A stretch of DNA of 64,000 bases from a virus (IMGVR_UViG_3300045440_000165:11735-75734); one strand, 5' to 3'. Positions 1-64,000 are shown, counted from the stretch's first letter. Program-made: numbers and translations. Notes: a model not told the origin generated them from the sequence alone.

Positions 1-27
1 GTCGATAGTAATGGGTATTCTGTTGTC

Positions 28-255
28 TTGAGAGTTAAGAATGCCTATAAAACGGGGGAGTATAGCTGCAATTACGTAGAGCGTTCTGTGTGGCTATGTT
101 CTTATGAACGAATTTTCGAGGAATTTACTCCATTTTGTGAGAACATGACAGAAAGTTATTATAAGAATATTCAAGATATAATAGAAGAAAAGCAAGAGAT
201 GATTGATAAATTGCAAGGTGAGATAATGACAGCTAAAAGGGAAATATATTTATAA
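28..255 (+). CDS. hypothetical protein (may start upstream of window)
   Basis: ORF with coiled-coil-like C-terminus, directly upstream of next gene. Confidence 0.5.
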   Translation: MRVKNAYKTGEYSCNYVERSVWLCSYERIFEEFTPFCENMTESYYKNIQDIIEEKQEMIDKLQGEIMTAKREIYL

Positions 256-264
256 AGGGAGTGT

Positions 265-585
265 ATGATACCAACAACTGATAGAGTGCTATTCTTAGAT
301 GCTTACATTGAGTGTGCGGAATGGGCAGACGAGGAGTTACTTGCATACTGCGACACTGAAACATTTATGAAAGATGCAATAGAAGATTGCAATTCGTTTA
401 TAATAGCTAATGAGGAATTATTAACAGAGTATTGCAATCGCGGCTATGATTTAAGTCAAGCTGGACATGACTTTTGGCTAACACGTCAAGGGCATGGGGC
501 GGGTTTTTGGGATAAAGGCATGGAAGAACTAGGGGAACAATTGACAGCGATTGCCGAAGCATACGGGAGTTATTGCAATTTATAA
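265..585 (+). CDS. conserved phage hypothetical protein
   Basis: RBS AGGGAG; motif GHDFWLTRxGHGAGFWD recognised from phage early-region proteins. Confidence 0.75.
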   Translation: MIPTTDRVLFLDAYIECAEWADEELLAYCDTETFMKDAIEDCNSFIIANEELLTEYCNRGYDLSQAGHDFWLTRQGHGAGFWDKGMEELGEQLTAIAEAYGSYCNL

Positions 586-608
586 TAAAAGGAGTATGTT
601 AGGATTAT

Positions 609-634
609 AAGCCACTCTAACCGGTGGCTTTTTT
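609..634 (+). terminator. Rho-independent terminator
   Basis: AAGCCAC-loop-GTGGCTT followed by T run. Confidence 0.75.
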
Positions 635-1160
635 ATTGCCTATTTATTTGTGCGGCTATGCTATGGCAATGCTATATTGTATTATAACAAAACATTATTG
701 TGTAATAGGAATATAATGGGAGTGATAATACAAAAGTGGTTTCTAATACTACATCTAGTAGTTTGCCAGTGTTTTGTTAGTAGCTTATTAGCAGCTTAGT
801 ATCAGGGTATTATTATAGTGTTAGTAATATATTATTAATCGAGTAATAGCTTACTAAAGTGTGCAAGTGTGCGGAAAGTACCCTTCTAGTGTACTGCCAA
901 GGGATAACACACAAGGCATTGAGGGGGATGCCAAGGAGTATTCAAAAGAGTGTCTTCGAGAGTATCCCCAGTGTAGGGGAGGAATAATTTGATGTGAAAC
1001 AAAAAAATGTTGCCCTTCTTAGGTAGAACGGCATAAAATAGCGCGATAGATGTAAATCACAGCATAAAATATCAAATCATCAACATAAACATTACAATAA
1101 ATGCTATCGTAGAGTGATGATAGCATTCAATCCTGCAGCATCCCGTATAATCCCTATATA

Positions 1161-1173
1161 AATCAATGACTTA
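1161..1173 (+). promoter_or_regulatory. putative IHF-binding site
   Basis: AATCAATGACTTA matches WATCAANNNNTTR consensus in the long non-coding region. Confidence 0.4.
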
Positions 1174-1408
1174 CGTGTGGTCAGTGTATGTCTACCCTCT
1201 ACCTATGTGTAAGATGCCATTGTTCATTGACTCTTTATACGATGCCCATAGATGCCCCTAAAACCCCACGAGTGGCTCCAGCACTGGGTTTGAGGGTAGA
1301 GTACCAACAGAGGGCTATTAACGCCATGGTGATATTTTAGACTAGGAAATGAGGGATTTTAGGGATATGCGGTGGCCGTTACACCCCCCAAATAGAAATT
1401 TCCTATAC

Positions 1409-1462
1409 ATTTCCAAGGGTATTTCTAGATATTTTCAAGGATTTCTAAGGTATTTCTAAGGG
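1409..1462. repeat. degenerate 10-12 bp tandem repeats (ATTTCYAAGG-like)
   Basis: atttccaagggt/atttctagat/attttcaagg/atttctaaggt/atttctaaggg. Confidence 0.7.
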
Positions 1463-1484
1463 TTTTACGGGGATTTTATATATG

Positions 1485-1520
1485 TTTTACAGCCGCTATC
1501 CGATAATTTTACAGCCGCTA
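1485..1520. repeat. 14 bp direct repeat TTTTACAGCCGCTA x2
   Basis: Exact copies at 1485-1498 and 1507-1520. Confidence 0.85.
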
Positions 1521-1951
1521 ATAGCTTTTTGATATTTCCCACTATCACTAATTAATAGCCAATTTAAAATGGAAAATAGCCTAAAAATTTTAGCCTGAAA
1601 AATATTAAGGGAAGGAGATGATAGATATAGTAGATATATCAAAGTTACTGAATGTTACTTATAAGCAATGATATTTTGAGTGATATTTTGGGAGAGTTAC
1701 TGGGTATAAATATTGAATATAAACGCTAGCAATAGACACTAAGTATTGACACTAGATATAGTATAATAATTATGTAATATTATTTTGCACAAATGAATAT
1801 ATAAATATTTACATATTACAAGGTTTATAAGCTACAGATTGTATTGTGAGAATATAACCTATAACTTATAAATGGATATGAGGGATTACTTAGGAACGTG
1901 GACACGAGGTATTCGCTAGTAGGTACGAGCTACCTGAACGAAGTGATTATC

Positions 1952-1987
1952 TGCGAATGCTAGCGAATTACATGCGCAATAGCGAAT
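1952..1987. repeat. dispersed element copy A (inverted relative to 22713-22746)
   Basis: Reverse complement ATTCGCTATTGCGCATGTAATTCGCTAGCATTCGCA aligns to 22713-22746. Confidence 0.75.
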
Positions 1988-2046
1988 CCTACGAACGTAG
2001 TGAGGTATCGATGAGCGATAGCGAGTTACCATCTGGTAACAATATC

Positions 2047-2766
2047 CTACCACCTTGTGGTAATATTCGCCACAGTCTTAGCATACCATTTCCCTCCCCG
2101 TTGAGTTTTATTACCATGTAAATTTAACTCTTCAGCTATAGCATGAAAGCTCATCCCATCTTTACGCATACGAGAGATTGTAGGTTTCATGAACAATGCA
2201 AAATTATCAGCTTCTTGCTTATTAGCAATTACACTTTGCTTGTTAGCTTTATGAGCATGAGCGGCTACAGTTGGAAGAGACATTCCTAATGGCTCCCCTC
2301 TGGCTTTCTTAGCAGCGAAAGCAGCTTTAGTCCTCTCACCAATCTTCCTACGCTCCTCTTCTGCAAAGGAAGCTCTCAATTGAATTTCTAGAGGAGATAC
2401 ATCTATCCCGCATTCAGCTACGATAAATTTGGCAGAGCCATATTTGGTAGAAGAGTCCATGAGATTGAATATAAAGCTAGCTTTCCTAGACAGCCTATCA
2501 ATCTTAGAAATTAGAATAGAAGCTCCTATCTTCTGAGCATCTTTGAAAGCTTGCTTTAGTATGGGCCTTCTATCAAGATCATATTTACCAGATACTATTT
2601 CTACCCTAGTATCAATTATCTCAATACCGTGGTAGCTTGCAAAGCGCTTCATATCTTCTATTTGAGCTTCCACCCCTAATCCTGATTTCCCTTGCTCTGT
2701 AGTGGAAACACGAGCATAGGCTATTACTTGCTTGCAAGCTATAGCTTGTTTAGATATTGATTTCAT
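2047..2766 (-). CDS. serine recombinase (resolvase/invertase family) with C-terminal HTH
   Basis: YARVST catalytic motif, DRLSR, EERRKIGERTK, C-terminal IAEELN...RGGKW. Confidence 0.93.
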   Translation of the reverse strand: MKSISKQAIACKQVIAYARVSTTEQGKSGLGVEAQIEDMKRFASYHGIEIIDTRVEIVSGKYDLDRRPILKQAFKDAQKIGASILISKIDRLSRKASFIFNLMDSSTKYGSAKFIVAECGIDVSPLEIQLRASFAEEERRKIGERTKAAFAAKKARGEPLGMSLPTVAAHAHKANKQSVIANKQEADNFALFMKPTISRMRKDGMSFHAIAEELNLHGNKTQRGGKWYAKTVANITTRW

Positions 2767-2837
2767 GCATCCTCCAGAAAGTAATGAAATATAGTGTACA
2801 GGGATTAGGGGTAGTGTGCAATAATTTATTTAAAAAT

Positions 2838-3143
2838 TTATTTCTTTACCATTAGAGTGAAATATATCTCTTCCTCTTTCGATGTCCAAGTCCTAAAAAT
2901 CCCCTCTTTAGAATCAAATATAATACCAATACTATCTTCTAATTTAAATCCATATAACATATAAGGGGGTGTATTACTTGGCTGCAATAAATCACTACTT
3001 GTCAAGCTGCTACTAAAATCCCAATAATATAAAATCTCATCATCTTCCACAGATAGTTTATTCCTAATTATCTCTATTAGAATATTTAATAACCCATAAT
3101 CCACTTGTGGGTAATCATAGAATCTGTATTTTGCATTATGCAT
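2838..3143 (-). CDS. hypothetical protein
   Basis: ORF with RBS AAGGGA. Confidence 0.55.
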   Translation of the reverse strand: MHNAKYRFYDYPQVDYGLLNILIEIIRNKLSVEDDEILYYWDFSSSLTSSDLLQPSNTPPYMLYGFKLEDSIGIIFDSKEGIFRTWTSKEEEIYFTLMVKK

Positions 3144-3193
3144 TTAATACTTTCCCTTGATAAATAAATTAACACTTGCTTTTAATGAATAGC

Positions 3194-3391
3194 TTAATGC
3201 TTTGCATTAATGAATTCGCTAATAGCGGTCTCCGTAAGTGTGCAAATAGTCTTACAAAATAAATAAATAGACATTACAGTAAATAACAATGTCACCATAC
3301 TAATAGAGAATACTAATAATATCGTCATCTTTACTAGCTCGTATGGAAATAGTAATACTGAAGCTATTGCACTACGTTTCTTCTTATACAT
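3194..3391 (-). CDS. hypothetical membrane protein
   Basis: Basic N-terminus and long hydrophobic segment. Confidence 0.55.
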   Translation of the reverse strand: MYKKKRSAIASVLLFPYELVKMTILLVFSISMVTLLFTVMSIYLFCKTICTLTETAISEFINAKH

Positions 3392-3447
3392 GTAATACCC
3401 TTTTTAAAATATGTTTTTATTAAAAATACCCTTTTTAAAATAAATTT

Positions 3448-3666
3448 TCATTTAGGAACAAAATAACTAATTTTCAAATAACTATCCACCACCCTACTAA
3501 AGTCAGCTAAAAGCTCTTCTGGTGTTTTCCCTATATACATTACAACATCTTCTATCCCTTGCACATGTCCAAATAGCATATTACGGTAGAAACACACTTT
3601 GATATTTCCTTTGAATCCTTTGTAATACAGAGTTTGCCCTGAAGTCAGTGTATCGCTATTAGTCAT
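3448..3666 (-). CDS. HicB-like antitoxin (N-terminal toxin-binding domain only)
   Basis: YKGFKGNI...LFGHVQGIEDVVMYIGKTPEELLADFSRVVDSYL resembles HicB N-terminal fold; no DNA-binding domain. Confidence 0.7.
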   Translation of the reverse strand: MTNSDTLTSGQTLYYKGFKGNIKVCFYRNMLFGHVQGIEDVVMYIGKTPEELLADFSRVVDSYLKISYFVPK

Positions 3667-4022
3667 TCTCTATCTCCATAAATTGCAACTTTAATTAGCT
3701 TAGAAACAAATAGATAAGCTTCTTGATAGTCTAAGTAGCTTACATCCCCATACTCATCTATATCCCCACTTATAAACCCTCCATGCACCAATGGGCTAAA
3801 TAAATCATACTCCCAGTCAGAATTACCAAAGGGGCGTCTACCGCTAAAACTTTCTTTCGTATCCCACAGCTTATCTAGTAACATGAACAGGTAGTCTCTG
3901 ATAGATATTTCATCATCTGCTGCATCACAATAGAATCGTACATTTAATGCAGCTTCATATTTATTATCTGTCTCTAGTTCTACAAGCGGGGTGTATTGCA
4001 CACCATCAATCATTATTTGCAT
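3663..4022 (-). CDS. hypothetical protein
   Basis: Start at MQIMIDG with RBS AAGGAG; motif FSGRRPFGNSDWEYDL. Confidence 0.7.
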   Translation of the reverse strand: MQIMIDGVQYTPLVELETDNKYEAALNVRFYCDAADDEISIRDYLFMLLDKLWDTKESFSGRRPFGNSDWEYDLFSPLVHGGFISGDIDEYGDVSYLDYQEAYLFVSKLIKVAIYGDRE

Positions 4023-4182
4023 ATAGTGCTCCTTGCATAAGATGCTCCTTAAGTAATTAGAATACACTTCATTGTTTCCCTTATATCCTAAACAATAGCT
4101 AAATTGTTCTTTCATATAACATACTTTCCGCTATACACCGAATAATTAAGAAGGGAGCCGAAGAATCCCCTTACAGTAGATT

Positions 4183-4425
4183 CTAGTATGGAAGATACTC
4201 CCATTGATAATCTATCATAATTTGTTTTATCTTGCTAATAACATATTCTTCATCTTGCGTATAATAGAATGTTAATAGCTCCTTGTGTAACTTATCTGTA
4301 GGATCAATATCTCGTAAATAAGTATTATAAAAGAATTGTCCTAATCTAAGCTGTGCAGGTTTGATGCTGCGTAGTGCTACAATGAATTCCTCTAGTGACA
4401 TAGGGCCTTGTATCATAATCACCAA
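4183..4425 (-). CDS. hypothetical protein
   Basis: ORF in operon; RLGQFFYN motif. Confidence 0.6.
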   Translation of the reverse strand: MVIMIQGPMSLEEFIVALRSIKPAQLRLGQFFYNTYLRDIDPTDKLHKELLTFYYTQDEEYVISKIKQIMIDYQWEYLPY

Positions 4426-4697
4426 CCTCTGGGACTAAGATATACTCTAGCATCTTGCCCTGTAATTCTCTTGAATTTACATTTCAATGCTTCAATTACA
4501 TCAAGATCAATATTAATTTCTGTAGCACAGAAATCTCCACTACTCTCGTAAGTAAATCCAGCAATAGCATCATCTTCTCCGTCACCATCGTAATAGGGGG
4601 AACATACATCTAGTTCCTCATCCTCAATCAAATCTTGATGTGTTACTTCTCCGCGAGGAAGTCCCACCATAATGCTGGCTGCGTAACATACTCCCAT
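4419..4697 (-). CDS. hypothetical protein
   Basis: ORF with RBS AAGGA. Confidence 0.65.
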   Translation of the reverse strand: MGVCYAASIMVGLPRGEVTHQDLIEDEELDVCSPYYDGDGEDDAIAGFTYESSGDFCATEINIDLDVIEALKCKFKRITGQDARVYLSPRGW

Positions 4698-4711
4698 TAT
4701 ATTTCCTTTAA

Positions 4712-5221
4712 TTATTTATTGATCATTATTTCATGTACATCTTCCAGCGTTAATAGCTTCTTATGTACATCCCATCCTACATCCAAACATTTCCCTGTAA
4801 CACCACTATCTCTACCATGACAATGTCCATGTAACGAATATGAGCCATAGTGCTTCCTATTCCAGCTTGCAATAGGGAAATGAAACATACACACATGCTG
4901 CTTATCTGAAGTAGGAGTTTTAAAAGGTTTTTCTAGGTATAAATGAAACTCTGATACTTCTTTCTTCAGTTCCTCGTTAAATTTATCATGATTCCCTTTA
5001 ACGAATATCTTACTACCATTCAATGTACGAAGTAAGTGCAACGTAGTGTCTGTCTTATGGAAACTAAAATCTCCTAAAATATACACCATATCTGAAGGAG
5101 CTACTTGAGAATTCCATGTAGCTTTCATATGTGCATCCATTGCAGGAGTATCTGGAAAGCCCCTCATTTCCGCCATAGCTCGATGACCAAAATGTAAATC
5201 TGAAGTAAAGAAGATTGTCAT
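4712..5221 (-). CDS. calcineurin-like metallophosphoesterase
   Basis: SDLHFGH, LGD, GNHD, HFP, HGHCH, DVGWD motifs. Confidence 0.92.
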   Translation of the reverse strand: MTIFFTSDLHFGHRAMAEMRGFPDTPAMDAHMKATWNSQVAPSDMVYILGDFSFHKTDTTLHLLRTLNGSKIFVKGNHDKFNEELKKEVSEFHLYLEKPFKTPTSDKQHVCMFHFPIASWNRKHYGSYSLHGHCHGRDSGVTGKCLDVGWDVHKKLLTLEDVHEIMINK

Positions 5222-5225
5222 AATT

Positions 5226-5546
5226 TTATAAACCTACAAAACGTAGCATACATGCATCGCTACACAGTGCATATCTTCCGTGCGTAATTGCATCCTCTTC
5301 TAGCACTCTGCTTCCACAGTTATCACATGTGCATACCCCATTAAATTCTGTATACACTCCATCCCCTTTAGACGGGAATTGATCTTTAGTAGCATCTACA
5401 ATAGTACCATCAATTTTCTCACACCACCAATGTTGCTGATCACCCCAGATATAGTCGAAATAAATACCCCGAACTAACCGTAGCGATGCATCCTTGGAGC
5501 AAAGTTCTTCTGATATTTCTTTACACTTCCCTCTTAGTGGGTGCAT
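5226..5546 (-). CDS. hypothetical protein with C-terminal Zn-finger-like Cys pairs
   Basis: C..HWW..D(A)TxxQF pattern; CDNC and CSDAC. Confidence 0.65.
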   Translation of the reverse strand: MHPLRGKCKEISEELCSKDASLRLVRGIYFDYIWGDQQHWWCEKIDGTIVDATKDQFPSKGDGVYTEFNGVCTCDNCGSRVLEEDAITHGRYALCSDACMLRFVGL

Positions 5547-5612
5547 ATTTTATTCCATTAGAGTGTTAAAAAGGCAGGCACTTAAGCCCACCTAGTGTTA
5601 TGCAAGAGCATG

Positions 5613-6326
5613 TCAATGTAGGTCAGTCTTCTTTTTCCTACGCACAGGTTTTTTAGCAATAGAATTATTATCCGTAGGATTATTCTCCACAGGTTTAATA
5701 CTATCCAAAGCCTCTTCCTCTCCCGCCATTTCTTCAATAATAGAAGCTACAAGTTCTTTCCTAGCTTCCTCTCGTTTATCATACCTTTTATCAAACTCAT
5801 CTTTCCCCATGTAGAAGTCTTTCCCTGAAAGCATAGCTGATATTTCATGCTCTGTAAAGAAATCTTTATACATTTCATGGATAATAGCCTTACTAGCTTT
5901 TAGTGTATGCGCTACATGACTCTCTACGCTGCTACCAGCACCACCACTACCAAAAGACACTTGGTGGAACATTAGAGTGATATAAGGGTTGACATACACT
6001 TCATCTGCAGCCATGAGTAAGAATGTACCAGCGCTAGCAACATCACTAACAGCATGTACTCCTACAATAGCTTTAGTACGTCGCATAGAGTTTAATAACG
6101 GTAGGATAGCATGTAAAGCCCCCCCGTTAGTGGAAAGTTTAATATCCATAAAATCTCCCTCACTTGCAGCATCTAGTACAGTTACAATATCTTCGAATTG
6201 TCTTACACTCTCGAAGTCTTCATCAATAGACACTTTATAGGTCATATTGTTAGCTGTGCCAGACACTTGAAATGGCTCAGGTTTATTGCTAAGAGCTTCC
6301 AACCATTCTTCTGAAAATTTACTCAT
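5613..6326 (-). CDS. ClpP-like protease
   Basis: LSTNGG, VASAG (catalytic Ser), LMFHQ (His), KDFY (Asp) match ClpP motifs. Confidence 0.85.
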   Translation of the reverse strand: MSKFSEEWLEALSNKPEPFQVSGTANNMTYKVSIDEDFESVRQFEDIVTVLDAASEGDFMDIKLSTNGGALHAILPLLNSMRRTKAIVGVHAVSDVASAGTFLLMAADEVYVNPYITLMFHQVSFGSGGAGSSVESHVAHTLKASKAIIHEMYKDFFTEHEISAMLSGKDFYMGKDEFDKRYDKREEARKELVASIIEEMAGEEEALDSIKPVENNPTDNNSIAKKPVRRKKKTDLH

Positions 6327-6375
6327 GCCCACTCCTTTGGTTATATATAATTTTATTAAGGTTAGTATAACAATA

Positions 6376-7188
6376 TTATTGGTGGTAGTATAGCTTTACA
6401 ATAGCCTTACAAAACCCGCTTCGTAGAATATCATCCGGTGTGAAATGCACCACTCCCACACTATCTTCCAAGCTATCAAGATCACCATCATCTAAATAAT
6501 CTGGGCAATCTTCAAGAGCCTTACTGATCATTTTAAAGGTACTATCCAATCCGCTACTCTGCCCTTTATTCACTTGCCTAGTGTCTCCAGTGATAATTAG
6601 CTGGCATCCATCCCCGATACGAGATAGTAGTGTTTCATACTCCTCCTCTGTAAGCCCCTGCCCTTCTTCTAGGATTACTAAAGTATTTTCATAAGATTGC
6701 CCACGGATGAATTCAAAAGCTCTAGTAACAATAATTTCTTTATGTTGGCAATAGGAAAGATAGCCAGCTCCTAAGAATTTCCTAAAATGATCCATAGTTT
6801 GTACAAAGAAAGGTGCAAGCTTCTCTTGTTCATTACCAGTAAGCAACCCGATAGTTTTACCATTAAGTACATTAGGTCTGATCAACACTACTTGATCTAC
6901 TTTCTTTTGCTTAAGTTGAGAAGAAGCCCAGAAAGCTGCAATAAGACTCTTCCCTGTTCCGGCAGATCCTATCAATGCCACCACTTGCTTACCAGCGCGA
7001 AGGTAGGCTAGTGCTAATTTCTGATTCTGAGTTTTAGCATCAAACTTAGGCATATTAGGTTGCACTTGCTCTGCAAATACAGTGAGTCCTCCGTTGCTAT
7101 CAAACTTTGGCTTTTGTATAGGCTTCTCTCCTTCAACAATTTTATTATTACGAGTTTTGCGTACATGCCTTGTTGCAGATTTTGACAT
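6376..7188 (-). CDS. phoH: PhoH family ATPase
   Basis: KTQNQ, GSAGTGKS, RP, IRGQSY, LEEGQ, SRIG, TGDTRQ, DILRS motifs. Confidence 0.93.
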   Translation of the reverse strand: MSKSATRHVRKTRNNKIVEGEKPIQKPKFDSNGGLTVFAEQVQPNMPKFDAKTQNQKLALAYLRAGKQVVALIGSAGTGKSLIAAFWASSQLKQKKVDQVVLIRPNVLNGKTIGLLTGNEQEKLAPFFVQTMDHFRKFLGAGYLSYCQHKEIIVTRAFEFIRGQSYENTLVILEEGQGLTEEEYETLLSRIGDGCQLIITGDTRQVNKGQSSGLDSTFKMISKALEDCPDYLDDGDLDSLEDSVGVVHFTPDDILRSGFCKAIVKLYYHQ

Positions 7189-7354
7189 TGTCTTCCTCGG
7201 TTATAGTTCTAAGTTCATTAATATATCGCTCTAAGTCACGTATCTTCAATTCACAGTCTCTTATCTTATCTTGCAACCTCCTAATAACGCGTTCTTCGTT
7301 AGTTGAAAACATCTCTATCCTTTATTATTTGTATGCACAATTGAATGAGCTACA

Positions 7355-7564
7355 TTACTTGCGTTTATAATTGTCACAAACATCCCGCACGTTGGTTACA
7401 GGTATTTTGCCTACTAGAGTCATATACGTTTCCTTATGGGAAGTGATGCAAGTAAAGTCTTCTTTCCGCAAGGTGATAGTGGGAGAATTAGCTGTAGCAA
7501 CTGCTAAATAGATAAGAAAAACTATAAGACTACCTATCAGTGTAGCTATAGCTTTTTTTATGAA
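7355..7564 (-). CDS. hypothetical membrane-anchored protein
   Basis: N-terminal hydrophobic helix; start position uncertain. Confidence 0.5.
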   Translation of the reverse strand, partial: FIKKAIATLIGSLIVFLIYLAVATANSPTITLRKEDFTCITSHKETYMTLVGKIPVTNVRDVCDNYKRK

Positions 7565-7571
7565 GCACATA

Positions 7572-7781
7572 CTACACCTCAAGCCACACAACATCAGTCG
7601 ATAGAATCACTTCCCGCGTTTTAAAAGGAGTAGTAATTTCTAAAGTCACCACCTTATCTTCCTCATTAACAAACTTAAATCCATTTATGTGCCCATACTC
7701 TCCCCATTTAGTGCCGACTACTGTTCCTATCTTTAGCTTCCAAACTGGTACTCTTGCATTGAACATTGTTACGATCATCAC
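7572..7781 (-). CDS. hypothetical protein
   Basis: ORF in operon with RBS AAGGA. Confidence 0.55.
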   Translation of the reverse strand: MMIVTMFNARVPVWKLKIGTVVGTKWGEYGHINGFKFVNEEDKVVTLEITTPFKTREVILSTDVVWLEV

Positions 7782-7983
7782 ATTCCTTTAAAGCGTTAAT
7801 AAATTTCCTACCTCTGACAGCATACAAAACTTGAGTTAAGTCTGCTACTTCGGGCATATCCCCTGTTAGCAAAGCATTTAGACATGAGTGAACATAATCC
7901 AACTCACCTTTATACCAAGCCAACTCTTTCTCCAGATCCACTACCCTACCTTTTAATGTTACTAAGTATTCTGTTTCTGCCAT
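7708..7983 (-). CDS. hypothetical protein
   Basis: Coiled-coil ORF in operon. Confidence 0.55.
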   Translation of the reverse strand: MAETEYLVTLKGRVVDLEKELAWYKGELDYVHSCLNALLTGDMPEVADLTQVLYAVRGRKFINALKECDDRNNVQCKSTSLEAKDRNSSRH

Positions 7984-7985
7984 AC

Positions 7986-8174
7986 TTATTTCTTCGCTTT
8001 AGGTTTACTAGCACTCTCTTCCACTTCTTTCACCATATAGATGCAATATTGAAATCCCATTTGAAACGGAGCTTCTTTCGGATCAAGAATATACCCATCT
8101 TTGGCATAGCTTACAGCTTGCATTACAGCAACTTCCCATGATGGCTCTAGGATCGTAATATTATTATTTGTCAT
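7986..8174 (-). CDS. hypothetical protein
   Basis: RBS AAGGA; Lys-rich tail. Confidence 0.6.
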   Translation of the reverse strand: MTNNNITILEPSWEVAVMQAVSYAKDGYILDPKEAPFQMGFQYCIYMVKEVEESASKPKAKK

Positions 8175-8348
8175 ACGTTTTATTCCTTATAAATTAAATA
8201 TTTTAAATTGCATATTTTAAATTACATACTTAGCGGGTCGTTATCATCAATTTCAAATCCTGCTCGCATTGTGGCAGATTCTAAATCAACATATCCGGTG
8301 TCTTCGTAGTGAAGGTATTCTTCGGAATCTTGGTATTCTAGGGTGCTA

Positions 8349-8576
8349 TTACTCATCATCTCTCCAGTAGTTTTGTAAATCAATATAATACACTTCGTTA
8401 ATAAAGTCTAGATAGCTATCTAAGATATTATGTAGTTCCTCCCGCTTGGTTAAAATTTCATTAGTGTTAGCTATTTGACAAGCTACTTCAAACAGGCCGA
8501 TAGTATTAAGCATCTTCTTTTCTGTAGCTTTTACATTTAGTGCCGCGTATTTACGCTTAGTGTCAGGGGATGTCAT
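8349..8576 (-). CDS. hypothetical protein
   Basis: First gene downstream of the leftward promoter. Confidence 0.6.
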   Translation of the reverse strand: MTSPDTKRKYAALNVKATEKKMLNTIGLFEVACQIANTNEILTKREELHNILDSYLDFINEVYYIDLQNYWRDDE

Positions 8577-8623
8577 TTAGCTCTCTTTGGGTTATTGCAC
8601 TTTGTGTACGGCACATGCTTTCT

Positions 8624-8652
8624 ATAGTATATGAGGGGTTTTATAAAGTCAA
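8624..8652 (-). promoter_or_regulatory. sigma70-type leftward promoter
   Basis: TTGACT-17 nt-TACTAT on minus strand. Confidence 0.65.
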
Positions 8653-8681
8653 GCGATTATTTTAGGAAGATTATTACAAAG

Positions 8682-8710
8682 TTGACAAATAATACTTGAC
8701 ATGTTAGTAT
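8682..8710 (+). promoter_or_regulatory. sigma70-type rightward promoter
   Basis: TTGACA-17 nt-TAGTAT with extended -10 TG. Confidence 0.7.
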
Positions 8711-8832
8711 CCCTAGTATTCTAAGTGTACGTTTTACAGGTAACTCCTAAATTTAACGACGCTAAGTGTGCTTTAAATACTACAGATAATGGTATCTCGG
8801 TAGTATTGTTATAACAAATACAAGGAGAAATA

Positions 8833-9291
8833 ATGGCTCGCGGTGATGTAAAACTTTTTGCAGAATTCATATTAAAATCTAAAGCTGGTACGGGATTCAA
8901 TTTAACTTCCGACACGCTTAAACTAGGTATTGTGGGCAACGGTGTTACACCTTCCGTTTCAACTACAGATCCACGTTGGGGTGTTGGTGGTACAACAGAT
9001 TTTTCAGCTCAACAGGTGGCTACAGGTACAGCCTACACAGGCCCTGTCACACTTACTAGCGTTGGCTATACACGTTCCAGTGGTGTGAACACAATAACAG
9101 CAGCAAATATTACCATATCTCAAGATGCCTCTGGTTTTACCACAGGGTATTGGGGTATTTTATACAACGATACTGTTGCAGGTAAATTTGCAATTGGTTT
9201 TGTCGATTTAGGCGGCCCCGTATCCATCGTTGGTGGCGCACTAAACATCAACTGGAATGCTTCAGGTATTGCAACTGAGACAGCGAGTTAA
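8833..9291 (+). CDS. putative virion structural protein (appendage module gene 1)
   Basis: RBS AAGGAG; Gly/Thr-rich beta-type sequence ending ...INWNASGI, like phage minor fibre proteins. Confidence 0.7.
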   Translation: MARGDVKLFAEFILKSKAGTGFNLTSDTLKLGIVGNGVTPSVSTTDPRWGVGGTTDFSAQQVATGTAYTGPVTLTSVGYTRSSGVNTITAANITISQDASGFTTGYWGILYNDTVAGKFAIGFVDLGGPVSIVGGALNINWNASGIATETAS

Positions 9292-9293
9292 TT

Positions 9294-10178
9294 ATGTTAG
9301 CTAACTGGGTTAAAGAAACTAGCACTACAACAGGCACTGGCACTTTGACACTAACATCGGTGCCGGGATTTCCACGCTTCAGCGAAGCATTTGCGGTTAA
9401 TGAGCTTGTAAATTACGCAATATTAACTGACGATTCTCCCCCTAAACCATTGGAGTGGGGTATTGGTACTATCGGTGCAAGTAACACCTTGGCACGTTCT
9501 GTTGTTCTTGGCACTTATGCTGGTAGTGTATTAGAGACGGGATCTCCTACAGCAGTAAGTTTATCTGCTGGTACTTATAATATTATTTGTACTCAGGTAA
9601 TGGGTAGCACAGTACCGGGAATTATCGGTGTAGACTCTACTAACGGTAGCGGTGGCATTCTCGTCCCGTTTCCGTGGATGACGTCAGGTAGTGCTGGCGG
9701 ATTAGGCACAACTGCTGATAGACTTTATTTGTGCAACTTTAGGGTTAGTACACCGCGTAAGATTACAAGTATAAAAATGCGCGTGGGAATTAGCATAACA
9801 GGCAATTGTAGGATGGGTATTTACAAAGTTAAAACTGATGGTACTGCGGGTGAGCTTCTATATTCATCTGAGGATATATCCACTACAGCGGGCGGTGTTA
9901 TTTCATGGACTTTTTCTCCTGCTAAGATTTTACCTCCGGGTTGGTACTATTTTGGTTTTGCACCAAAGGGTATCGCTCCTAACATGAACGTGTTTTCTTA
10001 CAATGCTACTTATTCAGCCGAAACATTGGTTGGTACAGATTCTACAGCGGTGCAAGGGATTATTTATAAATATGCAGCCCTTTCAGGTGGATGGACAACT
10101 TTACCAAATCCTGCACCTACTAGCCTAACGGCTGTGAATAACTCAGCCCCTCCAGCATTTGGCTTGACGTTAGGATAA
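9294..10178 (+). CDS. putative fibre/appendage protein (module gene 2)
   Basis: N-terminal ANWVKETSTTTGTGTLTL typical of phage fibre-anchor domains; C-terminal beta-sandwich-like region. Confidence 0.7.
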   Translation: MLANWVKETSTTTGTGTLTLTSVPGFPRFSEAFAVNELVNYAILTDDSPPKPLEWGIGTIGASNTLARSVVLGTYAGSVLETGSPTAVSLSAGTYNIICTQVMGSTVPGIIGVDSTNGSGGILVPFPWMTSGSAGGLGTTADRLYLCNFRVSTPRKITSIKMRVGISITGNCRMGIYKVKTDGTAGELLYSSEDISTTAGGVISWTFSPAKILPPGWYYFGFAPKGIAPNMNVFSYNATYSAETLVGTDSTAVQGIIYKYAALSGGWTTLPNPAPTSLTAVNNSAPPAFGLTLG

Positions 10179-10180
10179 TC

Positions 10181-11521
10181 ATGAGTATAGGACTAGAATC
10201 ATTAGGTTTAATTCCAATTGGTTTGCCGTCCACTAGTCAAGCCAGTAATGCAACTACAGTCAGTTGTACTACTGGCGCTATGGCAATTGGTGGATTAACC
10301 GCGACTGTAGGAACATCTACAACTATTTCATGCTCTGTGGCTTCGTTAAGTGTAGCCGGACTTAGTGCAAACGTTCAATTTGGCACTATTACGATAACAA
10401 GTCCTGTCACTTTTCAAACATTCCAAAGAGATGGATCTAATCAAGCTAATATTGCAATAACAGGTACATACACAGGTTCCCCAACGTCTATTCAAGCTAG
10501 TTTTAACGGGGGGGCTTGGGCTAATATCGTGGCATCTCCAGCAGGCGGGACTTTTTCAGGTACATTGTCAGCTCAGTCTATGGGGCAGGGTACCTTATCT
10601 GTGAGATTCGGTAATGATACGTCTGTTGTTGCAACTAAGTTAAAAGTTAAAATTGGCGACATCTACATAGTAATGGGGCAATCAAATCACGTTGGTCAAG
10701 CACCCAACTATGTGAATCCATCTACTGCAAATGGTAATGCATCAATTTGGGGTGTAGACGGGACTTGGCGGGAGTTGCTAGAAACAACTTCCGATAGATT
10801 TAGTACACGTGCTAATGGCGTGCAATGTAGTGCGATGAATCAGTTGGTAGTTGACGGTCAAGGCTCGTATTTCGGTGCTTTGGCGACATTGATCATGGCT
10901 GCGGGTGTGCCTGTTGCATTTGTGCCGTGCGCGATTGGTAGTTCTGCTATTTCAGGGTGGCAACCCGGTGGCACACATAATAACCCGGCCACGGCTTACG
11001 GCTCAGCATTAACACGTGCTCAATCTGTTGGTAATTTTAAGGCCGCGTTATGGTATCAAGGTGAGATGGACGGTCTTTTAGCTACTACTTACGCGACTTA
11101 TGTATCTCTACTAAACTCATTGATTGATAGCTGGTATGCAGATACCGGCAAAAAGGTAGTTGTTTATCTTACTAATCGAACAGGTTCCGGCACATTGTCT
11201 GCAGCTCAGACAATCCAGAATGCTCAATTGTATGTTGGTAGGAGTAATGCAAACGCTATTCCCGGACCAAACATGGATTTACTGTGGAGTAGCAATGTCC
11301 ACTACCAAACAGCAGGGGATATAAATGCTGTTGCTTCAAAAACATTTGATGTGTTATCAGCTCAATACTACGGGGGAACTGTAGTCAGTTGCAGCGCAGC
11401 TTCCATACCGGATATTGGACTATCATGCTCGATTTCAGCTTCTGGTGGCGCAAGTGCAGCCGTACTACCTCACTGGAACCCTCCTCTTTTCTCAAAAATG
11501 AACGGAAATTTTCAAGGCTAG
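10181..11521 (+). CDS. virion-associated SGNH/SASA (sialate O-acetylesterase-like) protein with repeat scaffold
   Basis: GQSN, GSSAISGW, WYQGE and VHY motifs; Ig-like segment; three T-x-x-S-C repeats. Confidence 0.8.
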   Translation: MSIGLESLGLIPIGLPSTSQASNATTVSCTTGAMAIGGLTATVGTSTTISCSVASLSVAGLSANVQFGTITITSPVTFQTFQRDGSNQANIAITGTYTGSPTSIQASFNGGAWANIVASPAGGTFSGTLSAQSMGQGTLSVRFGNDTSVVATKLKVKIGDIYIVMGQSNHVGQAPNYVNPSTANGNASIWGVDGTWRELLETTSDRFSTRANGVQCSAMNQLVVDGQGSYFGALATLIMAAGVPVAFVPCAIGSSAISGWQPGGTHNNPATAYGSALTRAQSVGNFKAALWYQGEMDGLLATTYATYVSLLNSLIDSWYADTGKKVVVYLTNRTGSGTLSAAQTIQNAQLYVGRSNANAIPGPNMDLLWSSNVHYQTAGDINAVASKTFDVLSAQYYGGTVVSCSAASIPDIGLSCSISASGGASAAVLPHWNPPLFSKMNGNFQG

Positions 11522-11524
11522 AAT

Positions 11525-12409
11525 ATGTTACAAACATTTAAAAATGGGCAGGGTTCTGTCGTACTAAGGGTAAAGTTGCTAGATTCTTCTGCAACAACTG
11601 GGGCCGGTCTAACCGGCTTAACAAGCGCATCATCTGGTCTTATTATCTCTACAATTGCAGATAATGAGGCAACAGCGGTGGCATATACTGTGGCAGGGGC
11701 TACTATAGAGACAATTACAACTCTAGGTACTTACGCTGCCCCTACAGCTTCGAAATGCCGATTTAAGGAAGTGGATGCAACAAACCATAAAGGTGTATAT
11801 GAGATTCAAATCGCAGATGCTAGATTCGCTGTTGCAAGCGCTAAAAGCCTCATAGTTAGCATTGCTGGTGCTACGAATTTGGCACAAGCGGATTTTGTAG
11901 TCCAATTGCAAAGTGATGATCCGTATATTGCAAAGCCAACTAACTATGCATCTTTGGTTATCGATGGTAGTGGTCGTGTGGATGTTAGCAAAATTGCTGG
12001 TACTGCACAGACAGGAAGAGATATTGGAGCAAGTGTCCTTGTATCTTCTGGTACAGGTACAGGACAAATTAGTATTACTTCAGGTGTTGTTAGTAGTAAT
12101 ATTACGCAAATCGGTGGTAGTGTTCCTGCACTTACAGGCTTCAAACAAGCAGTTCTTGGTAACGTTGTTGGTACTGTTGGCTCTGCAAGTTCAACTACTA
12201 GTATTGTAACTTCTGCTTTAACTCCTGCTGGCGCTGCAACAGACCAATTTAAAGGTAGGATTATTACTTTTGATCAGGCAACAACTACAGTAGCTCTTAG
12301 AGGTCAGTCAACAGACATTACAGCAAGTACAAACTCTGCTACTCCTACATTCACAGTTACAGCTCTTACTACAGCGCCTGTTTCTGGTGACACGTTTAGC
12401 ATTACTTAA
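11525..12409 (+). CDS. putative virion structural protein (module gene 4)
   Basis: Thr/Ala/Gly-rich; DSSATTGAGLTGL, KEVDATNHKGVYE, C-terminal TAPVSGDTFSIT. Confidence 0.7.
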   Translation: MLQTFKNGQGSVVLRVKLLDSSATTGAGLTGLTSASSGLIISTIADNEATAVAYTVAGATIETITTLGTYAAPTASKCRFKEVDATNHKGVYEIQIADARFAVASAKSLIVSIAGATNLAQADFVVQLQSDDPYIAKPTNYASLVIDGSGRVDVSKIAGTAQTGRDIGASVLVSSGTGTGQISITSGVVSSNITQIGGSVPALTGFKQAVLGNVVGTVGSASSTTSIVTSALTPAGAATDQFKGRIITFDQATTTVALRGQSTDITASTNSATPTFTVTALTTAPVSGDTFSIT

Positions 12410-12411
12410 TC

Positions 12412-12702
12412 ATGGCTATCACTAGGGTTAGTTCTGGCGGGTTTGGAGCTAGAAGGTCTGGCAGCTTTGCTAGTAAATACGTAGCCCCTGTGGTAATTAA
12501 AACTAGACTCGGCTCTTCTGGATTTGGTGTTCGCAGGTCTGGAAGTTTTGCTGGTAAAACAGCATCAATCACTTCCTCGTTAAAGACAAGGTTGGGTTCC
12601 GGTGGTTTTGGCGTTAGAAGAGCTGGTAGTTTTTTAAGTAAATCACAGACAGGAAGTATTTTAGCTTCATGTTTAACAATAGTGCGTAGACGCAGGAGAT
12701 AG
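12412..12702 (+). CDS. small basic protein with three TRxxSxGFGxRRxGSFxxK repeats and RRRRR tail
   Basis: Tightly packed in operon; repeat conserved at protein level with synonymous divergence. Confidence 0.8.
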   Translation: MAITRVSSGGFGARRSGSFASKYVAPVVIKTRLGSSGFGVRRSGSFAGKTASITSSLKTRLGSGGFGVRRAGSFLSKSQTGSILASCLTIVRRRRR

Positions 12703-12704
12703 AT

Positions 12705-13100
12705 ATGGCAGTAAGAAGTGTTTCTAGAGGTTTAGTAGGGTCATCAAGCGTTAGCCTTGAAGATGGCTCCAAGATATTTGATGATGAACTAGGAAGAGTT
12801 GTCACTATCTCTTGGAGCGGTTTGCTCAATGGTGACTCAGGGGAGCCTGCTAATTTAGCAGAATTCTCAGATAGAAGTATACAGATTGCAGGTACGCTAG
12901 GCACAGGTGGAACAATAGTAGTGGAAGGATCTAATGATGGTACAACTTATTATACGTTAAAAGATCTATTTGGTACATCCTTATCTACTACTTCTCTAAT
13001 ATTAGCTGGAATAGCTGAAATTACAAAATGGATACGGGTGAGGGTAACAGCAGGTAATGGTTCTACAAATCTACAAGCTATTATTGTAGCACGTAGATAG
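12705..13100 (+). CDS. putative virion structural protein (module gene 6)
   Basis: EGSNDG and WIRVRV motifs of small beta-sandwich phage proteins. Confidence 0.7.
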   Translation: MAVRSVSRGLVGSSSVSLEDGSKIFDDELGRVVTISWSGLLNGDSGEPANLAEFSDRSIQIAGTLGTGGTIVVEGSNDGTTYYTLKDLFGTSLSTTSLILAGIAEITKWIRVRVTAGNGSTNLQAIIVARR

Positions 13101-13136
13101 TATCAAATTAGTAGTATAACTCTCGGCAGGAAAATT

Positions 13137-13478
13137 ATGACAAAACCTAAAATAGCTGTCAAAGAACAGCCACTCTTTTTTAAAAAGAAACATGAACTAG
13201 CTAAACTCCTTAAGGAAATTGAAAAAGGCAGCGAAGAAAGTGTGCATCTTTTACTCACTACCATGAGGGATGAAAAGACAGATTTAAAAACCAGAATCTT
13301 AATTGCTGAGAGTATTATCACAATGCAAACAAAGATTGCAGATCAAATTAGTAGAGATACATTGAACAGACAAATTGCTGAAATCAAGATTAATGGGCTT
13401 TCAAAGCCGCTATCAATAGATGAAGATCAGCCAAGGGTTATGCCGATGATTGATTTAAATAATATCCGAGAGGTATAG
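13137..13478 (+). CDS. putative terminase small subunit
   Basis: Helical 113-aa protein immediately upstream of terL. Confidence 0.55.
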   Translation: MTKPKIAVKEQPLFFKKKHELAKLLKEIEKGSEESVHLLLTTMRDEKTDLKTRILIAESIITMQTKIADQISRDTLNRQIAEIKINGLSKPLSIDEDQPRVMPMIDLNNIREV

Positions 13479-13482
13479 AAAT

Positions 13483-13511
13483 TTGACAAATAATAAGTTA
13501 TAAATTATACT
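13483..13511 (+). promoter_or_regulatory. sigma70-type promoter upstream of terL
   Basis: TTGACA-17 nt-TATACT. Confidence 0.7.
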
Positions 13512-13710
13512 TTACAAGTAAATAACACATTTACAAATTATAGTAACCCTACCAGACAGAGTTCAAATCGGGTTACTTCACTGTTAATGCTACTCCGCGT
13601 AGTGTTGATAGATTAGAGGAGAGGGTACTAAGTATTGTAGTACCGCGTTACGGGGCAGGAAGGGTAGCCCCTGACAAGAATAATTAAAGCAAATAATAAG
13701 AGGATTACAG

Positions 13711-15147
13711 TTGACAAAAGAACAAGCTCCTGTGTTCTCTCCCAGTTCAGAGTGCCATAGGATATTTCTAAACTGTAAGAGTAACTTTATCATATTTGGT
13801 GGTGGCGCGGGGTGCGGGAAAACGCATCAAGCCCTAATGCTCATCTTGAAATATAAAGATGATCCTAATTTCAGAGCTGTATTCATCCGAGAAACATCTA
13901 CGCAGCTATCACAAGCGGGTGGTTTGTTCCAAGAAGCACAAGCTATGTGGAAATATTTTGGCGCGGTATTTAAATACATGCCAAATATGAGTGCCACATT
14001 TCCTTCAGGTGCTCAAGTACAGTTTAAAGTGTGCGGTGCTGATAGAGATATTTCAAACTACGACGGTGGACAATACTCATTAGTAATTTTTGATGAAGCT
14101 CAAAACCACTCAGAAGTGCAGGTACGTTATCTAGAATCTCGTATCCGCTCTAAAGCTAAAGGCCCACACCAGTTAATAGCAACATGTAATCCAAAGTTTA
14201 ATTCTTGGCTATTGCCATTTGTTCATCCTTACCTAGATCCTGATTCTGGTATTCCTAATCCGGATATGTTCGCTAAGGAAATGTACTATGGCTCCTACGG
14301 CGGTAAGATAGTAATTGGCAGATCAAAAGAAGAGCTAATAGCTCAATATCCAGATATAAGCTGCCAAAGTTATACCTTCATTGCAGCTACAATCGCAGAT
14401 AATCCTATCATGCGAAAGCTCAACCCAGAGTATGTAAAACGACTTGAAGGCTTGAAGCGAGTAGAAAGAGAACGATTATTATTAGGCTCATGGTTTGCTA
14501 AAGAAAACAATTCATCCTACTTTAAACGAGATTGGGTAGAAATAATAGACAAGCCTCCTACTAATGCAGCTATGCGCGTTAGAGGTATGGACTTTGCAGC
14601 AACACTCCCATCGGAGAGTAATCCTAATCCAGACTGGACAGCTTCTGTTCTAGTTAGTAGAACTCCAGACTTCTATGTTATCGAGCATGTCGAGCGCTAC
14701 AGGAAACTTACTAACAGCGTTCTTGAACATATTGTAGAGACAGCTAAAGCTGATAGAGGGTACTCAGGTGATGTACCTGTCTATTTCCCTAGAGATCCCG
14801 GCGCTGCTGGTGCTCAGTCTAGCATGTTTTTTATTAAATATCTAGTGGAACATGGGGTGATAGCCAAAGCTGAAAAAAGCTCAGGGCATTCGGGTAAGTT
14901 ATCTAGAGCACAGCCATTCTTAAGCTTATGTGAAGCTGGCTTGGTTAAGGTTGTTAAAGGAGATTGGAACGCTGATTTCTTTAACGAGCTAGAAGAATAT
15001 GTAGATGGTAAGCGAGGACAGAAAGATGATATGTGGGATGCTTGTGCTACAGCGTTTAAAGCTGTTATGAAGCAGAATACATTACCTTCATTTTCACTAC
15101 CTTCTGGTATGACTCAAGCTAGTCCTATACCAACTATACATGGATAG
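13711..15147 (+). CDS. terL: terminase large subunit
   Basis: Walker A GGAGCGKT, Walker B IFDE, ATCNP, nuclease GMDFA and KDDMWDA; TTG start with RBS GAGGA. Confidence 0.96.
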   Translation: MTKEQAPVFSPSSECHRIFLNCKSNFIIFGGGAGCGKTHQALMLILKYKDDPNFRAVFIRETSTQLSQAGGLFQEAQAMWKYFGAVFKYMPNMSATFPSGAQVQFKVCGADRDISNYDGGQYSLVIFDEAQNHSEVQVRYLESRIRSKAKGPHQLIATCNPKFNSWLLPFVHPYLDPDSGIPNPDMFAKEMYYGSYGGKIVIGRSKEELIAQYPDISCQSYTFIAATIADNPIMRKLNPEYVKRLEGLKRVERERLLLGSWFAKENNSSYFKRDWVEIIDKPPTNAAMRVRGMDFAATLPSESNPNPDWTASVLVSRTPDFYVIEHVERYRKLTNSVLEHIVETAKADRGYSGDVPVYFPRDPGAAGAQSSMFFIKYLVEHGVIAKAEKSSGHSGKLSRAQPFLSLCEAGLVKVVKGDWNADFFNELEEYVDGKRGQKDDMWDACATAFKAVMKQNTLPSFSLPSGMTQASPIPTIHG

Positions 15148-15160
15148 AAATGTGTAGTAT

Positions 15161-15189
15161 TTGACATATAATGTTGCCTATGTTATACT
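15161..15189 (+). promoter_or_regulatory. sigma70-type promoter upstream of portal
   Basis: TTGACA-17 nt-TATACT with extended -10 TG. Confidence 0.75.
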
Positions 15190-15234
15190 TCAGAAATTCG
15201 AAATAATTGCAACAATACAATATAAGGGTGTTTT

Positions 15235-16740
15235 ATGGCTAGAAAAGCCCAATCGAAAGATAATGCGGCTAATTTGGCTGCAGATGCCGATGCCAGTATT
15301 CCACGAATATCTCTAGGAGAGACAGGCTTCACTGGGCTACGTGTCACTAACAAGCAGATAGTAGAAGAGTCTAACAGAGTATTCAGATACCCTAGCACGC
15401 TTAAAGTGGTATCTGAGATGAAAGTAGATCCCACTGTAGCTGCAGCTCTAAATATCTATAAAATAATGATAGGCCGAGTTAAGTGGACTGTCAAGCCACC
15501 TGAAGATGCAACAGATAAAGAAATTGCTAGAGCTAAGTTTGTAGAGTCTTGCATGGATGACATGGATAGCACTTGGAATAACTTTATTAGTGAAGTTACT
15601 TCATATCTACCTTATGGATTTGCAGTCATTGAAAAAGTGATGCGACGCAGGCTTAAGCGCAATGGTAGTAAATTTAACGATGGGCTTGTAGGTCTTGCAA
15701 AGCTAGCTCCTCGTGGTCAGGATACAATTAAAAATTGGTATTTCTCCCCTGACGGACGAGAGTTTCTTGGAGTGGGGCAGTCAATTGCTAATCTAGAAAA
15801 TAGCTACAGATATGTCAATGTCACTAATGCTGAAGATGGATTAGTAACTATCCCACGCGAGAAGTTTCTATTATTTTGCGCAGATAGTGAAAAAGATAAT
15901 CCTCAAGGCAGATCAATTCTAAAATCCGTATATCTCCCTTACAAGCAACTCACCTTACTAAAAGATCAGTTGATGCTAGGTGTTAGTAAAGATTTACAAG
16001 GGATTCCAAAAGTTGGTATGCCAGTTAAGTATTTTGACACCAACGCTAGCGCAGAAGACAGAGCCGTATATCAAGGATTTAAAGACATTGTAGATGGATT
16101 AGCTGCAGGTACTAGAAGCGGAATTATGTATCCGCTAATATTCGATGAGATTTCAAAGCAGCCTTTATTCTCTGTAGACTTGCTAGAAGCTAAGGGTGGT
16201 AAAGCTTTTGATATTCCGGGCATTATTAAGTCTCTCCAGAATGACATTCTAACAGCTCTTAATGTAGATATTATCAAACTTGGTAGCGATTCAAAAGGTA
16301 GTTTTAGTCTTGCAGATAGCAAAGAAAATCTGTTAGCTATGGCACTAGAGTTTAGGTTACAAGAAATTCGTGCTGTGCTTAATAAAGATTTGATGGTTGA
16401 TCTATTCCGTCGTAATGGTTGGGATATAGAAAGATTACCAACATTTGAATTTGGTGATCTTGTAGACATCGATACAGAAGCTTTCTCCAAGTTAATTCAA
16501 CGTTGTGCTAGTGTAGGTCTTGTCAATGCAGATAAAGATATTATTAATAAAGTGCGTGAAGTTATTGGCGTACCTATTATACCAGAAGATCAAGAAATAG
16601 ACAGAGATACGTTAATAGGCTCTACAAGCAGATCTGGAGACGGAATGGCTGCAGGTAAATCTGGTAATGGTACATCGGATATTGGTGGAGATAGTAATAA
16701 GCAAGATGCTTCTGCTGCAAATGCAGACAATAAAGCCTAA
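15235..16740 (+). CDS. portal protein
   Basis: Follows terL; YGFAVIEKV, NPQGRSIL, GSFSLA motifs. Confidence 0.9.
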   Translation: MARKAQSKDNAANLAADADASIPRISLGETGFTGLRVTNKQIVEESNRVFRYPSTLKVVSEMKVDPTVAAALNIYKIMIGRVKWTVKPPEDATDKEIARAKFVESCMDDMDSTWNNFISEVTSYLPYGFAVIEKVMRRRLKRNGSKFNDGLVGLAKLAPRGQDTIKNWYFSPDGREFLGVGQSIANLENSYRYVNVTNAEDGLVTIPREKFLLFCADSEKDNPQGRSILKSVYLPYKQLTLLKDQLMLGVSKDLQGIPKVGMPVKYFDTNASAEDRAVYQGFKDIVDGLAAGTRSGIMYPLIFDEISKQPLFSVDLLEAKGGKAFDIPGIIKSLQNDILTALNVDIIKLGSDSKGSFSLADSKENLLAMALEFRLQEIRAVLNKDLMVDLFRRNGWDIERLPTFEFGDLVDIDTEAFSKLIQRCASVGLVNADKDIINKVREVIGVPIIPEDQEIDRDTLIGSTSRSGDGMAAGKSGNGTSDIGGDSNKQDASAANADNKA

Positions 16741-16752
16741 TAAGGATATTTA

Positions 16753-17607
16753 ATGAGTAAAAAACTATTAAGGCTTACAGAAGCTTTGTATTCTCAGCCA
16801 CATTTAATTTCGCAAACAGGGTTTAATACAATTAGTCAATACCTCAGCAATCGTAACAGGTTTGGCTTAATGAATCCATCGGGGAATATGCTCAACGAGG
16901 AAGATGACACTCCAGAGGATTTAGATGATTTCTCTGTAGAGCTTGGCATCGGAGTTGTGCAAGTACAAGGAGCTTTAACATATAAACCTGTTAATAGTAT
17001 GTGTGCTGATGTTGGTTGCAGCTACGAAGACATCTTAGAGCAAGTTGGGGAAATGATTGACGCTGGTGTAAAGACTATCGTTTTCAATTGTGACTCTCCC
17101 GGTGGTGAAGGATACGGTGCATTTGAATGTGCTGATGAAATTCGTAAGATGTGTGATGCAACTGGTGTATACACAATAGCTTATAACGATGGATGTATGG
17201 CTTCAGCTTGCTACGCGTTAGCTTGTCAATGTGATGAAGTAGTATCAAATCCAGCAGCAGAAACTGGCAGCATTGGTGTCTTGATAGCTTTGCACAATGA
17301 TAGCAAGATGTTAGAAGAAATGGGAATAGCTCGCAGCTTTATCTCTGCAGGAGAACAGAAGATTCCTTTCACGGAAGACGGAGCTTGGAAGCCAGAGTTT
17401 ATTGCAGATTTACAAAATAAAGTAGATACAATGTATCAATCATTCTGTGAGCATGTATCTAAGTACACAGGACTTTCTGTTGACAGTATCAGAAGTACGC
17501 AAGCTAAATGTTTTCTTGCTGATGATGCTTTAGCGTTAGGGTTAGTAAACAGTGTGATGACACGTTCTGCTTTTGTTGAATACATCTTATCAAAACAGAA
17601 TAAATAG
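16753..17607 (+). CDS. prohead protease (peptidase S49)
   Basis: DSPGG, ASACY, GSIGV motifs. Confidence 0.92.
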   Translation: MSKKLLRLTEALYSQPHLISQTGFNTISQYLSNRNRFGLMNPSGNMLNEEDDTPEDLDDFSVELGIGVVQVQGALTYKPVNSMCADVGCSYEDILEQVGEMIDAGVKTIVFNCDSPGGEGYGAFECADEIRKMCDATGVYTIAYNDGCMASACYALACQCDEVVSNPAAETGSIGVLIALHNDSKMLEEMGIARSFISAGEQKIPFTEDGAWKPEFIADLQNKVDTMYQSFCEHVSKYTGLSVDSIRSTQAKCFLADDALALGLVNSVMTRSAFVEYILSKQNK

Positions 17608-17615
17608 GAGTAGGA

Positions 17616-18158
17616 ATGTTAGACAAATTAAAAAAAGCAGCTAAACAAGTTTTCAATACACAAACGGATGAAGTTATGCCAATTTTAGCAGAAGTAGTTA
17701 AGGAAGATATTAAACTAGATTTTGATGGTATGCAAGCAGAACTTTCAAATCTTAAATCTTCTTACGAATCTCAAACTTCCGTTCTCGGAAAATTAACAGA
17801 AGAGTTTTCAAAGCTGCAAGCAGAGGCTAGTAATTACAAGCAAGAGTTGGATGCGGCTTTAGGTCTTGTAGCATCTTTGCAAAAAGAAAACAAAGATGCA
17901 AAGATGTCAGCTAGGAAGTCTGCAGTTGAAGCATCTATTGGTACAGAAAAAGCTGATGCATTCTTAGCAGCAACAGAAGGCTTGGATGACGAAGCATTTA
18001 CCGCTATTGCAACTGCTCTAGCAAGCTCTATGGAAGTGGAAGCTAATTCTCCCATGTTCAAAGAAGTTGGTGTCACAGGTAAGACAGAGAGTGAACATTT
18101 AGCTAATGAAGAAACACCAGAAATGAAAATCCTCAAGAAAAAGTATCCCAAGAAGTAG
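17616..18158 (+). CDS. capsid scaffolding protein
   Basis: Coiled-coil, Ala/Glu/Lys-rich, between protease and capsid genes. Confidence 0.7.
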   Translation: MLDKLKKAAKQVFNTQTDEVMPILAEVVKEDIKLDFDGMQAELSNLKSSYESQTSVLGKLTEEFSKLQAEASNYKQELDAALGLVASLQKENKDAKMSARKSAVEASIGTEKADAFLAATEGLDDEAFTAIATALASSMEVEANSPMFKEVGVTGKTESEHLANEETPEMKILKKKYPKK

Positions 18159-18198
18159 TAAGAATATTATCAAGAAGTTAAATTAAAAGGAATATAAA

Positions 18199-18891
18199 AT
18201 GAGCGTAATTGCTACAAGCACTAATGTTTTCTCAACTGTTATCAAGCACGAATATGAGCCAAGCGTAGGTTTTTGCCGCGAAGCTGTCACCGTGTATGAT
18301 TCAGCTAGCACTTTCACACCGGGATCTGTTCTTGGTCGTTTCTTGGCAAGCCCTGTTTGCACTCCAGCAGCAGTAGTAGGTACTGGTAACGGTAGTATCG
18401 GCACTGTCACAGGTACAGGTAAAGCTATTGTTGGTACTTACACATTGCGTATCGTGTTGGCAGCAGCTAATGCAGGTAACTTCGAATTGTTCAACCCTAA
18501 TGGTGTATTGGTTGGCGTAGGTACTGTAGGTACAGCATTCGTATCTCCAGACATGACTTTCACTTTAGCCGATGGTTCCACAGACTTTGCTCTCGGTGAC
18601 ACTATTGCTATCGCTGTAACTGGCACCTACAAATACAAACTTGTAGAAGCTACTGCAACTGATGGCACAGCCGTTGCTGCAGGTATTTATATTGCTGATG
18701 CGTTGGGTAATTCTGGTGATGTAGCTATTGCAGCTAACACAGATACCACTGTCTTGGCAATCGTTCGTGGCCCTGTTGTGTACTCAAAAGATGAGCTTTC
18801 TTTCGGAGCTTCTGTTGATACCACTGCAGAGAAGAATAAAGCGTATGCAGAATTGGCGGCTCTTGGTATTGTTGCTGCTACCACAGCCTAA
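18199..18891 (+). CDS. head decoration protein
   Basis: Upstream of MCP; CREAVTV...GSVLG and VRGP...LAALGI motifs with central insertion. Confidence 0.8.
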   Translation: MSVIATSTNVFSTVIKHEYEPSVGFCREAVTVYDSASTFTPGSVLGRFLASPVCTPAAVVGTGNGSIGTVTGTGKAIVGTYTLRIVLAAANAGNFELFNPNGVLVGVGTVGTAFVSPDMTFTLADGSTDFALGDTIAIAVTGTYKYKLVEATATDGTAVAAGIYIADALGNSGDVAIAANTDTTVLAIVRGPVVYSKDELSFGASVDTTAEKNKAYAELAALGIVAATTA

Positions 18892-18926
18892 TTAACAATA
18901 CTATAATAAATAAATAAGGAAATATT

Positions 18927-19952
18927 ATGATCGTCAGAAGTTTTGCTAATGGTTTTGAGCTACAAGATTGGACACAAGAAGTAAATGTTATCCCTAACAC
19001 ATGGGGTACTATTGGACAACTTGGTATTTTTGATGTAGAGCCTGTAGCCGAGCATACAGTGGTATTTGAAGAAATCATCAAGAACGGCGCATTGATTGTT
19101 GATCGTGTGCGTGGTGATCGTGGTAGCGTAGGTAAGGATGCTGTTCGTAAGCTTCACTCTTTCGCTGTACCTCACTTCCCATATGATGACTACATCTCTC
19201 CAAGTGATTTGCAAGGTAAGCGTGCTTATGGTTCTGCTTCTGATGCCGAAACACTTGAGAATGTCCGTACTCGTAAGATGGAAATCGCTCGCCGTAACCA
19301 TGCTATGACTCTTGAAGCTGCTCGTGCTCAAGCTATCGTTGCTGGCACTGTATATGCTCCAAGTGGCACTGTATCACAAAACTGGTTTACTGAGTTTGGC
19401 AAGACACAAACTTCTGTAGATTTCTTGTTTGGTACATCTACTACCGAAGTTATGGGTAAGATTGAAACTGGCCTTGCTGCAATTCAAGACAATGCTGGTA
19501 GCTCAACGTCTATGTCTGGTGTAGTTGCTTTGTGTTCCCCAACATGGTTTGCTAAGTTGATTTCTCATGCAACTACTAAAACCGCATATTCTTCGTACTC
19601 AAGTATGCAAGAGCCATTGCGCCAACGTCTAGCTGCTGGTGGTAGTGCTACAGTGTTGCGTCGTGAATTCTATCATGGTGGTGTGCTCTTTATCGAAATG
19701 CGTGATGCGTATAACGGTACTCAGTTGATCACTGCAGGTAAAGCTTACATGTTGCCACAAGGTACAGATGCATTTAAGACATACTTCTCTCCAGCAAATC
19801 GCTTTGGCTTGACTAACACATTGGGCGAAGAAGTTTACATGTTTGAACATGCAGATCTACGTGGCACAAAGATTGAGATCGAAACTGAATCTAACTTTGT
19901 TAACGCTTTGCTCCGTCCTGAGTTGGTAATCGAGTTGACAAGCTCTAACTAA
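18927..19952 (+). CDS. major capsid protein (lambda gpE-like)
   Basis: 341 aa; IPNTWG, PHFPYDD, ETESN...RP; strong codon bias. Confidence 0.92.
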   Translation: MIVRSFANGFELQDWTQEVNVIPNTWGTIGQLGIFDVEPVAEHTVVFEEIIKNGALIVDRVRGDRGSVGKDAVRKLHSFAVPHFPYDDYISPSDLQGKRAYGSASDAETLENVRTRKMEIARRNHAMTLEAARAQAIVAGTVYAPSGTVSQNWFTEFGKTQTSVDFLFGTSTTEVMGKIETGLAAIQDNAGSSTSMSGVVALCSPTWFAKLISHATTKTAYSSYSSMQEPLRQRLAAGGSATVLRREFYHGGVLFIEMRDAYNGTQLITAGKAYMLPQGTDAFKTYFSPANRFGLTNTLGEEVYMFEHADLRGTKIEIETESNFVNALLRPELVIELTSSN

Positions 19953-19973
19953 TCTTAATAAGTTAGTAAATTT

Positions 19974-19997
19974 AATAGCCCCTCTTGGGGCTGTTAT
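19974..19997 (+). terminator. hairpin terminator after capsid gene
   Basis: AATAGCCCC-TCTT-GGGGCTGTT. Confidence 0.6.
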
Positions 19998-20051
19998 TTA
20001 AAGCCATTTACAATATCGTAGATAGCTTTAAATAATATCAGGAGAAGTAGA

Positions 20052-20492
20052 ATGGCAAATATTGACCCTACAACAAGTATTGGGAAACTAAGACTACGTT
20101 GTGGCGATTTCATGGACATACCTATAATGCCAGACTCCGTATATCAGTCTGCATTAGATGACAACGATGGCAATCTACCTAGAGCTTCTATTCTGATGGC
20201 TCAGTATATTTTGGCTAGCCTCACATGCCAAGTACGTCAGAAACTGGCTCAAGTGGAAGTGTATGGGGATCAATGGTATTCACAATACTTATCATTTATT
20301 AAAGCAACATTGTTAAATCCTAACTTCATGCAGATAGCCCCAATACCTTATGGCGCTGGTATCACTGTAACACACCCTCTGCAGCAATTTCAAGAGGATT
20401 GGAATAATAATTACTCAAGTGGTACTCAATCGCAAGATATGAATCTATCCGCTATAGGGGGATTTACAGATGGCACAAATTACGGCTATTAA
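20052..20492 (+). CDS. head-tail adaptor/connector
   Basis: Follows MCP; IGKLRLRCGD motif. Confidence 0.7.
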   Translation: MANIDPTTSIGKLRLRCGDFMDIPIMPDSVYQSALDDNDGNLPRASILMAQYILASLTCQVRQKLAQVEVYGDQWYSQYLSFIKATLLNPNFMQIAPIPYGAGITVTHPLQQFQEDWNNNYSSGTQSQDMNLSAIGGFTDGTNYGY

Positions 20493-20880
20493 CCAATTGG
20501 ATAGAGTTGTTACCAATCTGATGAATAGATACGGAGTTGCTGCAAAAGTGTTAGTAGCTGGCAATCCTGTTTATGACCATGATACTCAAACTGTAACTTC
20601 AACAGATGTTGAATATACAATAAATGCTATGTTTTTCGATATGACACGGCAGATGAATGGTATTAGGGATATTGCTAATAGCTTGGTGCAAGAAGGTGAC
20701 AAGCAAGTGTTTATTCAGCCTACAGAAAAAGCTAGTGTTGCATCGGCAGCAATGCCAATCCCGCAAGCCAATAAAGATAAAGTGCAAGTAGGGAACAAGA
20801 TTTACAAGATAGTGACAGTGAAGCAACTAAATACAACAATGGACAATTGTATATTTTACGAATGTTATTGCAGGGAATAA
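20470..20880 (+). CDS. head closure/stopper protein
   Basis: Synteny; YG...VYD...LVQEGDKQV motif. Confidence 0.7.
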   Translation: MAQITAINQLDRVVTNLMNRYGVAAKVLVAGNPVYDHDTQTVTSTDVEYTINAMFFDMTRQMNGIRDIANSLVQEGDKQVFIQPTEKASVASAAMPIPQANKDKVQVGNKIYKIVTVKQLNTTMDNCIFYECYCRE

Positions 20881-20905
20881 CTACTAGCGTAGTATAGTCG
20901 CTAAT

Positions 20906-20934
20906 TTGACAACATTATTTAGCAATGTTATAAT
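20906..20934 (+). promoter_or_regulatory. consensus sigma70 promoter for tail genes
   Basis: TTGACA-17 nt-TATAAT with extended -10 TG. Confidence 0.8.
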
Positions 20935-20952
20935 TCAAGTCAAAAGGGAAAT

Positions 20953-21387
20953 ATGGGATCTTTTACAGCTTCCTTAGAGAAGAATATAAACAAGGCTTTA
21001 GCAGAAGTAAATGACAAGTGTTACATAATTGCATTCGATTTGTTTACTACAGTTGTTTCTCTATCCCCTACTCAACCTTCAGCTAAGTATGCTAAAGGGC
21101 ATTTCATAAATAATTGGTTTTCTGCTGCCAATACTTACAACTTCTCCACCACACCAGCTATTAGCTATGACGGTATGGCTAGTCTTTCTAACATTGCAGC
21201 TTTAAAAGCTACAAGAGTATTTCATGGGAATGATGGCTTTGTTAGCCTAAGCAACTCCCTAAGCTATGCCAGAAATGTAGAGTATGACGGGTGGAAACAA
21301 AGTGAGAATCCAAGCTGGTCTGGCAACGTAGGGCCATATGCTCCTGTGAGAACAGCGTTACTAATGACAGCACCAAAGTATAGGTAG
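20953..21387 (+). CDS. neck/tail completion protein (HK97 gp10-like)
   Basis: Synteny; GHFINNW, NSLSYARNVEY motifs. Confidence 0.7.
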   Translation: MGSFTASLEKNINKALAEVNDKCYIIAFDLFTTVVSLSPTQPSAKYAKGHFINNWFSAANTYNFSTTPAISYDGMASLSNIAALKATRVFHGNDGFVSLSNSLSYARNVEYDGWKQSENPSWSGNVGPYAPVRTALLMTAPKYR

Positions 21388-21396
21388 GAATGGCAT

Positions 21397-21792
21397 ATGA
21401 GTATTAAGACAGAGCTACAAAAGAGGGTAACAGATTTTGCCACTGCTCAAAGCATCCCTGTAGCCTTACCAAATGTTCCTTTCACAAAACCTTCGATTTC
21501 AACAGGTAAGTTTTTAGAAGTAATATTTTTAGGATCTGTAACAATTAATCCAGATATAGGGGCAGTGAGTGAACGAGAAACTGGAGTTATGCAAATTAAT
21601 GTATGCGTTCCTTTGGGGCAGGGTGACGGGATTGGCGATTCATTGGCAGCCAATATTAAAAACCTTTTTCCAGTAGTACCAAAGACAGGGACAGTGAGCA
21701 TAGAACGCCCTGCAAATATAGCACAATCAATTACAAGAGAAGATGGTTGGAGAGTAATCCCTATCAGTATCTCTTATAGACAAGAACGTTAA
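21397..21792 (+). CDS. tail terminator protein
   Basis: PNVPFTKP, GVMQINVCVPLGQG, PISISY motifs. Confidence 0.75.
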   Translation: MSIKTELQKRVTDFATAQSIPVALPNVPFTKPSISTGKFLEVIFLGSVTINPDIGAVSERETGVMQINVCVPLGQGDGIGDSLAANIKNLFPVVPKTGTVSIERPANIAQSITREDGWRVIPISISYRQER

Positions 21793-21814
21793 TTAACTCA
21801 AAAGGAAATGTAAT

Positions 21815-22168
21815 ATGGCAGTTATCACAGAAACAACAGTAACAGGCGTAAATGGCGTAGTTACTCTTGCTAGCACAACACTTGGAGCTAGCGACACATT
21901 GGTGTACTCCTCCGGCACAGGTCAATATTTGGAACTGAGTAATTCCACAGGTGGCTCTCTAACAGCAACTATCACAGGGTCTTCTGCTACTACTATTGCT
22001 CCAGATGGCTTAGGCGGTACAGTTTCTGTTGCTGGCGGCTATGCTATCACAGTAGCTGCAGGTGCTACCAAGATTATTAAACTTGATAAAATTTCAGCAT
22101 ATCTTGCTGGTACTATTACTGTTACAGGTGCAGCAACCTTGACAGCTCGTTTGTTTGCTGCTAAATAA
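21815..22168 (+). CDS. small virion structural protein
   Basis: Thr/Gly-rich, strong RBS, directly before tail tube gene. Confidence 0.7.
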   Translation: MAVITETTVTGVNGVVTLASTTLGASDTLVYSSGTGQYLELSNSTGGSLTATITGSSATTIAPDGLGGTVSVAGGYAITVAAGATKIIKLDKISAYLAGTITVTGAATLTARLFAAK

Positions 22169-22181
22169 TAAGGAATTATAA

Positions 22182-22625
22182 ATGACTACTAACTCTTTTA
22201 CAAGTGCTGGCTCAACTGTATCTATCTCTGCTGGTGTACCTGCAACAATTGACTCTGCTGGCTTTGGCGCTCTTACCTACACAGCTATTGGTGAAATCAC
22301 TAGCGCTGGTGAATTCGGTAAATCTTTTACTCTCGTAACACACAACCCTCTTGGTGATCGTAACACATACAAGAAAAAAGGCTCCTCTAATAACGGTACT
22401 ATGGCTTTGCAAATGGCTCGCGTACCTTCAGATGCAGGTCAAGTATTGTTGCTTGCAGCTCTTGCTTCAGATGCTAACTATGCATTTAAAGTTGTATTGC
22501 AGAATGGTACTATTGAATATTTCCAAGGTGTTGTGATGAAATATACAACTAACATTGGCTCTGTTAATCAAATCACTGCTGCTGCTGTTGATATTGAAAT
22601 TACTGGCGCTATCGTTGAAGTGTAA
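22182..22625 (+). CDS. major tail (tube) protein
   Basis: IGEITSAGEFG, KKKGSSNNG, DAGQ, YFQGVV motifs. Confidence 0.88.
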   Translation: MTTNSFTSAGSTVSISAGVPATIDSAGFGALTYTAIGEITSAGEFGKSFTLVTHNPLGDRNTYKKKGSSNNGTMALQMARVPSDAGQVLLLAALASDANYAFKVVLQNGTIEYFQGVVMKYTTNIGSVNQITAAAVDIEITGAIVEV

Positions 22626-22712
22626 TAACAAGTAGTGTAACGCAAGCGTAGCGTAATCCTAACGGATTGTAACACAAAATGGAAGTGTAGCAAGAGGCAC
22701 TTCCTTAAGTTT

Positions 22713-22746
22713 ATTCGCTATTGCGTATGTATATTCGCTATTCGCA
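22713..22746. repeat. dispersed element copy B, within long hairpin 22700-22789
   Basis: ATTCGCTATTGCGTATGTATATTCGCTATTCGCA; inverted homolog of 1952-1987. Confidence 0.75.
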
Positions 22747-22883
22747 AATAGCATATGCACATATGCAATGGCAAATGAGTTTAAGGAAGGCTTCTAAGAA
22801 TACCACGAAAGCCCTTAAATAGTCAAAGAACTATACTTGGCAGTAAACATTAATAACATATAAAATACTATAGGAACTCTACC

Positions 22884-23282
22884 ATGTTTGATTTAGCATC
22901 ATTAGCACCAAAAGATACATTTGAATTGCAACTTCGTCACCCTGTAACAGAAGAATTGTTATTCGCAGATGAAGGTAAAACTAAACCTGTTGAGATTATT
23001 CTGTGGGGTACTAGCTCCAAAGCATATCGCAAAGCTCTCACCAATATGCAAAACCGTAATCTTAAGCGTAGCGATAAACAACGTACTGCTGAAGTGATGC
23101 GCGAAGAGGGTGTTGAGTTGCTTGTAGCTTGCTCACAAGGCGCTAAAAACCTTGCACTTAATGGCGTAGATATTAGCTCTGCAGATGACTTCCGTAAGTT
23201 GTATAGCGATGATAAATTTGATTGGCTTAAAGCGCAAGTAGATAAAGCTTTGGGTGATGTTTCAAATTTTATTCAAGCGTAA
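22884..23282 (+). CDS. tail assembly chaperone (gpG-like)
   Basis: Between tail tube and TMP; LRHPVT, WLKAQV...SNF. Confidence 0.88.
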   Translation: MFDLASLAPKDTFELQLRHPVTEELLFADEGKTKPVEIILWGTSSKAYRKALTNMQNRNLKRSDKQRTAEVMREEGVELLVACSQGAKNLALNGVDISSADDFRKLYSDDKFDWLKAQVDKALGDVSNFIQA

Positions 23283-23791
23283 CAGATGCATTAGTCTTAA
23301 GGGTACGGCAGTTAGCATGGTATTCTGCCATCCCTGAAGGACAAAAAGAAAGTAGATTAGAGTCTTTTAAGAATAGAATAAAAGCAAGAAGTAATAACCC
23401 AGACTCTAATCCAGACAATTTAGCAGAAGAAGTCCCTCAAGAGGCTCAAGAGATTCCATTACCGGACATTCCGAACGGTGCTGAATATCTTGAGTCTTTT
23501 TTGTTTTCTGCTGGCACTGCTACGCAAACAGGGATGGGATTAGTACCGTTAAGCTGGACAGAGATAAAAGCATGGGCGGATTGTAGTGGATTTGCAGATA
23601 CCGTATCTCCTTGGGAATTAATACTAATAAGAAAACTAAGTGAAGAATATTGTGCAGAATACCATAGAGCCTCAGATGTAAGAAGGCCGGAGCCATATCT
23701 TCCTGTTATAGAAAATGTAGAAGAAGTAAGAGATAAAGTAGCAAATCAATTAGCAAGCATATTTAGCGGCTATAAGAAGATAAAAGGATAA
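22884..23791 (+). CDS. tail assembly chaperone gpGT-like, -1 programmed frameshift
   Basis: Slippery A AAT TTT at 23264-23270; -1 frame is open (YSSVTDALVLRVRQLAWYSAIPEG...) through 23501-23791. Confidence 0.85.
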
Positions 23792-23796
23792 TAGGT

Positions 23797-26700
23797 ATGA
23801 GCATAGATGTATCAACCTTGGCAATTGAGGTACGATCAACAGGCATTAAACAAGCTGCTGAAGAACTAAAGCAAATAGCCACAAGTGGAAAAGCGGCTGA
23901 AGATAGAGTTAAAACACTAACCGAGTCTATTGGCAAACTATCGAAAGTATTTACAGAAGGCGCTGGTACTGCTGCAGCTTTTAAACAAGCTATGCAAGGA
24001 ATAGACACATCTATAGGTGCTCAGGGAGCTTCTATGTCTATGCTTGGTAAGTCTATGAAAGAACTAAACTCTAGCACATCTGTGCTAAATTCTGGCATTA
24101 GCGGGTTGAGTCCTAAAGTGAGAGATAGCAATGTAGCTATCATGAGCAGTGCTAAAGTAATGGACACAGCTCATGCAGCAGCTAGAGGTTTATCTGGCAG
24201 CTTAGGTGCTCTATGGATAACCTACGGAAACTTAGTGCCGATGATGGCAGGTATTGCTGTGGGTGCTTCACTGAAGGGTATTGTAAGTGTAGGTAAGGAA
24301 GTAGAGAATACCCTAGAGAATGTACGTATCATGGGGCAATCTACTACTGAGCAAGTCAATCAGATGCGAGAGGCTATCTACAATTTAGGCACTGGCGTTA
24401 AAGGGCCAAAAGATGTAGCAGAAGCTTTCCAAGTGTTAACCTTGGCAGGTTTGAATGCTAAAGAAGCTATGCAGGGTATTGGTGCAGCTTTAAACTTATC
24501 TATTGTCGGTGGTGTTAGTATTGAGAAAGCTTCAGAGGTATTAGTGCAAGTAGGTACTTCGTTAGGTTATACAGCAGATGGCTTTGCTCACGTAGGTGAT
24601 GTTATTGCTAAAACTGCAGCAGTGTCTATGTCCTCTGTGGCGAGTATTTCTGGCGCTTTTAAATCTGCAGCTTCGGTAGGTGAATTGTACGGAGCTTCAT
24701 TGCAAGATATTGGTGTCAGCTTGGCAACACTATCTAACTTAGGTATCCAAGATACTGCTGCAGGTACTGCGTTGAAAAATTTCTATGGGGATTTATCTAA
24801 GAGCACTGATAAAGTTAGTGTAGCTTTTAAAGCTATGAAAATGTCCTTAGCTGATTTAAAAGATGCTGACGGATATTTCCTTCCTATCGTAGAAGTGGTT
24901 ACAAAGTTGGATAAAGGTCTTAGCAACCTAACTGGCCCTGAGAGACAGAAAGCAATGACCATGCTGTTTCAAGAGCGTGGTGTTAAAGATGCTACAGGGT
25001 TGTTTAAAGCTTTAGATACAGCCTCTACCGAGCTAAATGAAAAAGGTGAGAAGTACGCCACAAAGCTAGAAGAAATCAACGATAGAATCCACAAGAGCTA
25101 CGGCTTTGCAGCACTAGGTGCTATAGCAATGTCCCAAACAACTCAAGGGCAATTGAAAGCTGTAGCCAACACTCTAGAAACGACATTCCTAAAAGCATTC
25201 CAAGAAGTAGAGCCTCAAATTGGAAGTGTAGCACGAGCATTATCTGCAGCGTTTAAATCTGATGAATTTGTTAGCGCTATTAAGAATATTGCAATAGCTG
25301 TAGCCGACCTTACCAAGTGGATAGTTGATCACTACAATTGGATTGAAAAATTAATACTAGCCTATATCTCTTTCAAAGGGATAGGCATGGTTGCGTCTCT
25401 AACGCAAATGGGAGTAGCTTTCGGAGCTACAACAATTGCTGCTAGAGGATTTGCATTAGCGTTAGGGCCGATAGCTGTTGGTATTGCTGCTGTATCTGCC
25501 GCATGGTTGTATTTCTATAATCTTAAGAAAAGTACGGAATCTACTTTTGATGAGAGTTCTGTAAAGGGTTTTGAAGCTCAAGTTGTTGCAATGGAAGAAG
25601 CTAATGCTGCCCTCACAACACAAATTGAGTTGCGCTTGAAAGGTGAGACAGAACAAAGTATTGCTGCAAAAATGGAAGAGAAGCGGCAGCAACAAAGTAT
25701 TAGCAGAGCTAGGGAAGCTTCTGCAGCTAGTGTTAAAATTCTAGAGCTAGAGCTGGAGAAGAAGAAAATAGCATTAAACGATTACGAGCAAGGTAAGTTG
25801 GACAGGCTAAATAAAGGGGAGAAAGTAGGAACTATACCTTCTAAAGTTAAGGCTGTTATCGATGAGGAAAAGAAATTAACCGAAGCACGAGAATTGAATA
25901 TTAACCTCCTCAAAAGATCAGAAGCAGTTCAAGAAGGTATTATAAATAAATCTAAATACTTAGCTGATGAGCAAGACAGGATAGCTAAAGCTGCAAGAAT
26001 TAAAAACACAGGCTCTGACAAGATTCCTACAAAAGACTCAGAAGGGTCTGAGAAAGCTAGTTTCCTCAAAGCTGAAAGATTAAACTTAGAGAAGTTACTA
26101 GAGACATACCGCGAGCGTACCATAGCTGTGCAAGAGTCTGCTGATAGCGAACTTCGGGTAATGGCTAACGTAGAACAAGCGAGGGTTACAGCTAATTTTA
26201 ACAATAACAAATATGCAAGTGAGAGAATTTACCAAGCAGAGTTGGAATTAGCAAAGCTTGTTGATATAGCTAAGTTTGAGCAACAAAAAGCTAACGCAAT
26301 AGCGGAACAAAAGAACAAGATTACTGAAATTATCCGTCGAGAAGAAGCATACCAAAAAGATGCTGAAAACTCTGGAGGCACACGTCTAGGTCTAATAGAG
26401 AAGCAAACTATCGCTTTATTTAGATTCAATGGTGAGTCGGAAGAAAGTATTAAAAAGTGGAGAGAAATGGCAAAAGTCTCTGATGAGATGGTTGCTAGTG
26501 AAGCTGCTCGCGCTAAAATGAAAACAGCTACAGAGAAACTTAATGTAGACACTGGCAGCTTGAAGCAACAAGCCGATGCTCTATTTGAGTTAGGAACAGC
26601 AGGTAAGAAATCTGAATTAGCTATCGCTGAATTGCAAGTTGCTGAAGGTAAGTTTGCTGGTGCAGCAGATGAGTTTATGACTAAGCAATACCTGAAAGCT

Positions 26701-29700
26701 GCAGCGTCTAAAGACTCGGCTAAAGCATATCTGGATGCAGCTAAGATTGCTGGCGAATTGATAGACGAGCAATTAAACAAAGAGCAAGCACTATTGGATG
26801 CTACATTAGGCATCGAGCAAGCTAAAGTGTCTGCTATAGCAAGGTCTAAAAATGCCACCATTGATTTAGCTATGAAGGGGATAGAAGCGGAGATAGCTTA
26901 CAATAATGCTTTTGAAATATCTTCCACGTCTCAGATTGAGCAACTAAATAAACTGGCAGATTTAAAAGAGAAGTTTGCTGTAAAAACTTCTGAAAATTTC
27001 AAGATAGCAGGTTTAGAAGATACTGGCACAGTGCTTGAAAAGATGAGTAAATCTGTAGGTAACTTAGGTAACTCTTTCTCAGGTGCTGGCAAAGCATTAA
27101 AAGGTTTTGCAGAATCTTTTAAAGATATGGCTGCGATTGAAAAACAGACAGCTAAAGATGGTAATAAGAACTTAGAGGGTAGGGTAGCTGTCTACGGCAA
27201 TATGGCGGGAGCTGCTAAGAATTTCTTTAAAGAAAATACTACAGGATATAAACTACTCCACAGCCTAGAGACAGGGCTGCATGTATTCCAAATGGCTATG
27301 CAAGCTGAAAAACTTGTAACTAGCTTAACGACTACAGCAGCCATAACAACAGCAGAAGTGGCAAGTCAGGGGGTAGTAACTGCTGCAGTAACCACAGGGG
27401 AGACAGCGAGGAATGCTGCCAAAGTTCCCGGAGTATTTATGTCTTTTCTATCATCCCTTGGCCCTTGGGGTATGGCTGCTGCTGCTATTGCTATTGGCGC
27501 TGTTTTGGGAGGTGCATTTAGCGGAGGTGGTGCTAGTGTGGATGTGGCAAAACAACGCCAAGAAACTCAAAGCACAGGAACAGTATTAGGAGATGATACA
27601 GCTAAATCCGAATCTATTGTTAATTCCTTAGACAAGCTGGTAAGCGACTCTAACATAGCTTTATCCCACTCTTCGAATATGCTAGTAGAGTTACGTAGCA
27701 TCCGTGATGGTATTTCTGGTATGGCTTCATTTGTATCTCAATCGTCAGGGTTACGTGGCACAGCGGCTGACGAAAGATCTGCTGGTGTTGGAAGCTCTAG
27801 AACATTCTTAGGGTTTTCTTCTAGTTCCAGAGAGTTAGTAGATTCTGGTATTGTCTTTGATAAGGTAACAACAGAAGCTAATAGCCTTGTCAACAAAGCT
27901 ATAATGGAGAAGTATAAAAAATCTATAGAAGAGTTTAATGCTAACATAGCAAAGTCAAGCGATGAAGAATCTCAGTATGCATACATCTATGCCCCACAGA
28001 AACCCGAGTTACAGAAGTCTTCTCAAACTGTAGGCAGTGTAATGGATCAAGGTGTATCCGCTCGTGGGTATCAAGATATTTACGAAAAGAAATCATCATT
28101 TTTTGGATTGTTTAATAGCTCTTCTAATAAAACTGAATTCTCAGATTTGAAACAAGGGTTGAAAGACCAATTTGGAAAAACTGTATCTTCCATGTTTTCT
28201 TCCATTGTTGAAGCTGCAGCTTTCTTAGGTAAAGACAAAGGTGTGATGTCTGAAGCATTGAAGTCTATTTCATTCGAGCAAGCAGGATTGGATAAGATTA
28301 GTCTTAAAGGGTTATCTGGTGCTGATATAGAAAGAGAATTGCAATCTGCATTTAGTATGCTCGGTGATAAGATGGCAGAAGTAGCAATGCCTGCAATAGC
28401 ACAATTCCAGAAAGTTGGAGAAGGATTATTCCAAACTTTAGTAAGAGTGTCAAGTGGTGTTGAGTCAGCTAGATTTGAGTTAGATAAGTTGAATATTGCT
28501 TCTATCGATTACACAGATATTATCAACAAGCAAGGTGATACATCGACAGAGATAGTTAGAGACAGTATTATTGCATTTGAAAGAATGAATAACTCTGCTG
28601 AAGGTATTAGCAATATTATTAGAACTATGGATGGAGTTGCGCAAGATCTAGCATCAACTTATAAAGATCTATCAGTTGTTAGAGAAATGATGAATTCTAA
28701 CGGGCTGAATGGTAATACATTATCTAGTGCCACTATCTGGGGTGCTGGCGGTATTGATAACCTTAAATCTGGAATTCAAGATTATTTCAAGGGATTCTTT
28801 ACAGATGTAGAACAGAATGCTTCTAAGCTATCGGCACTAACTAAAGAGTTTAACAGCATGGGTTTATCTATCCCTGCAACTAAAGCTGAGTTTAAGTCTT
28901 TAATACAATCTTTAGATAACGGCTCAGAGAGTGGCAGCAAAATGGTAGGTAAGTTGTTAAGTATGTCTGGAGCGTTTGCTGATGTCTCTGATGCAATAGA
29001 TGCAGCTACTAAGGTGGCAACTGAAGCAGCTAAAGAAGCGGCAGATGCAGCAGCTAAAGCTAAAGAGGAAACATTAAAGCTTGCGCAAGATGGTGTTAAT
29101 GATGCTTTGTCTGTATTAACTAAATCGGTTAATGCTCAAAAGAAAGCTGTGCAAGATAAGGCAGCGTTAGACAAAGCAGCAGCGCAAGTGCAGCTTAAAG
29201 ATGCTACAGATTTGTTATCTTCATTAACAGGTATTTCTAACATCTTCAAAACTAGCTTGGCTGCATTAGATCCAATGTCAAGAAAGAGTGCTCAAGATTT
29301 GCTTAACTCTGCATTGTCAGTTTCTAATGGTGGTGGGGATATTTCTAAGATTAAAGGATTACAAGATGCTGTATCTGCAGTAGGTAAGCCAAGTGAACAG
29401 ATGTTTGCAAGCTTATTTGATTTCCAGAAAGATCAGCAGCAAACTATTAACACTATTACTAGCCTGAAAGCTAATACTGACAAGCAAGTTTCAGAACAAC
29501 AATTGACAGTAAATGCTATCAATGATACAATAAAGGCTATTGAAGATAGCACAACAAAAGAATTGGCAAGACTGGATGGTATTGTTTCTTCAGCTCAAGC
29601 TCAAATCGATGCTATCAATGGTGTTACTAACGCTGTCCTCACTGTGCAAGAAGCTTTATTTAATCTGGCGGATGCTTTGGGAGTGTTAAAAGCAGCTAAA

Positions 29701-30318
29701 GGCCCTCAACCTACTGTAGCTATTCCGGGGTTTGATTCTAAGGAATATAAAGATTCCACTAGCAAATTAACAAACAGAGTTCAAGATTATGGCTCACAGC
29801 ATGGCGGTGATGCTTACTTCTTGATCAAAGGTGTTAATGATTATGCTGCAAAGATGGCTAATGCTGAGAATCTAGTAAAGCAATTAGGTGGCTCTGACCC
29901 TTCCAAGTTTGGCACTATTTCTGACGCTATTCTAAATACAACAGGTAAAACTCAAGGGTATTGGGCAGAAGTTCAAAGGCAATTTGACTCCGGTATGAAT
30001 CCGACAACAAGCTCTATTCCGGGTTTTGCTGTAGGTACTAATTATGTCCCACAAGACATGCTAGCAAATATTCATGCTGGTGAGCGCATCATTCCTGCAG
30101 CAGATAATGCTGAATTAATGAATAGACTTCGTAACCCACAGCAAGGTAGTGAAACATTGATAGCTGAAATAAAGAACTTGCGTCAAGAGCTTTCAGATAT
30201 TAAAGCTACAATTGTTGCTGGTGATGTTGCTAATGTACAAGCTACTAAGGAACAAGTTAAGATGTACAAGAAGTGGGATTCCGATGGACTTCCTGACGTA
30301 AGAAATATTACCGCTTAA
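23797..30318 (+). CDS. tail tape measure protein
   Basis: 2173 aa, Ala-rich helical; TP901-type core (AGTALKN); C-terminal FAVGTNYVP..HAGERIIP. Confidence 0.95.
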   Translation: MSIDVSTLAIEVRSTGIKQAAEELKQIATSGKAAEDRVKTLTESIGKLSKVFTEGAGTAAAFKQAMQGIDTSIGAQGASMSMLGKSMKELNSSTSVLNSGISGLSPKVRDSNVAIMSSAKVMDTAHAAARGLSGSLGALWITYGNLVPMMAGIAVGASLKGIVSVGKEVENTLENVRIMGQSTTEQVNQMREAIYNLGTGVKGPKDVAEAFQVLTLAGLNAKEAMQGIGAALNLSIVGGVSIEKASEVLVQVGTSLGYTADGFAHVGDVIAKTAAVSMSSVASISGAFKSAASVGELYGASLQDIGVSLATLSNLGIQDTAAGTALKNFYGDLSKSTDKVSVAFKAMKMSLADLKDADGYFLPIVEVVTKLDKGLSNLTGPERQKAMTMLFQERGVKDATGLFKALDTASTELNEKGEKYATKLEEINDRIHKSYGFAALGAIAMSQTTQGQLKAVANTLETTFLKAFQEVEPQIGSVARALSAAFKSDEFVSAIKNIAIAVADLTKWIVDHYNWIEKLILAYISFKGIGMVASLTQMGVAFGATTIAARGFALALGPIAVGIAAVSAAWLYFYNLKKSTESTFDESSVKGFEAQVVAMEEANAALTTQIELRLKGETEQSIAAKMEEKRQQQSISRAREASAASVKILELELEKKKIALNDYEQGKLDRLNKGEKVGTIPSKVKAVIDEEKKLTEARELNINLLKRSEAVQEGIINKSKYLADEQDRIAKAARIKNTGSDKIPTKDSEGSEKASFLKAERLNLEKLLETYRERTIAVQESADSELRVMANVEQARVTANFNNNKYASERIYQAELELAKLVDIAKFEQQKANAIAEQKNKITEIIRREEAYQKDAENSGGTRLGLIEKQTIALFRFNGESEESIKKWREMAKVSDEMVASEAARAKMKTATEKLNVDTGSLKQQADALFELGTAGKKSELAIAELQVAEGKFAGAADEFMTKQYLKAAASKDSAKAYLDAAKIAGELIDEQLNKEQALLDATLGIEQAKVSAIARSKNATIDLAMKGIEAEIAYNNAFEISSTSQIEQLNKLADLKEKFAVKTSENFKIAGLEDTGTVLEKMSKSVGNLGNSFSGAGKALKGFAESFKDMAAIEKQTAKDGNKNLEGRVAVYGNMAGAAKNFFKENTTGYKLLHSLETGLHVFQMAMQAEKLVTSLTTTAAITTAEVASQGVVTAAVTTGETARNAAKVPGVFMSFLSSLGPWGMAAAAIAIGAVLGGAFSGGGASVDVAKQRQETQSTGTVLGDDTAKSESIVNSLDKLVSDSNIALSHSSNMLVELRSIRDGISGMASFVSQSSGLRGTAADERSAGVGSSRTFLGFSSSSRELVDSGIVFDKVTTEANSLVNKAIMEKYKKSIEEFNANIAKSSDEESQYAYIYAPQKPELQKSSQTVGSVMDQGVSARGYQDIYEKKSSFFGLFNSSSNKTEFSDLKQGLKDQFGKTVSSMFSSIVEAAAFLGKDKGVMSEALKSISFEQAGLDKISLKGLSGADIERELQSAFSMLGDKMAEVAMPAIAQFQKVGEGLFQTLVRVSSGVESARFELDKLNIASIDYTDIINKQGDTSTEIVRDSIIAFERMNNSAEGISNIIRTMDGVAQDLASTYKDLSVVREMMNSNGLNGNTLSSATIWGAGGIDNLKSGIQDYFKGFFTDVEQNASKLSALTKEFNSMGLSIPATKAEFKSLIQSLDNGSESGSKMVGKLLSMSGAFADVSDAIDAATKVATEAAKEAADAAAKAKEETLKLAQDGVNDALSVLTKSVNAQKKAVQDKAALDKAAAQVQLKDATDLLSSLTGISNIFKTSLAALDPMSRKSAQDLLNSALSVSNGGGDISKIKGLQDAVSAVGKPSEQMFASLFDFQKDQQQTINTITSLKANTDKQVSEQQLTVNAINDTIKAIEDSTTKELARLDGIVSSAQAQIDAINGVTNAVLTVQEALFNLADALGVLKAAKGPQPTVAIPGFDSKEYKDSTSKLTNRVQDYGSQHGGDAYFLIKGVNDYAAKMANAENLVKQLGGSDPSKFGTISDAILNTTGKTQGYWAEVQRQFDSGMNPTTSSIPGFAVGTNYVPQDMLANIHAGERIIPAADNAELMNRLRNPQQGSETLIAEIKNLRQELSDIKATIVAGDVANVQATKEQVKMYKKWDSDGLPDVRNITA

Positions 30319-30331
30319 TTTAAGAGGATCA

Positions 30332-31486
30332 ATGAAAATAATTAGACCTGTTAATGTAGCGGATAGTACATTAACATCGTCTACCATATTAGAGAATGAC
30401 TATGCAGCGCACTCGGTATCCACCGTTTATGCTGCTGGTGATTTTATAATGGAAGTAGATACAAATGTCCATAAAATTTATCAATCTTTAGTTGGGGTGA
30501 GGGCTACAGTTACTTTAACAATAGCATCCCCTTGTGTTGTAACATTTTCCGGTACAATCCCTGCAGCAGACACTCCCGTAGTATTTACAACGACAGGGGC
30601 TTTGCCTACAGGAGTTTTGCCCGGCACTGTCTACTATGTAAAATCTCCCACAACTACAGGCTTTAATATTAGTGCTACAGTTGGTGGAGCTAATATCAAT
30701 ACTTCAGGTTCTCAATCTGGGGTGCATACAGCCGTAGCTTCAGCAAACTATAATAAAGATATTACCAATACAACATATTGGATAGACGCTGGAGCTACCA
30801 ATCGTTGGAGGATGTTCGATTCTAGCATAACTTCCCAAACATCCGCAAGTGATGAAATAGAGGTGGTGTTTGATTTAGGTGAGAGAGTGGATACAATAAC
30901 CTTACTCAACATTAGTGCTAAAAGTGCTAGGGTTGTTGTTGAGGATGCTGTGGATGGTGTTGTTTATGATAGTACAGCAAATCTTATAAGTTCAGGCGGT
31001 ATTACTGATTTATATTTGTATTTCTTCGAGCCTGTAGAACGAGTAGCAGATTTTGTGTTTGAAGATCTTCCCCCTTATGCCAATCCAACTATCACTATAA
31101 CTCTAGAAGATCCTAGCAACACTGTGTTATGCGGAGGATGTGTACTAGGACTCTCCAGAGATTTTAGTGACGATGGTATGGGAGTGGAAAGAGGTGCTAA
31201 AACAGGTATTCAAGACTACTCTATTAAACAGAGAGATACTTTCGGGAATTATACCATCTTGGAAAGAGCTTTTAATAAGCGAGCTGATTTCACCGTCTAT
31301 GTACCGTCAGACTTAACAGAGGCATTACAAACTACCCTCTCCCGTTACAGAGCCACCCCTATTGTTTACATAGGGCATGTAGAACATAAGACAACAATAA
31401 TATATGGTTTCTACAAAGACTTTAGCATAGAGATTGCATACCCTACCTTCTCTGTTTGCACTATTTCACTAGAAGGCTTAACATAA
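30332..31486 (+). CDS. distal tail/tail tip protein
   Basis: Follows TMP; GATNRWRMFD, GIQDYSIKQRDTFGN, YGFYKDF motifs; inserted domain near aa 57-135. Confidence 0.8.
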   Translation: MKIIRPVNVADSTLTSSTILENDYAAHSVSTVYAAGDFIMEVDTNVHKIYQSLVGVRATVTLTIASPCVVTFSGTIPAADTPVVFTTTGALPTGVLPGTVYYVKSPTTTGFNISATVGGANINTSGSQSGVHTAVASANYNKDITNTTYWIDAGATNRWRMFDSSITSQTSASDEIEVVFDLGERVDTITLLNISAKSARVVVEDAVDGVVYDSTANLISSGGITDLYLYFFEPVERVADFVFEDLPPYANPTITITLEDPSNTVLCGGCVLGLSRDFSDDGMGVERGAKTGIQDYSIKQRDTFGNYTILERAFNKRADFTVYVPSDLTEALQTTLSRYRATPIVYIGHVEHKTTIIYGFYKDFSIEIAYPTFSVCTISLEGLT

Positions 31487-31499
31487 TTAAAAGTAAAAT

Positions 31500-33515
31500 A
31501 TGACAATATCTGCACTACCTACAATACCGTCAAGGAATCAAGATCCTGCTACATTTGTAGCGAATGCTGACGCTTTCCTTGCTGCACTACCTACTTTTCG
31601 CACAGAGGCTAACGCTTTAGCTGTCACTGTCGATGCGAATACAACATTATCTACAACTAACGCGAATACATCAACCACTAAAGCTGCTGAGGCTGCTGCT
31701 AGTGCTGTTGCTGCTATCTCTGCGGCAAATGTTGCTGTATGGGTTAGTGGTACAACTTATGCGCAATACATTTGTGTAATTAGCCCTGCTAACTACCTTA
31801 CATATCGCAGGAAAGTAGCTGGAGCTGGAACTACAGATCCTTCTGCCGACGGTACAAACTGGGTAGTGGTGGCTAATAACACCGGACTTGGTGGTACTGC
31901 AATAACAGGTAATGTCACGCTTACATCTTCTAGCGATGCGGCTATGACAGTGACTCCTTCAACTCATGGCCTATACATTACTCTCCCTGCCGCAACTACA
32001 TGCGTGGAGGCTAGTTTATTATTTAGCATTTACAATGCAGGGGATTATGACTATGGAGTGAAAGATAGTGCAGGTACTCAGCTCGGTTGGATTAGACCAA
32101 GAACTGGAGCGGTAATAGGATTGTCAGATAGTAGCACATCTGCAGGGGTGTGGGCATATTACGGGCTTGAGAAGGTGGGAATTACAGCCTCGAAGATTAC
32201 GAGTAGTCTTACAGGGGTGGATGCAGGAATAATTGCAGTGGAGCTTGATAGTGATAGAACATGCTATTTGTTCGGGCAAACAAATTGCTATGGTATTGTT
32301 TATAATTCCGCTACCTGCACATGGGGGTCAGCATCCCTAATCCGAGCGACTATTCAAGCTGTTGCTTATAGAGCAATACTGAGCACAACAGATCAGGTGC
32401 TTGTAATTAGTAGCAACACAACAACAGGGGTGGAAGCTGTAACATTGACGATTAGCGGAACTGGCATCACTGTAAATTCAGGGACTAAAGCAACGGCAAC
32501 GCTGGCAGGGAATTACGCAGCTTTTAGTCAGCTTGTATCCGTTCCTGCACAGTCCGCTTTTGTTATTGGGTATGGACGGGCAACAAATATGAGTGCAATA
32601 CGAGCAATCACCATCTCAGGTACAACACCGACAATTAGCTCAGAATTGGCTCTGCTAACAACAACTGCAGAAGCACCTATTATGTTTGTATCTGGATCTG
32701 TAGTTAGGACAGTGAATGCAACTAGCACACTACTGACTGCAACTCCAGCAACCATTTCAGGATCGTCAACACCTGTCGCAGGAACACCAGTAAACGAAAC
32801 AACTACAGCAGCAAACATACGAGCAACAATTAATGGTAATGGTAATATCGTATGCCAGTATATTAATACAAACCATTGCGCTGCTATATTCAAACTTACA
32901 GGGACAGTGGAAGCAAGCAGCACAGCCATACTTAACGGTGTATCTGTGCCTTCTGTAACTACCTACACAGATTACGCACATATAGGTAGTAATAAAACTG
33001 TCTTTATAGCTTCCGTAAATAATGCCTTCTGGTATGCTAATATTTTAACAGATACTGCCGGTACAGTAAGCGTTGGAACTCAGATTACAGGGCCGTGGAC
33101 TGCATCTGTTAGCACAAATGCACATATAGGGACATCAGGGAACAATGTGAGGTTTGCAGTGGGAACGACAGCCAGTTTGGGGCAAATAACCTTAGACTGC
33201 TCCAGCACGTCTCCTGTCTTATCCTCAGTTAGTTCTCTCTACAGCGCTGGAGTATCTTCCCCCTTACCATCTGATAAGTATGGCGTGATGGGTACTAGGC
33301 AGCTATCCACTGGATCTACTTTCTACACGATTGGCGGTGCAACCTATAGAGATGCTACGTTCACTACCAATACTATTCAAACACGTAATCCTGTGAGTGT
33401 AGGTGCAAACGTTACCAGCGGGGATGTTGGCTATCACGCGAACAACAAGAAAAGTTACAGTGGTGGGATTGGTTCTAGCGCATTTGTAATAACTAGAGTG
33501 GAGGCTGCAGCATGA
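31500..33515 (+). CDS. tail fibre / receptor-binding protein
   Basis: N-terminal PSRNQDPATFVANADAFLAAL anchor; long Thr/Ser/Gly-rich repetitive beta region. Confidence 0.8.
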   Translation: MTISALPTIPSRNQDPATFVANADAFLAALPTFRTEANALAVTVDANTTLSTTNANTSTTKAAEAAASAVAAISAANVAVWVSGTTYAQYICVISPANYLTYRRKVAGAGTTDPSADGTNWVVVANNTGLGGTAITGNVTLTSSSDAAMTVTPSTHGLYITLPAATTCVEASLLFSIYNAGDYDYGVKDSAGTQLGWIRPRTGAVIGLSDSSTSAGVWAYYGLEKVGITASKITSSLTGVDAGIIAVELDSDRTCYLFGQTNCYGIVYNSATCTWGSASLIRATIQAVAYRAILSTTDQVLVISSNTTTGVEAVTLTISGTGITVNSGTKATATLAGNYAAFSQLVSVPAQSAFVIGYGRATNMSAIRAITISGTTPTISSELALLTTTAEAPIMFVSGSVVRTVNATSTLLTATPATISGSSTPVAGTPVNETTTAANIRATINGNGNIVCQYINTNHCAAIFKLTGTVEASSTAILNGVSVPSVTTYTDYAHIGSNKTVFIASVNNAFWYANILTDTAGTVSVGTQITGPWTASVSTNAHIGTSGNNVRFAVGTTASLGQITLDCSSTSPVLSSVSSLYSAGVSSPLPSDKYGVMGTRQLSTGSTFYTIGGATYRDATFTTNTIQTRNPVSVGANVTSGDVGYHANNKKSYSGGIGSSAFVITRVEAAA

Positions 33516-33931
33516 AACAATTAAATACAGCAATTGGTATTTTCAGTGGCTTTTCAAACATTGAAACTTTAGAAGATCGTTACCGTTGCGACGGTGTTGA
33601 TTACCAATTTTCAGTAGTGGGGGAGGCAACAATAGAAGATTATATCCCCCCTCCTCCTGTAGCTCTAGCACCTACTATCCCAGAAAAAACTAGTAGGCTA
33701 TGTGCAAGATTAACTCTATTACATGCTGGCAAGTGGAATTTAATTCAACCTGCTATAGATCTACTAGAAGAACCTCAGAAATCTGTAGCACAAGCTTTCT
33801 TTGAGGATGCTGAATACTGGTATAGAGATGATCCATTTGTAGCTCTACTAGCACCTGTGATAGGTATGAGTGAGATGGAAGTGGATGAGTTGTTTATAGC
33901 TGCAGAAATTCTTCGTAGCTCACGGCAATAG
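33512..33931 (+). CDS. tail fibre-associated protein/chaperone
   Basis: Overlaps fibre stop; W.RDDP...L...DELF..A motif. Confidence 0.65.
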   Translation: MKQLNTAIGIFSGFSNIETLEDRYRCDGVDYQFSVVGEATIEDYIPPPPVALAPTIPEKTSRLCARLTLLHAGKWNLIQPAIDLLEEPQKSVAQAFFEDAEYWYRDDPFVALLAPVIGMSEMEVDELFIAAEILRSSRQ

Positions 33932-33939
33932 GAATTCTT

Positions 33940-34443
33940 ATGAAATATTCTGACATAAGAGATGATATTCGTTCGGGGGATATTATAGCACTTAGTCATA
34001 GCTCATGGAGTAGTTATCATGACTTAGAAGTGCAAGCTGTGCGAACAGCTACACAAAGCGAGTATAGTCATATATGTGTAGCTTGGGTATTTGCTAACCG
34101 GGTGTTTGTCATAGAAGCTGTAAATCCCTTAGTAAGAATCATCCCTCTGAGCAATATGAAAGAGGAAGGTTTCTACTGGATACAATCTCAAAATGAGATG
34201 TCTAATGAAGAGCTAGAGTTTGCAATGGGTAAGGTGGGGTTGGAAGGATATTCTAAACTACAAGCTATTGCAGCTCAATTCAACATGCTTGACATTGGCG
34301 AAGATAGGCTGTGGGAATGTGCAGAACTTGTTATTGCTATGCGCAAGCTATCAGGATGGGACTTAGGTAATAAAGCCACCCCTGCTGCTTGTATTAAAGA
34401 AGCTCTACGGCAAGGGTATTCTTTAAAGTTTGTAGAGGCTTAA
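33940..34443 (+). CDS. permuted papain-like (NlpC/P60, YiiX/YebB-like) enzyme
   Basis: SGDII, YSH (His) preceding WECAELV (Cys). Confidence 0.75.
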   Translation: MKYSDIRDDIRSGDIIALSHSSWSSYHDLEVQAVRTATQSEYSHICVAWVFANRVFVIEAVNPLVRIIPLSNMKEEGFYWIQSQNEMSNEELEFAMGKVGLEGYSKLQAIAAQFNMLDIGEDRLWECAELVIAMRKLSGWDLGNKATPAACIKEALRQGYSLKFVEA

Positions 34444-34446
34444 TAT

Positions 34447-34947
34447 ATGCTGTATGCAGAATTACTAAGCCAACTATCTCTGGACGAATTAATAAAAAAC
34501 GATATAGGAAACACTCAGATGGTTATTAACCTAACATTTCTTCAGTTATTAGCCATACTAGGCACAGGTGTAGTAGTAGCTGCAGGATTCATAACATGGC
34601 TAACAAAGCAAGTGGCTACAATAACACACAAATGGACAGTGTTCGAGACAGCATTCTCTGACATGAAAACTGACTTGGATAGCGTTAAAGATAGCAGGCA
34701 ATCTAATGATGAGCTACTAAAGAAGATGGTGGAGCGTATTGTGGCACTAGAAAACCATGCAGAGACAGCAGCATTGCGCCATGAGATTATGATTATCAAG
34801 AGTCAAATGGTGGGTTGGGATACTCTCACGCGTATAGAACGTACATTAGCTTTAATAGCATCGTCAGGTAATGGCAACCAAGCTATGGGTGCTGTATCAG
34901 ATGTATTGAAAGCTGAAAGGGAAAGTAGGGAGGGGACACGTCAATGA
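34447..34947 (+). CDS. membrane protein of lysis cassette (holin/antiholin-like)
   Basis: One TM helix plus coiled coil; overlaps endolysin start. Confidence 0.55.
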   Translation: MLYAELLSQLSLDELIKNDIGNTQMVINLTFLQLLAILGTGVVVAAGFITWLTKQVATITHKWTVFETAFSDMKTDLDSVKDSRQSNDELLKKMVERIVALENHAETAALRHEIMIIKSQMVGWDTLTRIERTLALIASSGNGNQAMGAVSDVLKAERESREGTRQ

Positions 34948-35483
34948 TTGTTCAAAAGATTATAAATGACATCATAGAAGTGGAAGGGGGGTATTCGGAC
35001 AACCCTAATGACACTGGTGGGAAAACTAAGTATGGCATCACCGAAGCTGTAGCTAGAGCTAATGGGTGGGCAGGGGATATGAAAGACTTAACTAAAGAGT
35101 TTGCATATCAAGTGTATCTCAATCAATACTACAACATCCCTCAGTTTAACAAGGTAGCAGAGTTGTCAGAAGCTATAGCTGCAGAGTTAACAGATACAGC
35201 AGTTAATTGTGGTGTGCCTACAGCCTGCCCTATGCTGCAAGAAGCTCTCAATCTCTTGAATAGGCAAGATAAAGATTATACAGATGTATTGGTTGATGGG
35301 CATATCGGTAGTAACACTCTTGTGGCCCTAGCCAAGTACTTGCAGAGACGAGGCAGTGAAGGTGAGAAAGTGATGTTAAAAATGCTTAACATTATGCAAG
35401 GGAGTCATTATATCAAGATAACTAAATCTCGCCCTGCTAACGAACAATTCATCTACGGATGGATAGCTAATAGGATTGGATAA
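34944..35483 (+). CDS. endolysin, glycoside hydrolase family 108 with PG-binding domain
   Basis: EGGYSDNPNDTGGKTKYGIT, DTAVNCG, VDGHIG, FIYGWIANR. Confidence 0.95.
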   Translation: MIVQKIINDIIEVEGGYSDNPNDTGGKTKYGITEAVARANGWAGDMKDLTKEFAYQVYLNQYYNIPQFNKVAELSEAIAAELTDTAVNCGVPTACPMLQEALNLLNRQDKDYTDVLVDGHIGSNTLVALAKYLQRRGSEGEKVMLKMLNIMQGSHYIKITKSRPANEQFIYGWIANRIG

Positions 35484-35485
35484 TT

Positions 35486-35884
35486 ATGTTTGGTAAATTA
35501 AAAGCATTCTACGCTGTATTTCAAGCTGGTAAGTCTGTAGCAAATCCAGAAGCTTGGAAGCGTGGGCAAATAACAGCTACTATCCTAGCTGGTGTGTTTA
35601 TTGCATTACTGCAGCTTGCAAAGGTGTTTGGGTATGATATTCCAATGGATGAGAATACAGCAACTAGCATTGCTGCTGGTGTTATTGCCCTTATTAACTG
35701 GCTGCTCACTGTTGCAACAACAAATAAAATTGGACTACCCTCTGGAGTGCAAGCAGAGCCACTTCCAACAATTGTGCCTGAGCTTACAGAAGGTTCAAAG
35801 CAATCAAGTGTGCAAGAGGTCAGCAAAGATGCTCAGGAGAGTAGGGCAGAACAATGGCTCAGAGAACATACGACAATTGGCTAA
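35486..35884 (+). CDS. holin-like membrane protein
   Basis: Two TM helices directly after endolysin. Confidence 0.65.
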   Translation: MFGKLKAFYAVFQAGKSVANPEAWKRGQITATILAGVFIALLQLAKVFGYDIPMDENTATSIAAGVIALINWLLTVATTNKIGLPSGVQAEPLPTIVPELTEGSKQSSVQEVSKDAQESRAEQWLREHTTIG

Positions 35885-35960
35885 CACAAATAAAGAAGCC
35901 GTCCAAGATTATATAGAATCTATAGACGGCTTAACAATATCTGTAACTTGCAATGTATAA
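35649..35960 (+). CDS. overprinted lipoprotein (o-spanin/Rz1-like candidate)
   Basis: MRIQQLALLLVLLPLLTG|C lipobox in +1 frame of the holin-like gene. Confidence 0.6.
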   Translation: MRIQQLALLLVLLPLLTGCSLLQQQIKLDYPLECKQSHFQQLCLSLQKVQSNQVCKRSAKMLRRVGQNNGSENIRQLANTNKEAVQDYIESIDGLTISVTCNV

Positions 35961-36004
35961 TTTTACTTTGCTCTTGGTGTATTTGCTCTTGGTAGAGAGC
36001 TTTT

Positions 36005-36038
36005 AGAGACTACGCTTAATTGCCTAGTCTCTTTTTTT
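36005..36038. terminator. terminator between convergent arms
   Basis: AGAGACTA...TAGTCTCT followed by T run. Confidence 0.75.
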
Positions 36039-36040
36039 AT

Positions 36041-36355
36041 TCAACTTGGCGTTGCTTCCAACACTTGCGCTGTTTTGGCAGCTTTATTGCGGCTCTTAAA
36101 CCATTTTACATCATTGTAGAAGAATACAACAGCAGAGATGATTTTTGTAATAGCTGCTTTTAAATCATTGAATGGTACTTTAGGATTTGTAGTTTCGTAA
36201 TATGTCTCTAGCAAAGCCAATGCAAAGTTCAATTTCTGAGATCCTGTAGGATTCTCTTCTTGATTTGCAATTGTCGCTGCCTCTACAGATCGTACCACCT
36301 GAAAGATCTTGGGCATAATTTCAAGCAATGTAATACTAACGGATGCAACACTCAT
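36041..36355 (-). CDS. hypothetical protein (holin-associated-like)
   Basis: VE...GSQKL...V.FYN...FK pattern; RBS AAGGA. Confidence 0.55.
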   Translation of the reverse strand: MSVASVSITLLEIMPKIFQVVRSVEAATIANQEENPTGSQKLNFALALLETYYETTNPKVPFNDLKAAITKIISAVVFFYNDVKWFKSRNKAAKTAQVLEATPS

Positions 36356-36366
36356 TTTATATTCCT

Positions 36367-36630
36367 TTAATTAAGAGCTTCGTTTAAAACTTCATAGAGA
36401 TTACCTTTTGCAACAACACCTTCATGCTTCTCTGTAAAGCGAGATTTAAAATATCCAGCTACTTCTGTTTTTTTAATTCCAGTTGTATTTTCAACTGTCT
36501 CTACCAACTCTTTAAACTCTTGTTGAAGCACTTCAATATTTCGCAGGAGTGTCTGAGCTTCTTGGTTGTAATGTCGAAACACTTCTGTGTCAATTGTCGC
36601 ATCATTCAAACTGATAATTGTGCCTGCCAT
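36367..36630 (-). CDS. putative dsDNA-binding protein (T4 DsbA/GapR-like)
   Basis: 87-aa helical protein, E..KELVE...TGIKK..V...K pattern. Confidence 0.4.
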   Translation of the reverse strand: MAGTIISLNDATIDTEVFRHYNQEAQTLLRNIEVLQQEFKELVETVENTTGIKKTEVAGYFKSRFTEKHEGVVAKGNLYEVLNEALN

Positions 36631-36719
36631 AAAATATTTCCTTTTCTGTTGTTTTCACACGTCAATTGTAAATGTGATAGGTGTTACAGATACGATAGGT
36701 ATCATAAATGCAGTAGCTA

Positions 36720-36968
36720 TCATAAATACCCCATCACTGCTCCAATGCAAGGAATAAACACCCCTGCAACTTTTACTATCAATACCCCTGTTATTTCTGT
36801 TATAGCTTTTAGTGTGTATAAGTGATATACATTGAGTACATAACCTACTATTCCAAAAACTACAATAACTTTTTTGAATATTGTGTACATGTTGTACAAG
36901 ATGTCAAGAGCAACTTGAGGAATAACACTCTTGACAATACTCACTACTATATCATTAATTCCATTCAT
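36720..36968 (-). CDS. hypothetical membrane protein
   Basis: Hydrophobic helices; G.FIP..GAVMGY; start uncertain. Confidence 0.55.
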   Translation of the reverse strand: MNGINDIVVSIVKSVIPQVALDILYNMYTIFKKVIVVFGIVGYVLNVYHLYTLKAITEITGVLIVKVAGVFIPCIGAVMGYL

Positions 36969-37122
36969 AACGCTACTCTTCGAGATAAATACTACTGTTC
37001 ATCGGCTTTACTACGGCTGCTATGTTGCAGCTTAAGATAACAAGGGGCTTATACCTCCCCCTGTTATTCGTTACTTTAGCACATCAAACAAGAGTAGGCT
37101 AGGAATATTTTAATTTAGAATG

Positions 37123-38079
37123 TTAATATTCCCATTCACCTACTAAGCTATTCTTACTGTAAGCTGTAATAGTGCTTTCAAAGAAATTACCAAACACACC
37201 ATCTCCTGTTATTTCTTCGATAAATGGCAGAGGGTTTTTATCAATCCCAAATTGGGACTTAAAGCCTAGCTGCTGCATACGGTAGTCACATACAAAGCGA
37301 ATATAGTTTTTTAAGTCTTGCTTAGGCATCTTAGACATATCCTCAATGCTATAGCACAAGTCAATAAACTCGTCTTCCAATGCTACTATAGTACGTGCAG
37401 TGTTATAGATACTCTTTTTAAACTCTTCATTAATAACTGAAGGGTGTTCTTCAATAAATATCTTAAACAACTCTGTCAACCCTTCTACGTGCAAACTTTC
37501 ATCAATAACACTCCACTGATTAACACTCACCATTCCGGGTAGGATGCCATGCCTAGAGAAATTAAGAAGCATAGCAAACGGAGCGAATAGGCTTACACCT
37601 TCCATTAACACTTGCTTTGCTAAATACTCTGCAATACCTTTATTAGAGCGCATATTAGATTCTTCAATCATAAAGCTATGCTTATCTGCCATAGCTTTAT
37701 AGTCTAGGAATTCAGACATGAATGCTTCGCTATCGTAGCCTAGGGTGTCGTTAAGTCGCTTATAAGCTTTTATATGGATCGATTCTCTGTCCGCAAATGA
37801 CAATAACATCATCCTAGCATCGGCATTTTTGAATACAGGTAGCAACCTCTCTACGTAGCTACTGCATACGTTAGTGTCAGCTTGTGTGAATAGGCGTAAC
37901 ACCATCTTAATAAACTCTTTACGCACTTCGCTAATAGCTCCACTCTTCCATTGTGTCACATCTTGAGACATGTCCGCTTCATCTGGAACCCAGTGACTGC
38001 GAGTATGTTTGTCAAAAATGTCTTGTAACTTGTGGAATTTAGGTACAAAAATTTCCGTTGCTTCTGTAATTTTACTCAT
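37123..38079 (-). CDS. nrdB: ribonucleotide reductase class Ia beta subunit
   Basis: W.P.E, FTQAD, ESIH..AY, MEG..LF, DESLH, NFFE motifs. Confidence 0.95.
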   Translation of the reverse strand: MSKITEATEIFVPKFHKLQDIFDKHTRSHWVPDEADMSQDVTQWKSGAISEVRKEFIKMVLRLFTQADTNVCSSYVERLLPVFKNADARMMLLSFADRESIHIKAYKRLNDTLGYDSEAFMSEFLDYKAMADKHSFMIEESNMRSNKGIAEYLAKQVLMEGVSLFAPFAMLLNFSRHGILPGMVSVNQWSVIDESLHVEGLTELFKIFIEEHPSVINEEFKKSIYNTARTIVALEDEFIDLCYSIEDMSKMPKQDLKNYIRFVCDYRMQQLGFKSQFGIDKNPLPFIEEITGDGVFGNFFESTITAYSKNSLVGEWEY

Positions 38080-38646
38080 TCAATTCTTCCCGTGATTTTC
38101 TGTGTAGTTTGCGCCACTTAGATTTAAAAGTTTAATGTTTTCTAACCTGCAATCCACTGCAGCTTTAAACGCAGGCAGTAACCCCATCTTCTTGACAGAA
38201 AACCATCGAGAAACACCCTTCCGATTAATTTTCCAATGAGCTACACAATAAGTAATACTACTCTTCTGCATAATTGATACGCCAGTAGTGCCTGATGTAT
38301 TGGCAGAAGACATTCCCCTATTTTCACTATTTGTCTTTTGTGAACAAACCTTTAAATTAGATACCTTATTGTTTTTAGTATCTCTGTCTATATGGTCAAC
38401 TTTATCCTTTTCCGTTAATGATATACCGTTCAGTAGGCATACTAACCTATGGCACCTATACTTCTTATTTTGTACTTGGACATTGAAATATCTACCTTTA
38501 AACCCCCCAGCAACCTGTCCTATAAAAGTCATTGGCCTACTATTGCCGCTTGTCCGTATTTTATTCCACCTTAGACAACTTGGACTGGATTCATCATAAA
38601 TAAAGTTTTCCAAAACATCTTGATAACTTAGTTTCTGCATGAGCAT
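38080..38646 (-). CDS. free-standing HNH homing endonuclease with AP2-like C-terminus
   Basis: HRLV, VDHIDRDTKNNKVSNL, NTSGTTGV; ATG overlaps nrdA stop (TAATG). Confidence 0.88.
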   Translation of the reverse strand: MLMQKLSYQDVLENFIYDESSPSCLRWNKIRTSGNSRPMTFIGQVAGGFKGRYFNVQVQNKKYRCHRLVCLLNGISLTEKDKVDHIDRDTKNNKVSNLKVCSQKTNSENRGMSSANTSGTTGVSIMQKSSITYCVAHWKINRKGVSRWFSVKKMGLLPAFKAAVDCRLENIKLLNLSGANYTENHGKN

Positions 38647-39596
38647 TATCCTTCGCAGCTTAAACAAGTTGACTCAGTAGAGTTGCTTATATCCCAATCC
38701 TTGAGAGCTTTGCGTTCAATATCTTTTACGATATTAATATCCCCCTCCCTCTCAGTTCTAAAATAATACATAGTAAGTACATTAGGGCTATTTAAAAACT
38801 TCAAATGAACACTATTGCTATACTTCCTACTGCTACCATACGGGAAGAACACATTCAATGATTGTGCTTGACAAACATATTGTCCACGATGCTCTGCTTG
38901 CTCAATAATCCAATGTTGATCTAGCTCCATCGCTGTAGCAAATACAGCCTTCTCACGCTCATCTAAAAAATCTAAATGGCTTACACGTCCTTCATTCTTT
39001 CTAATACTTTCCCACACTTCAAAAGTATCTTTTCCTTTAGACTTTAGCAATGTCTCTAAGTGCCTATTCTTCACTGTAAAATTACCAGCTCTACTACTCT
39101 GCAAAAATATATTCCTAAAGTATGGCTCGATGCTAGGAGATGTATCAAGAATACTAGCGCTATTTGAGTTAGGTGCAATAGCCATCAATCTACTATTACG
39201 CAACCCTGTGCCAATCATATCCTCTGGCTCTCCGCGCTCGATAGCAAGCCTCCTACTTTCTTCCGTAGCCCTCCCTTTGATTAGCGCAAAGATTTTATTA
39301 GTGTGTTGAATAGCACTATTAAATCCCCCGCCTTCAAATGGAATAAGCTTACTTTGCAAATACCCATGCCATCCTAAAGTACCTAAGCCTAATGCTCGTT
39401 CTGCTTTAGCTGAAAATCTAGCTTTGGCAAGCTCCGGTGGTGCATTGTCAATGAAGCTTTGTAATACATTATCCAAGAAGCGTACTAAATCTGCTACGAT
39501 AGTGGTGTCTTTCCATTCTTCAAATTTCTCTAAGTTCAAGCTACTAAGGCAACAAACGAATGTTCTGAATTCGTCAGTAGGTAATGTTATTTCACT
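38646..39596 (-). CDS. nrdA: ribonucleotide reductase alpha subunit, exon 2
   Basis: SEI..., VCCLSSLNL, LGLG, AIAPN, QSLN, YYFR, C-terminal CLSCEG. Confidence 0.93.
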   Translation of the reverse strand, partial: SEITLPTDEFRTFVCCLSSLNLEKFEEWKDTTIVADLVRFLDNVLQSFIDNAPPELAKARFSAKAERALGLGTLGWHGYLQSKLIPFEGGGFNSAIQHTNKIFALIKGRATEESRRLAIERGEPEDMIGTGLRNSRLMAIAPNSNSASILDTSPSIEPYFRNIFLQSSRAGNFTVKNRHLETLLKSKGKDTFEVWESIRKNEGRVSHLDFLDEREKAVFATAMELDQHWIIEQAEHRGQYVCQAQSLNVFFPYGSSRKYSNSVHLKFLNSPNVLTMYYFRTEREGDINIVKDIERKALKDWDISNSTESTCLSCEG

Positions 39597-39983
39597 CGTT
39601 GTGTTCAAGATTGGTCGCTAATCAATCCCCGCTCTAATTGGTACACGATGACTACGTATCTCCCCTGCTTGAAGCTGTGCAGGGCTAGGGCATTACTCCT
39701 AGTATTTTCCAATTGCAAGCTGCTACATATCCCTATATAGACCAGACTATATCATCAACCATTTTACTCTAGTAACTCCAGCATAACACTGGCAGATGGT
39801 TGCTTACCGCTTCGTACCGCTTGGTACTACTCCCTTTTGAGGATAGTCGTTGCTCTTTCCAGATATACCGCTAACTTAGCGCATTCAATTTTATTCTGGC
39901 TTAGATCAGGATTACGTGTTCTACGCTTCCCCTGAGTTCAATAAGTTTGCAATATACATTACTGTATAAGGGTGCTATTACTA
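39597..39983 (-). ncRNA. group I self-splicing intron (IA2-like), 387 nt, ORF-less
   Basis: P1 GUGU|UA-GUAA-UAGCAC with U-G pair; P3 CUUAUUG/CGGUAAG; P7 GACUA/UAGUC; P7.1/P7.2; terminal G; splicing restores SNLC|SEI. Confidence 0.93.
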
Positions 39984-40952
39984 ACACAAGTTGCTTCCAC
40001 GAATCTTCAACCCTTTAGCCCTCTGAGTTTCTGGCATCTTCCGATTAGCCTCATCAATCTTCAGCAGATATGGCTCACCTGTCAACGCTCGATTCTCAAG
40101 AATATTCTCCCATACTTCCCGCGCTCTAAGCTCCTCATAAACTTTCCCGCTATGAGGACATACTAGCGGATAGGTAGTGTTATTCTTAACCGCCTCAATA
40201 AACTTATCTGTAATATTAACAGCACTATGATATTGCTGCCTATTATCACTTCGCCTTTTAGCATCTCCCCCCGGCTTACGGAAATTAATATGCTCTACAA
40301 TATCAGGGTGATCTACATTCAAGTATGATGCAATAGCTCCACGTCTATTCTGCTGCCTGAAATATCCAATAGCACTATCCATAACTTTCTGATACGGGAT
40401 ATTACCTACAGCCTTGCCTCCCACTCCACGAATAGAAAGATGTGCTCCAGTACCACCTCCAGACATAGAGAGCGTAGCAAGCTCTTGAATAGCTTCTACT
40501 TGCCCTTGTGCTGTATCTGGTACATTGAATGCAAAGCAGCTAATAGGAAGTCCATGTTGCTTCTCTTCTGCAATGAAAGTAGATGTGTACCAATAGTGCT
40601 TCCCTTGCTTAGCTTCATCTTCCACCCATCTCCCTTTAGTTGCATTACTAAGCACAGGGGAAGCATACATGAACCAACCATTGTAAACATAGTCATAAAT
40701 ACGTTGAGCTAATTCATAATCCCCGTAGCAGAAAGCAGTAGCAGGGCGAGCTAGAGCTTTAGAAATACTCTCCCCTTCTCGTTTATAAAATCCATCGAGT
40801 AATGTCTTAGAAAACTCCGTAATATATGCCGGATCATTCTCATAAATCATAATACCATTGTAGGGTATCTTCGTACCATTCTTAGGTACTAAAGTACCTA
40901 AATAGGGTACTTTTTCTGCTGAGTTACACACTTCACTAGCATTATTAGACAT
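39984..40952 (-). CDS. nrdA: ribonucleotide reductase alpha subunit, exon 1
   Basis: ASPVLSN, PISCF, GGGTG, RRGA, HPDI, GEPY, ends GSNLC. Confidence 0.93.
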
Positions 40953-41514
40953 TCTTCAGCTTTCTCCGTTTAGTTCTAAATTGAATTTTAGGCTCTTCTA
41001 CATGATAATCAATAGCCATCTTATACCCACCATCTTGCTTATATTGATTACCTCTAATCTCGTACAGCAGCTTTTCTAATAACGCTATCTGCTCTACAAT
41101 ATATCTTTCTTCATCACTCTCAATAATAGAATAATCTTGTACTTTAGTGTCAGCTTTTTCAGCATTGAAAGCTGCATAGTCTAAAGAGTTATTCATTAAT
41201 GATGCCATCTCAATACACAAGCTTTGATCGTAATAACTAGCTGCTACCAACTTATCGTACACTGTAGCCCATACACTTGTTAAGTGTTTACGATTAACAG
41301 ATACTTCCCCTCGGATAACATACCCAATAACAACCTTATTAGCTAATGTCCTATGCTGGCTTGTAGTGTACATTAGCGGATATTCCAGATCAAAGCCAAG
41401 CTCTTCTAACACTGGCAATACTAAGTGATCATACTCAGGGGACACCATCTCAAAATAGTTTAAATGGGCTAACGTACTTACTAATTTTAAATCGTAAACA
41501 CTAATCGCTTTCAT
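40945..41514 (-). CDS. hypothetical protein
   Basis: RBS GAGGG; overlaps nrdA start. Confidence 0.7.
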   Translation of the reverse strand: MKAISVYDLKLVSTLAHLNYFEMVSPEYDHLVLPVLEELGFDLEYPLMYTTSQHRTLANKVVIGYVIRGEVSVNRKHLTSVWATVYDKLVAASYYDQSLCIEMASLMNNSLDYAAFNAEKADTKVQDYSIIESDEERYIVEQIALLEKLLYEIRGNQYKQDGGYKMAIDYHVEEPKIQFRTKRRKLKNV

Positions 41515-41584
41515 AATGCCCCTCGCTATCTTTTGAATATTTTGTTTTAAATATAAAACTATTATAATTCATACTATCATCTCT

Positions 41585-41836
41585 TCATATTTGAAATGGA
41601 TTTTGTAATTTTTGTTGCTGCAACCATTCTAACATATCTGGATTATCTTTGTAAGAATATCTACAATTATATTGGTAAGATTCTCCTTTAATGGTGATTT
41701 CTTCGTTACTAATAATTGTATCTCCTTCAATAATAGTTGCAAATTGTTGCTGAGGTGCTAGGAAGGCTATTGTCCCGTCCATGATGCAAGCTAATTGAAT
41801 AGGGAGATTACCTATTGGTACTTGTATGTGCTGCAT
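41585..41836 (-). CDS. hypothetical protein
   Basis: ORF in operon. Confidence 0.55.
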   Translation of the reverse strand: MQHIQVPIGNLPIQLACIMDGTIAFLAPQQQFATIIEGDTIISNEEITIKGESYQYNCRYSYKDNPDMLEWLQQQKLQNPFQI

Positions 41837-41997
41837 TATAAACCCCTACGTAGCAAGTCATCCACTATTACCCACGTCAAGGCACATCCGGCGAGAAGAA
41901 GTAGAATAATAACGTACACTTTAGGTGCGATACAAGCAAATAACACACCTGCTAAAAATCCCAAGACAGCTAAAATTTTAATTAATGTATTTTTCAT
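41836..41997 (-). CDS. small membrane protein
   Basis: MKNTLIKIL..., two hydrophobic helices; RBS GGAG. Confidence 0.55.
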   Translation of the reverse strand: MKNTLIKILAVLGFLAGVLFACIAPKVYVIILLLLAGCALTWVIVDDLLRRGL

Positions 41998-42163
41998 GCT
42001 TCGTATAACTCCAATATAATACCTGTAAGCATCCATAAACAAGCGCAGACAACTATGCCCAATACACTCACAGCCGCGTAGGGGTATATCCTTGCAAACA
42101 AAACAAATACCCCTGCAAATACCATTATAGTTAGTAACAATAAGATGCGTAATAGTATATTTC

Positions 42164-43027
42164 TCATAACGGAAACGCTTCCAAAATAGGAACACCATCG
42201 ATAATCAACCCGCAGCCAATGACAGGGCGTTTTAAATTTACATTGTTATAAGCAAAAGCATAACTATCATCATCAATAAGACATCCCACCTGCATACTAA
42301 AATAAAGTCCAAGACTATTACCCCAATATTGAATGTTAAATTTTTCATGGTAATGCCCTTGTACAGCACTCATACCCATTGTCTGTGATAGCTTCAAGCC
42401 ATCTGCAGCTTTACCATGATGGAAGAATACATGCTGGCCTGTAGGTAGTAGCAATGTTAAGTCATTGTGCCATTTCCATCCGTCACCTACACCTAGAATT
42501 TCATTATAGGATTTAATGCAATGCAGAGGGATTCCATGATGCTTTGCTTTCCTATACACAAGACTTCCGTGATTACTATCTATTAAGTCTACAACTGGAA
42601 ACATCTTTTCTATTTCTTGAATAACCTTAATTGCCTCTTTAAGTTCATCGCCAGCAGATAGTAAATCGGGATGGGAATCGTGAAAAGAAATCTGGTGATA
42701 TTCAAGTTCATCTCCGATAATTACAACCCTAGTAGGATTATGCTTATCCTTCAATCTTTGCAAGAATTCAATCAGTCCGTTTACATGATAAGGAATATGC
42801 ATATCGCTAATAACTAAGATACTAGCATTCCTAGCAACTTCATCATCCACATCATCATTCTTCATCGCTTCATACTTGCGCAAGAAATCCGACACTGTAG
42901 AGCGAGGGACATCTAACACTCTTGCAATATCTCTCCAAGATAATACTTCAGATTTGTGAAGTGCAATAGCATCTTTCTGCCAATCGCTTGCAGATGTTTG
43001 TTTGTTATTTTTCAAATTAGCTCCCAA
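42164..43027 (-). CDS. metallophosphoesterase with N-terminal HTH
   Basis: WRDIARVLDVPRSTVSD HTH; SDMH, GDE, SNH, HHG, GHYH. Confidence 0.88.
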   Translation of the reverse strand: MGANLKNNKQTSASDWQKDAIALHKSEVLSWRDIARVLDVPRSTVSDFLRKYEAMKNDDVDDEVARNASILVISDMHIPYHVNGLIEFLQRLKDKHNPTRVVIIGDELEYHQISFHDSHPDLLSAGDELKEAIKVIQEIEKMFPVVDLIDSNHGSLVYRKAKHHGIPLHCIKSYNEILGVGDGWKWHNDLTLLLPTGQHVFFHHGKAADGLKLSQTMGMSAVQGHYHEKFNIQYWGNSLGLYFSMQVGCLIDDDSYAFAYNNVNLKRPVIGCGLIIDGVPILEAFPL

Positions 43028-43029
43028 TA

Positions 43030-43311
43030 TTATTTATTGTAAAGGTCAACAAGCTTATTCACATCACTTACAGGTACAAATCCAAATCTACTAAATCCTT
43101 CATTATTAGTTATCACTACTTCCACTGTCTCCCAAGGGCCAATATTACTTTTAGGAGAACACTCATGTACGAAAGAAGCATTGACAGTTACTAAATACCC
43201 ATTCTTGCAAGTGATAGGGGGAGCTACACAGTGGATAAAATTACAAGTAATATCTGGATCGCTGTAGTCTCGTGTTTGTTCTAAATATGTGTTAGTGCAA
43301 AAGTTACTCAC
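43030..43311 (-). CDS. hypothetical protein
   Basis: ORF in operon. Confidence 0.6.
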   Translation of the reverse strand: MSNFCTNTYLEQTRDYSDPDITCNFIHCVAPPITCKNGYLVTVNASFVHECSPKSNIGPWETVEVVITNNEGFSRFGFVPVSDVNKLVDLYNK

Positions 43312-43865
43312 GTATTGCTCCTTTTGTTTAATATTACTGTTAATACTTCTCTTCGCTGCTTTGCATTTGTAAGACCACTATACCCGTGCTTTTTAAATAG
43401 TGCAAGCATCTCTTTACTATTCTCTTTCTTTAGTAGTCGAATCACTTCTTTCTCTACTTTAGCTTCTTCAAAACTTATCCCCATGTTTTGAGCATGAGAG
43501 ACAATCTTATGACAAGGTTTACATAAAGCTCGCAAGTCTTTCAAAGAGATTATTAACAACCTTGTTACAAACTCTTTAATGTCTTCTAGCTTATTCAAAC
43601 TACCTGCAGGAGTCTTATGATCAATTTCAATATCAGATTGTAAGAAATCTTTCTTGCATATTTCACACTTCATTCCCCATACTTCAGGGAACTTAGTAGC
43701 ACTTTTAGCATTAGGATTCTTTATTCGCTTTCTGTTTAGCTTTATGTACTCTAGCTTGACAGGGGCTTTGCTCCACCCTTTGCGAAATACCCCCCTAAGC
43801 CAATTCCAGAAAGCTGACTCTGTCTTCCAGACATGACTTAACTCTACCCAAGGCTTATTGTTCAC
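43308..43865 (-). CDS. HNH endonuclease (Zn-binding)
   Basis: CEIC...IDH...LCKPCH. Confidence 0.85.
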   Translation of the reverse strand: MNNKPWVELSHVWKTESAFWNWLRGVFRKGWSKAPVKLEYIKLNRKRIKNPNAKSATKFPEVWGMKCEICKKDFLQSDIEIDHKTPAGSLNKLEDIKEFVTRLLIISLKDLRALCKPCHKIVSHAQNMGISFEEAKVEKEVIRLLKKENSKEMLALFKKHGYSGLTNAKQRREVLTVILNKRSNT

Positions 43866-44172
43866 CTATCAGCCTTTCTCCTTTTACATCTGCACCGATA
43901 GGTATCAGCTTAAATTTCTTAAGTATGACCTGTATGTCCTCATTAAAATCCTCTATTTCTGGTAGCATCTCACATATCACTGTAGGGGTTTCTCCTCCTT
44001 TAAATTTAATTGTCAGAGATGTTACTAAGTTTGCATCTAACCCTAAGCACTTACACATCTGCGTTGCTAATTCTGAGTGCATTTCCAATATTCGCTCGTG
44101 TTCAGTTTTCTCAGGTACTTTATGACTACTCAACTTAAATAAGTCTTCCCAGTCTATTTTACTACTCATCAT
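43855..44172 (-). CDS. hypothetical protein
   Basis: ORF overlapping both neighbours. Confidence 0.6.
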   Translation of the reverse strand: MMSSKIDWEDLFKLSSHKVPEKTEHERILEMHSELATQMCKCLGLDANLVTSLTIKFKGGETPTVICEMLPEIEDFNEDIQVILKKFKLIPIGADVKGERLIGEQ

Positions 44173-45163
44173 ATACCCCCAATCTCTTCAACACATTAGC
44201 AATATTAAGCCTATCCCCTTCCCATCTCTGCATAAACGCACAGTCAGCATACATCTGCATAATTTCTAACCATGACTTAGTGTGCCTCTCACCCTTCCAA
44301 CACTTATACGTAACAGGGGTAGGATACCAAGATTTATACTTAGCTACTATTGCTTCTAATGCTTCCTTATCATTTGTTGCATTCTTAAGGATGTCATAAG
44401 CTCCTACATCTCCTAATTTACCTTTAGCAATCTCGCAAGGCTTATAGCAATCTACAGGGTCGCCATATAGCAATTGAAACCAAAGGAATGCTCTACCTTT
44501 CCCTTTAATACTCTTACTATACGTAGGCTCACCATTAGCTTTCTTTACTCCCGCGTCCTTCAAGATACACTCAAGACCACCATACCCTTCGATAAGCTCT
44601 GGCTCATCCATCGTAGTCCAATTAAGCAACCATCCGGGGCCATGAGTAGCATCCTTATCAATACTAGCTTGCACAATGTATTCTTTATCTCTATACCCTT
44701 GATACATATACCCTGTAAGAATATCATCAGCTTCTACACCTTCGGATATTTCTGCATTGTGTGTAAAAATAAGATAATCTTTACAAGCTTGTAGCTGCAA
44801 TGGCTTCGAACTATCCTTCCTATTATCTTTATAGCGCGTAGGGAGTGGTAAATCGAGCCTAAAATTATCCTTACCAGATATAACAATGTGATACCTATTA
44901 CATTTTGCTTTAGCTAATATAGAGTCAATTGACCATTTAATCCCTGCTAGAGCATTTGCAATAGGGGCAGCTTCTTGCTTAGGTGTTAATGTGTATTCAT
45001 CTACCTTATCTTCTGCCCACTCTTTAAAGCTAGTAGCTGTGTTAAATACAAATTCTTCTAGAGTTTCTTTGTGTGTTGCTACGACTGTTCTTTTCTCGTT
45101 AGCTGCTGCACATCTGTATGCTAACAAATCTCCATCTATAACGCATAGCTTGTTTCCTTTCAT
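44162..45163 (-). CDS. 5'-3' exonuclease (T7 gp6/RNase H-like)
   Basis: IDGDLLAY, NFR, YKDNR, EADD, DKD, GDPVD. Confidence 0.92.
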   Translation of the reverse strand: MKGNKLCVIDGDLLAYRCAAANEKRTVVATHKETLEEFVFNTATSFKEWAEDKVDEYTLTPKQEAAPIANALAGIKWSIDSILAKAKCNRYHIVISGKDNFRLDLPLPTRYKDNRKDSSKPLQLQACKDYLIFTHNAEISEGVEADDILTGYMYQGYRDKEYIVQASIDKDATHGPGWLLNWTTMDEPELIEGYGGLECILKDAGVKKANGEPTYSKSIKGKGRAFLWFQLLYGDPVDCYKPCEIAKGKLGDVGAYDILKNATNDKEALEAIVAKYKSWYPTPVTYKCWKGERHTKSWLEIMQMYADCAFMQRWEGDRLNIANVLKRLGVYDE

Positions 45164-45230
45164 ACATCTCTCCTGTCAGTTAATAAAAATCCCCACCGTA
45201 ATTTCTAGGGTGAGGATACTATGGAGATGC

Positions 45231-45908
45231 TTAATCGAATGGAAACTCTTCATCCTCTTCGGAATCTTTGGCTTCTTTCTTAGCTGGAGCTTTAGGTTTC
45301 TTTGGTGCTTCTTGTTTAGGCTCTTGTTTTTTAGCTTCCGGCTTCTTATCCTCTGCTTCTTCATTACCATCTTCAAATTCAGATCCGGCAGTGTAGCTAG
45401 ATTCTGTTCTGACATACTCTTTCAAATCTGTAACAAGGATATTCTTCAAGTATAAAGATGCACCACCAGAGTCACGTTCAAACTTGTCAATACTAATAAC
45501 ACCGTAGCTACCATTACCTACTAGCTTTTCATAGGTAATATCAACATGGGTATTCTTCACTTTATGGAATACGCGAGGACGGAAGATTTCAGGTACAGGT
45601 TTTCCAGTCTTACCTAGCTCCACACTCTTGCGTAGAGTTAGAATCCATACATTCTTTCCAGCACCTTCTGGCAAATCACATTTATAGGTTTCCTCAAACG
45701 TGGAAGACTTTACTTTTTTAATAGAGAGTAGTGTATCGAGAGACTTACCATACTCTTCCAATTCATCCACGAAGTCTTCATCTGTCAGCACAACAGAAGC
45801 TTTCCATTCATCCGGCTTCTTTGGTGTACCCGGCTTAACATAAGCTTTAACTGACTCTTGCACTTGCACGTAAACAAGTGTACCTTCAATTTTATCAAAA
45901 TTTGGCAT
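45231..45908 (-). CDS. single-stranded DNA-binding protein
   Basis: VGNGS motif; acidic tail ending DEEFPFD. Confidence 0.75.
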   Translation of the reverse strand: MPNFDKIEGTLVYVQVQESVKAYVKPGTPKKPDEWKASVVLTDEDFVDELEEYGKSLDTLLSIKKVKSSTFEETYKCDLPEGAGKNVWILTLRKSVELGKTGKPVPEIFRPRVFHKVKNTHVDITYEKLVGNGSYGVISIDKFERDSGGASLYLKNILVTDLKEYVRTESSYTAGSEFEDGNEEAEDKKPEAKKQEPKQEAPKKPKAPAKKEAKDSEEDEEFPFD

Positions 45909-46060
45909 TACTAATTTCCTTAATTAATATTTTTAAATAAAGTACACACCTTGTTAAAAGCTTGTACGCAAAATCCACCTACTACTACACCAACTAACAC
46001 TAAACATATTTCAGATAAATGTGACACTACAAACATATAAATCCTATTTGGATGCTAATC

Positions 46061-46480
46061 CTATTTGGCTATCTTAGGCAAAGGGAATGGAACTACTTCC
46101 GGCTTCTGACAATGCCCATCCTGCTCCGCAAATGGCTTAGACTTAAACTCAGAATCTAGCAAGCATCCCGTGGCTCCTGAGAATGTTGAGCACTTCAATA
46201 CCACTGTGCGACTAGCATCTGGTGAGAATAGCTTGATAGTGGCCCATCCATCTCCTTGAGGGCAATTAGGCATCTGCGTAGAGTCTCCATTAGAAACTGC
46301 TGTAAAATCTCGCACAGGAGGGTTTTCTGCACGATAACGTTGAGCATTGAATAGCGCATTATCTCGTGCCATCTGTTTGGCTTCTTCGAGGGTATTAAAA
46401 GATACCTCTTTGCTTCCACATGCTGCTAAAATAATAGCTACGCTTGTAGCTGCCATAATGTTTTTAAATTTCATCTTCAT
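46061..46480 (-). CDS. lipoprotein
   Basis: Lipobox ILAAC; CPQGDGWA. Confidence 0.8.
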   Translation of the reverse strand: MKMKFKNIMAATSVAIILAACGSKEVSFNTLEEAKQMARDNALFNAQRYRAENPPVRDFTAVSNGDSTQMPNCPQGDGWATIKLFSPDASRTVVLKCSTFSGATGCLLDSEFKSKPFAEQDGHCQKPEVVPFPLPKIAK

Positions 46481-46489
46481 CCTTTTTAT

Positions 46490-46723
46490 TTAAAGTATCA
46501 AGTCTGCGAGCTGGCAGCTCATGCAAGAGCAAAAATCGATAATTGCCGCGATCATGTGTGTAGTGATATACACACCAAATACAACCCACACTTCACTGGA
46601 AGCTCCCGCTGCTTGCAAAATATAACTCATCAAATAAAACCACAAAGGGAGCGCTACAAGTAATGTTAAGGCTCCAGCTATTGTGTTTAGTGTGTGTTTA
46701 TTGCTCATAAAATACCTTTGCAT
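46490..46723 (-). CDS. hypothetical membrane protein
   Basis: Two hydrophobic helices. Confidence 0.55.
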   Translation of the reverse strand: MQRYFMSNKHTLNTIAGALTLLVALPLWFYLMSYILQAAGASSEVWVVFGVYITTHMIAAIIDFCSCMSCQLADLIL

Positions 46724-46816
46724 TACTTACGTTTAAAAAACTTCATTACTTTATATAAAGCAAATACCACAGATGAAGCTGCCATAGCCAAAGCCACTCG
46801 CGCTGCTGCCAATGCA

Positions 46817-47029
46817 TTAACCATTATTACGTCCTCGCTTTTTAGCTGCTTTCTTAGCTGCTTTGCCTGCTCTAGCACGTAATGAGTTTAGATAAGTCCC
46901 TTTCATAAGAGAATCCCAAACCAATGTTGTTAGCTTACTTTGCACAAATACTTTAGCTGACATACGCCTAGCTTTGTAATCCTCAAATGTTTCGTTTTCT
47001 GCTCTAGCGGGGTTTAACAGGTTATTCAT
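46817..47029 (-). CDS. small basic phage protein
   Basis: RBS AAGGAG; PARAENETFEDYKARR. Confidence 0.7.
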   Translation of the reverse strand: MNNLLNPARAENETFEDYKARRMSAKVFVQSKLTTLVWDSLMKGTYLNSLRARAGKAAKKAAKKRGRNNG

Positions 47030-47248
47030 TTTTTCTCCTTGGCAATTAAAAATATTTTTTAGTAAGGATTTTGCTCAAGTATTTCTGAAATATATTTCAG
47101 CTCTCTCGCTTCTTCCTCTAAAAACTTTACATCTGATCTTGAAGACTCGTTGATATTTACTATGAAATCAGATCCTTCACATTCAAAAACATGTTGAGCA
47201 TATTTTTCAAGTAATACTTTGTAATCTATCACACTTCCTCCGAATTCT

Positions 47249-47324
47249 TGGTGCTCCCCGCAGGATTCGAACCCGCGACCTCCTGATTACAAGTCAGGTA
47301 CTCTACCAACTGAGTTAGAGGAGC
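47249..47324 (-). tRNA. tRNA-Thr (UGU)
   Basis: 76-nt cloverleaf GCTCCTC...CCTGA-CTTGTAA-TCAGG...GGTTCGAATCC...GGGGAGCACCA with encoded CCA. Confidence 0.97.
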
Positions 47325-47370
47325 ATTTCAGTAACGCTTATTATACTACATCTAAAATAAAAAAGTAAAA

Positions 47371-47589
47371 CTATTTTGTAGCGCTATTAAAAATACTATC
47401 AAACCCATCTACTATCTCAACTTCCGCCCAAGCAGCTATGTGATGTACATTGCCATCCTTATCGGTACAGAATGAATACATACCGTCAAGATGGTCAAAT
47501 AGTAGCACAGATTCTCCTACACGGATATAAGTATTTCTAGGTATTCTATATAGCTCTTTAGTTTTTACGCTTGTGTGTTCCATAATCAC
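47371..47589 (-). CDS. hypothetical protein
   Basis: FDHLDGMYSFC motif. Confidence 0.65.
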   Translation of the reverse strand: MIMEHTSVKTKELYRIPRNTYIRVGESVLLFDHLDGMYSFCTDKDGNVHHIAAWAEVEIVDGFDSIFNSATK

Positions 47590-47852
47590 ATCCTATGCCA
47601 TTCTAGTAATTCATCTTCAATCAATTCATAATCGTAAGGAGATAGTAGCTGGCTAACATCCTTATTATCATACCACACTCCAACAACCTCTACACAATCC
47701 GGCTCTGCTGGTGAGTTTAATGTCTCTGGAAACCCTTTATAGTAGGAATATTTAACTTCTAATGGTGTCTCTTGCACTTCATAGATAGCGTCTAGTTGGA
47801 AATCTACAACAGCTATAAAATACTTAGGTAGCTTGCCACGCGGAGTAATCAT
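47586..47852 (-). CDS. hypothetical protein
   Basis: ORF with overlapping start/stop. Confidence 0.6.
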   Translation of the reverse strand: MITPRGKLPKYFIAVVDFQLDAIYEVQETPLEVKYSYYKGFPETLNSPAEPDCVEVVGVWYDNKDVSQLLSPYDYELIEDELLEWHRM

Positions 47853-48352
47853 AGCTCATCCATCCTTGCAATTAAGTTATACTCTTCTTCTGTCATACCC
47901 ATCCTATCTAAAGAATTAATATTTCTTTCTAGCGAATACGCAGACATAAGAATCATCGTTGTATTGTGTGTGCTATACCCTTTCTTATACAGCCAATCAA
48001 GAAGCCATCTACTATTTACCTTGTAGGTGTTGGTAGTAGCTGTTCTTTCTACTATAGTACCTCTAGGCCAATCCTTGCTAAGCTTCACAAAGTAGGGGAA
48101 TGTTATCAGCACTCTCGGTTCTTTGTTGATTATAGCAGCAGTGGCTAGAGTTACTAGCTTCTTATAATCTTTCTTTGTAGCTTTCTTAGTCTTATCTCTT
48201 AGTTCCTTCGAAGCTTTATAACGAAATCTAGGCTTGCTAGATGGGTGTATAGCTTCGCTATGAATTTCTACTTCTGAAGGATGTACCTCTAAAAGCTCTT
48301 CTATGTTTTCTTCCATGTTAATTATTAATAAGCTCGTTAATATAATTAGCAT
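47849..48352 (-). CDS. hypothetical protein
   Basis: Basic ORF in operon. Confidence 0.65.
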   Translation of the reverse strand: MLIILTSLLIINMEENIEELLEVHPSEVEIHSEAIHPSSKPRFRYKASKELRDKTKKATKKDYKKLVTLATAAIINKEPRVLITFPYFVKLSKDWPRGTIVERTATTNTYKVNSRWLLDWLYKKGYSTHNTTMILMSAYSLERNINSLDRMGMTEEEYNLIARMDEL

Positions 48353-48488
48353 CGTGGCTGTTTAGCTCTAGTTCTAATAGCTCATGGTAATGGATAAAAT
48401 CTGAAATTGAAATCTCCCCGTTTTCGAGCATAGAATTTAGAGATGCAACGCCTTGATTGTATTCTTCTTTAGTAATCATGCTAGCTCC

Positions 48489-49022
48489 TTATGGAAAAAT
48501 ATAGTTTTGTGAAATGTGCTTCCAGTTTTGACGGCGTTTAATACTAGATACCCTACCATGATTATATCCCATATCTCTGATACTAGCAGCAGAATATCCA
48601 GCAGCTAGTAGCTCACAAATTTCTATAACTGTTTTTTCAGAAGTAAAGGCTCTCGCATTATTTTCTCCTGTTGCAGAACGTCTCTTTGTATCGTAAGAAT
48701 ATTTAATATTATCTCCGTGCGATAACCATTCTAGGTTACTGACATGGTTATTATTCCTAACACAATCTTTGTGGTTAACGTCAGACAAGTTATCGGGGTT
48801 AGGAATCCAAGCTAGCGCTACTAATCTGTGCACAGATACAGAAGTCTTTTTACCATCGCGCACTAGAGATACAATTACATACCCTTTTTCAGTTGTATGT
48901 TGTAATACTTTCTCCCCATTTAATTTAGCCACTATGCCGCATTGCGATACTAGCAAACCAAATATAGGTTTAAAAACAACACCGTTAAACACTTTCTCTT
49001 CATTTAGTGACACTCTGCCCAA
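48489..49022 (-). CDS. free-standing HNH homing endonuclease
   Basis: VHRLVALAWIPNP..VNHKD..NN.VSNLEW, GENN; overlaps polA end. Confidence 0.9.
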   Translation of the reverse strand: MGRVSLNEEKVFNGVVFKPIFGLLVSQCGIVAKLNGEKVLQHTTEKGYVIVSLVRDGKKTSVSVHRLVALAWIPNPDNLSDVNHKDCVRNNNHVSNLEWLSHGDNIKYSYDTKRRSATGENNARAFTSEKTVIEICELLAAGYSAASIRDMGYNHGRVSSIKRRQNWKHISQNYIFP

Positions 49023-51595
49023 TTCCTTCCTATTATATACCCTGCGGTAAGTTTTACATTTAAATTATAATACTCTCCAGCTTTATTGGCGGACAAGGAT
49101 GCTATCTCCCCAACTCTACTATAAGCTACATAATAACCCTTATTGCTGTGCCCTATATCACTCCATATCTTATCTGTTTGTGCATTTTTAAACGTTTTGG
49201 CCATATCTTCCGCTGCTTTCACGTCTTCTTGATTATTCCAGTCCAACACAGGAAATATTTTAAATTTTACAAACGCTTTAGAAACTTCATCCTGAAATTC
49301 ATCGTGCGACATTATCAACTGTTGCGAGAATTTTCTTTCTAGTCTGTCTTCTGTCCAAAAGTCAATAGTAAATCCCTCATCTCTTAGCATTCTATCTTTT
49401 ATAACCATAGCCCGCTTTGCCGAGATATTACCAGCAGATTGAAACAAGCTGTTAATAAGAGCACTAGCAGACCTAGTAGGAATTTTTCTACCATCAATCC
49501 CTATAATAAACTTCTTACCTCCTGAAGTCTCCCAAAAATGAGTAATCTCCTCCATCAACAACGCCAAAGGTTTTGCAGCCTCCCAAAAAGCATTAAACAC
49601 CTTTTCACCCATAGCTTCAGAGCATCCGATAGTTTTAGCAATACGTTTAGGTCTAGCTCCATAGCTCGCAGCGTATTTCACGTTTTTAGCTGGTGTTCTG
49701 GCAAAAGGTTCCCCAATAACTTCAGAGATTTTTTTAGCTGTAAGCGTATGAATGTCGTTAGGCTTTTCTCCAAGCAGCGATTTACAATATGGCTGACCGT
49801 CTTCATCAAATTTGTGACAGTAGTGTCCTTCAATCCTAGCCTCCAGTCCGTCAAAGTCCGCACCGATCTGTAAAAATCCCTCTTTAGCATTAACGCCGAA
49901 CAAGCTACGCATCTCTTTACCATATAGTGACGAAACGCGTGGCACGTTAACAACAATCCTGTGTTTCATCCTAGTCGTAGCAGCCCCACAAGTATCCGCA
50001 GGAGTGGGAATTCTATGATCCTCTGCAATCCTATCATTACTCAGCCATCCCTTACTAGCCTCTTCATCTTCATCATCCAAATCCTCAGGATCAAAGCCAC
50101 CACCTAAGATACTATTCCTTCTGTGACTATATGTAAGATAATCCGATACATCCTTAGCATGTGCAAACTTATCTGACATTTCTAATAAAGCTGGATCAAT
50201 CTCTTTCTCCATGCCCACTGTCAGCGTAGGGTTGGTATAAACTTTCATTGGTCGTTTAGTGTGATCATGCCCTAGTAGTTTCTTGCGTAGAGATTTCTCA
50301 TCCACTACTTCCAAATACTCTAGCCTATCCTTCTTAAATGGACTAGCTATAGTTTGTGCAATATATCTCTCACATGTCTCAACATACTTATCAAACTCCA
50401 GCTTCTTCTTGCGAGAGTCTACAGTAAGATCCCTCTCTTTGTAAGCTGTAGGATTCCATCCGATAGATACAAGCCATCCTTTGATATGGGTGGTGTCTCT
50501 GATAGTAGCTGGAACATGCGTTACTATAGGCTCTTGTGGGATTGGTAGCTTATATTCTTTATCAAATAACTTGGCATAGTAATCTCCCTCTTCAGTCTTA
50601 GTAATACTCCCACCATGCTTCTCCACCCATTTCTCAATATTACTACTAAGCTCACCATTCTTCTTAAATTGCACCTTAGAAGGGATATAATCCTTAGCTG
50701 CTGTCTTGCCTATTGGTTTAGGAGGAATCAATGGCTCTACAATAGCTTTTAACACAGCCATCTTCTCATCCAAGTCCTTCACACATTCAATAGCCAAATC
50801 AGTATCAAAATAAAACCCTCTATGCTCTTGGCGAGTGATAATCTCAGCTACAGCTTTCTCTAGCTGGTATGGTTCATCCCAAGGCCAATCTCCCCATTCC
50901 TTCAGGAGAAATTGCCATGTCTTATAGTTTGACATTACATCCTGAGCATTATAGACAAGCATCTCAGGGTGATATATTTCAAACTCTGCACCTTTAGGAG
51001 CATTCTTATCAATAATCCCTAGCTCGATAGCCTTAGCTCTCCAATCAATCTTCTCGGAGCCATGCATCTTGCCGAAATATTCCAAGCTGTGCATTAAGCG
51101 ATCAGGGTTGAGAGTTTTAGATAATACTAGAGTATCTGTAATTGTGATAGGCTTATAAGTGCCAGTAGCAACATCCCCAATGCTATCCTTATTACGAGAA
51201 TAATACTTGGTTTTAGTTCCATCGTACACTCCAATCTTATAATCCAACCCTGCAGCAGCTTTTAACACTAGCAAATCATAATTGATAATGTTATGGCCGA
51301 TAAGCTCCGTAGCGTTACCAAGAATAAAATTCTTAACTGAATAGTAGAAATCTTGTAACGAGTGTAAAACTTTTGTAATTACTTCCAAGCAACCTTGCAC
51401 TATCGCTTTAGCTGGTGTTTTTTGTTGCTCATTGTTTGCATCGTAAACAAACCTGTACATTAGCTTTGTATCAATGTCAAAAAACACAGCACAATGTACT
51501 TTAAAATGGTCTTTAAGGCGATAAGGTGAAGAATTATAGTCAACAGTTGTAGAATTTAATAATCCATTAGCTTCTATATCAAATACTAAACGCAT
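49004..51595 (-). CDS. polA: DNA polymerase family A with 3'-5' exonuclease
   Basis: FDIE, GHNIINYD, DFDGLEAR (motif A), RTPAKNVKYAASYG (motif B), HDE (motif C). Confidence 0.96.
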   Translation of the reverse strand: MRLVFDIEANGLLNSTTVDYNSSPYRLKDHFKVHCAVFFDIDTKLMYRFVYDANNEQQKTPAKAIVQGCLEVITKVLHSLQDFYYSVKNFILGNATELIGHNIINYDLLVLKAAAGLDYKIGVYDGTKTKYYSRNKDSIGDVATGTYKPITITDTLVLSKTLNPDRLMHSLEYFGKMHGSEKIDWRAKAIELGIIDKNAPKGAEFEIYHPEMLVYNAQDVMSNYKTWQFLLKEWGDWPWDEPYQLEKAVAEIITRQEHRGFYFDTDLAIECVKDLDEKMAVLKAIVEPLIPPKPIGKTAAKDYIPSKVQFKKNGELSSNIEKWVEKHGGSITKTEEGDYYAKLFDKEYKLPIPQEPIVTHVPATIRDTTHIKGWLVSIGWNPTAYKERDLTVDSRKKKLEFDKYVETCERYIAQTIASPFKKDRLEYLEVVDEKSLRKKLLGHDHTKRPMKVYTNPTLTVGMEKEIDPALLEMSDKFAHAKDVSDYLTYSHRRNSILGGGFDPEDLDDEDEEASKGWLSNDRIAEDHRIPTPADTCGAATTRMKHRIVVNVPRVSSLYGKEMRSLFGVNAKEGFLQIGADFDGLEARIEGHYCHKFDEDGQPYCKSLLGEKPNDIHTLTAKKISEVIGEPFARTPAKNVKYAASYGARPKRIAKTIGCSEAMGEKVFNAFWEAAKPLALLMEEITHFWETSGGKKFIIGIDGRKIPTRSASALINSLFQSAGNISAKRAMVIKDRMLRDEGFTIDFWTEDRLERKFSQQLIMSHDEFQDEVSKAFVKFKIFPVLDWNNQEDVKAAEDMAKTFKNAQTDKIWSDIGHSNKGYYVAYSRVGEIASLSANKAGEYYNLNVKLTAGYIIGRNWAECH

Positions 51596-51671
51596 AATTC
51601 TTCTTCCTTAGTTGTTAATTGCAATACTGAAAACTACTTTATATTTGCTTCAAGCTATTTGCTAGACAAGC

Positions 51672-51938
51672 CTATGTGCTAGCCATAAACCCTTCAAAAT
51701 CCCCCACAAGATCCATGCCAATAGCTAGAGCTGCTAGCCTATCAAAATTTAATACTTGGCATATTTTAACAGAATCTCTAGTTAAAAACATCTCTGTAGC
51801 ATCTCCATTGAATCCTACAGCAAAACCATACTTATGCAAAGTGTTATTTACCCACGCTATTGCAGCTTCTGTATCATCCACTTTTAATACAGACTGTTCA
51901 TAGCTTATAGTTGAATGCTTCATCCCTAGTTGTTCCAT
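51672..51938 (-). CDS. hypothetical protein
   Basis: ORF with RBS AAGGG. Confidence 0.6.
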   Translation of the reverse strand: MEQLGMKHSTISYEQSVLKVDDTEAAIAWVNNTLHKYGFAVGFNGDATEMFLTRDSVKICQVLNFDRLAALAIGMDLVGDFEGFMAST

Positions 51939-51982
51939 ATTAACCCTTAAGTGAAAAATTATTTTCCGAGTGAAAATTATTA

Positions 51983-52249
51983 TTAATTTCTATGTAAAAA
52001 ATTATGATGTAGCCAAGTGCTAAATAGCGATCCTAGCCCACCACCAAGCCCAATAGGTAGTACAATCCATCCCCATCCATTGTGAGCTGTAGTAGATATA
52101 ACATACACTTCACAAATAGCCATTAGCATTGATGTTGGCAATATGAGATAGTAGTGCTTAAATACTACGTGTAGCTGCTGTGCGCTTTTCAACGCAATAA
52201 AGATAAAAGAGGATATAAAAGCTAGACCATAGAGCACGTAGCTTTCCAT
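51983..52249 (-). CDS. membrane protein
   Basis: Three hydrophobic helices, GLGGGLG. Confidence 0.7.
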   Translation of the reverse strand: MESYVLYGLAFISSFIFIALKSAQQLHVVFKHYYLILPTSMLMAICEVYVISTTAHNGWGWIVLPIGLGGGLGSLFSTWLHHNFLHRN

Positions 52250-52250
52250 A

Positions 52251-52484
52251 TCATTCTCCCCTAGCAGCTTTTATTAAAGCTTCACCTAGAGCCTTAGCAA
52301 ATTCGTTTTCAAAACATAAATCTACTTCCCCCCAAAATTCCTGATTATCACCTATGGCGCGTAACCTTGTATACCCACACTCGGTGATAACATGGAGTGT
52401 TTCTCCTATAAGACTATTAGATACCTCTCGAATAACAGTTGTACTCACTTTAGAATTACTCATGCCCACTCCTTTCAATATCAT
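52251..52484 (-). CDS. hypothetical protein (paralog of 52456-52692)
   Basis: REV...G.VD...FAKALGEALI.AA. Confidence 0.65.
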   Translation of the reverse strand: MILKGVGMSNSKVSTTVIREVSNSLIGETLHVITECGYTRLRAIGDNQEFWGEVDLCFENEFAKALGEALIKAARGE

Positions 52485-52692
52485 CTGCTGCAGCTATCAA
52501 AGCTTCCCCGATAGCCCTTGCAAATTTATAATTAAGCGTAATATCTAAATCCCCAAACATAGCTTTATTAACTGGCCCCTCTGTATATAAATGCACCACC
52601 TTAGAGGATTTCACTTTCACACTCAACCCCTCGTCGCGGTCATGCACTTCTCTGCATACTTGTGTATAAACTGCGTGAGGTTTATTAATCAT
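52456..52692 (-). CDS. hypothetical protein (paralog of 52251-52484)
   Basis: REV...GDLD...FARAIGEALI.AA. Confidence 0.65.
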   Translation of the reverse strand: MINKPHAVYTQVCREVHDRDEGLSVKVKSSKVVHLYTEGPVNKAMFGDLDITLNYKFARAIGEALIAAADDIERSGHE

Positions 52693-53557
52693 AGCTATCT
52701 TTCATGTAATGAATGTGTGAACCAAATTCATTGACGTGATGTTTCAGGGAAAAATCATTTTTGCTTAGAAAATAATGCTTAGGATTTTTATCCTTGTGCA
52801 ACTCTTGTAAACTCTTCACCAATGGTACAAGCTCTTTAATAGCTTCCAATTGTCCATCACTACGTAGCCTATCATCAATCAATGTTCCTGCAGCTTTAGC
52901 AGAGAGAATAATATCAATATTAGCAATAATAGCTCCCCAATGTGGGACACCATCAACGCTATCAACATCTTCTCCGAGTTGAATCTTAGCGAAATGTCGA
53001 GCTATAGCATCCATGTAAGTGGACATAATTACCTTAGTACCGATGTAATTACTACCTCCGTATTTTAATTTGCCATTAAGCTTACCCAAACACCCTGTAG
53101 CAATAGTGAGAGGAGATAGTAATGTCATTGGTAGTGCTACATTGCCGATAGCTAACTTCGGGTTTTCTTCGCTGTTCTCTTCAGAGTTTTCTTCGAAGGT
53201 TTCTTCCATGTTTTCTTCGCTATTTTCTTCTTTATTGCAGCTAACCTTAATATTCATTTTAGCACCATCTACAGGTTCTTCTGATAGCGTAAAAGAATCT
53301 ACATTGCACCAATAATCAAAGTCTAATATATCCGTTACATCCACCTCTACATACCCGTCTTGGTGAAATCCATCGTCTATATCCCTAAACATACCCATAA
53401 TGTCAGATTCAAATAGCAATACTTCGCTGTCCAGAAAGCAAGTCTTCCCTTTATACCATTCATTCTGCCAATCATATCCTAGCTTTTGCATTTCTTTCTG
53501 CACTAGCGCACATTCAAAGTAATTTCCTACTTTAATAGAAAATTTATCTGGCAGCAT
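52685..53557 (-). CDS. dATP/dGTP diphosphohydrolase domain protein (DUF5664-like) with extra N-terminal domain
   Basis: NPK..IG...P, G..KYG..N, Y.DA..RH, GED.D..DG.PH. Confidence 0.75.
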   Translation of the reverse strand: MLPDKFSIKVGNYFECALVQKEMQKLGYDWQNEWYKGKTCFLDSEVLLFESDIMGMFRDIDDGFHQDGYVEVDVTDILDFDYWCNVDSFTLSEEPVDGAKMNIKVSCNKEENSEENMEETFEENSEENSEENPKLAIGNVALPMTLLSPLTIATGCLGKLNGKLKYGGSNYIGTKVIMSTYMDAIARHFAKIQLGEDVDSVDGVPHWGAIIANIDIILSAKAAGTLIDDRLRSDGQLEAIKELVPLVKSLQELHKDKNPKHYFLSKNDFSLKHHVNEFGSHIHYMKDSYD

Positions 53558-53559
53558 AT

Positions 53560-53865
53560 TTATTCCTTTTCATCAGAATCTGAGACAATACAGCTAGCCC
53601 AACGGTCAGCATATTTTAAATACTCATTGTAAATATTGTTTTCTTTAATTTGATAGTTAAGATCCTTCTTAAGAGCTTTTTGTAACACTACTAGCCGAGC
53701 TATTTCCTTAGAAGAGCGCTGAATACCTTTTACATATAATCTTTCTTCCGCTGGAAAAGCATTATAGTTTTTAAGGAAGTCTTTTAGGCATTCTATATTA
53801 CAATGCAGCCGAGTAATAGCCCTCCTATTAAAAGCTAATTGAGATTGGATTTGTGAAATGTTCAT
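53560..53865 (-). CDS. hypothetical protein
   Basis: Coiled-coil ORF in operon. Confidence 0.6.
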   Translation of the reverse strand: MNISQIQSQLAFNRRAITRLHCNIECLKDFLKNYNAFPAEERLYVKGIQRSSKEIARLVVLQKALKKDLNYQIKENNIYNEYLKYADRWASCIVSDSDEKE

Positions 53866-54788
53866 AACTCTCTCTTATTTAAAGTAACAACACCAGATCT
53901 TACACCATCTTCAAACTTTTGCACATAATTTTCGTTATAAAATTCTTGCACTTTGTGATAATTCTCCCAAGCATACTCTCTAAACCATCCTGAAGTAATG
54001 CTAGTACAAACTTTCATAAGGGCCATATCGAAAGCTTCCTTCGGTGTTTTCCCTGACGGAAATGGGATAAGACTACGTTCCAATGCTAGCACATAAGCTT
54101 CTTCCAATACAGCACAAAGTTTCATTTCCTCTGGAAGATTATAGAACATATCCTTGCTACAAAGTACATCCTCATCACTCTTCTTGAAATAATTGTATGC
54201 TGGCTGTGGATAATGTTTTACAGCTTCATGGATAGAGTCATGATCATACTTTTGAAATACCCCTGTAGCTTCATTATCGAAGAAAGCACTCTTATCTACA
54301 TTAAGCTTTGGATGTGCATACACATATGTATCTCTCATCCTCTCTTCATAGAATGCTTGATGCTCTGGACGGATCTTAGCACCATGTTTGCGCATAGTAT
54401 GAATATCTTTCATAGTCTTTAAGAAATGAGGACTATCCTTAAGATACCTATGGCTCATTTTTAACAGATAGAGAACATCTAACTCTGGAATGCCAATAGA
54501 AGGTTGTTCCATACCCCAAGCTAGTCTCGGCTGTGTTTCCATAAACTCTAAAAACTTAGCAGCCCTAGAGTTTTCCCATGCAATCTCTATTTCCTCGATA
54601 ACCCCAGTATTAAATTTTATAGCGTAAGACTTACCAGAATTAATAGGGTAGTAAGCTTTAATATAAGCTTTTTGCTTTTTTATATATGCACAACATTCGT
54701 CATAAGTTCCTACCAAATCCGTGTCAATAGTTTCCCTTAAATCTGCAGGCATACAAAAAGATGCAGCTACACTCCCTATTAATATCAT
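53862..54788 (-). CDS. putative nucleotidyltransferase-fold protein
   Basis: IGS.A...DTD N-terminus; LKMSH, HDSIH, EE.YV.ALER, TSGWFR. Confidence 0.65.
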   Translation of the reverse strand: MILIGSVAASFCMPADLRETIDTDLVGTYDECCAYIKKQKAYIKAYYPINSGKSYAIKFNTGVIEEIEIAWENSRAAKFLEFMETQPRLAWGMEQPSIGIPELDVLYLLKMSHRYLKDSPHFLKTMKDIHTMRKHGAKIRPEHQAFYEERMRDTYVYAHPKLNVDKSAFFDNEATGVFQKYDHDSIHEAVKHYPQPAYNYFKKSDEDVLCSKDMFYNLPEEMKLCAVLEEAYVLALERSLIPFPSGKTPKEAFDMALMKVCTSITSGWFREYAWENYHKVQEFYNENYVQKFEDGVRSGVVTLNKREL

Positions 54789-54808
54789 ATCATCCCTTTA
54801 AAAATTAT

Positions 54809-55228
54809 TTAACAATTGCTAGTATTCCAATTCTTAGATTCATTCTCCATACTTTCAGCTAAACGGCGTAGGGATTTTACATCTGAAGATGATTGCCAAC
54901 CTATCAATTCTTGGATTACTTTATTTTCACTATTTTCTAGTAGCTCAGAAATCACATCATCATCATTCCAATTGTCGTAATAAGGAAGATAGTATTGCAC
55001 TCCAGATACACTACTCACTGTGGCTGCCGCATCTAAAAGAGCAAGAGCTTTACTTGCCATGTTTTCTATAGGTGCTGCGTCTTTTAGCAACACCATAGCT
55101 TTAACCAGTGTTTGTACTTCTGCAATGTTATCAGCGATTAGTTTAGTAGCTCCCTCGCGGATAGCTCGTTTATCTTCTGCCAGTTTATTAACACTAACAC
55201 CATTGATTACAATATCTTGATCTAACAT
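54809..55228 (-). CDS. hypothetical protein (WxxSxC-tail family)
   Basis: Ends WNTSNC; RBS AAGGA. Confidence 0.7.
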   Translation of the reverse strand: MLDQDIVINGVSVNKLAEDKRAIREGATKLIADNIAEVQTLVKAMVLLKDAAPIENMASKALALLDAAATVSSVSGVQYYLPYYDNWNDDDVISELLENSENKVIQELIGWQSSSDVKSLRRLAESMENESKNWNTSNC

Positions 55229-55251
55229 TTTATATCCTTTTTAAAATATGA

Positions 55252-55449
55252 TTAACAATTTTGAGAGGAAGATACCCACTCTTGTAGCTTGCCTTTATAA
55301 TATCCCCCCATGCCATACTCAGGGCCATCCCAACTAAAATCAACTTCTGCTTCTTTTGCAACAATAGCACACTCTGCTAGTAATTCATCCACTTGTGCTA
55401 TTTTTCCTGCGATAATTGCCAATGCTACTTGCTTGTTAGTATTAGTCAT
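55252..55449 (-). CDS. hypothetical protein (WxSSSxxC-tail family)
   Basis: YGMGGYY...WVSSSQNC; RBS AAGGAG. Confidence 0.7.
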   Translation of the reverse strand: MTNTNKQVALAIIAGKIAQVDELLAECAIVAKEAEVDFSWDGPEYGMGGYYKGKLQEWVSSSQNC

Positions 55450-55465
55450 TTTATTCTCCTTAAGA

Positions 55466-55657
55466 TTACACTCTGGTTATTACACTAAAACTTTCAGTAG
55501 GTGAATCATAGTTTACAACCACATTAGGCAGCAATTGTAAAACAAAATTAATATTTTGTGAGTCAGCCAACTTCATGCAACTACTAAGATGATGCCTAAT
55601 TTCCTGTGCGTGATGCTCGATTAAATATTCTGACGATTCTAAACTTAACTCTTGCAT
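55466..55657 (-). CDS. hypothetical protein
   Basis: ORF in operon. Confidence 0.55.
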   Translation of the reverse strand: MQELSLESSEYLIEHHAQEIRHHLSSCMKLADSQNINFVLQLLPNVVVNYDSPTESFSVITRV

Positions 55658-55666
55658 ATAAATCTT

Positions 55667-57403
55667 TCAATTAATAGTATTAGACCCCTTAGAAAGCCAA
55701 GTATCCAAGTCATGCAAAGTATGAGTATTACTGTCATAATACAAATCCCCTGCTGGCCCTGTCTCTCCTGCTCCTCGGTTTTTAGGTAACATCATATGCG
55801 TAGTGTTTCTTTCGATAAGATCTTCAGAAACCTTATTACGAGCTAACATTAGAATCCAAGCTGCAGATTTTGTCAAGGTAGATGTACCATGTAAGCTACT
55901 TTCATTCCCCATAGCTCCTTGACTACCATCCTTTTCACCACTACCCACTTTACGTTGATGCGAGATATTAATTATAGCTACATTATAGCGATTTACAATA
56001 CTCTTCTGCCACTTCATAAGCACAGCTTGTTCATCTGTGGAAAGCCCATCAAACATATCGCTAATAGTGTCAATAACAATAACCTTGCAATCACAAGCAA
56101 TTATAAGCTTTTCTATTGCAGATTTCAAGCTTTCTACATCTCCATCTCGATCATCTACAATCATCCACCTGTCGCTGCCATTCTCATCCAGAAATAATTC
56201 TTTCTGAGCCTCTACAACAGCTTCAGATAATATCATCTCTAGCTTCTGTTCTGGTGCTAGCTTGCCAAGCTTTCTATGGATATGCCTAGATAGCATTAAC
56301 TCTCCATATTGCCCTTGATTCTGCTCCATGGACACTACACCAATCTTATGAGGGCTATTAAATATCCAATGATACACACACTCATTAACAATACTACTCT
56401 TACCCAACCCTGTACTAGCGCTAATAACTCCGATAGTACCTAAAGAAACTCCCCCTGCCATCATATCATTTAGCTTTGGCATAAAGCTAGGGAAGCTTAA
56501 CTTTTCAATCTGAGCTTCTTTAATAATAGCTTCATAGAGAGCACTAGACCCTACAACTCCTGTTGGTGCATACGGCTTGGCATTATAAAAACATTGAATA
56601 AAAGCTGTAGACTTACCTTCATCAAGCATCTTATTAATATCTTTAAGCGGGAGTGTCACTACAAACATCTTACCTTTAGGAATAACTTGAGATAGCTTAT
56701 CTACAGCTTGCTTTCCTGCTTCATCCATATCATAGCATACAATAACCTTCTCAAATGTATTAAACCACTCGTAATGCATTTGAATTTGCTTCCAACTCCC
56801 ACTCTCACCAATACCACTACTAACGCATGGAATAGGATCAAATGTACTATTACGGCTCTTACGATAGGCTTCTAGCATTTCATATGCAGCTAGACAATCA
56901 GCTTCTCCCGCAGTTAGTAATACATATTTACCACCACCATGTTTCCATTTCCATTGTCCGAATAGCTCAGAGGATTTGCCAATCTTACCTACGGAGTAGA
57001 AATCTTTAGGGATTTTCCTTACCTTGTATCCGCAAGCTTTATAGCCCTCGGTGTACGGATAGAAAGTCTCTACTACTTCTCCAGTTTCGTTATCATACAA
57101 GAAGCGTACTCGATATTCATTGTATGTACTATCAGAAATCCCTCTAGACTTCTTACCGCTAGCTCCTGTCTTCTCCTTAATATCTTGCAATTCTTCGGCT
57201 GTAATAATTTCTTTAGTCATAGTAATACTTTCATCATACTCATAGACATTTAAGCCCCTTTTATCTTTTTCAGCGTCGCTTAAGACAGTGTAACCACAAG
57301 AGTAACAATACCCACCATTCCCTTCTCCGTAGTTAGTAAAGTTATCTCCTGAGTTATCCCTTCCTTTCCTACGGCATGATGGGCATGGTTCTTTTGTTGT
57401 CAC
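55667..57403 (-). CDS. T7-like DNA primase-helicase
   Basis: Zn-finger CPSC..CYSC, TOPRIM GEAD and DMD, Walker A STGLGKS, KNR; GTG start after GAGGAGG. Confidence 0.95.
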   Translation of the reverse strand: MTTKEPCPSCRRKGRDNSGDNFTNYGEGNGGYCYSCGYTVLSDAEKDKRGLNVYEYDESITMTKEIITAEELQDIKEKTGASGKKSRGISDSTYNEYRVRFLYDNETGEVVETFYPYTEGYKACGYKVRKIPKDFYSVGKIGKSSELFGQWKWKHGGGKYVLLTAGEADCLAAYEMLEAYRKSRNSTFDPIPCVSSGIGESGSWKQIQMHYEWFNTFEKVIVCYDMDEAGKQAVDKLSQVIPKGKMFVVTLPLKDINKMLDEGKSTAFIQCFYNAKPYAPTGVVGSSALYEAIIKEAQIEKLSFPSFMPKLNDMMAGGVSLGTIGVISASTGLGKSSIVNECVYHWIFNSPHKIGVVSMEQNQGQYGELMLSRHIHRKLGKLAPEQKLEMILSEAVVEAQKELFLDENGSDRWMIVDDRDGDVESLKSAIEKLIIACDCKVIVIDTISDMFDGLSTDEQAVLMKWQKSIVNRYNVAIINISHQRKVGSGEKDGSQGAMGNESSLHGTSTLTKSAAWILMLARNKVSEDLIERNTTHMMLPKNRGAGETGPAGDLYYDSNTHTLHDLDTWLSKGSNTIN

Positions 57404-57404
57404 T

Positions 57405-57653
57405 TCAAAATTCCTCCTCCTTAACGCACCAGTACGAGTGACGCCCCCTAGCATCTATTCCACAACACTCATGCAACAAATACTTCTCGATGTTTACTAC
57501 ATCCTCTACCTTGTAAGAGTGATCGTAAGAGATGACAGATACTACATACTTGTCTACAGCCTCTTCAAACATACTATCGAACTCTGCCTCATCTACAGGG
57601 TCTAGCCACTCTTTAGAGCCATCTTTCAATGTTATTTCTATACCTATATCCAT
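57405..57653 (-). CDS. hypothetical protein
   Basis: ORF with RBS GAGG. Confidence 0.6.
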   Translation of the reverse strand: MDIGIEITLKDGSKEWLDPVDEAEFDSMFEEAVDKYVVSVISYDHSYKVEDVVNIEKYLLHECCGIDARGRHSYWCVKEEEF

Positions 57654-57669
57654 AGCAGCCTCTGTTCTG

Positions 57670-57861
57670 TTAGCATTCTAAGCTTTCATACACCCGATAC
57701 TCACGTGTAGTAATATGATTGGCTAATATCTCTTGTAGCTCCCCTAAATTCCCTTCAGCTTTATCACGCGTTGGGAATTTAGTGTGCGTTTTCCAACCCT
57801 CTGGGGTTAATAGTTGTACTTCCCATCCCACTCCGTTAACAGCTTTCTGTTCCGTTGTCAT
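57670..57861 (-). CDS. hypothetical protein
   Basis: RBS AAGGAG. Confidence 0.6.
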   Translation of the reverse strand: MTTEQKAVNGVGWEVQLLTPEGWKTHTKFPTRDKAEGNLGELQEILANHITTREYRVYESLEC

Positions 57862-58828
57862 AATTCTCTCCCTTTATAAGCTTACGATATTGAATCCACC
57901 CTTTGAAATTTCCTGACCATAAATTGCCACCCCTATCAGCATGTGAAATTCCTTCTTGCCATGTACCTGGATGATTATAGCAATTATCCATTTCAAGATA
58001 GCCAGAATCACTGCAAGGCTCAAACTCAATACATTCAGGATTCATAGGCGTAGCACAATGTTCCAAAGCAGAGCTATGCTTCTTATCACTCCCTACAAGT
58101 CTGTCATACACTTCTAAGCATTTAGCGAGAGTATAATCTGTATTACGGAAGCTGACAGCAGCAGATCTAGCACATGAAACTTTGATAGCTTCTTCTGTTG
58201 TGAATATTTGTTTTTCTACAGCATCTACGTAAGGTAGGTGCCATTCTCCCGGCTGTAATAACTTAGGAGTGCTAGCATCCATAGCTTCTTTCATCTTTCT
58301 AGCTAATTCCGCAAGGGTAGGATCAGCCATCTCATCATCACGTAGCCAGAAGAAGTTATCCCATTCAGTAGCAGACACAACCACTTTAATCATCTGAAAT
58401 GGCTCTGTAAGACGATTGTAGATTTGCTTATGGTAGCCAGCATCTTTAAACACTTTAGCATAGTCAGTAGCACTTTCTTTTGCAAGCTCCCACAGCTCTT
58501 TTGCAGTTACTGCTACAGGTTGTATTTCATATAAATCTTCGTATGTGCCACTACACCCTACATCTACAAAAGTGTCTAGTGTAATATATTTGTGTAATTC
58601 TCCAGCATCCTGCATCCCTTTGTTAGCTGCCCCAAATCGTGAAGGAATACCGTTAAGCTGCTCTAGCATCTTATCAAATGGGATAGCACGGCTACTAGCT
58701 GAACAGCGAGATAGTTGCCTATGAGTAAGAACCTCCGCGTGTACCAGTCTGCTGTATTCCAATTCCATCGTTGTCAATCGAGTACCATCAGGTGCTACAC
58801 TATCGCAAATCACTTTAGCTTTAATCAT
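57836..58828 (-). CDS. thyX: ThyX-like flavin-dependent thymidylate synthase
   Basis: E.LTHR.LSR.S.SSRA, HKQ..NR..EPF, S.ARSA.VS, H.S..EH. Confidence 0.85.
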   Translation of the reverse strand: MIKAKVICDSVAPDGTRLTTMELEYSRLVHAEVLTHRQLSRCSASSRAIPFDKMLEQLNGIPSRFGAANKGMQDAGELHKYITLDTFVDVGCSGTYEDLYEIQPVAVTAKELWELAKESATDYAKVFKDAGYHKQIYNRLTEPFQMIKVVVSATEWDNFFWLRDDEMADPTLAELARKMKEAMDASTPKLLQPGEWHLPYVDAVEKQIFTTEEAIKVSCARSAAVSFRNTDYTLAKCLEVYDRLVGSDKKHSSALEHCATPMNPECIEFEPCSDSGYLEMDNCYNHPGTWQEGISHADRGGNLWSGNFKGWIQYRKLIKGENYDNGTESC

Positions 58829-58998
58829 TATTCATCTTTCAATGTAACTTTAATAGCACAACCTGTAACTTCATTATAAGCTATCAAGCTCCCTCTGACG
58901 ATATCACGGCCATACTTTTCAAAAATATAGGCTGCTAAGATATCTTCCAGAACTTTCCCGGAAAACCCAGCTTCATCTGGATATTTTACTATGGTCAT

Positions 58999-59256
58999 CT
59001 AATCACCCTTCCAATTATTAATATTATCCACCATATCTTTAGATAAACCATACCCAATACACCCTTCAGGGTTAATCTTTAACTCCCATAGGTACTCTGG
59101 CAATATCTCAGGAATATTGGTACAGTTAAAAAACCACCAGCAAGCATATAAAGATTGTGGGACGGCATATTGGTATTTAATACCTAGTAGTTCCATCCTT
59201 TTCTGCGTATGCATATAATCTTTAAATTGGTGGTACTGGTCGAATATTAAATGCAT
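58999..59256 (-). CDS. hypothetical protein
   Basis: LGI.Y..AVPQS...WWF.NC motif. Confidence 0.65.
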   Translation of the reverse strand: MHLIFDQYHQFKDYMHTQKRMELLGIKYQYAVPQSLYACWWFFNCTNIPEILPEYLWELKINPEGCIGYGLSKDMVDNINNWKGD

Positions 59257-59259
59257 TAC

Positions 59260-59442
59260 CTACCTTTCACAAGTTAAAATTACGTTTACACCTCTAAAAC
59301 TACCGTCCCTTTGCGTATAAAAATGAACACTCATCTCTTGATCATTTTTTGGAATAATGTAACTTGTACTGCTGCCAATATGTTTTTTTATAACATCTAC
59401 TAATTCTTCTCGTGAGATAACTATATTAGTTTCTATCAGCAT
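59260..59442 (-). CDS. hypothetical protein
   Basis: RBS AAGGAG. Confidence 0.55.
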   Translation of the reverse strand: MLIETNIVISREELVDVIKKHIGSSTSYIIPKNDQEMSVHFYTQRDGSFRGVNVILTCER

Positions 59443-59526
59443 TTACAAATCTCCTTTTAAGGTTTCCGCAATCTTTTTAATTTCCGCTTTTAAAATTTCT
59501 ACAGAGTTCATATAATACCCTCTTGT

Positions 59527-60003
59527 CTAGTTACTAGCTAATAATTTAAAACTCTCTTGCCTATCCGCGTAGAATTTATGCCTACCAATATTACTCACAT
59601 TAATCATACTTCCGGCCCATTCAGGTGTTACATCCACATTGTGAAAATACTCTACATCTTTTTTAAGCACTCTACGCATATTAGCTACTCTAAAATAATC
59701 TGTCAAGGCTTCTTTGGAAACTCTCACCTCTGTATTCTTAGTAAAGAATGAGAATTGTGCTTTCTGCGACATCACTTGACAAGCTGAGAGATTACGCAAG
59801 CGCATCCTATTTTCAACGACATCTAGTACAGCTCTTTTACCTTTTAAAGATTCCCCTCCGGCTTCTCTCATAACAGTGAAGGCTTTACAGTAAGTAGCTT
59901 GAGCTTCCAAGTCTATAGCACTATTTATAGCACTGGGTGCTACATTAGTCACTACAAGTAATGATAACAATATTGCTAATAGTGTTGCTAGAATTATCCT
60001 CAT
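59527..60003 (-). CDS. cell wall hydrolase (SleB/Hydrolase_2)
   Basis: Signal anchor; EAGGE..G..AV..VV.NR, QFS, P.WA, IGRHKFY. Confidence 0.9.
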   Translation of the reverse strand: MRIILATLLAILLSLLVVTNVAPSAINSAIDLEAQATYCKAFTVMREAGGESLKGKRAVLDVVENRMRLRNLSACQVMSQKAQFSFFTKNTEVRVSKEALTDYFRVANMRRVLKKDVEYFHNVDVTPEWAGSMINVSNIGRHKFYADRQESFKLLASN

Positions 60004-60124
60004 CTTTCATTTCCAATTTATTTTATACACTTTTGAGATTTCCAATTTGAAAAGTCTTGGTTTTGTGAATTCCGCTGAATATAACCTAAGCTGCATCCTC
60101 TACATCCACAGCTTCACAAAGCCC

Positions 60125-61363
60125 TTACATAGTACGGAAGAAATAAGCTTTAGATTTCAAGAACTTAGGCGTGAGATTGCCATCATCAATACGAATAATA
60201 ATCCCTTCACTAGGATGACTGCTATCAATATAATCTTCACCTAGAAGCTCTGGACGTTCTGTAAGTGCTTCTACCTTGGCAATAAGCTTATCCACATCTC
60301 CGTCGTAAATCTCTTGTGGAGCTACTTCGAATGTAGTACGGATATTACGAGCATCACACCATTCCTCCACTTGTTTTGCACTAAAATCAATATTCTTATG
60401 CTCTGGAGTGGAGTAGGTGATACGGTAGATATGAAATCCAAACTCGTGATCCATGCAGCCATAGCGATAGATAATATCTTTCCCATACTTCTTCTGGAAT
60501 GCTTTATCTTTAGTAGCACTGCTTTGATGCACAGCCATAATAGGCTTACCGTTTACAAAGCCGAAAATCTCTCCGTAGATAGTCATCCCTTTTTCCATGT
60601 AAGGTTCTAGGGATTTAGCAACATCAAAGCGGAATTGCTCGGAACCATGAAAGCCATCTTTATTTTCTGTCAGCACTGTATTACGCGTACCTACTACGTG
60701 AGCATACTCTTGTGCAGGAAAGATGGGGTAAATTTTATTAACAAGCTGCTTCCATTTCGGTAGCTCTTTAGTTACAAGTGTATAGGAACACCTTTTTGAG
60801 GTTCCGTGAATTTTAGCATGAAACGATAATAAAGCCCCTTTAGGAATCATAGCCGCATAGTGCTTAAATTGCTCTGTATCCTTATGCTTCTCAAAGTAAG
60901 GAGCATATGTCACTTTAGCTTGCTTAGGTTTATTCTGCTTATCTCTGGCTTCCCTTGTAGCCTTACTAATATATTTCTGGCACACTTGAACACCTTCGAT
61001 AGTATCAAAAGTATAGCCAATATCAAATACTAATCCAGACTTGATATAATTCAAGCTCTTAATGTCGGCAAAATACGCTTGACTACGCACTTTCAGGAAC
61101 GGCTGCACACGAACCTTACGATTTTCATCAAAGAATCCAGATTTAGTAATATCCTTATTCTTTTCGGATTTACGATTAAGGTTATTCTCGTAGCAATACT
61201 GCTCAGAGAGTTGCAAATCTGCAGGGAATAGGGTGCCAGTATACCCTGCCACTACATCTTTAGACACAATTACAGCTTCCCCTAGCACGTAAGCTACATG
61301 AATTTTATCAGCACCGGGGATTGGTGCTGTATGTGTTACTTTTGCGATGATTGCTTTGTGCAT
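60125..61363 (-). CDS. RNA ligase (Rnl2/DRB0094-like), stop apparently 13 codons early
   Basis: N-terminal PIPGADKI, motif I KIHGTS, YGEIFG, EGIIIR, LKSK. Confidence 0.85.
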   Translation of the reverse strand: MHKAIIAKVTHTAPIPGADKIHVAYVLGEAVIVSKDVVAGYTGTLFPADLQLSEQYCYENNLNRKSEKNKDITKSGFFDENRKVRVQPFLKVRSQAYFADIKSLNYIKSGLVFDIGYTFDTIEGVQVCQKYISKATREARDKQNKPKQAKVTYAPYFEKHKDTEQFKHYAAMIPKGALLSFHAKIHGTSKRCSYTLVTKELPKWKQLVNKIYPIFPAQEYAHVVGTRNTVLTENKDGFHGSEQFRFDVAKSLEPYMEKGMTIYGEIFGFVNGKPIMAVHQSSATKDKAFQKKYGKDIIYRYGCMDHEFGFHIYRITYSTPEHKNIDFSAKQVEEWCDARNIRTTFEVAPQEIYDGDVDKLIAKVEALTERPELLGEDYIDSSHPSEGIIIRIDDGNLTPKFLKSKAYFFRTM

Positions 61364-61372
61364 TATATGTCC

Positions 61373-61579
61373 TTACAATTTAAAAACACCAGTGATTAGA
61401 ATGCGATCCGCTGACTCCATGCTCCCTTGTTGTGCTACATGCTTACATACACAATTAAAGAAGTCTCCAGCACTATTACGTTCAGTGTCATAGTTGAGAG
61501 ATATGTTCCCATGACTTTTTTGCTGAGATGTGGATTGATTCCAAATCTGGTAACTAATAATATATTTGTCTATTAACAT
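61373..61579 (-). CDS. hypothetical protein
   Basis: ORF in operon. Confidence 0.55.
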   Translation of the reverse strand: MLIDKYIISYQIWNQSTSQQKSHGNISLNYDTERNSAGDFFNCVCKHVAQQGSMESADRILITGVFKL

Positions 61580-61797
61580 TAAAATTCCTCGTTATCAATA
61601 CAATGATTTCGTAAAATATTAAGCTCGTTGCGGCTATTATCTAGCTTATCCTTAGTCTTCTTAAGCTTCTCTCTAGCTTTAATAAGAGCTTCTGCTAGCA
61701 CAATACAAGCAACAGGGTAGCGATTTAGATAGCCTACTTCTCTAGCTTCCTCAGCGTGGGTTAGGGCTTCTTCTAATGTCATTTTGTATTGTATCAT
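61579..61797 (-). CDS. hypothetical protein
   Basis: MTLEEAL.HAEE motif; coiled coil. Confidence 0.6.
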   Translation of the reverse strand: MIQYKMTLEEALTHAEEAREVGYLNRYPVACIVLAEALIKAREKLKKTKDKLDNSRNELNILRNHCIDNEEF

Positions 61798-62012
61798 AAG
61801 ATAGTTCCTTCTTGATTGATTTCATCTCCGTAGTTTATATAAGCCACAATACAAAACACAGGTACTAACTCTAGCAGGAGAGCACTGCTAAAATAAATCA
61901 AGGTGGCATATTCCGAAAAATTAACTTTAATAAAATATAGTAAGTGTATGTTTATAAACGTAAAAATCCCTAAAGTAACAACTCCTAGCATAAATGCATG
62001 AATATTTTTCAT
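61794..62012 (-). CDS. hypothetical membrane protein
   Basis: Two TM helices. Confidence 0.55.
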   Translation of the reverse strand: MKNIHAFMLGVVTLGIFTFINIHLLYFIKVNFSEYATLIYFSSALLLELVPVFCIVAYINYGDEINQEGTIL

Positions 62013-62536
62013 AATAAGCTCCTAGCTAATTTTAACAATCGTAGATCAGCTTTTGTTAATACATCCAACAATAGCTTCTTCTCTTTAAGATATACTACAG
62101 CAAAATCAGGATCATGTGCAACAATACTAGAAGTGTTACTAATTAAATCTGCACATTTTATTGTTTGAATGTAATCTGTAGCATTAGCAAGGCGTTCTCG
62201 TGCTAGAGCTTTACGTGAAGCTCTATTACCTTCCTCTAAATCTGATAACCACCATACACCGCTAGCAATAGTCTGCCCAAAGTTATATCTTAGAGTGTCT
62301 ATATCTACCCCTTGATCCTCCATGCAATCGTGCAACCAAGCTACTGCAGCTATTTCTTCGGAGTATTGCTCTAAGCCTTTATTAGTAGCGGATACATGGT
62401 AACTTACACTGAAAGTAGTAGCAACAATCCCCGCTACCTCCGCTAAATGATTTACGTAAGGGTTATTCGTGTATTTCCTACGTTGATCCTTATGCACTTC
62501 TCGTGCAAACATCATAGCTTCAAATGATAGGCTCAT
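62009..62536 (-). CDS. HD-domain hydrolase (SpoT/Mesh1-like)
   Basis: H..Q.RKY...PY..H..EVA, WLHDCMED, IKCADLISN. Confidence 0.88.
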   Translation of the reverse strand: MSLSFEAMMFAREVHKDQRRKYTNNPYVNHLAEVAGIVATTFSVSYHVSATNKGLEQYSEEIAAVAWLHDCMEDQGVDIDTLRYNFGQTIASGVWWLSDLEEGNRASRKALARERLANATDYIQTIKCADLISNTSSIVAHDPDFAVVYLKEKKLLLDVLTKADLRLLKLARSLL

Positions 62537-62984
62537 TTATATTCCCCTCTAAAACATATTTTAAATCCAAATAATTTATTAACGTAAGCCCTTCTTCGTT
62601 ATTAGTCTTTACAAAGAATGGCTTCTGAAAATCCAGCATAGCAGCAATATCATCAACAATAGCGTAACATTGTACGTCAGGATGCTTCGCCATCCAAGCG
62701 TTTATTTCAAACCCTCTTGAAGTGTTACTTAGTATAGGCGTTACATCGATAATAGGCAAGGATAAAGCTTTAGCAGCATCTTCAGCCGTAATATCATATC
62801 TCCAAGAAGATGATAACACTATCTCGCATCTTGTCTCTTTACATAATCTTCTTATAAGCGCAATAGCTATATTATCAAATTTTAGCATATCTTCAGGGCT
62901 AAAGGAATGTGGGTATCCTCCGAATGCTACAGCAGAACGAGAGCTGTTTAATACACCATCTATATCTAGGAAGAGGATTTTCAT
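62520..62984 (-). CDS. HAD-family phosphatase (RNA-repair-associated type)
   Basis: FLDIDGVLN, IVLSSSWR, RG.EI..W, YAIVDD. Confidence 0.88.
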   Translation of the reverse strand: MKILFLDIDGVLNSSRSAVAFGGYPHSFSPEDMLKFDNIAIALIRRLCKETRCEIVLSSSWRYDITAEDAAKALSLPIIDVTPILSNTSRGFEINAWMAKHPDVQCYAIVDDIAAMLDFQKPFFVKTNNEEGLTLINYLDLKYVLEGNINEPII

Positions 62985-62987
62985 TAC

Positions 62988-63584
62988 TTACATGCCTTCT
63001 AAAGTTTTAAGTTGCTCTCGTAGCTCTTCAATCTTCGCAGCTTTACAGTGCTCCTCTACTAAAGCAAGATTTTTATACCTCTGCAAAATTTGAGGGAAAT
63101 CGTTGTGTACTTGAGCTGCAATATCCGAAGTAAAATAAAGTGTATGATTTGCTGTATCAGAATACTTTGGTTGATATTGCTTCAACTCTCTAAAAAACCT
63201 AGTAAAAAGATCTTTAGGGTAGTGTTCACCGAACAGATAACCCCCCGTTGAAAATGAGAGAACATAAAGCCACTCATCCTCTGGTTGTGAGCCATCATCC
63301 GACCAACTAATAGTTCTTTTATGTTTAGCCCCGAAAAGTCCAATATGTTCGTAGTTATTTAAGTTATACCAACCGTTATTTCCGGCAATGCTACAATTAG
63401 GAACTTTAATTTGAAATTTCTCAGACACTTCTTCTTTTTCAATAAGCGATTTTAAAGAGTAGATGTAAGAATTGCTTACACTGTAATCAAGTTCCACCTT
63501 AGCAGCACATTTCTCTATGAGAGCTAATATTTCTTTATAAGCGTCTATTGGTTTTTCAATTGGCTTTTCAAGTTTTTTCATCAC
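62988..63584 (-). CDS. hypothetical protein
   Basis: ISWSDDG.QPEDEWL...F.TG.Y.FG motif. Confidence 0.7.
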   Translation of the reverse strand: MMKKLEKPIEKPIDAYKEILALIEKCAAKVELDYSVSNSYIYSLKSLIEKEEVSEKFQIKVPNCSIAGNNGWYNLNNYEHIGLFGAKHKRTISWSDDGSQPEDEWLYVLSFSTGGYLFGEHYPKDLFTRFFRELKQYQPKYSDTANHTLYFTSDIAAQVHNDFPQILQRYKNLALVEEHCKAAKIEELREQLKTLEGM

Positions 63585-63871
63585 TCCCCCTTATATGATT
63601 GCTCTGCAACATATTCTGGTGATGCTGCAATAGCTTTTTTAACTGCATCCCATGCATCATGTTTGCGATCACTAATACGTACAACTTCCTCTAGCTCTTT
63701 ACGAGGAACGCACACAACATCTGCACTATGAAAAGTCACTTCTAATAGCAGAGCGCGAATCTCCTTAGCTTTACTGTCGACTTCCATGAGTATGTCAATA
63801 ATGCTTATATTGTCAGCGTTTTTATCTAAAAAACACATACGCTCTGCAAAATTACGTACTTGCTCCATCAC
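63581..63871 (-). CDS. hypothetical protein
   Basis: RISDRKHDAWD motif; RBS GAGGGAG. Confidence 0.65.
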   Translation of the reverse strand: MMEQVRNFAERMCFLDKNADNISIIDILMEVDSKAKEIRALLLEVTFHSADVVCVPRKELEEVVRISDRKHDAWDAVKKAIAASPEYVAEQSYKGE

Positions 63872-63876
63872 TCCCT

Positions 63877-64000
63877 CTACCCATTGCTCACGAGTTTTAT
63901 TGCTGCCCCTAATTTTGTTAAAATTCTGCGAAATTCTTTTTCTTGTGCAGCCTCAGCAGCAGCCCCAGCAGCCCTAGCAGCAGCCTCAGTAGCCCTATAA
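63877..64000 (-). CDS. partial Ala-rich phage protein (3' end only)
   Basis: ...GATEAAARAAGAAAEAAQEKEFRRIL...*; runs off window end. Confidence 0.6.
   Translation of the reverse strand, partial: YRATEAAARAAGAAAEAAQEKEFRRILTKLGAAIKLVSNG

Follow-up and report, generated by a model that had tools for sequence, protein, structure and literature searches.

A probable rope-and-bead appendage, joined by short linear motifs, encoded by a six-gene module of an uncultured siphovirus-like phage

Here we describe a group of genes within a window of 64,000 nucleotides, the whole stretch of DNA that was analysed, which belongs to a 75.7-kb IMG/VR contig from an uncultured phage that looks siphovirus-like. 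Six co-directional ORFs occupy positions 8833-13100 of the plus strand, upstream of terL, and are separated by gaps of 2, 2, 3, 2 and 2 nt, in agreement with the tight spacing described in the initial annotation. In order, they encode g152 (8833-9291; 152 aa), a small globular “bead” candidate; g294a (9294-10178; 294 aa), with a fibre-anchor-type N-domain and a jelly-roll C-domain; g446 (10181-11521; 446 aa), a short “rope” fused to a putative esterase; g294b (11525-12409; 294 aa), with an Ig-like N-domain; g96 (12412-12702; 96 aa), a repeat linker with a poly-Arg tail; and g131 (12705-13100; 131 aa), which is small and probably beta-rich. Pfam assigns a family to just one of the six proteins, and each of the five domain families of the module is single-copy within the 75.7-kb record.

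The module stands at the start of the late structural operon. On its 5′ side lies a divergent intergenic region of 256 nt, and on its 3′ side a 113-aa ORF followed by terL (13711-15147; PF03237/PF17289; phrog_979, E 2e-149), which is closest, at about 40% identity, to relatives of Felix O1 and PAK_P1. The module had been credited with its own promoter: a site matching the consensus does exist in the divergent region (8682..8710, plus strand; TTGACA-17-TAGTAT, with TG), but this is a consensus match only, such sites being no commoner in the region than in shuffled sequences (17 versus 13.8 +/- 3.9). Also present in this phage is a gene for a lambda gpD-like decoration protein (PF02924), and its tail module comprises, after the 2173-aa tape measure, solely 384-aa, 671-aa and small proteins. 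Since neither the 384-aa nor the 671-aa protein presents a recognisable fibre family or receptor-binding protein, the earlier assumption of a fibre already present in the tail is not established.

The longest protein of the module, g446, starts with MSIGLESLGLIPIGL and ends with KMNGNFQG. It carries three repeats of ~21 aa with the pattern T.[VI]SC....GL.A.V, two of them, candidate docking sites for g152, before a central domain (10253..10384, plus strand; residues 25-46 and 47-68) and the third after it (11378..11443, plus strand; residues 400-421). The central domain (10658..11323, plus strand; residues 160-381) matches the SASA carbohydrate esterase family PF03629 with an E of 1.3e-20, scoring 74.4 bits where the cutoff is 24.8, over profile positions 3-214 of 226; it includes the catalytic serine motif GQSN at residues 166-169 and resembles an esterase of known structure (PDB 2apj, E 7e-7). 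Judged from its sequence, it is a SASA/SGNH-type esterase domain that looks active, and the esterase proposed earlier is borne out by the PF03629 match. Repeats of the g446 type also occur in 8-9 copies in a 624-aa and a 485-aa protein (loci L093 and L094) and in two copies in a 175-aa protein (L097); the three proteins adjoin the closest g152 homologues, and their bodies are unrelated. A rope was understood as a protein with tandem ~20-aa repeats encoded near a bead gene, and g446 is one.

The bead candidate itself, g152, belongs to a very widespread family of ~140-150 aa (phrog_644, E 2.8e-8), to which 6228 cluster representatives can be assigned at E<=1e-3, tandem-fused ones among them. Its nearest named Atlas cluster is Gp80 (GP4 fibre I gp80, PF23140; score 0.87, 180 features). 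Membership of PF23140 was rejected because sequence and profile searches gave no significant match: g152 had none at E<=1 in the Pfam profile search, only one of 113 family members matched, with an E of 0.036, and the profile-profile comparison (hhalign) reached a probability of only 6.7%. The length of g152 fits a gp80-type subunit of ~140-170 aa, with no sequence link to gp80. Furthermore, true Gp80 genes (PF23140) sit, like g152-like genes, directly upstream of genes for TTTTGTG domains, examples of this slot being found at L075 (E 1.8e-49), in Venkman (gp59) and in CRP-6 (gp62). Among the proteins encoded up to 3.5 kb downstream of genes of the g152/Gp80 family, 20/86 are repeat-rich, versus 64/1271 (p 5e-8). 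We regard g152 as a candidate bead with a possible gp80 fold.

The predicted model of g294a (pLDDT 85) comprises an N-domain of the “TTTTGTG” fibre-anchor type (residues 1-103) and a jelly-roll C-domain of the carbohydrate-binding type (residues 108-294). The latter finds its best structural match in cyanophage A4 gp25 (9jwb_Z; VIA Z 19.6, 24% identity; phmmer E 1.5e-4; Foldseek E 3e-8), to which it is clearly homologous, and it also resembles a Bxb1 tail-tip protein (Z 15.6). The N-domain matches a GP4 portal-tail chain with a Z of 6.3, and its family is labelled “tail fiber” in Venkman, CRP-6, HTVC023P and Azospirillum Cd. Because g294a and g294b, despite their equal length, are unrelated to each other, the single family of 294-aa hubs that had been proposed does not hold.

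The C-terminal tail motif of g446 (11459..11518, plus strand), LPHWNPPLFSKMNGNFQG, lies just before g294b. Tails of this type end the gene upstream of g294b-like genes at 25 of 37 loci, compared with 15 of 497 control ORFs (p 9e-24; the motif patterns behind the co-occurrence counts were composed after the data had been seen), and the upstream neighbours have related bodies in just 11 of 666 pairs. Covariation between tail subtype and Ig N-terminus is weak (rho 0.10; 106/2000 permutations). The partner domain, the Ig-like N-domain of g294b (11525..11923, plus strand; residues 1-133; model pLDDT ~97), was found at 51 IMG/VR loci in phages not otherwise related to one another, with 50-87% identity and variable C-termini, and the tail/domain pair is absent from GenBank phages. 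It is difficult to reconcile the 60-87% identity of the domain between such phages with a role in binding each phage's own neck proteins. Its PDB matches are generic Ig-like folds only (Z <= 6.8), and the values obtained with the baseplate proteins of 80alpha (6.8) and TP901-1 BppU (5.6 for 3uh8, 5.4 for 4v96) are in the chance range; solved collars and GP4 chains are absent among the fold-search matches listed. A stand-alone version of the domain adjoins an Ad1 adaptor gene (L048), and one structural neighbour in the Atlas has domains of the head-completion type (TM 0.54). The C-terminal region of g294b (12071..12406, plus strand; residues 183-294), whose model is of low confidence (pLDDT <60), is common to L002, L007 and L039 only.

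The two last genes of the module provide another motif-domain pair. In g96, three RLGSSGFGVRRSGSFAGK-type repeats (residues 5-22, 32-49 and 60-77) share 52-56% protein identity, with about half of the identical residues written in different codons, and are followed by a hydrophobic plus poly-Arg tail (residues 88-96) ending in IVRRRRR; the repeats and terminal motifs reported earlier for g96 and g446 are real. The protein contains 14 Arg in 96 aa and no acidic residue. Its homologues directly follow g294b-like genes in L039 (two repeats), which also has a g131-like gene, and in L002 (one repeat); the g96-g294b link is seen at 3 loci only. Hydrophobic poly-Arg tails occur at 15/80 g131-family loci versus 2/81 others (p 7e-4), several of the proteins that bear them being repeat-rich ropes; direct adjacency of such a tail to g131 is not significant (p 0.075), and the g294b domain was found at none of the 80 loci. 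The g131 family, known from 372 IMG/VR loci, is located downstream of the capsid gene and ahead of adaptor/nozzle genes in podovirus-like contigs. For g131, which has no Pfam or PDB match, we propose the role of candidate anchor for poly-Arg tails.

The initial annotation held that no characterised system has such a layout, which is wrong: GP4 Fiber-1, VP1, the chain-like fibres of A1002 and the collar-whiskers of Bas63 work in this manner. The module resembles these rope-and-bead fibres, recently resolved by cryo-EM, whose ropes take up small dimers on their repeats and are themselves held by an Ig-like collar. In GP4 Fiber-1 (Zheng et al. 2023, as described in PMC12609058 and PMC13730344), gp80 dimers sit on a separate rope protein interlocked with an Ig-like collar. 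As in the module, a gene for a small protein of ~140 aa stands beside one for a ~20-aa tandem-repeat protein, and the Ig-like protein and the rope are separate; in the GP4-like phage Eline, gp42, the gp80 orthologue, is likewise followed by the repeat-rich gp43. The differences are that GP4 is a Ralstonia podophage and the phage described here is siphovirus-like, that g152 is not a detectable PF23140 member, and that the rope g446 has only three repeats, an esterase in its middle and a terminal motif paired with a different Ig-like domain, that of g294b.

In the Pseudomonas podophage A1002, gp40/gp41 dimers find 11 docking sites on the nozzle-rope gp39 (PMC13730344). In that phage, as with gp11 of Vibrio phage VP1, small dimers dock by beta-sheet augmentation at one site after another along an extended polypeptide; we infer the same mechanism for g152 on the g446 repeats. 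The A1002 rope forms part of the tail nozzle, whereas the window has no nozzle, an enzyme-fused rope and a second linker, g96. The proposal that repeat number would set the number of copies attached agrees with the solved rope-and-dimer fibres, where it sets the number of attached dimers (PMC13730344, PMC12609058). Outside the podoviruses, the collar-whisker of the felixounavirus Bas63 combines a neck-mounted Ig-like collar with a rope extension bearing two whisker dimers (PMC12609058); the closeness of the terL to relatives of Felix O1 and PAK_P1, noted above, is a further point of resemblance. There, rope and collar are one protein, while here they are separate and would be joined by terminal peptides; no sequence link was found between module and Bas63 proteins.

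The presence of an esterase together with several receptor-binding parts also recalls other phages. In G7C (gp63.1/gp66) and CBA120 (TSP1-4), a virion SGNH-type esterase deacetylates surface polysaccharide for adsorption, and receptor-binding proteins hang on one another; branching in these sets depends on trimeric spikes whose N-termini carry folded T4 gp10-like adaptor domains. A search of the module proteins revealed no domain of this kind, and they would instead be joined by peptide repeats and terminal tails. What looks new here is the fusion of a rope to a SASA esterase, the splitting of the rope, and the widespread pair of C-terminal tail and Ig domain.

Altogether, we favour, with a probability of about 55%, the reading that the module specifies an accessory appendage for binding the host surface, which varies the rope-and-bead theme and has interchangeable parts joined by short linear motifs. 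In this model g446 would act as a short rope on which each of the three 21-aa repeats binds g152, probably as dimers and via beta-sheet augmentation, while its central SASA/SGNH esterase would strip O-acetyl groups from surface polysaccharide and its extreme C-terminal tail would plug into the Ig-like N-domain of g294b. In turn, g294a would form a short fibre whose head binds carbohydrate and whose conserved N-terminal domain serves as the anchor. As a second linker, g96 would hold g294b-type partners through its repeats, its hydrophobic poly-Arg tail being retained by g131 or close to it. We infer every docking step from the genes, motifs, domains and three co-occurrences found computationally. 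The co-occurrence of motif and neighbour expected from the initial annotation was indeed found for three separate motif-domain pairs; the docking of short motifs into folded neighbours agrees with it, but co-occurrence is no proof of contact because adjacent genes are co-inherited. The exact chain put forward, from g131 through g96 and three 294-aa proteins to g446, draws on few loci, given the figures above for g96-g294b and for g131, and its tree-like branching and head or collar position are hypothetical.

The appendage would most likely be seated at the head-tail junction, the tail tip being the main alternative. Module-type genes lie in head or neck contexts between terL and portal (L003, L039), before the Ad1 adaptor (L048) and after the portal (L097, CRP-6), and in tail-tip contexts among the tail assembly and minor tail genes of L050 and in the minor-tail regions of Gordonia phages and mycobacteriophages. 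With no Ig domain at g131 loci (0/80) and an adjacency p of 0.075, the module may comprise three independent cassettes of two genes each (g152+g294a, g446+g294b, g96+g131) that lie together by chance. Each would then make an ordinary side fibre or receptor-binding protein of its own at the tip of the long siphovirus tail, and a single branched structure would not exist. Elsewhere the pairs do travel alone (bead with TTTTGTG, tail-motif protein with Ig, poly-Arg tail with g131), fibres must be encoded somewhere as no recognisable receptor-binding protein follows the tape measure, and the L050 context, the Bxb1-like head of g294a and the weak likeness of g294b to baseplate proteins all suit a tail tip; in TP901-1, the N-terminal beta-sandwich of BppU binds Dit and its C-terminal domain holds three receptor-binding trimers. 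We nevertheless find this rather unlikely: g446 bears both bead-type repeats and an Ig-docking tail, which links two of the cassettes physically, g96-like genes follow g294b-like ones in L002 and L039, many contexts are head or neck, and the Ig-domain Z scores remain within chance.

It is very improbable that the module encodes something other than a virion structure, namely enzymes in soluble form or accessory proteins set free on lysis, with g96 either binding DNA in the manner of a protamine or serving as an internal protein. The strongly basic g96, the scarcity of Pfam families and an Ig domain unusually conserved for a structural protein would fit, but the place of the module at the start of the late structural operon speaks against it, as do the fibre parts, annotated or solved, among the relatives of g152 and g294a, and the motif-domain pairings, which suggest assembly. 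Slightly less probable still is a capsid decoration set, in which g294a and its partners would attach to the surface of the head, serving there as auxiliary cement or as decorations that bind glycans. Its appeal lies in the match to A4 gp25, an auxiliary cement protein that forms trimers and contains a carbohydrate-binding module (PDB 9JWB chain Z; PMC12002296), and in the proximity of head genes to the module and of the capsid gene to the g131 family in podovirus-like contigs. However, it is an extended N-terminal anchor that fixes A4 gp25 to the capsid, whereas the N-domain of g294a is globular, of 100 aa and from a “tail fiber” family; the same jelly-roll is also found in tail-tip proteins, and the phage already has its gpD-like decoration protein.

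Beyond the preferred rope-and-bead appendage, a wider and more tentative proposal, which we hold to be somewhat doubtful, is that of a peptide docking code: at least three portable motif/domain pairs shared by uncultured tailed phages, which would let unrelated enzymes and binding domains hang on very different virions. The pairs would be the 21-aa repeats with g152-type beads, the [P-H-W/Y]...[M/L]-x-G-G/N-[F/L/M]-x-G C-terminal tail with the highly conserved Ig-like domain, a pair that would be an undescribed universal adaptor, and the hydrophobic poly-Arg tail with the g131-type domain.

If these pairings are physical, simple sequence rules would predict, from metagenomic sequence alone, which phage proteins co-assemble and in what copy number, and the swapping of depolymerases and binding modules between distant phages would be explained. 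Moreover, small peptide tags and matching domains could attach chosen enzymes or binding modules to the virions of laboratory phages. The rope-and-bead architecture, solved in three podophages and a myophage, would extend to siphovirus-like phages, g446 offering, as predicted from its sequence, a case of a rope fused to an enzyme.

The virus record to which the window belongs (its bases 11735-75734) is linear, 75.7 kb long and 88% complete by estimate, and its late operon, on the + strand, occupies positions 8833 to about 35900 of the window. The operon opens with the six genes considered here (8833-13100), named after the length in amino acids of their products (g152, g294a, g446, g294b, g96 and g131), and goes on with a 113-aa ORF, terL, the portal gene and a gene for an S49-type protease. 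The latter, encoded in the head module, is a second protease besides a ClpP-like one, whose gene lies with that of a PhoH-like ATPase on the - strand (5613-7188), directly upstream of the operon. There follow a lambda gpD-like head decoration protein (18199-18891; PF02924, E 3e-10), which, at 230 aa against a 116-position profile, probably carries a large insertion, the major capsid protein, the connectors, the major tail protein, the tape measure protein (2173 aa; 23797-30318, + strand), proteins of 384 and 671 aa together with smaller ones, and finally the lysis genes. From this gene content and order the phage looks like a long-tailed siphovirus, and the length of the tape measure implies an unusually long non-contractile tail; no Dit, Tal or receptor-binding family was recognisable in the proteins encoded after it. 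Judged by its terL product, which is ~40% identical to PAK_P1/Felix O1-type terminases, it has no close cultured relative.

The six ORFs are spaced by 2-3 nt, g446 has its terminal motifs and three repeats, and g96 its three repeats and Arg tail, all as the initial annotation described them; the promoter assigned to the module comes down to a consensus-like site. Five of the six proteins have no Pfam family, PHROGs matches are confined to families of unknown function, and among sequence searches of the PDB, run with individual proteins as well as with profiles, only those with g294a (9jwb_Z) and g446 (2apj) gave a match. GenBank phages, searched at both the nucleotide and the protein level, yielded no match to the whole module, g446, g294b or the N-domain of g294a, and the hits of g152 and g131 were confined to a handful of metagenomic or Gordonia records.

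The layout itself had been thought to lack a characterised precedent, and this does not hold. GP4 has a separate "rope" protein, interlocked with an Ig-like collar at the neck, and on it five dimers of gp80 are seated (PMC12609058, PMC13730344), and in the myophage Bas63 a short rope extension of the collar protein carries two whisker dimers (PMC12609058). The nozzle-rope protein of podophage A1002 offers 11 successive docking sites, each dimer forming with the rope an augmented beta-sheet, and gp11 of VP1 is similar to it (PMC13730344). In the GP4-like phage Eline, a protein of 325 aa built of ~20-aa repeats is encoded next after the gp80 orthologue (E 4e-86 to 8jou_a). Folded proteins held on repeated short motifs, with repeat number setting copy number, are thus a characterised architecture.

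In the window, the bead candidate is g152, which belongs to phrog_644, a family of phage proteins of ~145 aa that is very large (6228 cluster representatives). Its nearest neighbours in an Atlas search were clusters bearing PF23140, "podophage GP4 fibre I protein gp80". Two profile comparisons of the g152 family with Gp80 were negative (hhalign E 0.08 over 9 aligned columns; probability 6.7%), and the Gp80 profile could not be improved because the search for homologues returned only sequences >80% identical. True Gp80 genes (in locus L075, E 1.8e-49; Venkman gp59; CRP-6 gp62) and g152-like genes occupy the same slot, just upstream of a gene with a TTTTGTG domain. Sequence comparisons showed no homology between the two, and we treat g152 as working like gp80 and not as a member of its family. 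Some g152-family proteins (P0136, P0177, P0186, P0211, P0215 and P0228; 263-291 aa) are tandem duplications with two or three matched stretches, as would be expected if the protein worked as a dimer.

The rope counterpart would be g446, whose 21-aa repeat type occurs, on different bodies, near the closest g152 homologues (41-79% identity): eight times in a 624-aa beta-helix-like protein (L093), eight to nine times in a 485-aa protein (L094) and twice in a 175-aa protein (L097). Other repeat proteins come after more distant g152-like genes, such as a 362-aa protein starting ILGEAALGEVALGEE that follows g152-like and g294a-like genes in a P22-like contig, Gordonia phage "minor tail proteins" that have about 11 repeats, and 300-330-aa repeat proteins in marine contigs. 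Across 166 loci, 20 of the 86 proteins whose genes lie up to 3.5 kb downstream of a g152- or Gp80-family gene exceeded the 95th percentile of an internal-repeat score, versus 64 of 1271 other ORFs (Fisher p 5e-8). Rope-type proteins (at 10187-10228 of the window, from 8795 in L053, from 5946 in L073, and in L113, L137 and L176) also share, to the eye, a loose motif at the N-terminus in which Leu/Ile and Gly/Glu alternate (IGLESLGLIPIGL, ILGEAALGEVALGEE, LKLETGDYLLLETGDKLLLE).

Besides its repeats, g446 contains a SASA carbohydrate esterase domain, well above the Pfam threshold and with a GQSN serine motif. The model of g294a (pLDDT 85) has two domains. The jelly-roll at its C-terminus shares homology with the carbohydrate-binding module of gp25 from cyanophage A4 (PMC12002296) and also resembles a Bxb1 tail-tip protein. 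The N-terminal 100 residues bear the motif TTTTGTG, of a family that opens proteins annotated as "tail fiber", with variable C-termini, in Methylophilales phage Venkman, Roseobacter phage CRP-6, Pelagibacter phage HTVC023P and Azospirillum phage Cd; Gordonia phage GMA1 is a further cultured carrier of the module's families. Full-length g294a homologues (L056-L060, L066; phage Cd gp51) are often followed by a ~170-aa protein that is not a rope, annotated DUF4376 in phage Cd and a candidate tip or assembly protein of the fibre.

At its C-terminal end, g446 bears a second kind of signal. A shared tail (for instance GGPFPHYTRQANSLAGGFQGLGL, VHPGTAGGMRG or RGGFING; LPHWNPPLFSKMNGNFQG in the window) closes the gene that directly precedes a g294b-like gene in 25 of 37 non-redundant loci, and a simple pattern for it, written after the data were seen, matched 15 of the 497 other ORFs of those loci (p 9e-24). 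The upstream proteins are 67-755 aa long, and as no more than 11 of 666 pairs have related bodies, their common element is the tail; adjacency to the Ig-domain gene by itself, however, implies co-inheritance. Tail subtype and the N-terminal part of the Ig protein covary weakly. Since the spacings (-8 to +119 nt) are out of frame, the idea that the upstream gene reads through or is fused into g294b-like genes was rejected. The candidate partner domain, residues 1-133 of g294b, is modelled as Ig-like with very high confidence (pLDDT about 97), the rest of the protein being uncertain; it is 50-87% identical across 51 IMG/VR loci that otherwise have mostly genes unrelated to those of the window, on whole proteins of 124 to 1209 aa with varying C-terminal extensions. 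Fold searches with it gave generic Ig-like matches only, and an Atlas search with residues 1-135 gave one large cluster of stand-alone ~158-aa look-alikes, mostly bacterial (Verrucomicrobiota) and presumably from prophages.

For the remaining two genes, the signal is of another type. The product of g96 ends in LTIVRRRRR, a hydrophobic stretch followed by poly-Arg; it has only two clear relatives, and among the identical residues of its repeats about half are encoded by different codons, so that it is the peptide that is under selection. Tails of this type (DWIVQARRRGRR, QFVIIMRRRRRR) occur in 15 of 80 loci of the g131 family, the candidate anchor (372 IMG/VR loci), versus 2 of 81 other phage loci (p 7e-4); strict adjacency to g131 was not significant (p 0.075). 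Several of the proteins so tailed are strongly repetitive ropes (L111, L137, L175), and in podovirus-like contigs g131-like genes lie downstream of the capsid gene and upstream of the adaptor and nozzle genes. One podovirus contig (L092; MW202742.1, 871-5737) has, besides a g131-like gene and one of the g152 family, genes for a "pectate lyase" that opens with a rope-type motif and closes with AARRRKD and for a 196-aa repeat protein ending in IRRRRD, a set that looks like a compact version of the six-gene kit.

With bead-type repeats and the putative Ig-docking tail on one protein, g446 would connect g152 with g294b. In L002 and L039, g96-like genes come directly after g294b-like genes that share the C-terminal region of the window's protein, and L039 also has a g131-like gene; these few loci support a chain that would run through g152, g446, g294b, g96 and g131. 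The same genes may alternatively form three independent cassettes, since none of 80 g131-family loci has the Ig domain. The proposal of peptide motifs docking into adjacent folded proteins is borne out in part, and the architecture is probably a variant of the recently described rope-and-bead kind, with predicted docking steps.

As to the position on the virion, gene contexts point both ways: to head or neck in L003 and L039 (between terL and portal), L048 (before an Ad1 adaptor), L097 and CRP-6 (after the portal), and to the tail tip in L050 and in actinophage minor-tail regions. The head of g294a has its best match in a capsid cement protein. In the sources that could be searched, an esterase embedded in a rope, the division of the rope function between g446 and g96, and a widespread pair of tail motif and Ig domain appear to be undescribed. 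By analogy with esterase tailspikes, the module would likely serve adsorption through reversible binding and de-O-acetylation of surface polysaccharide.
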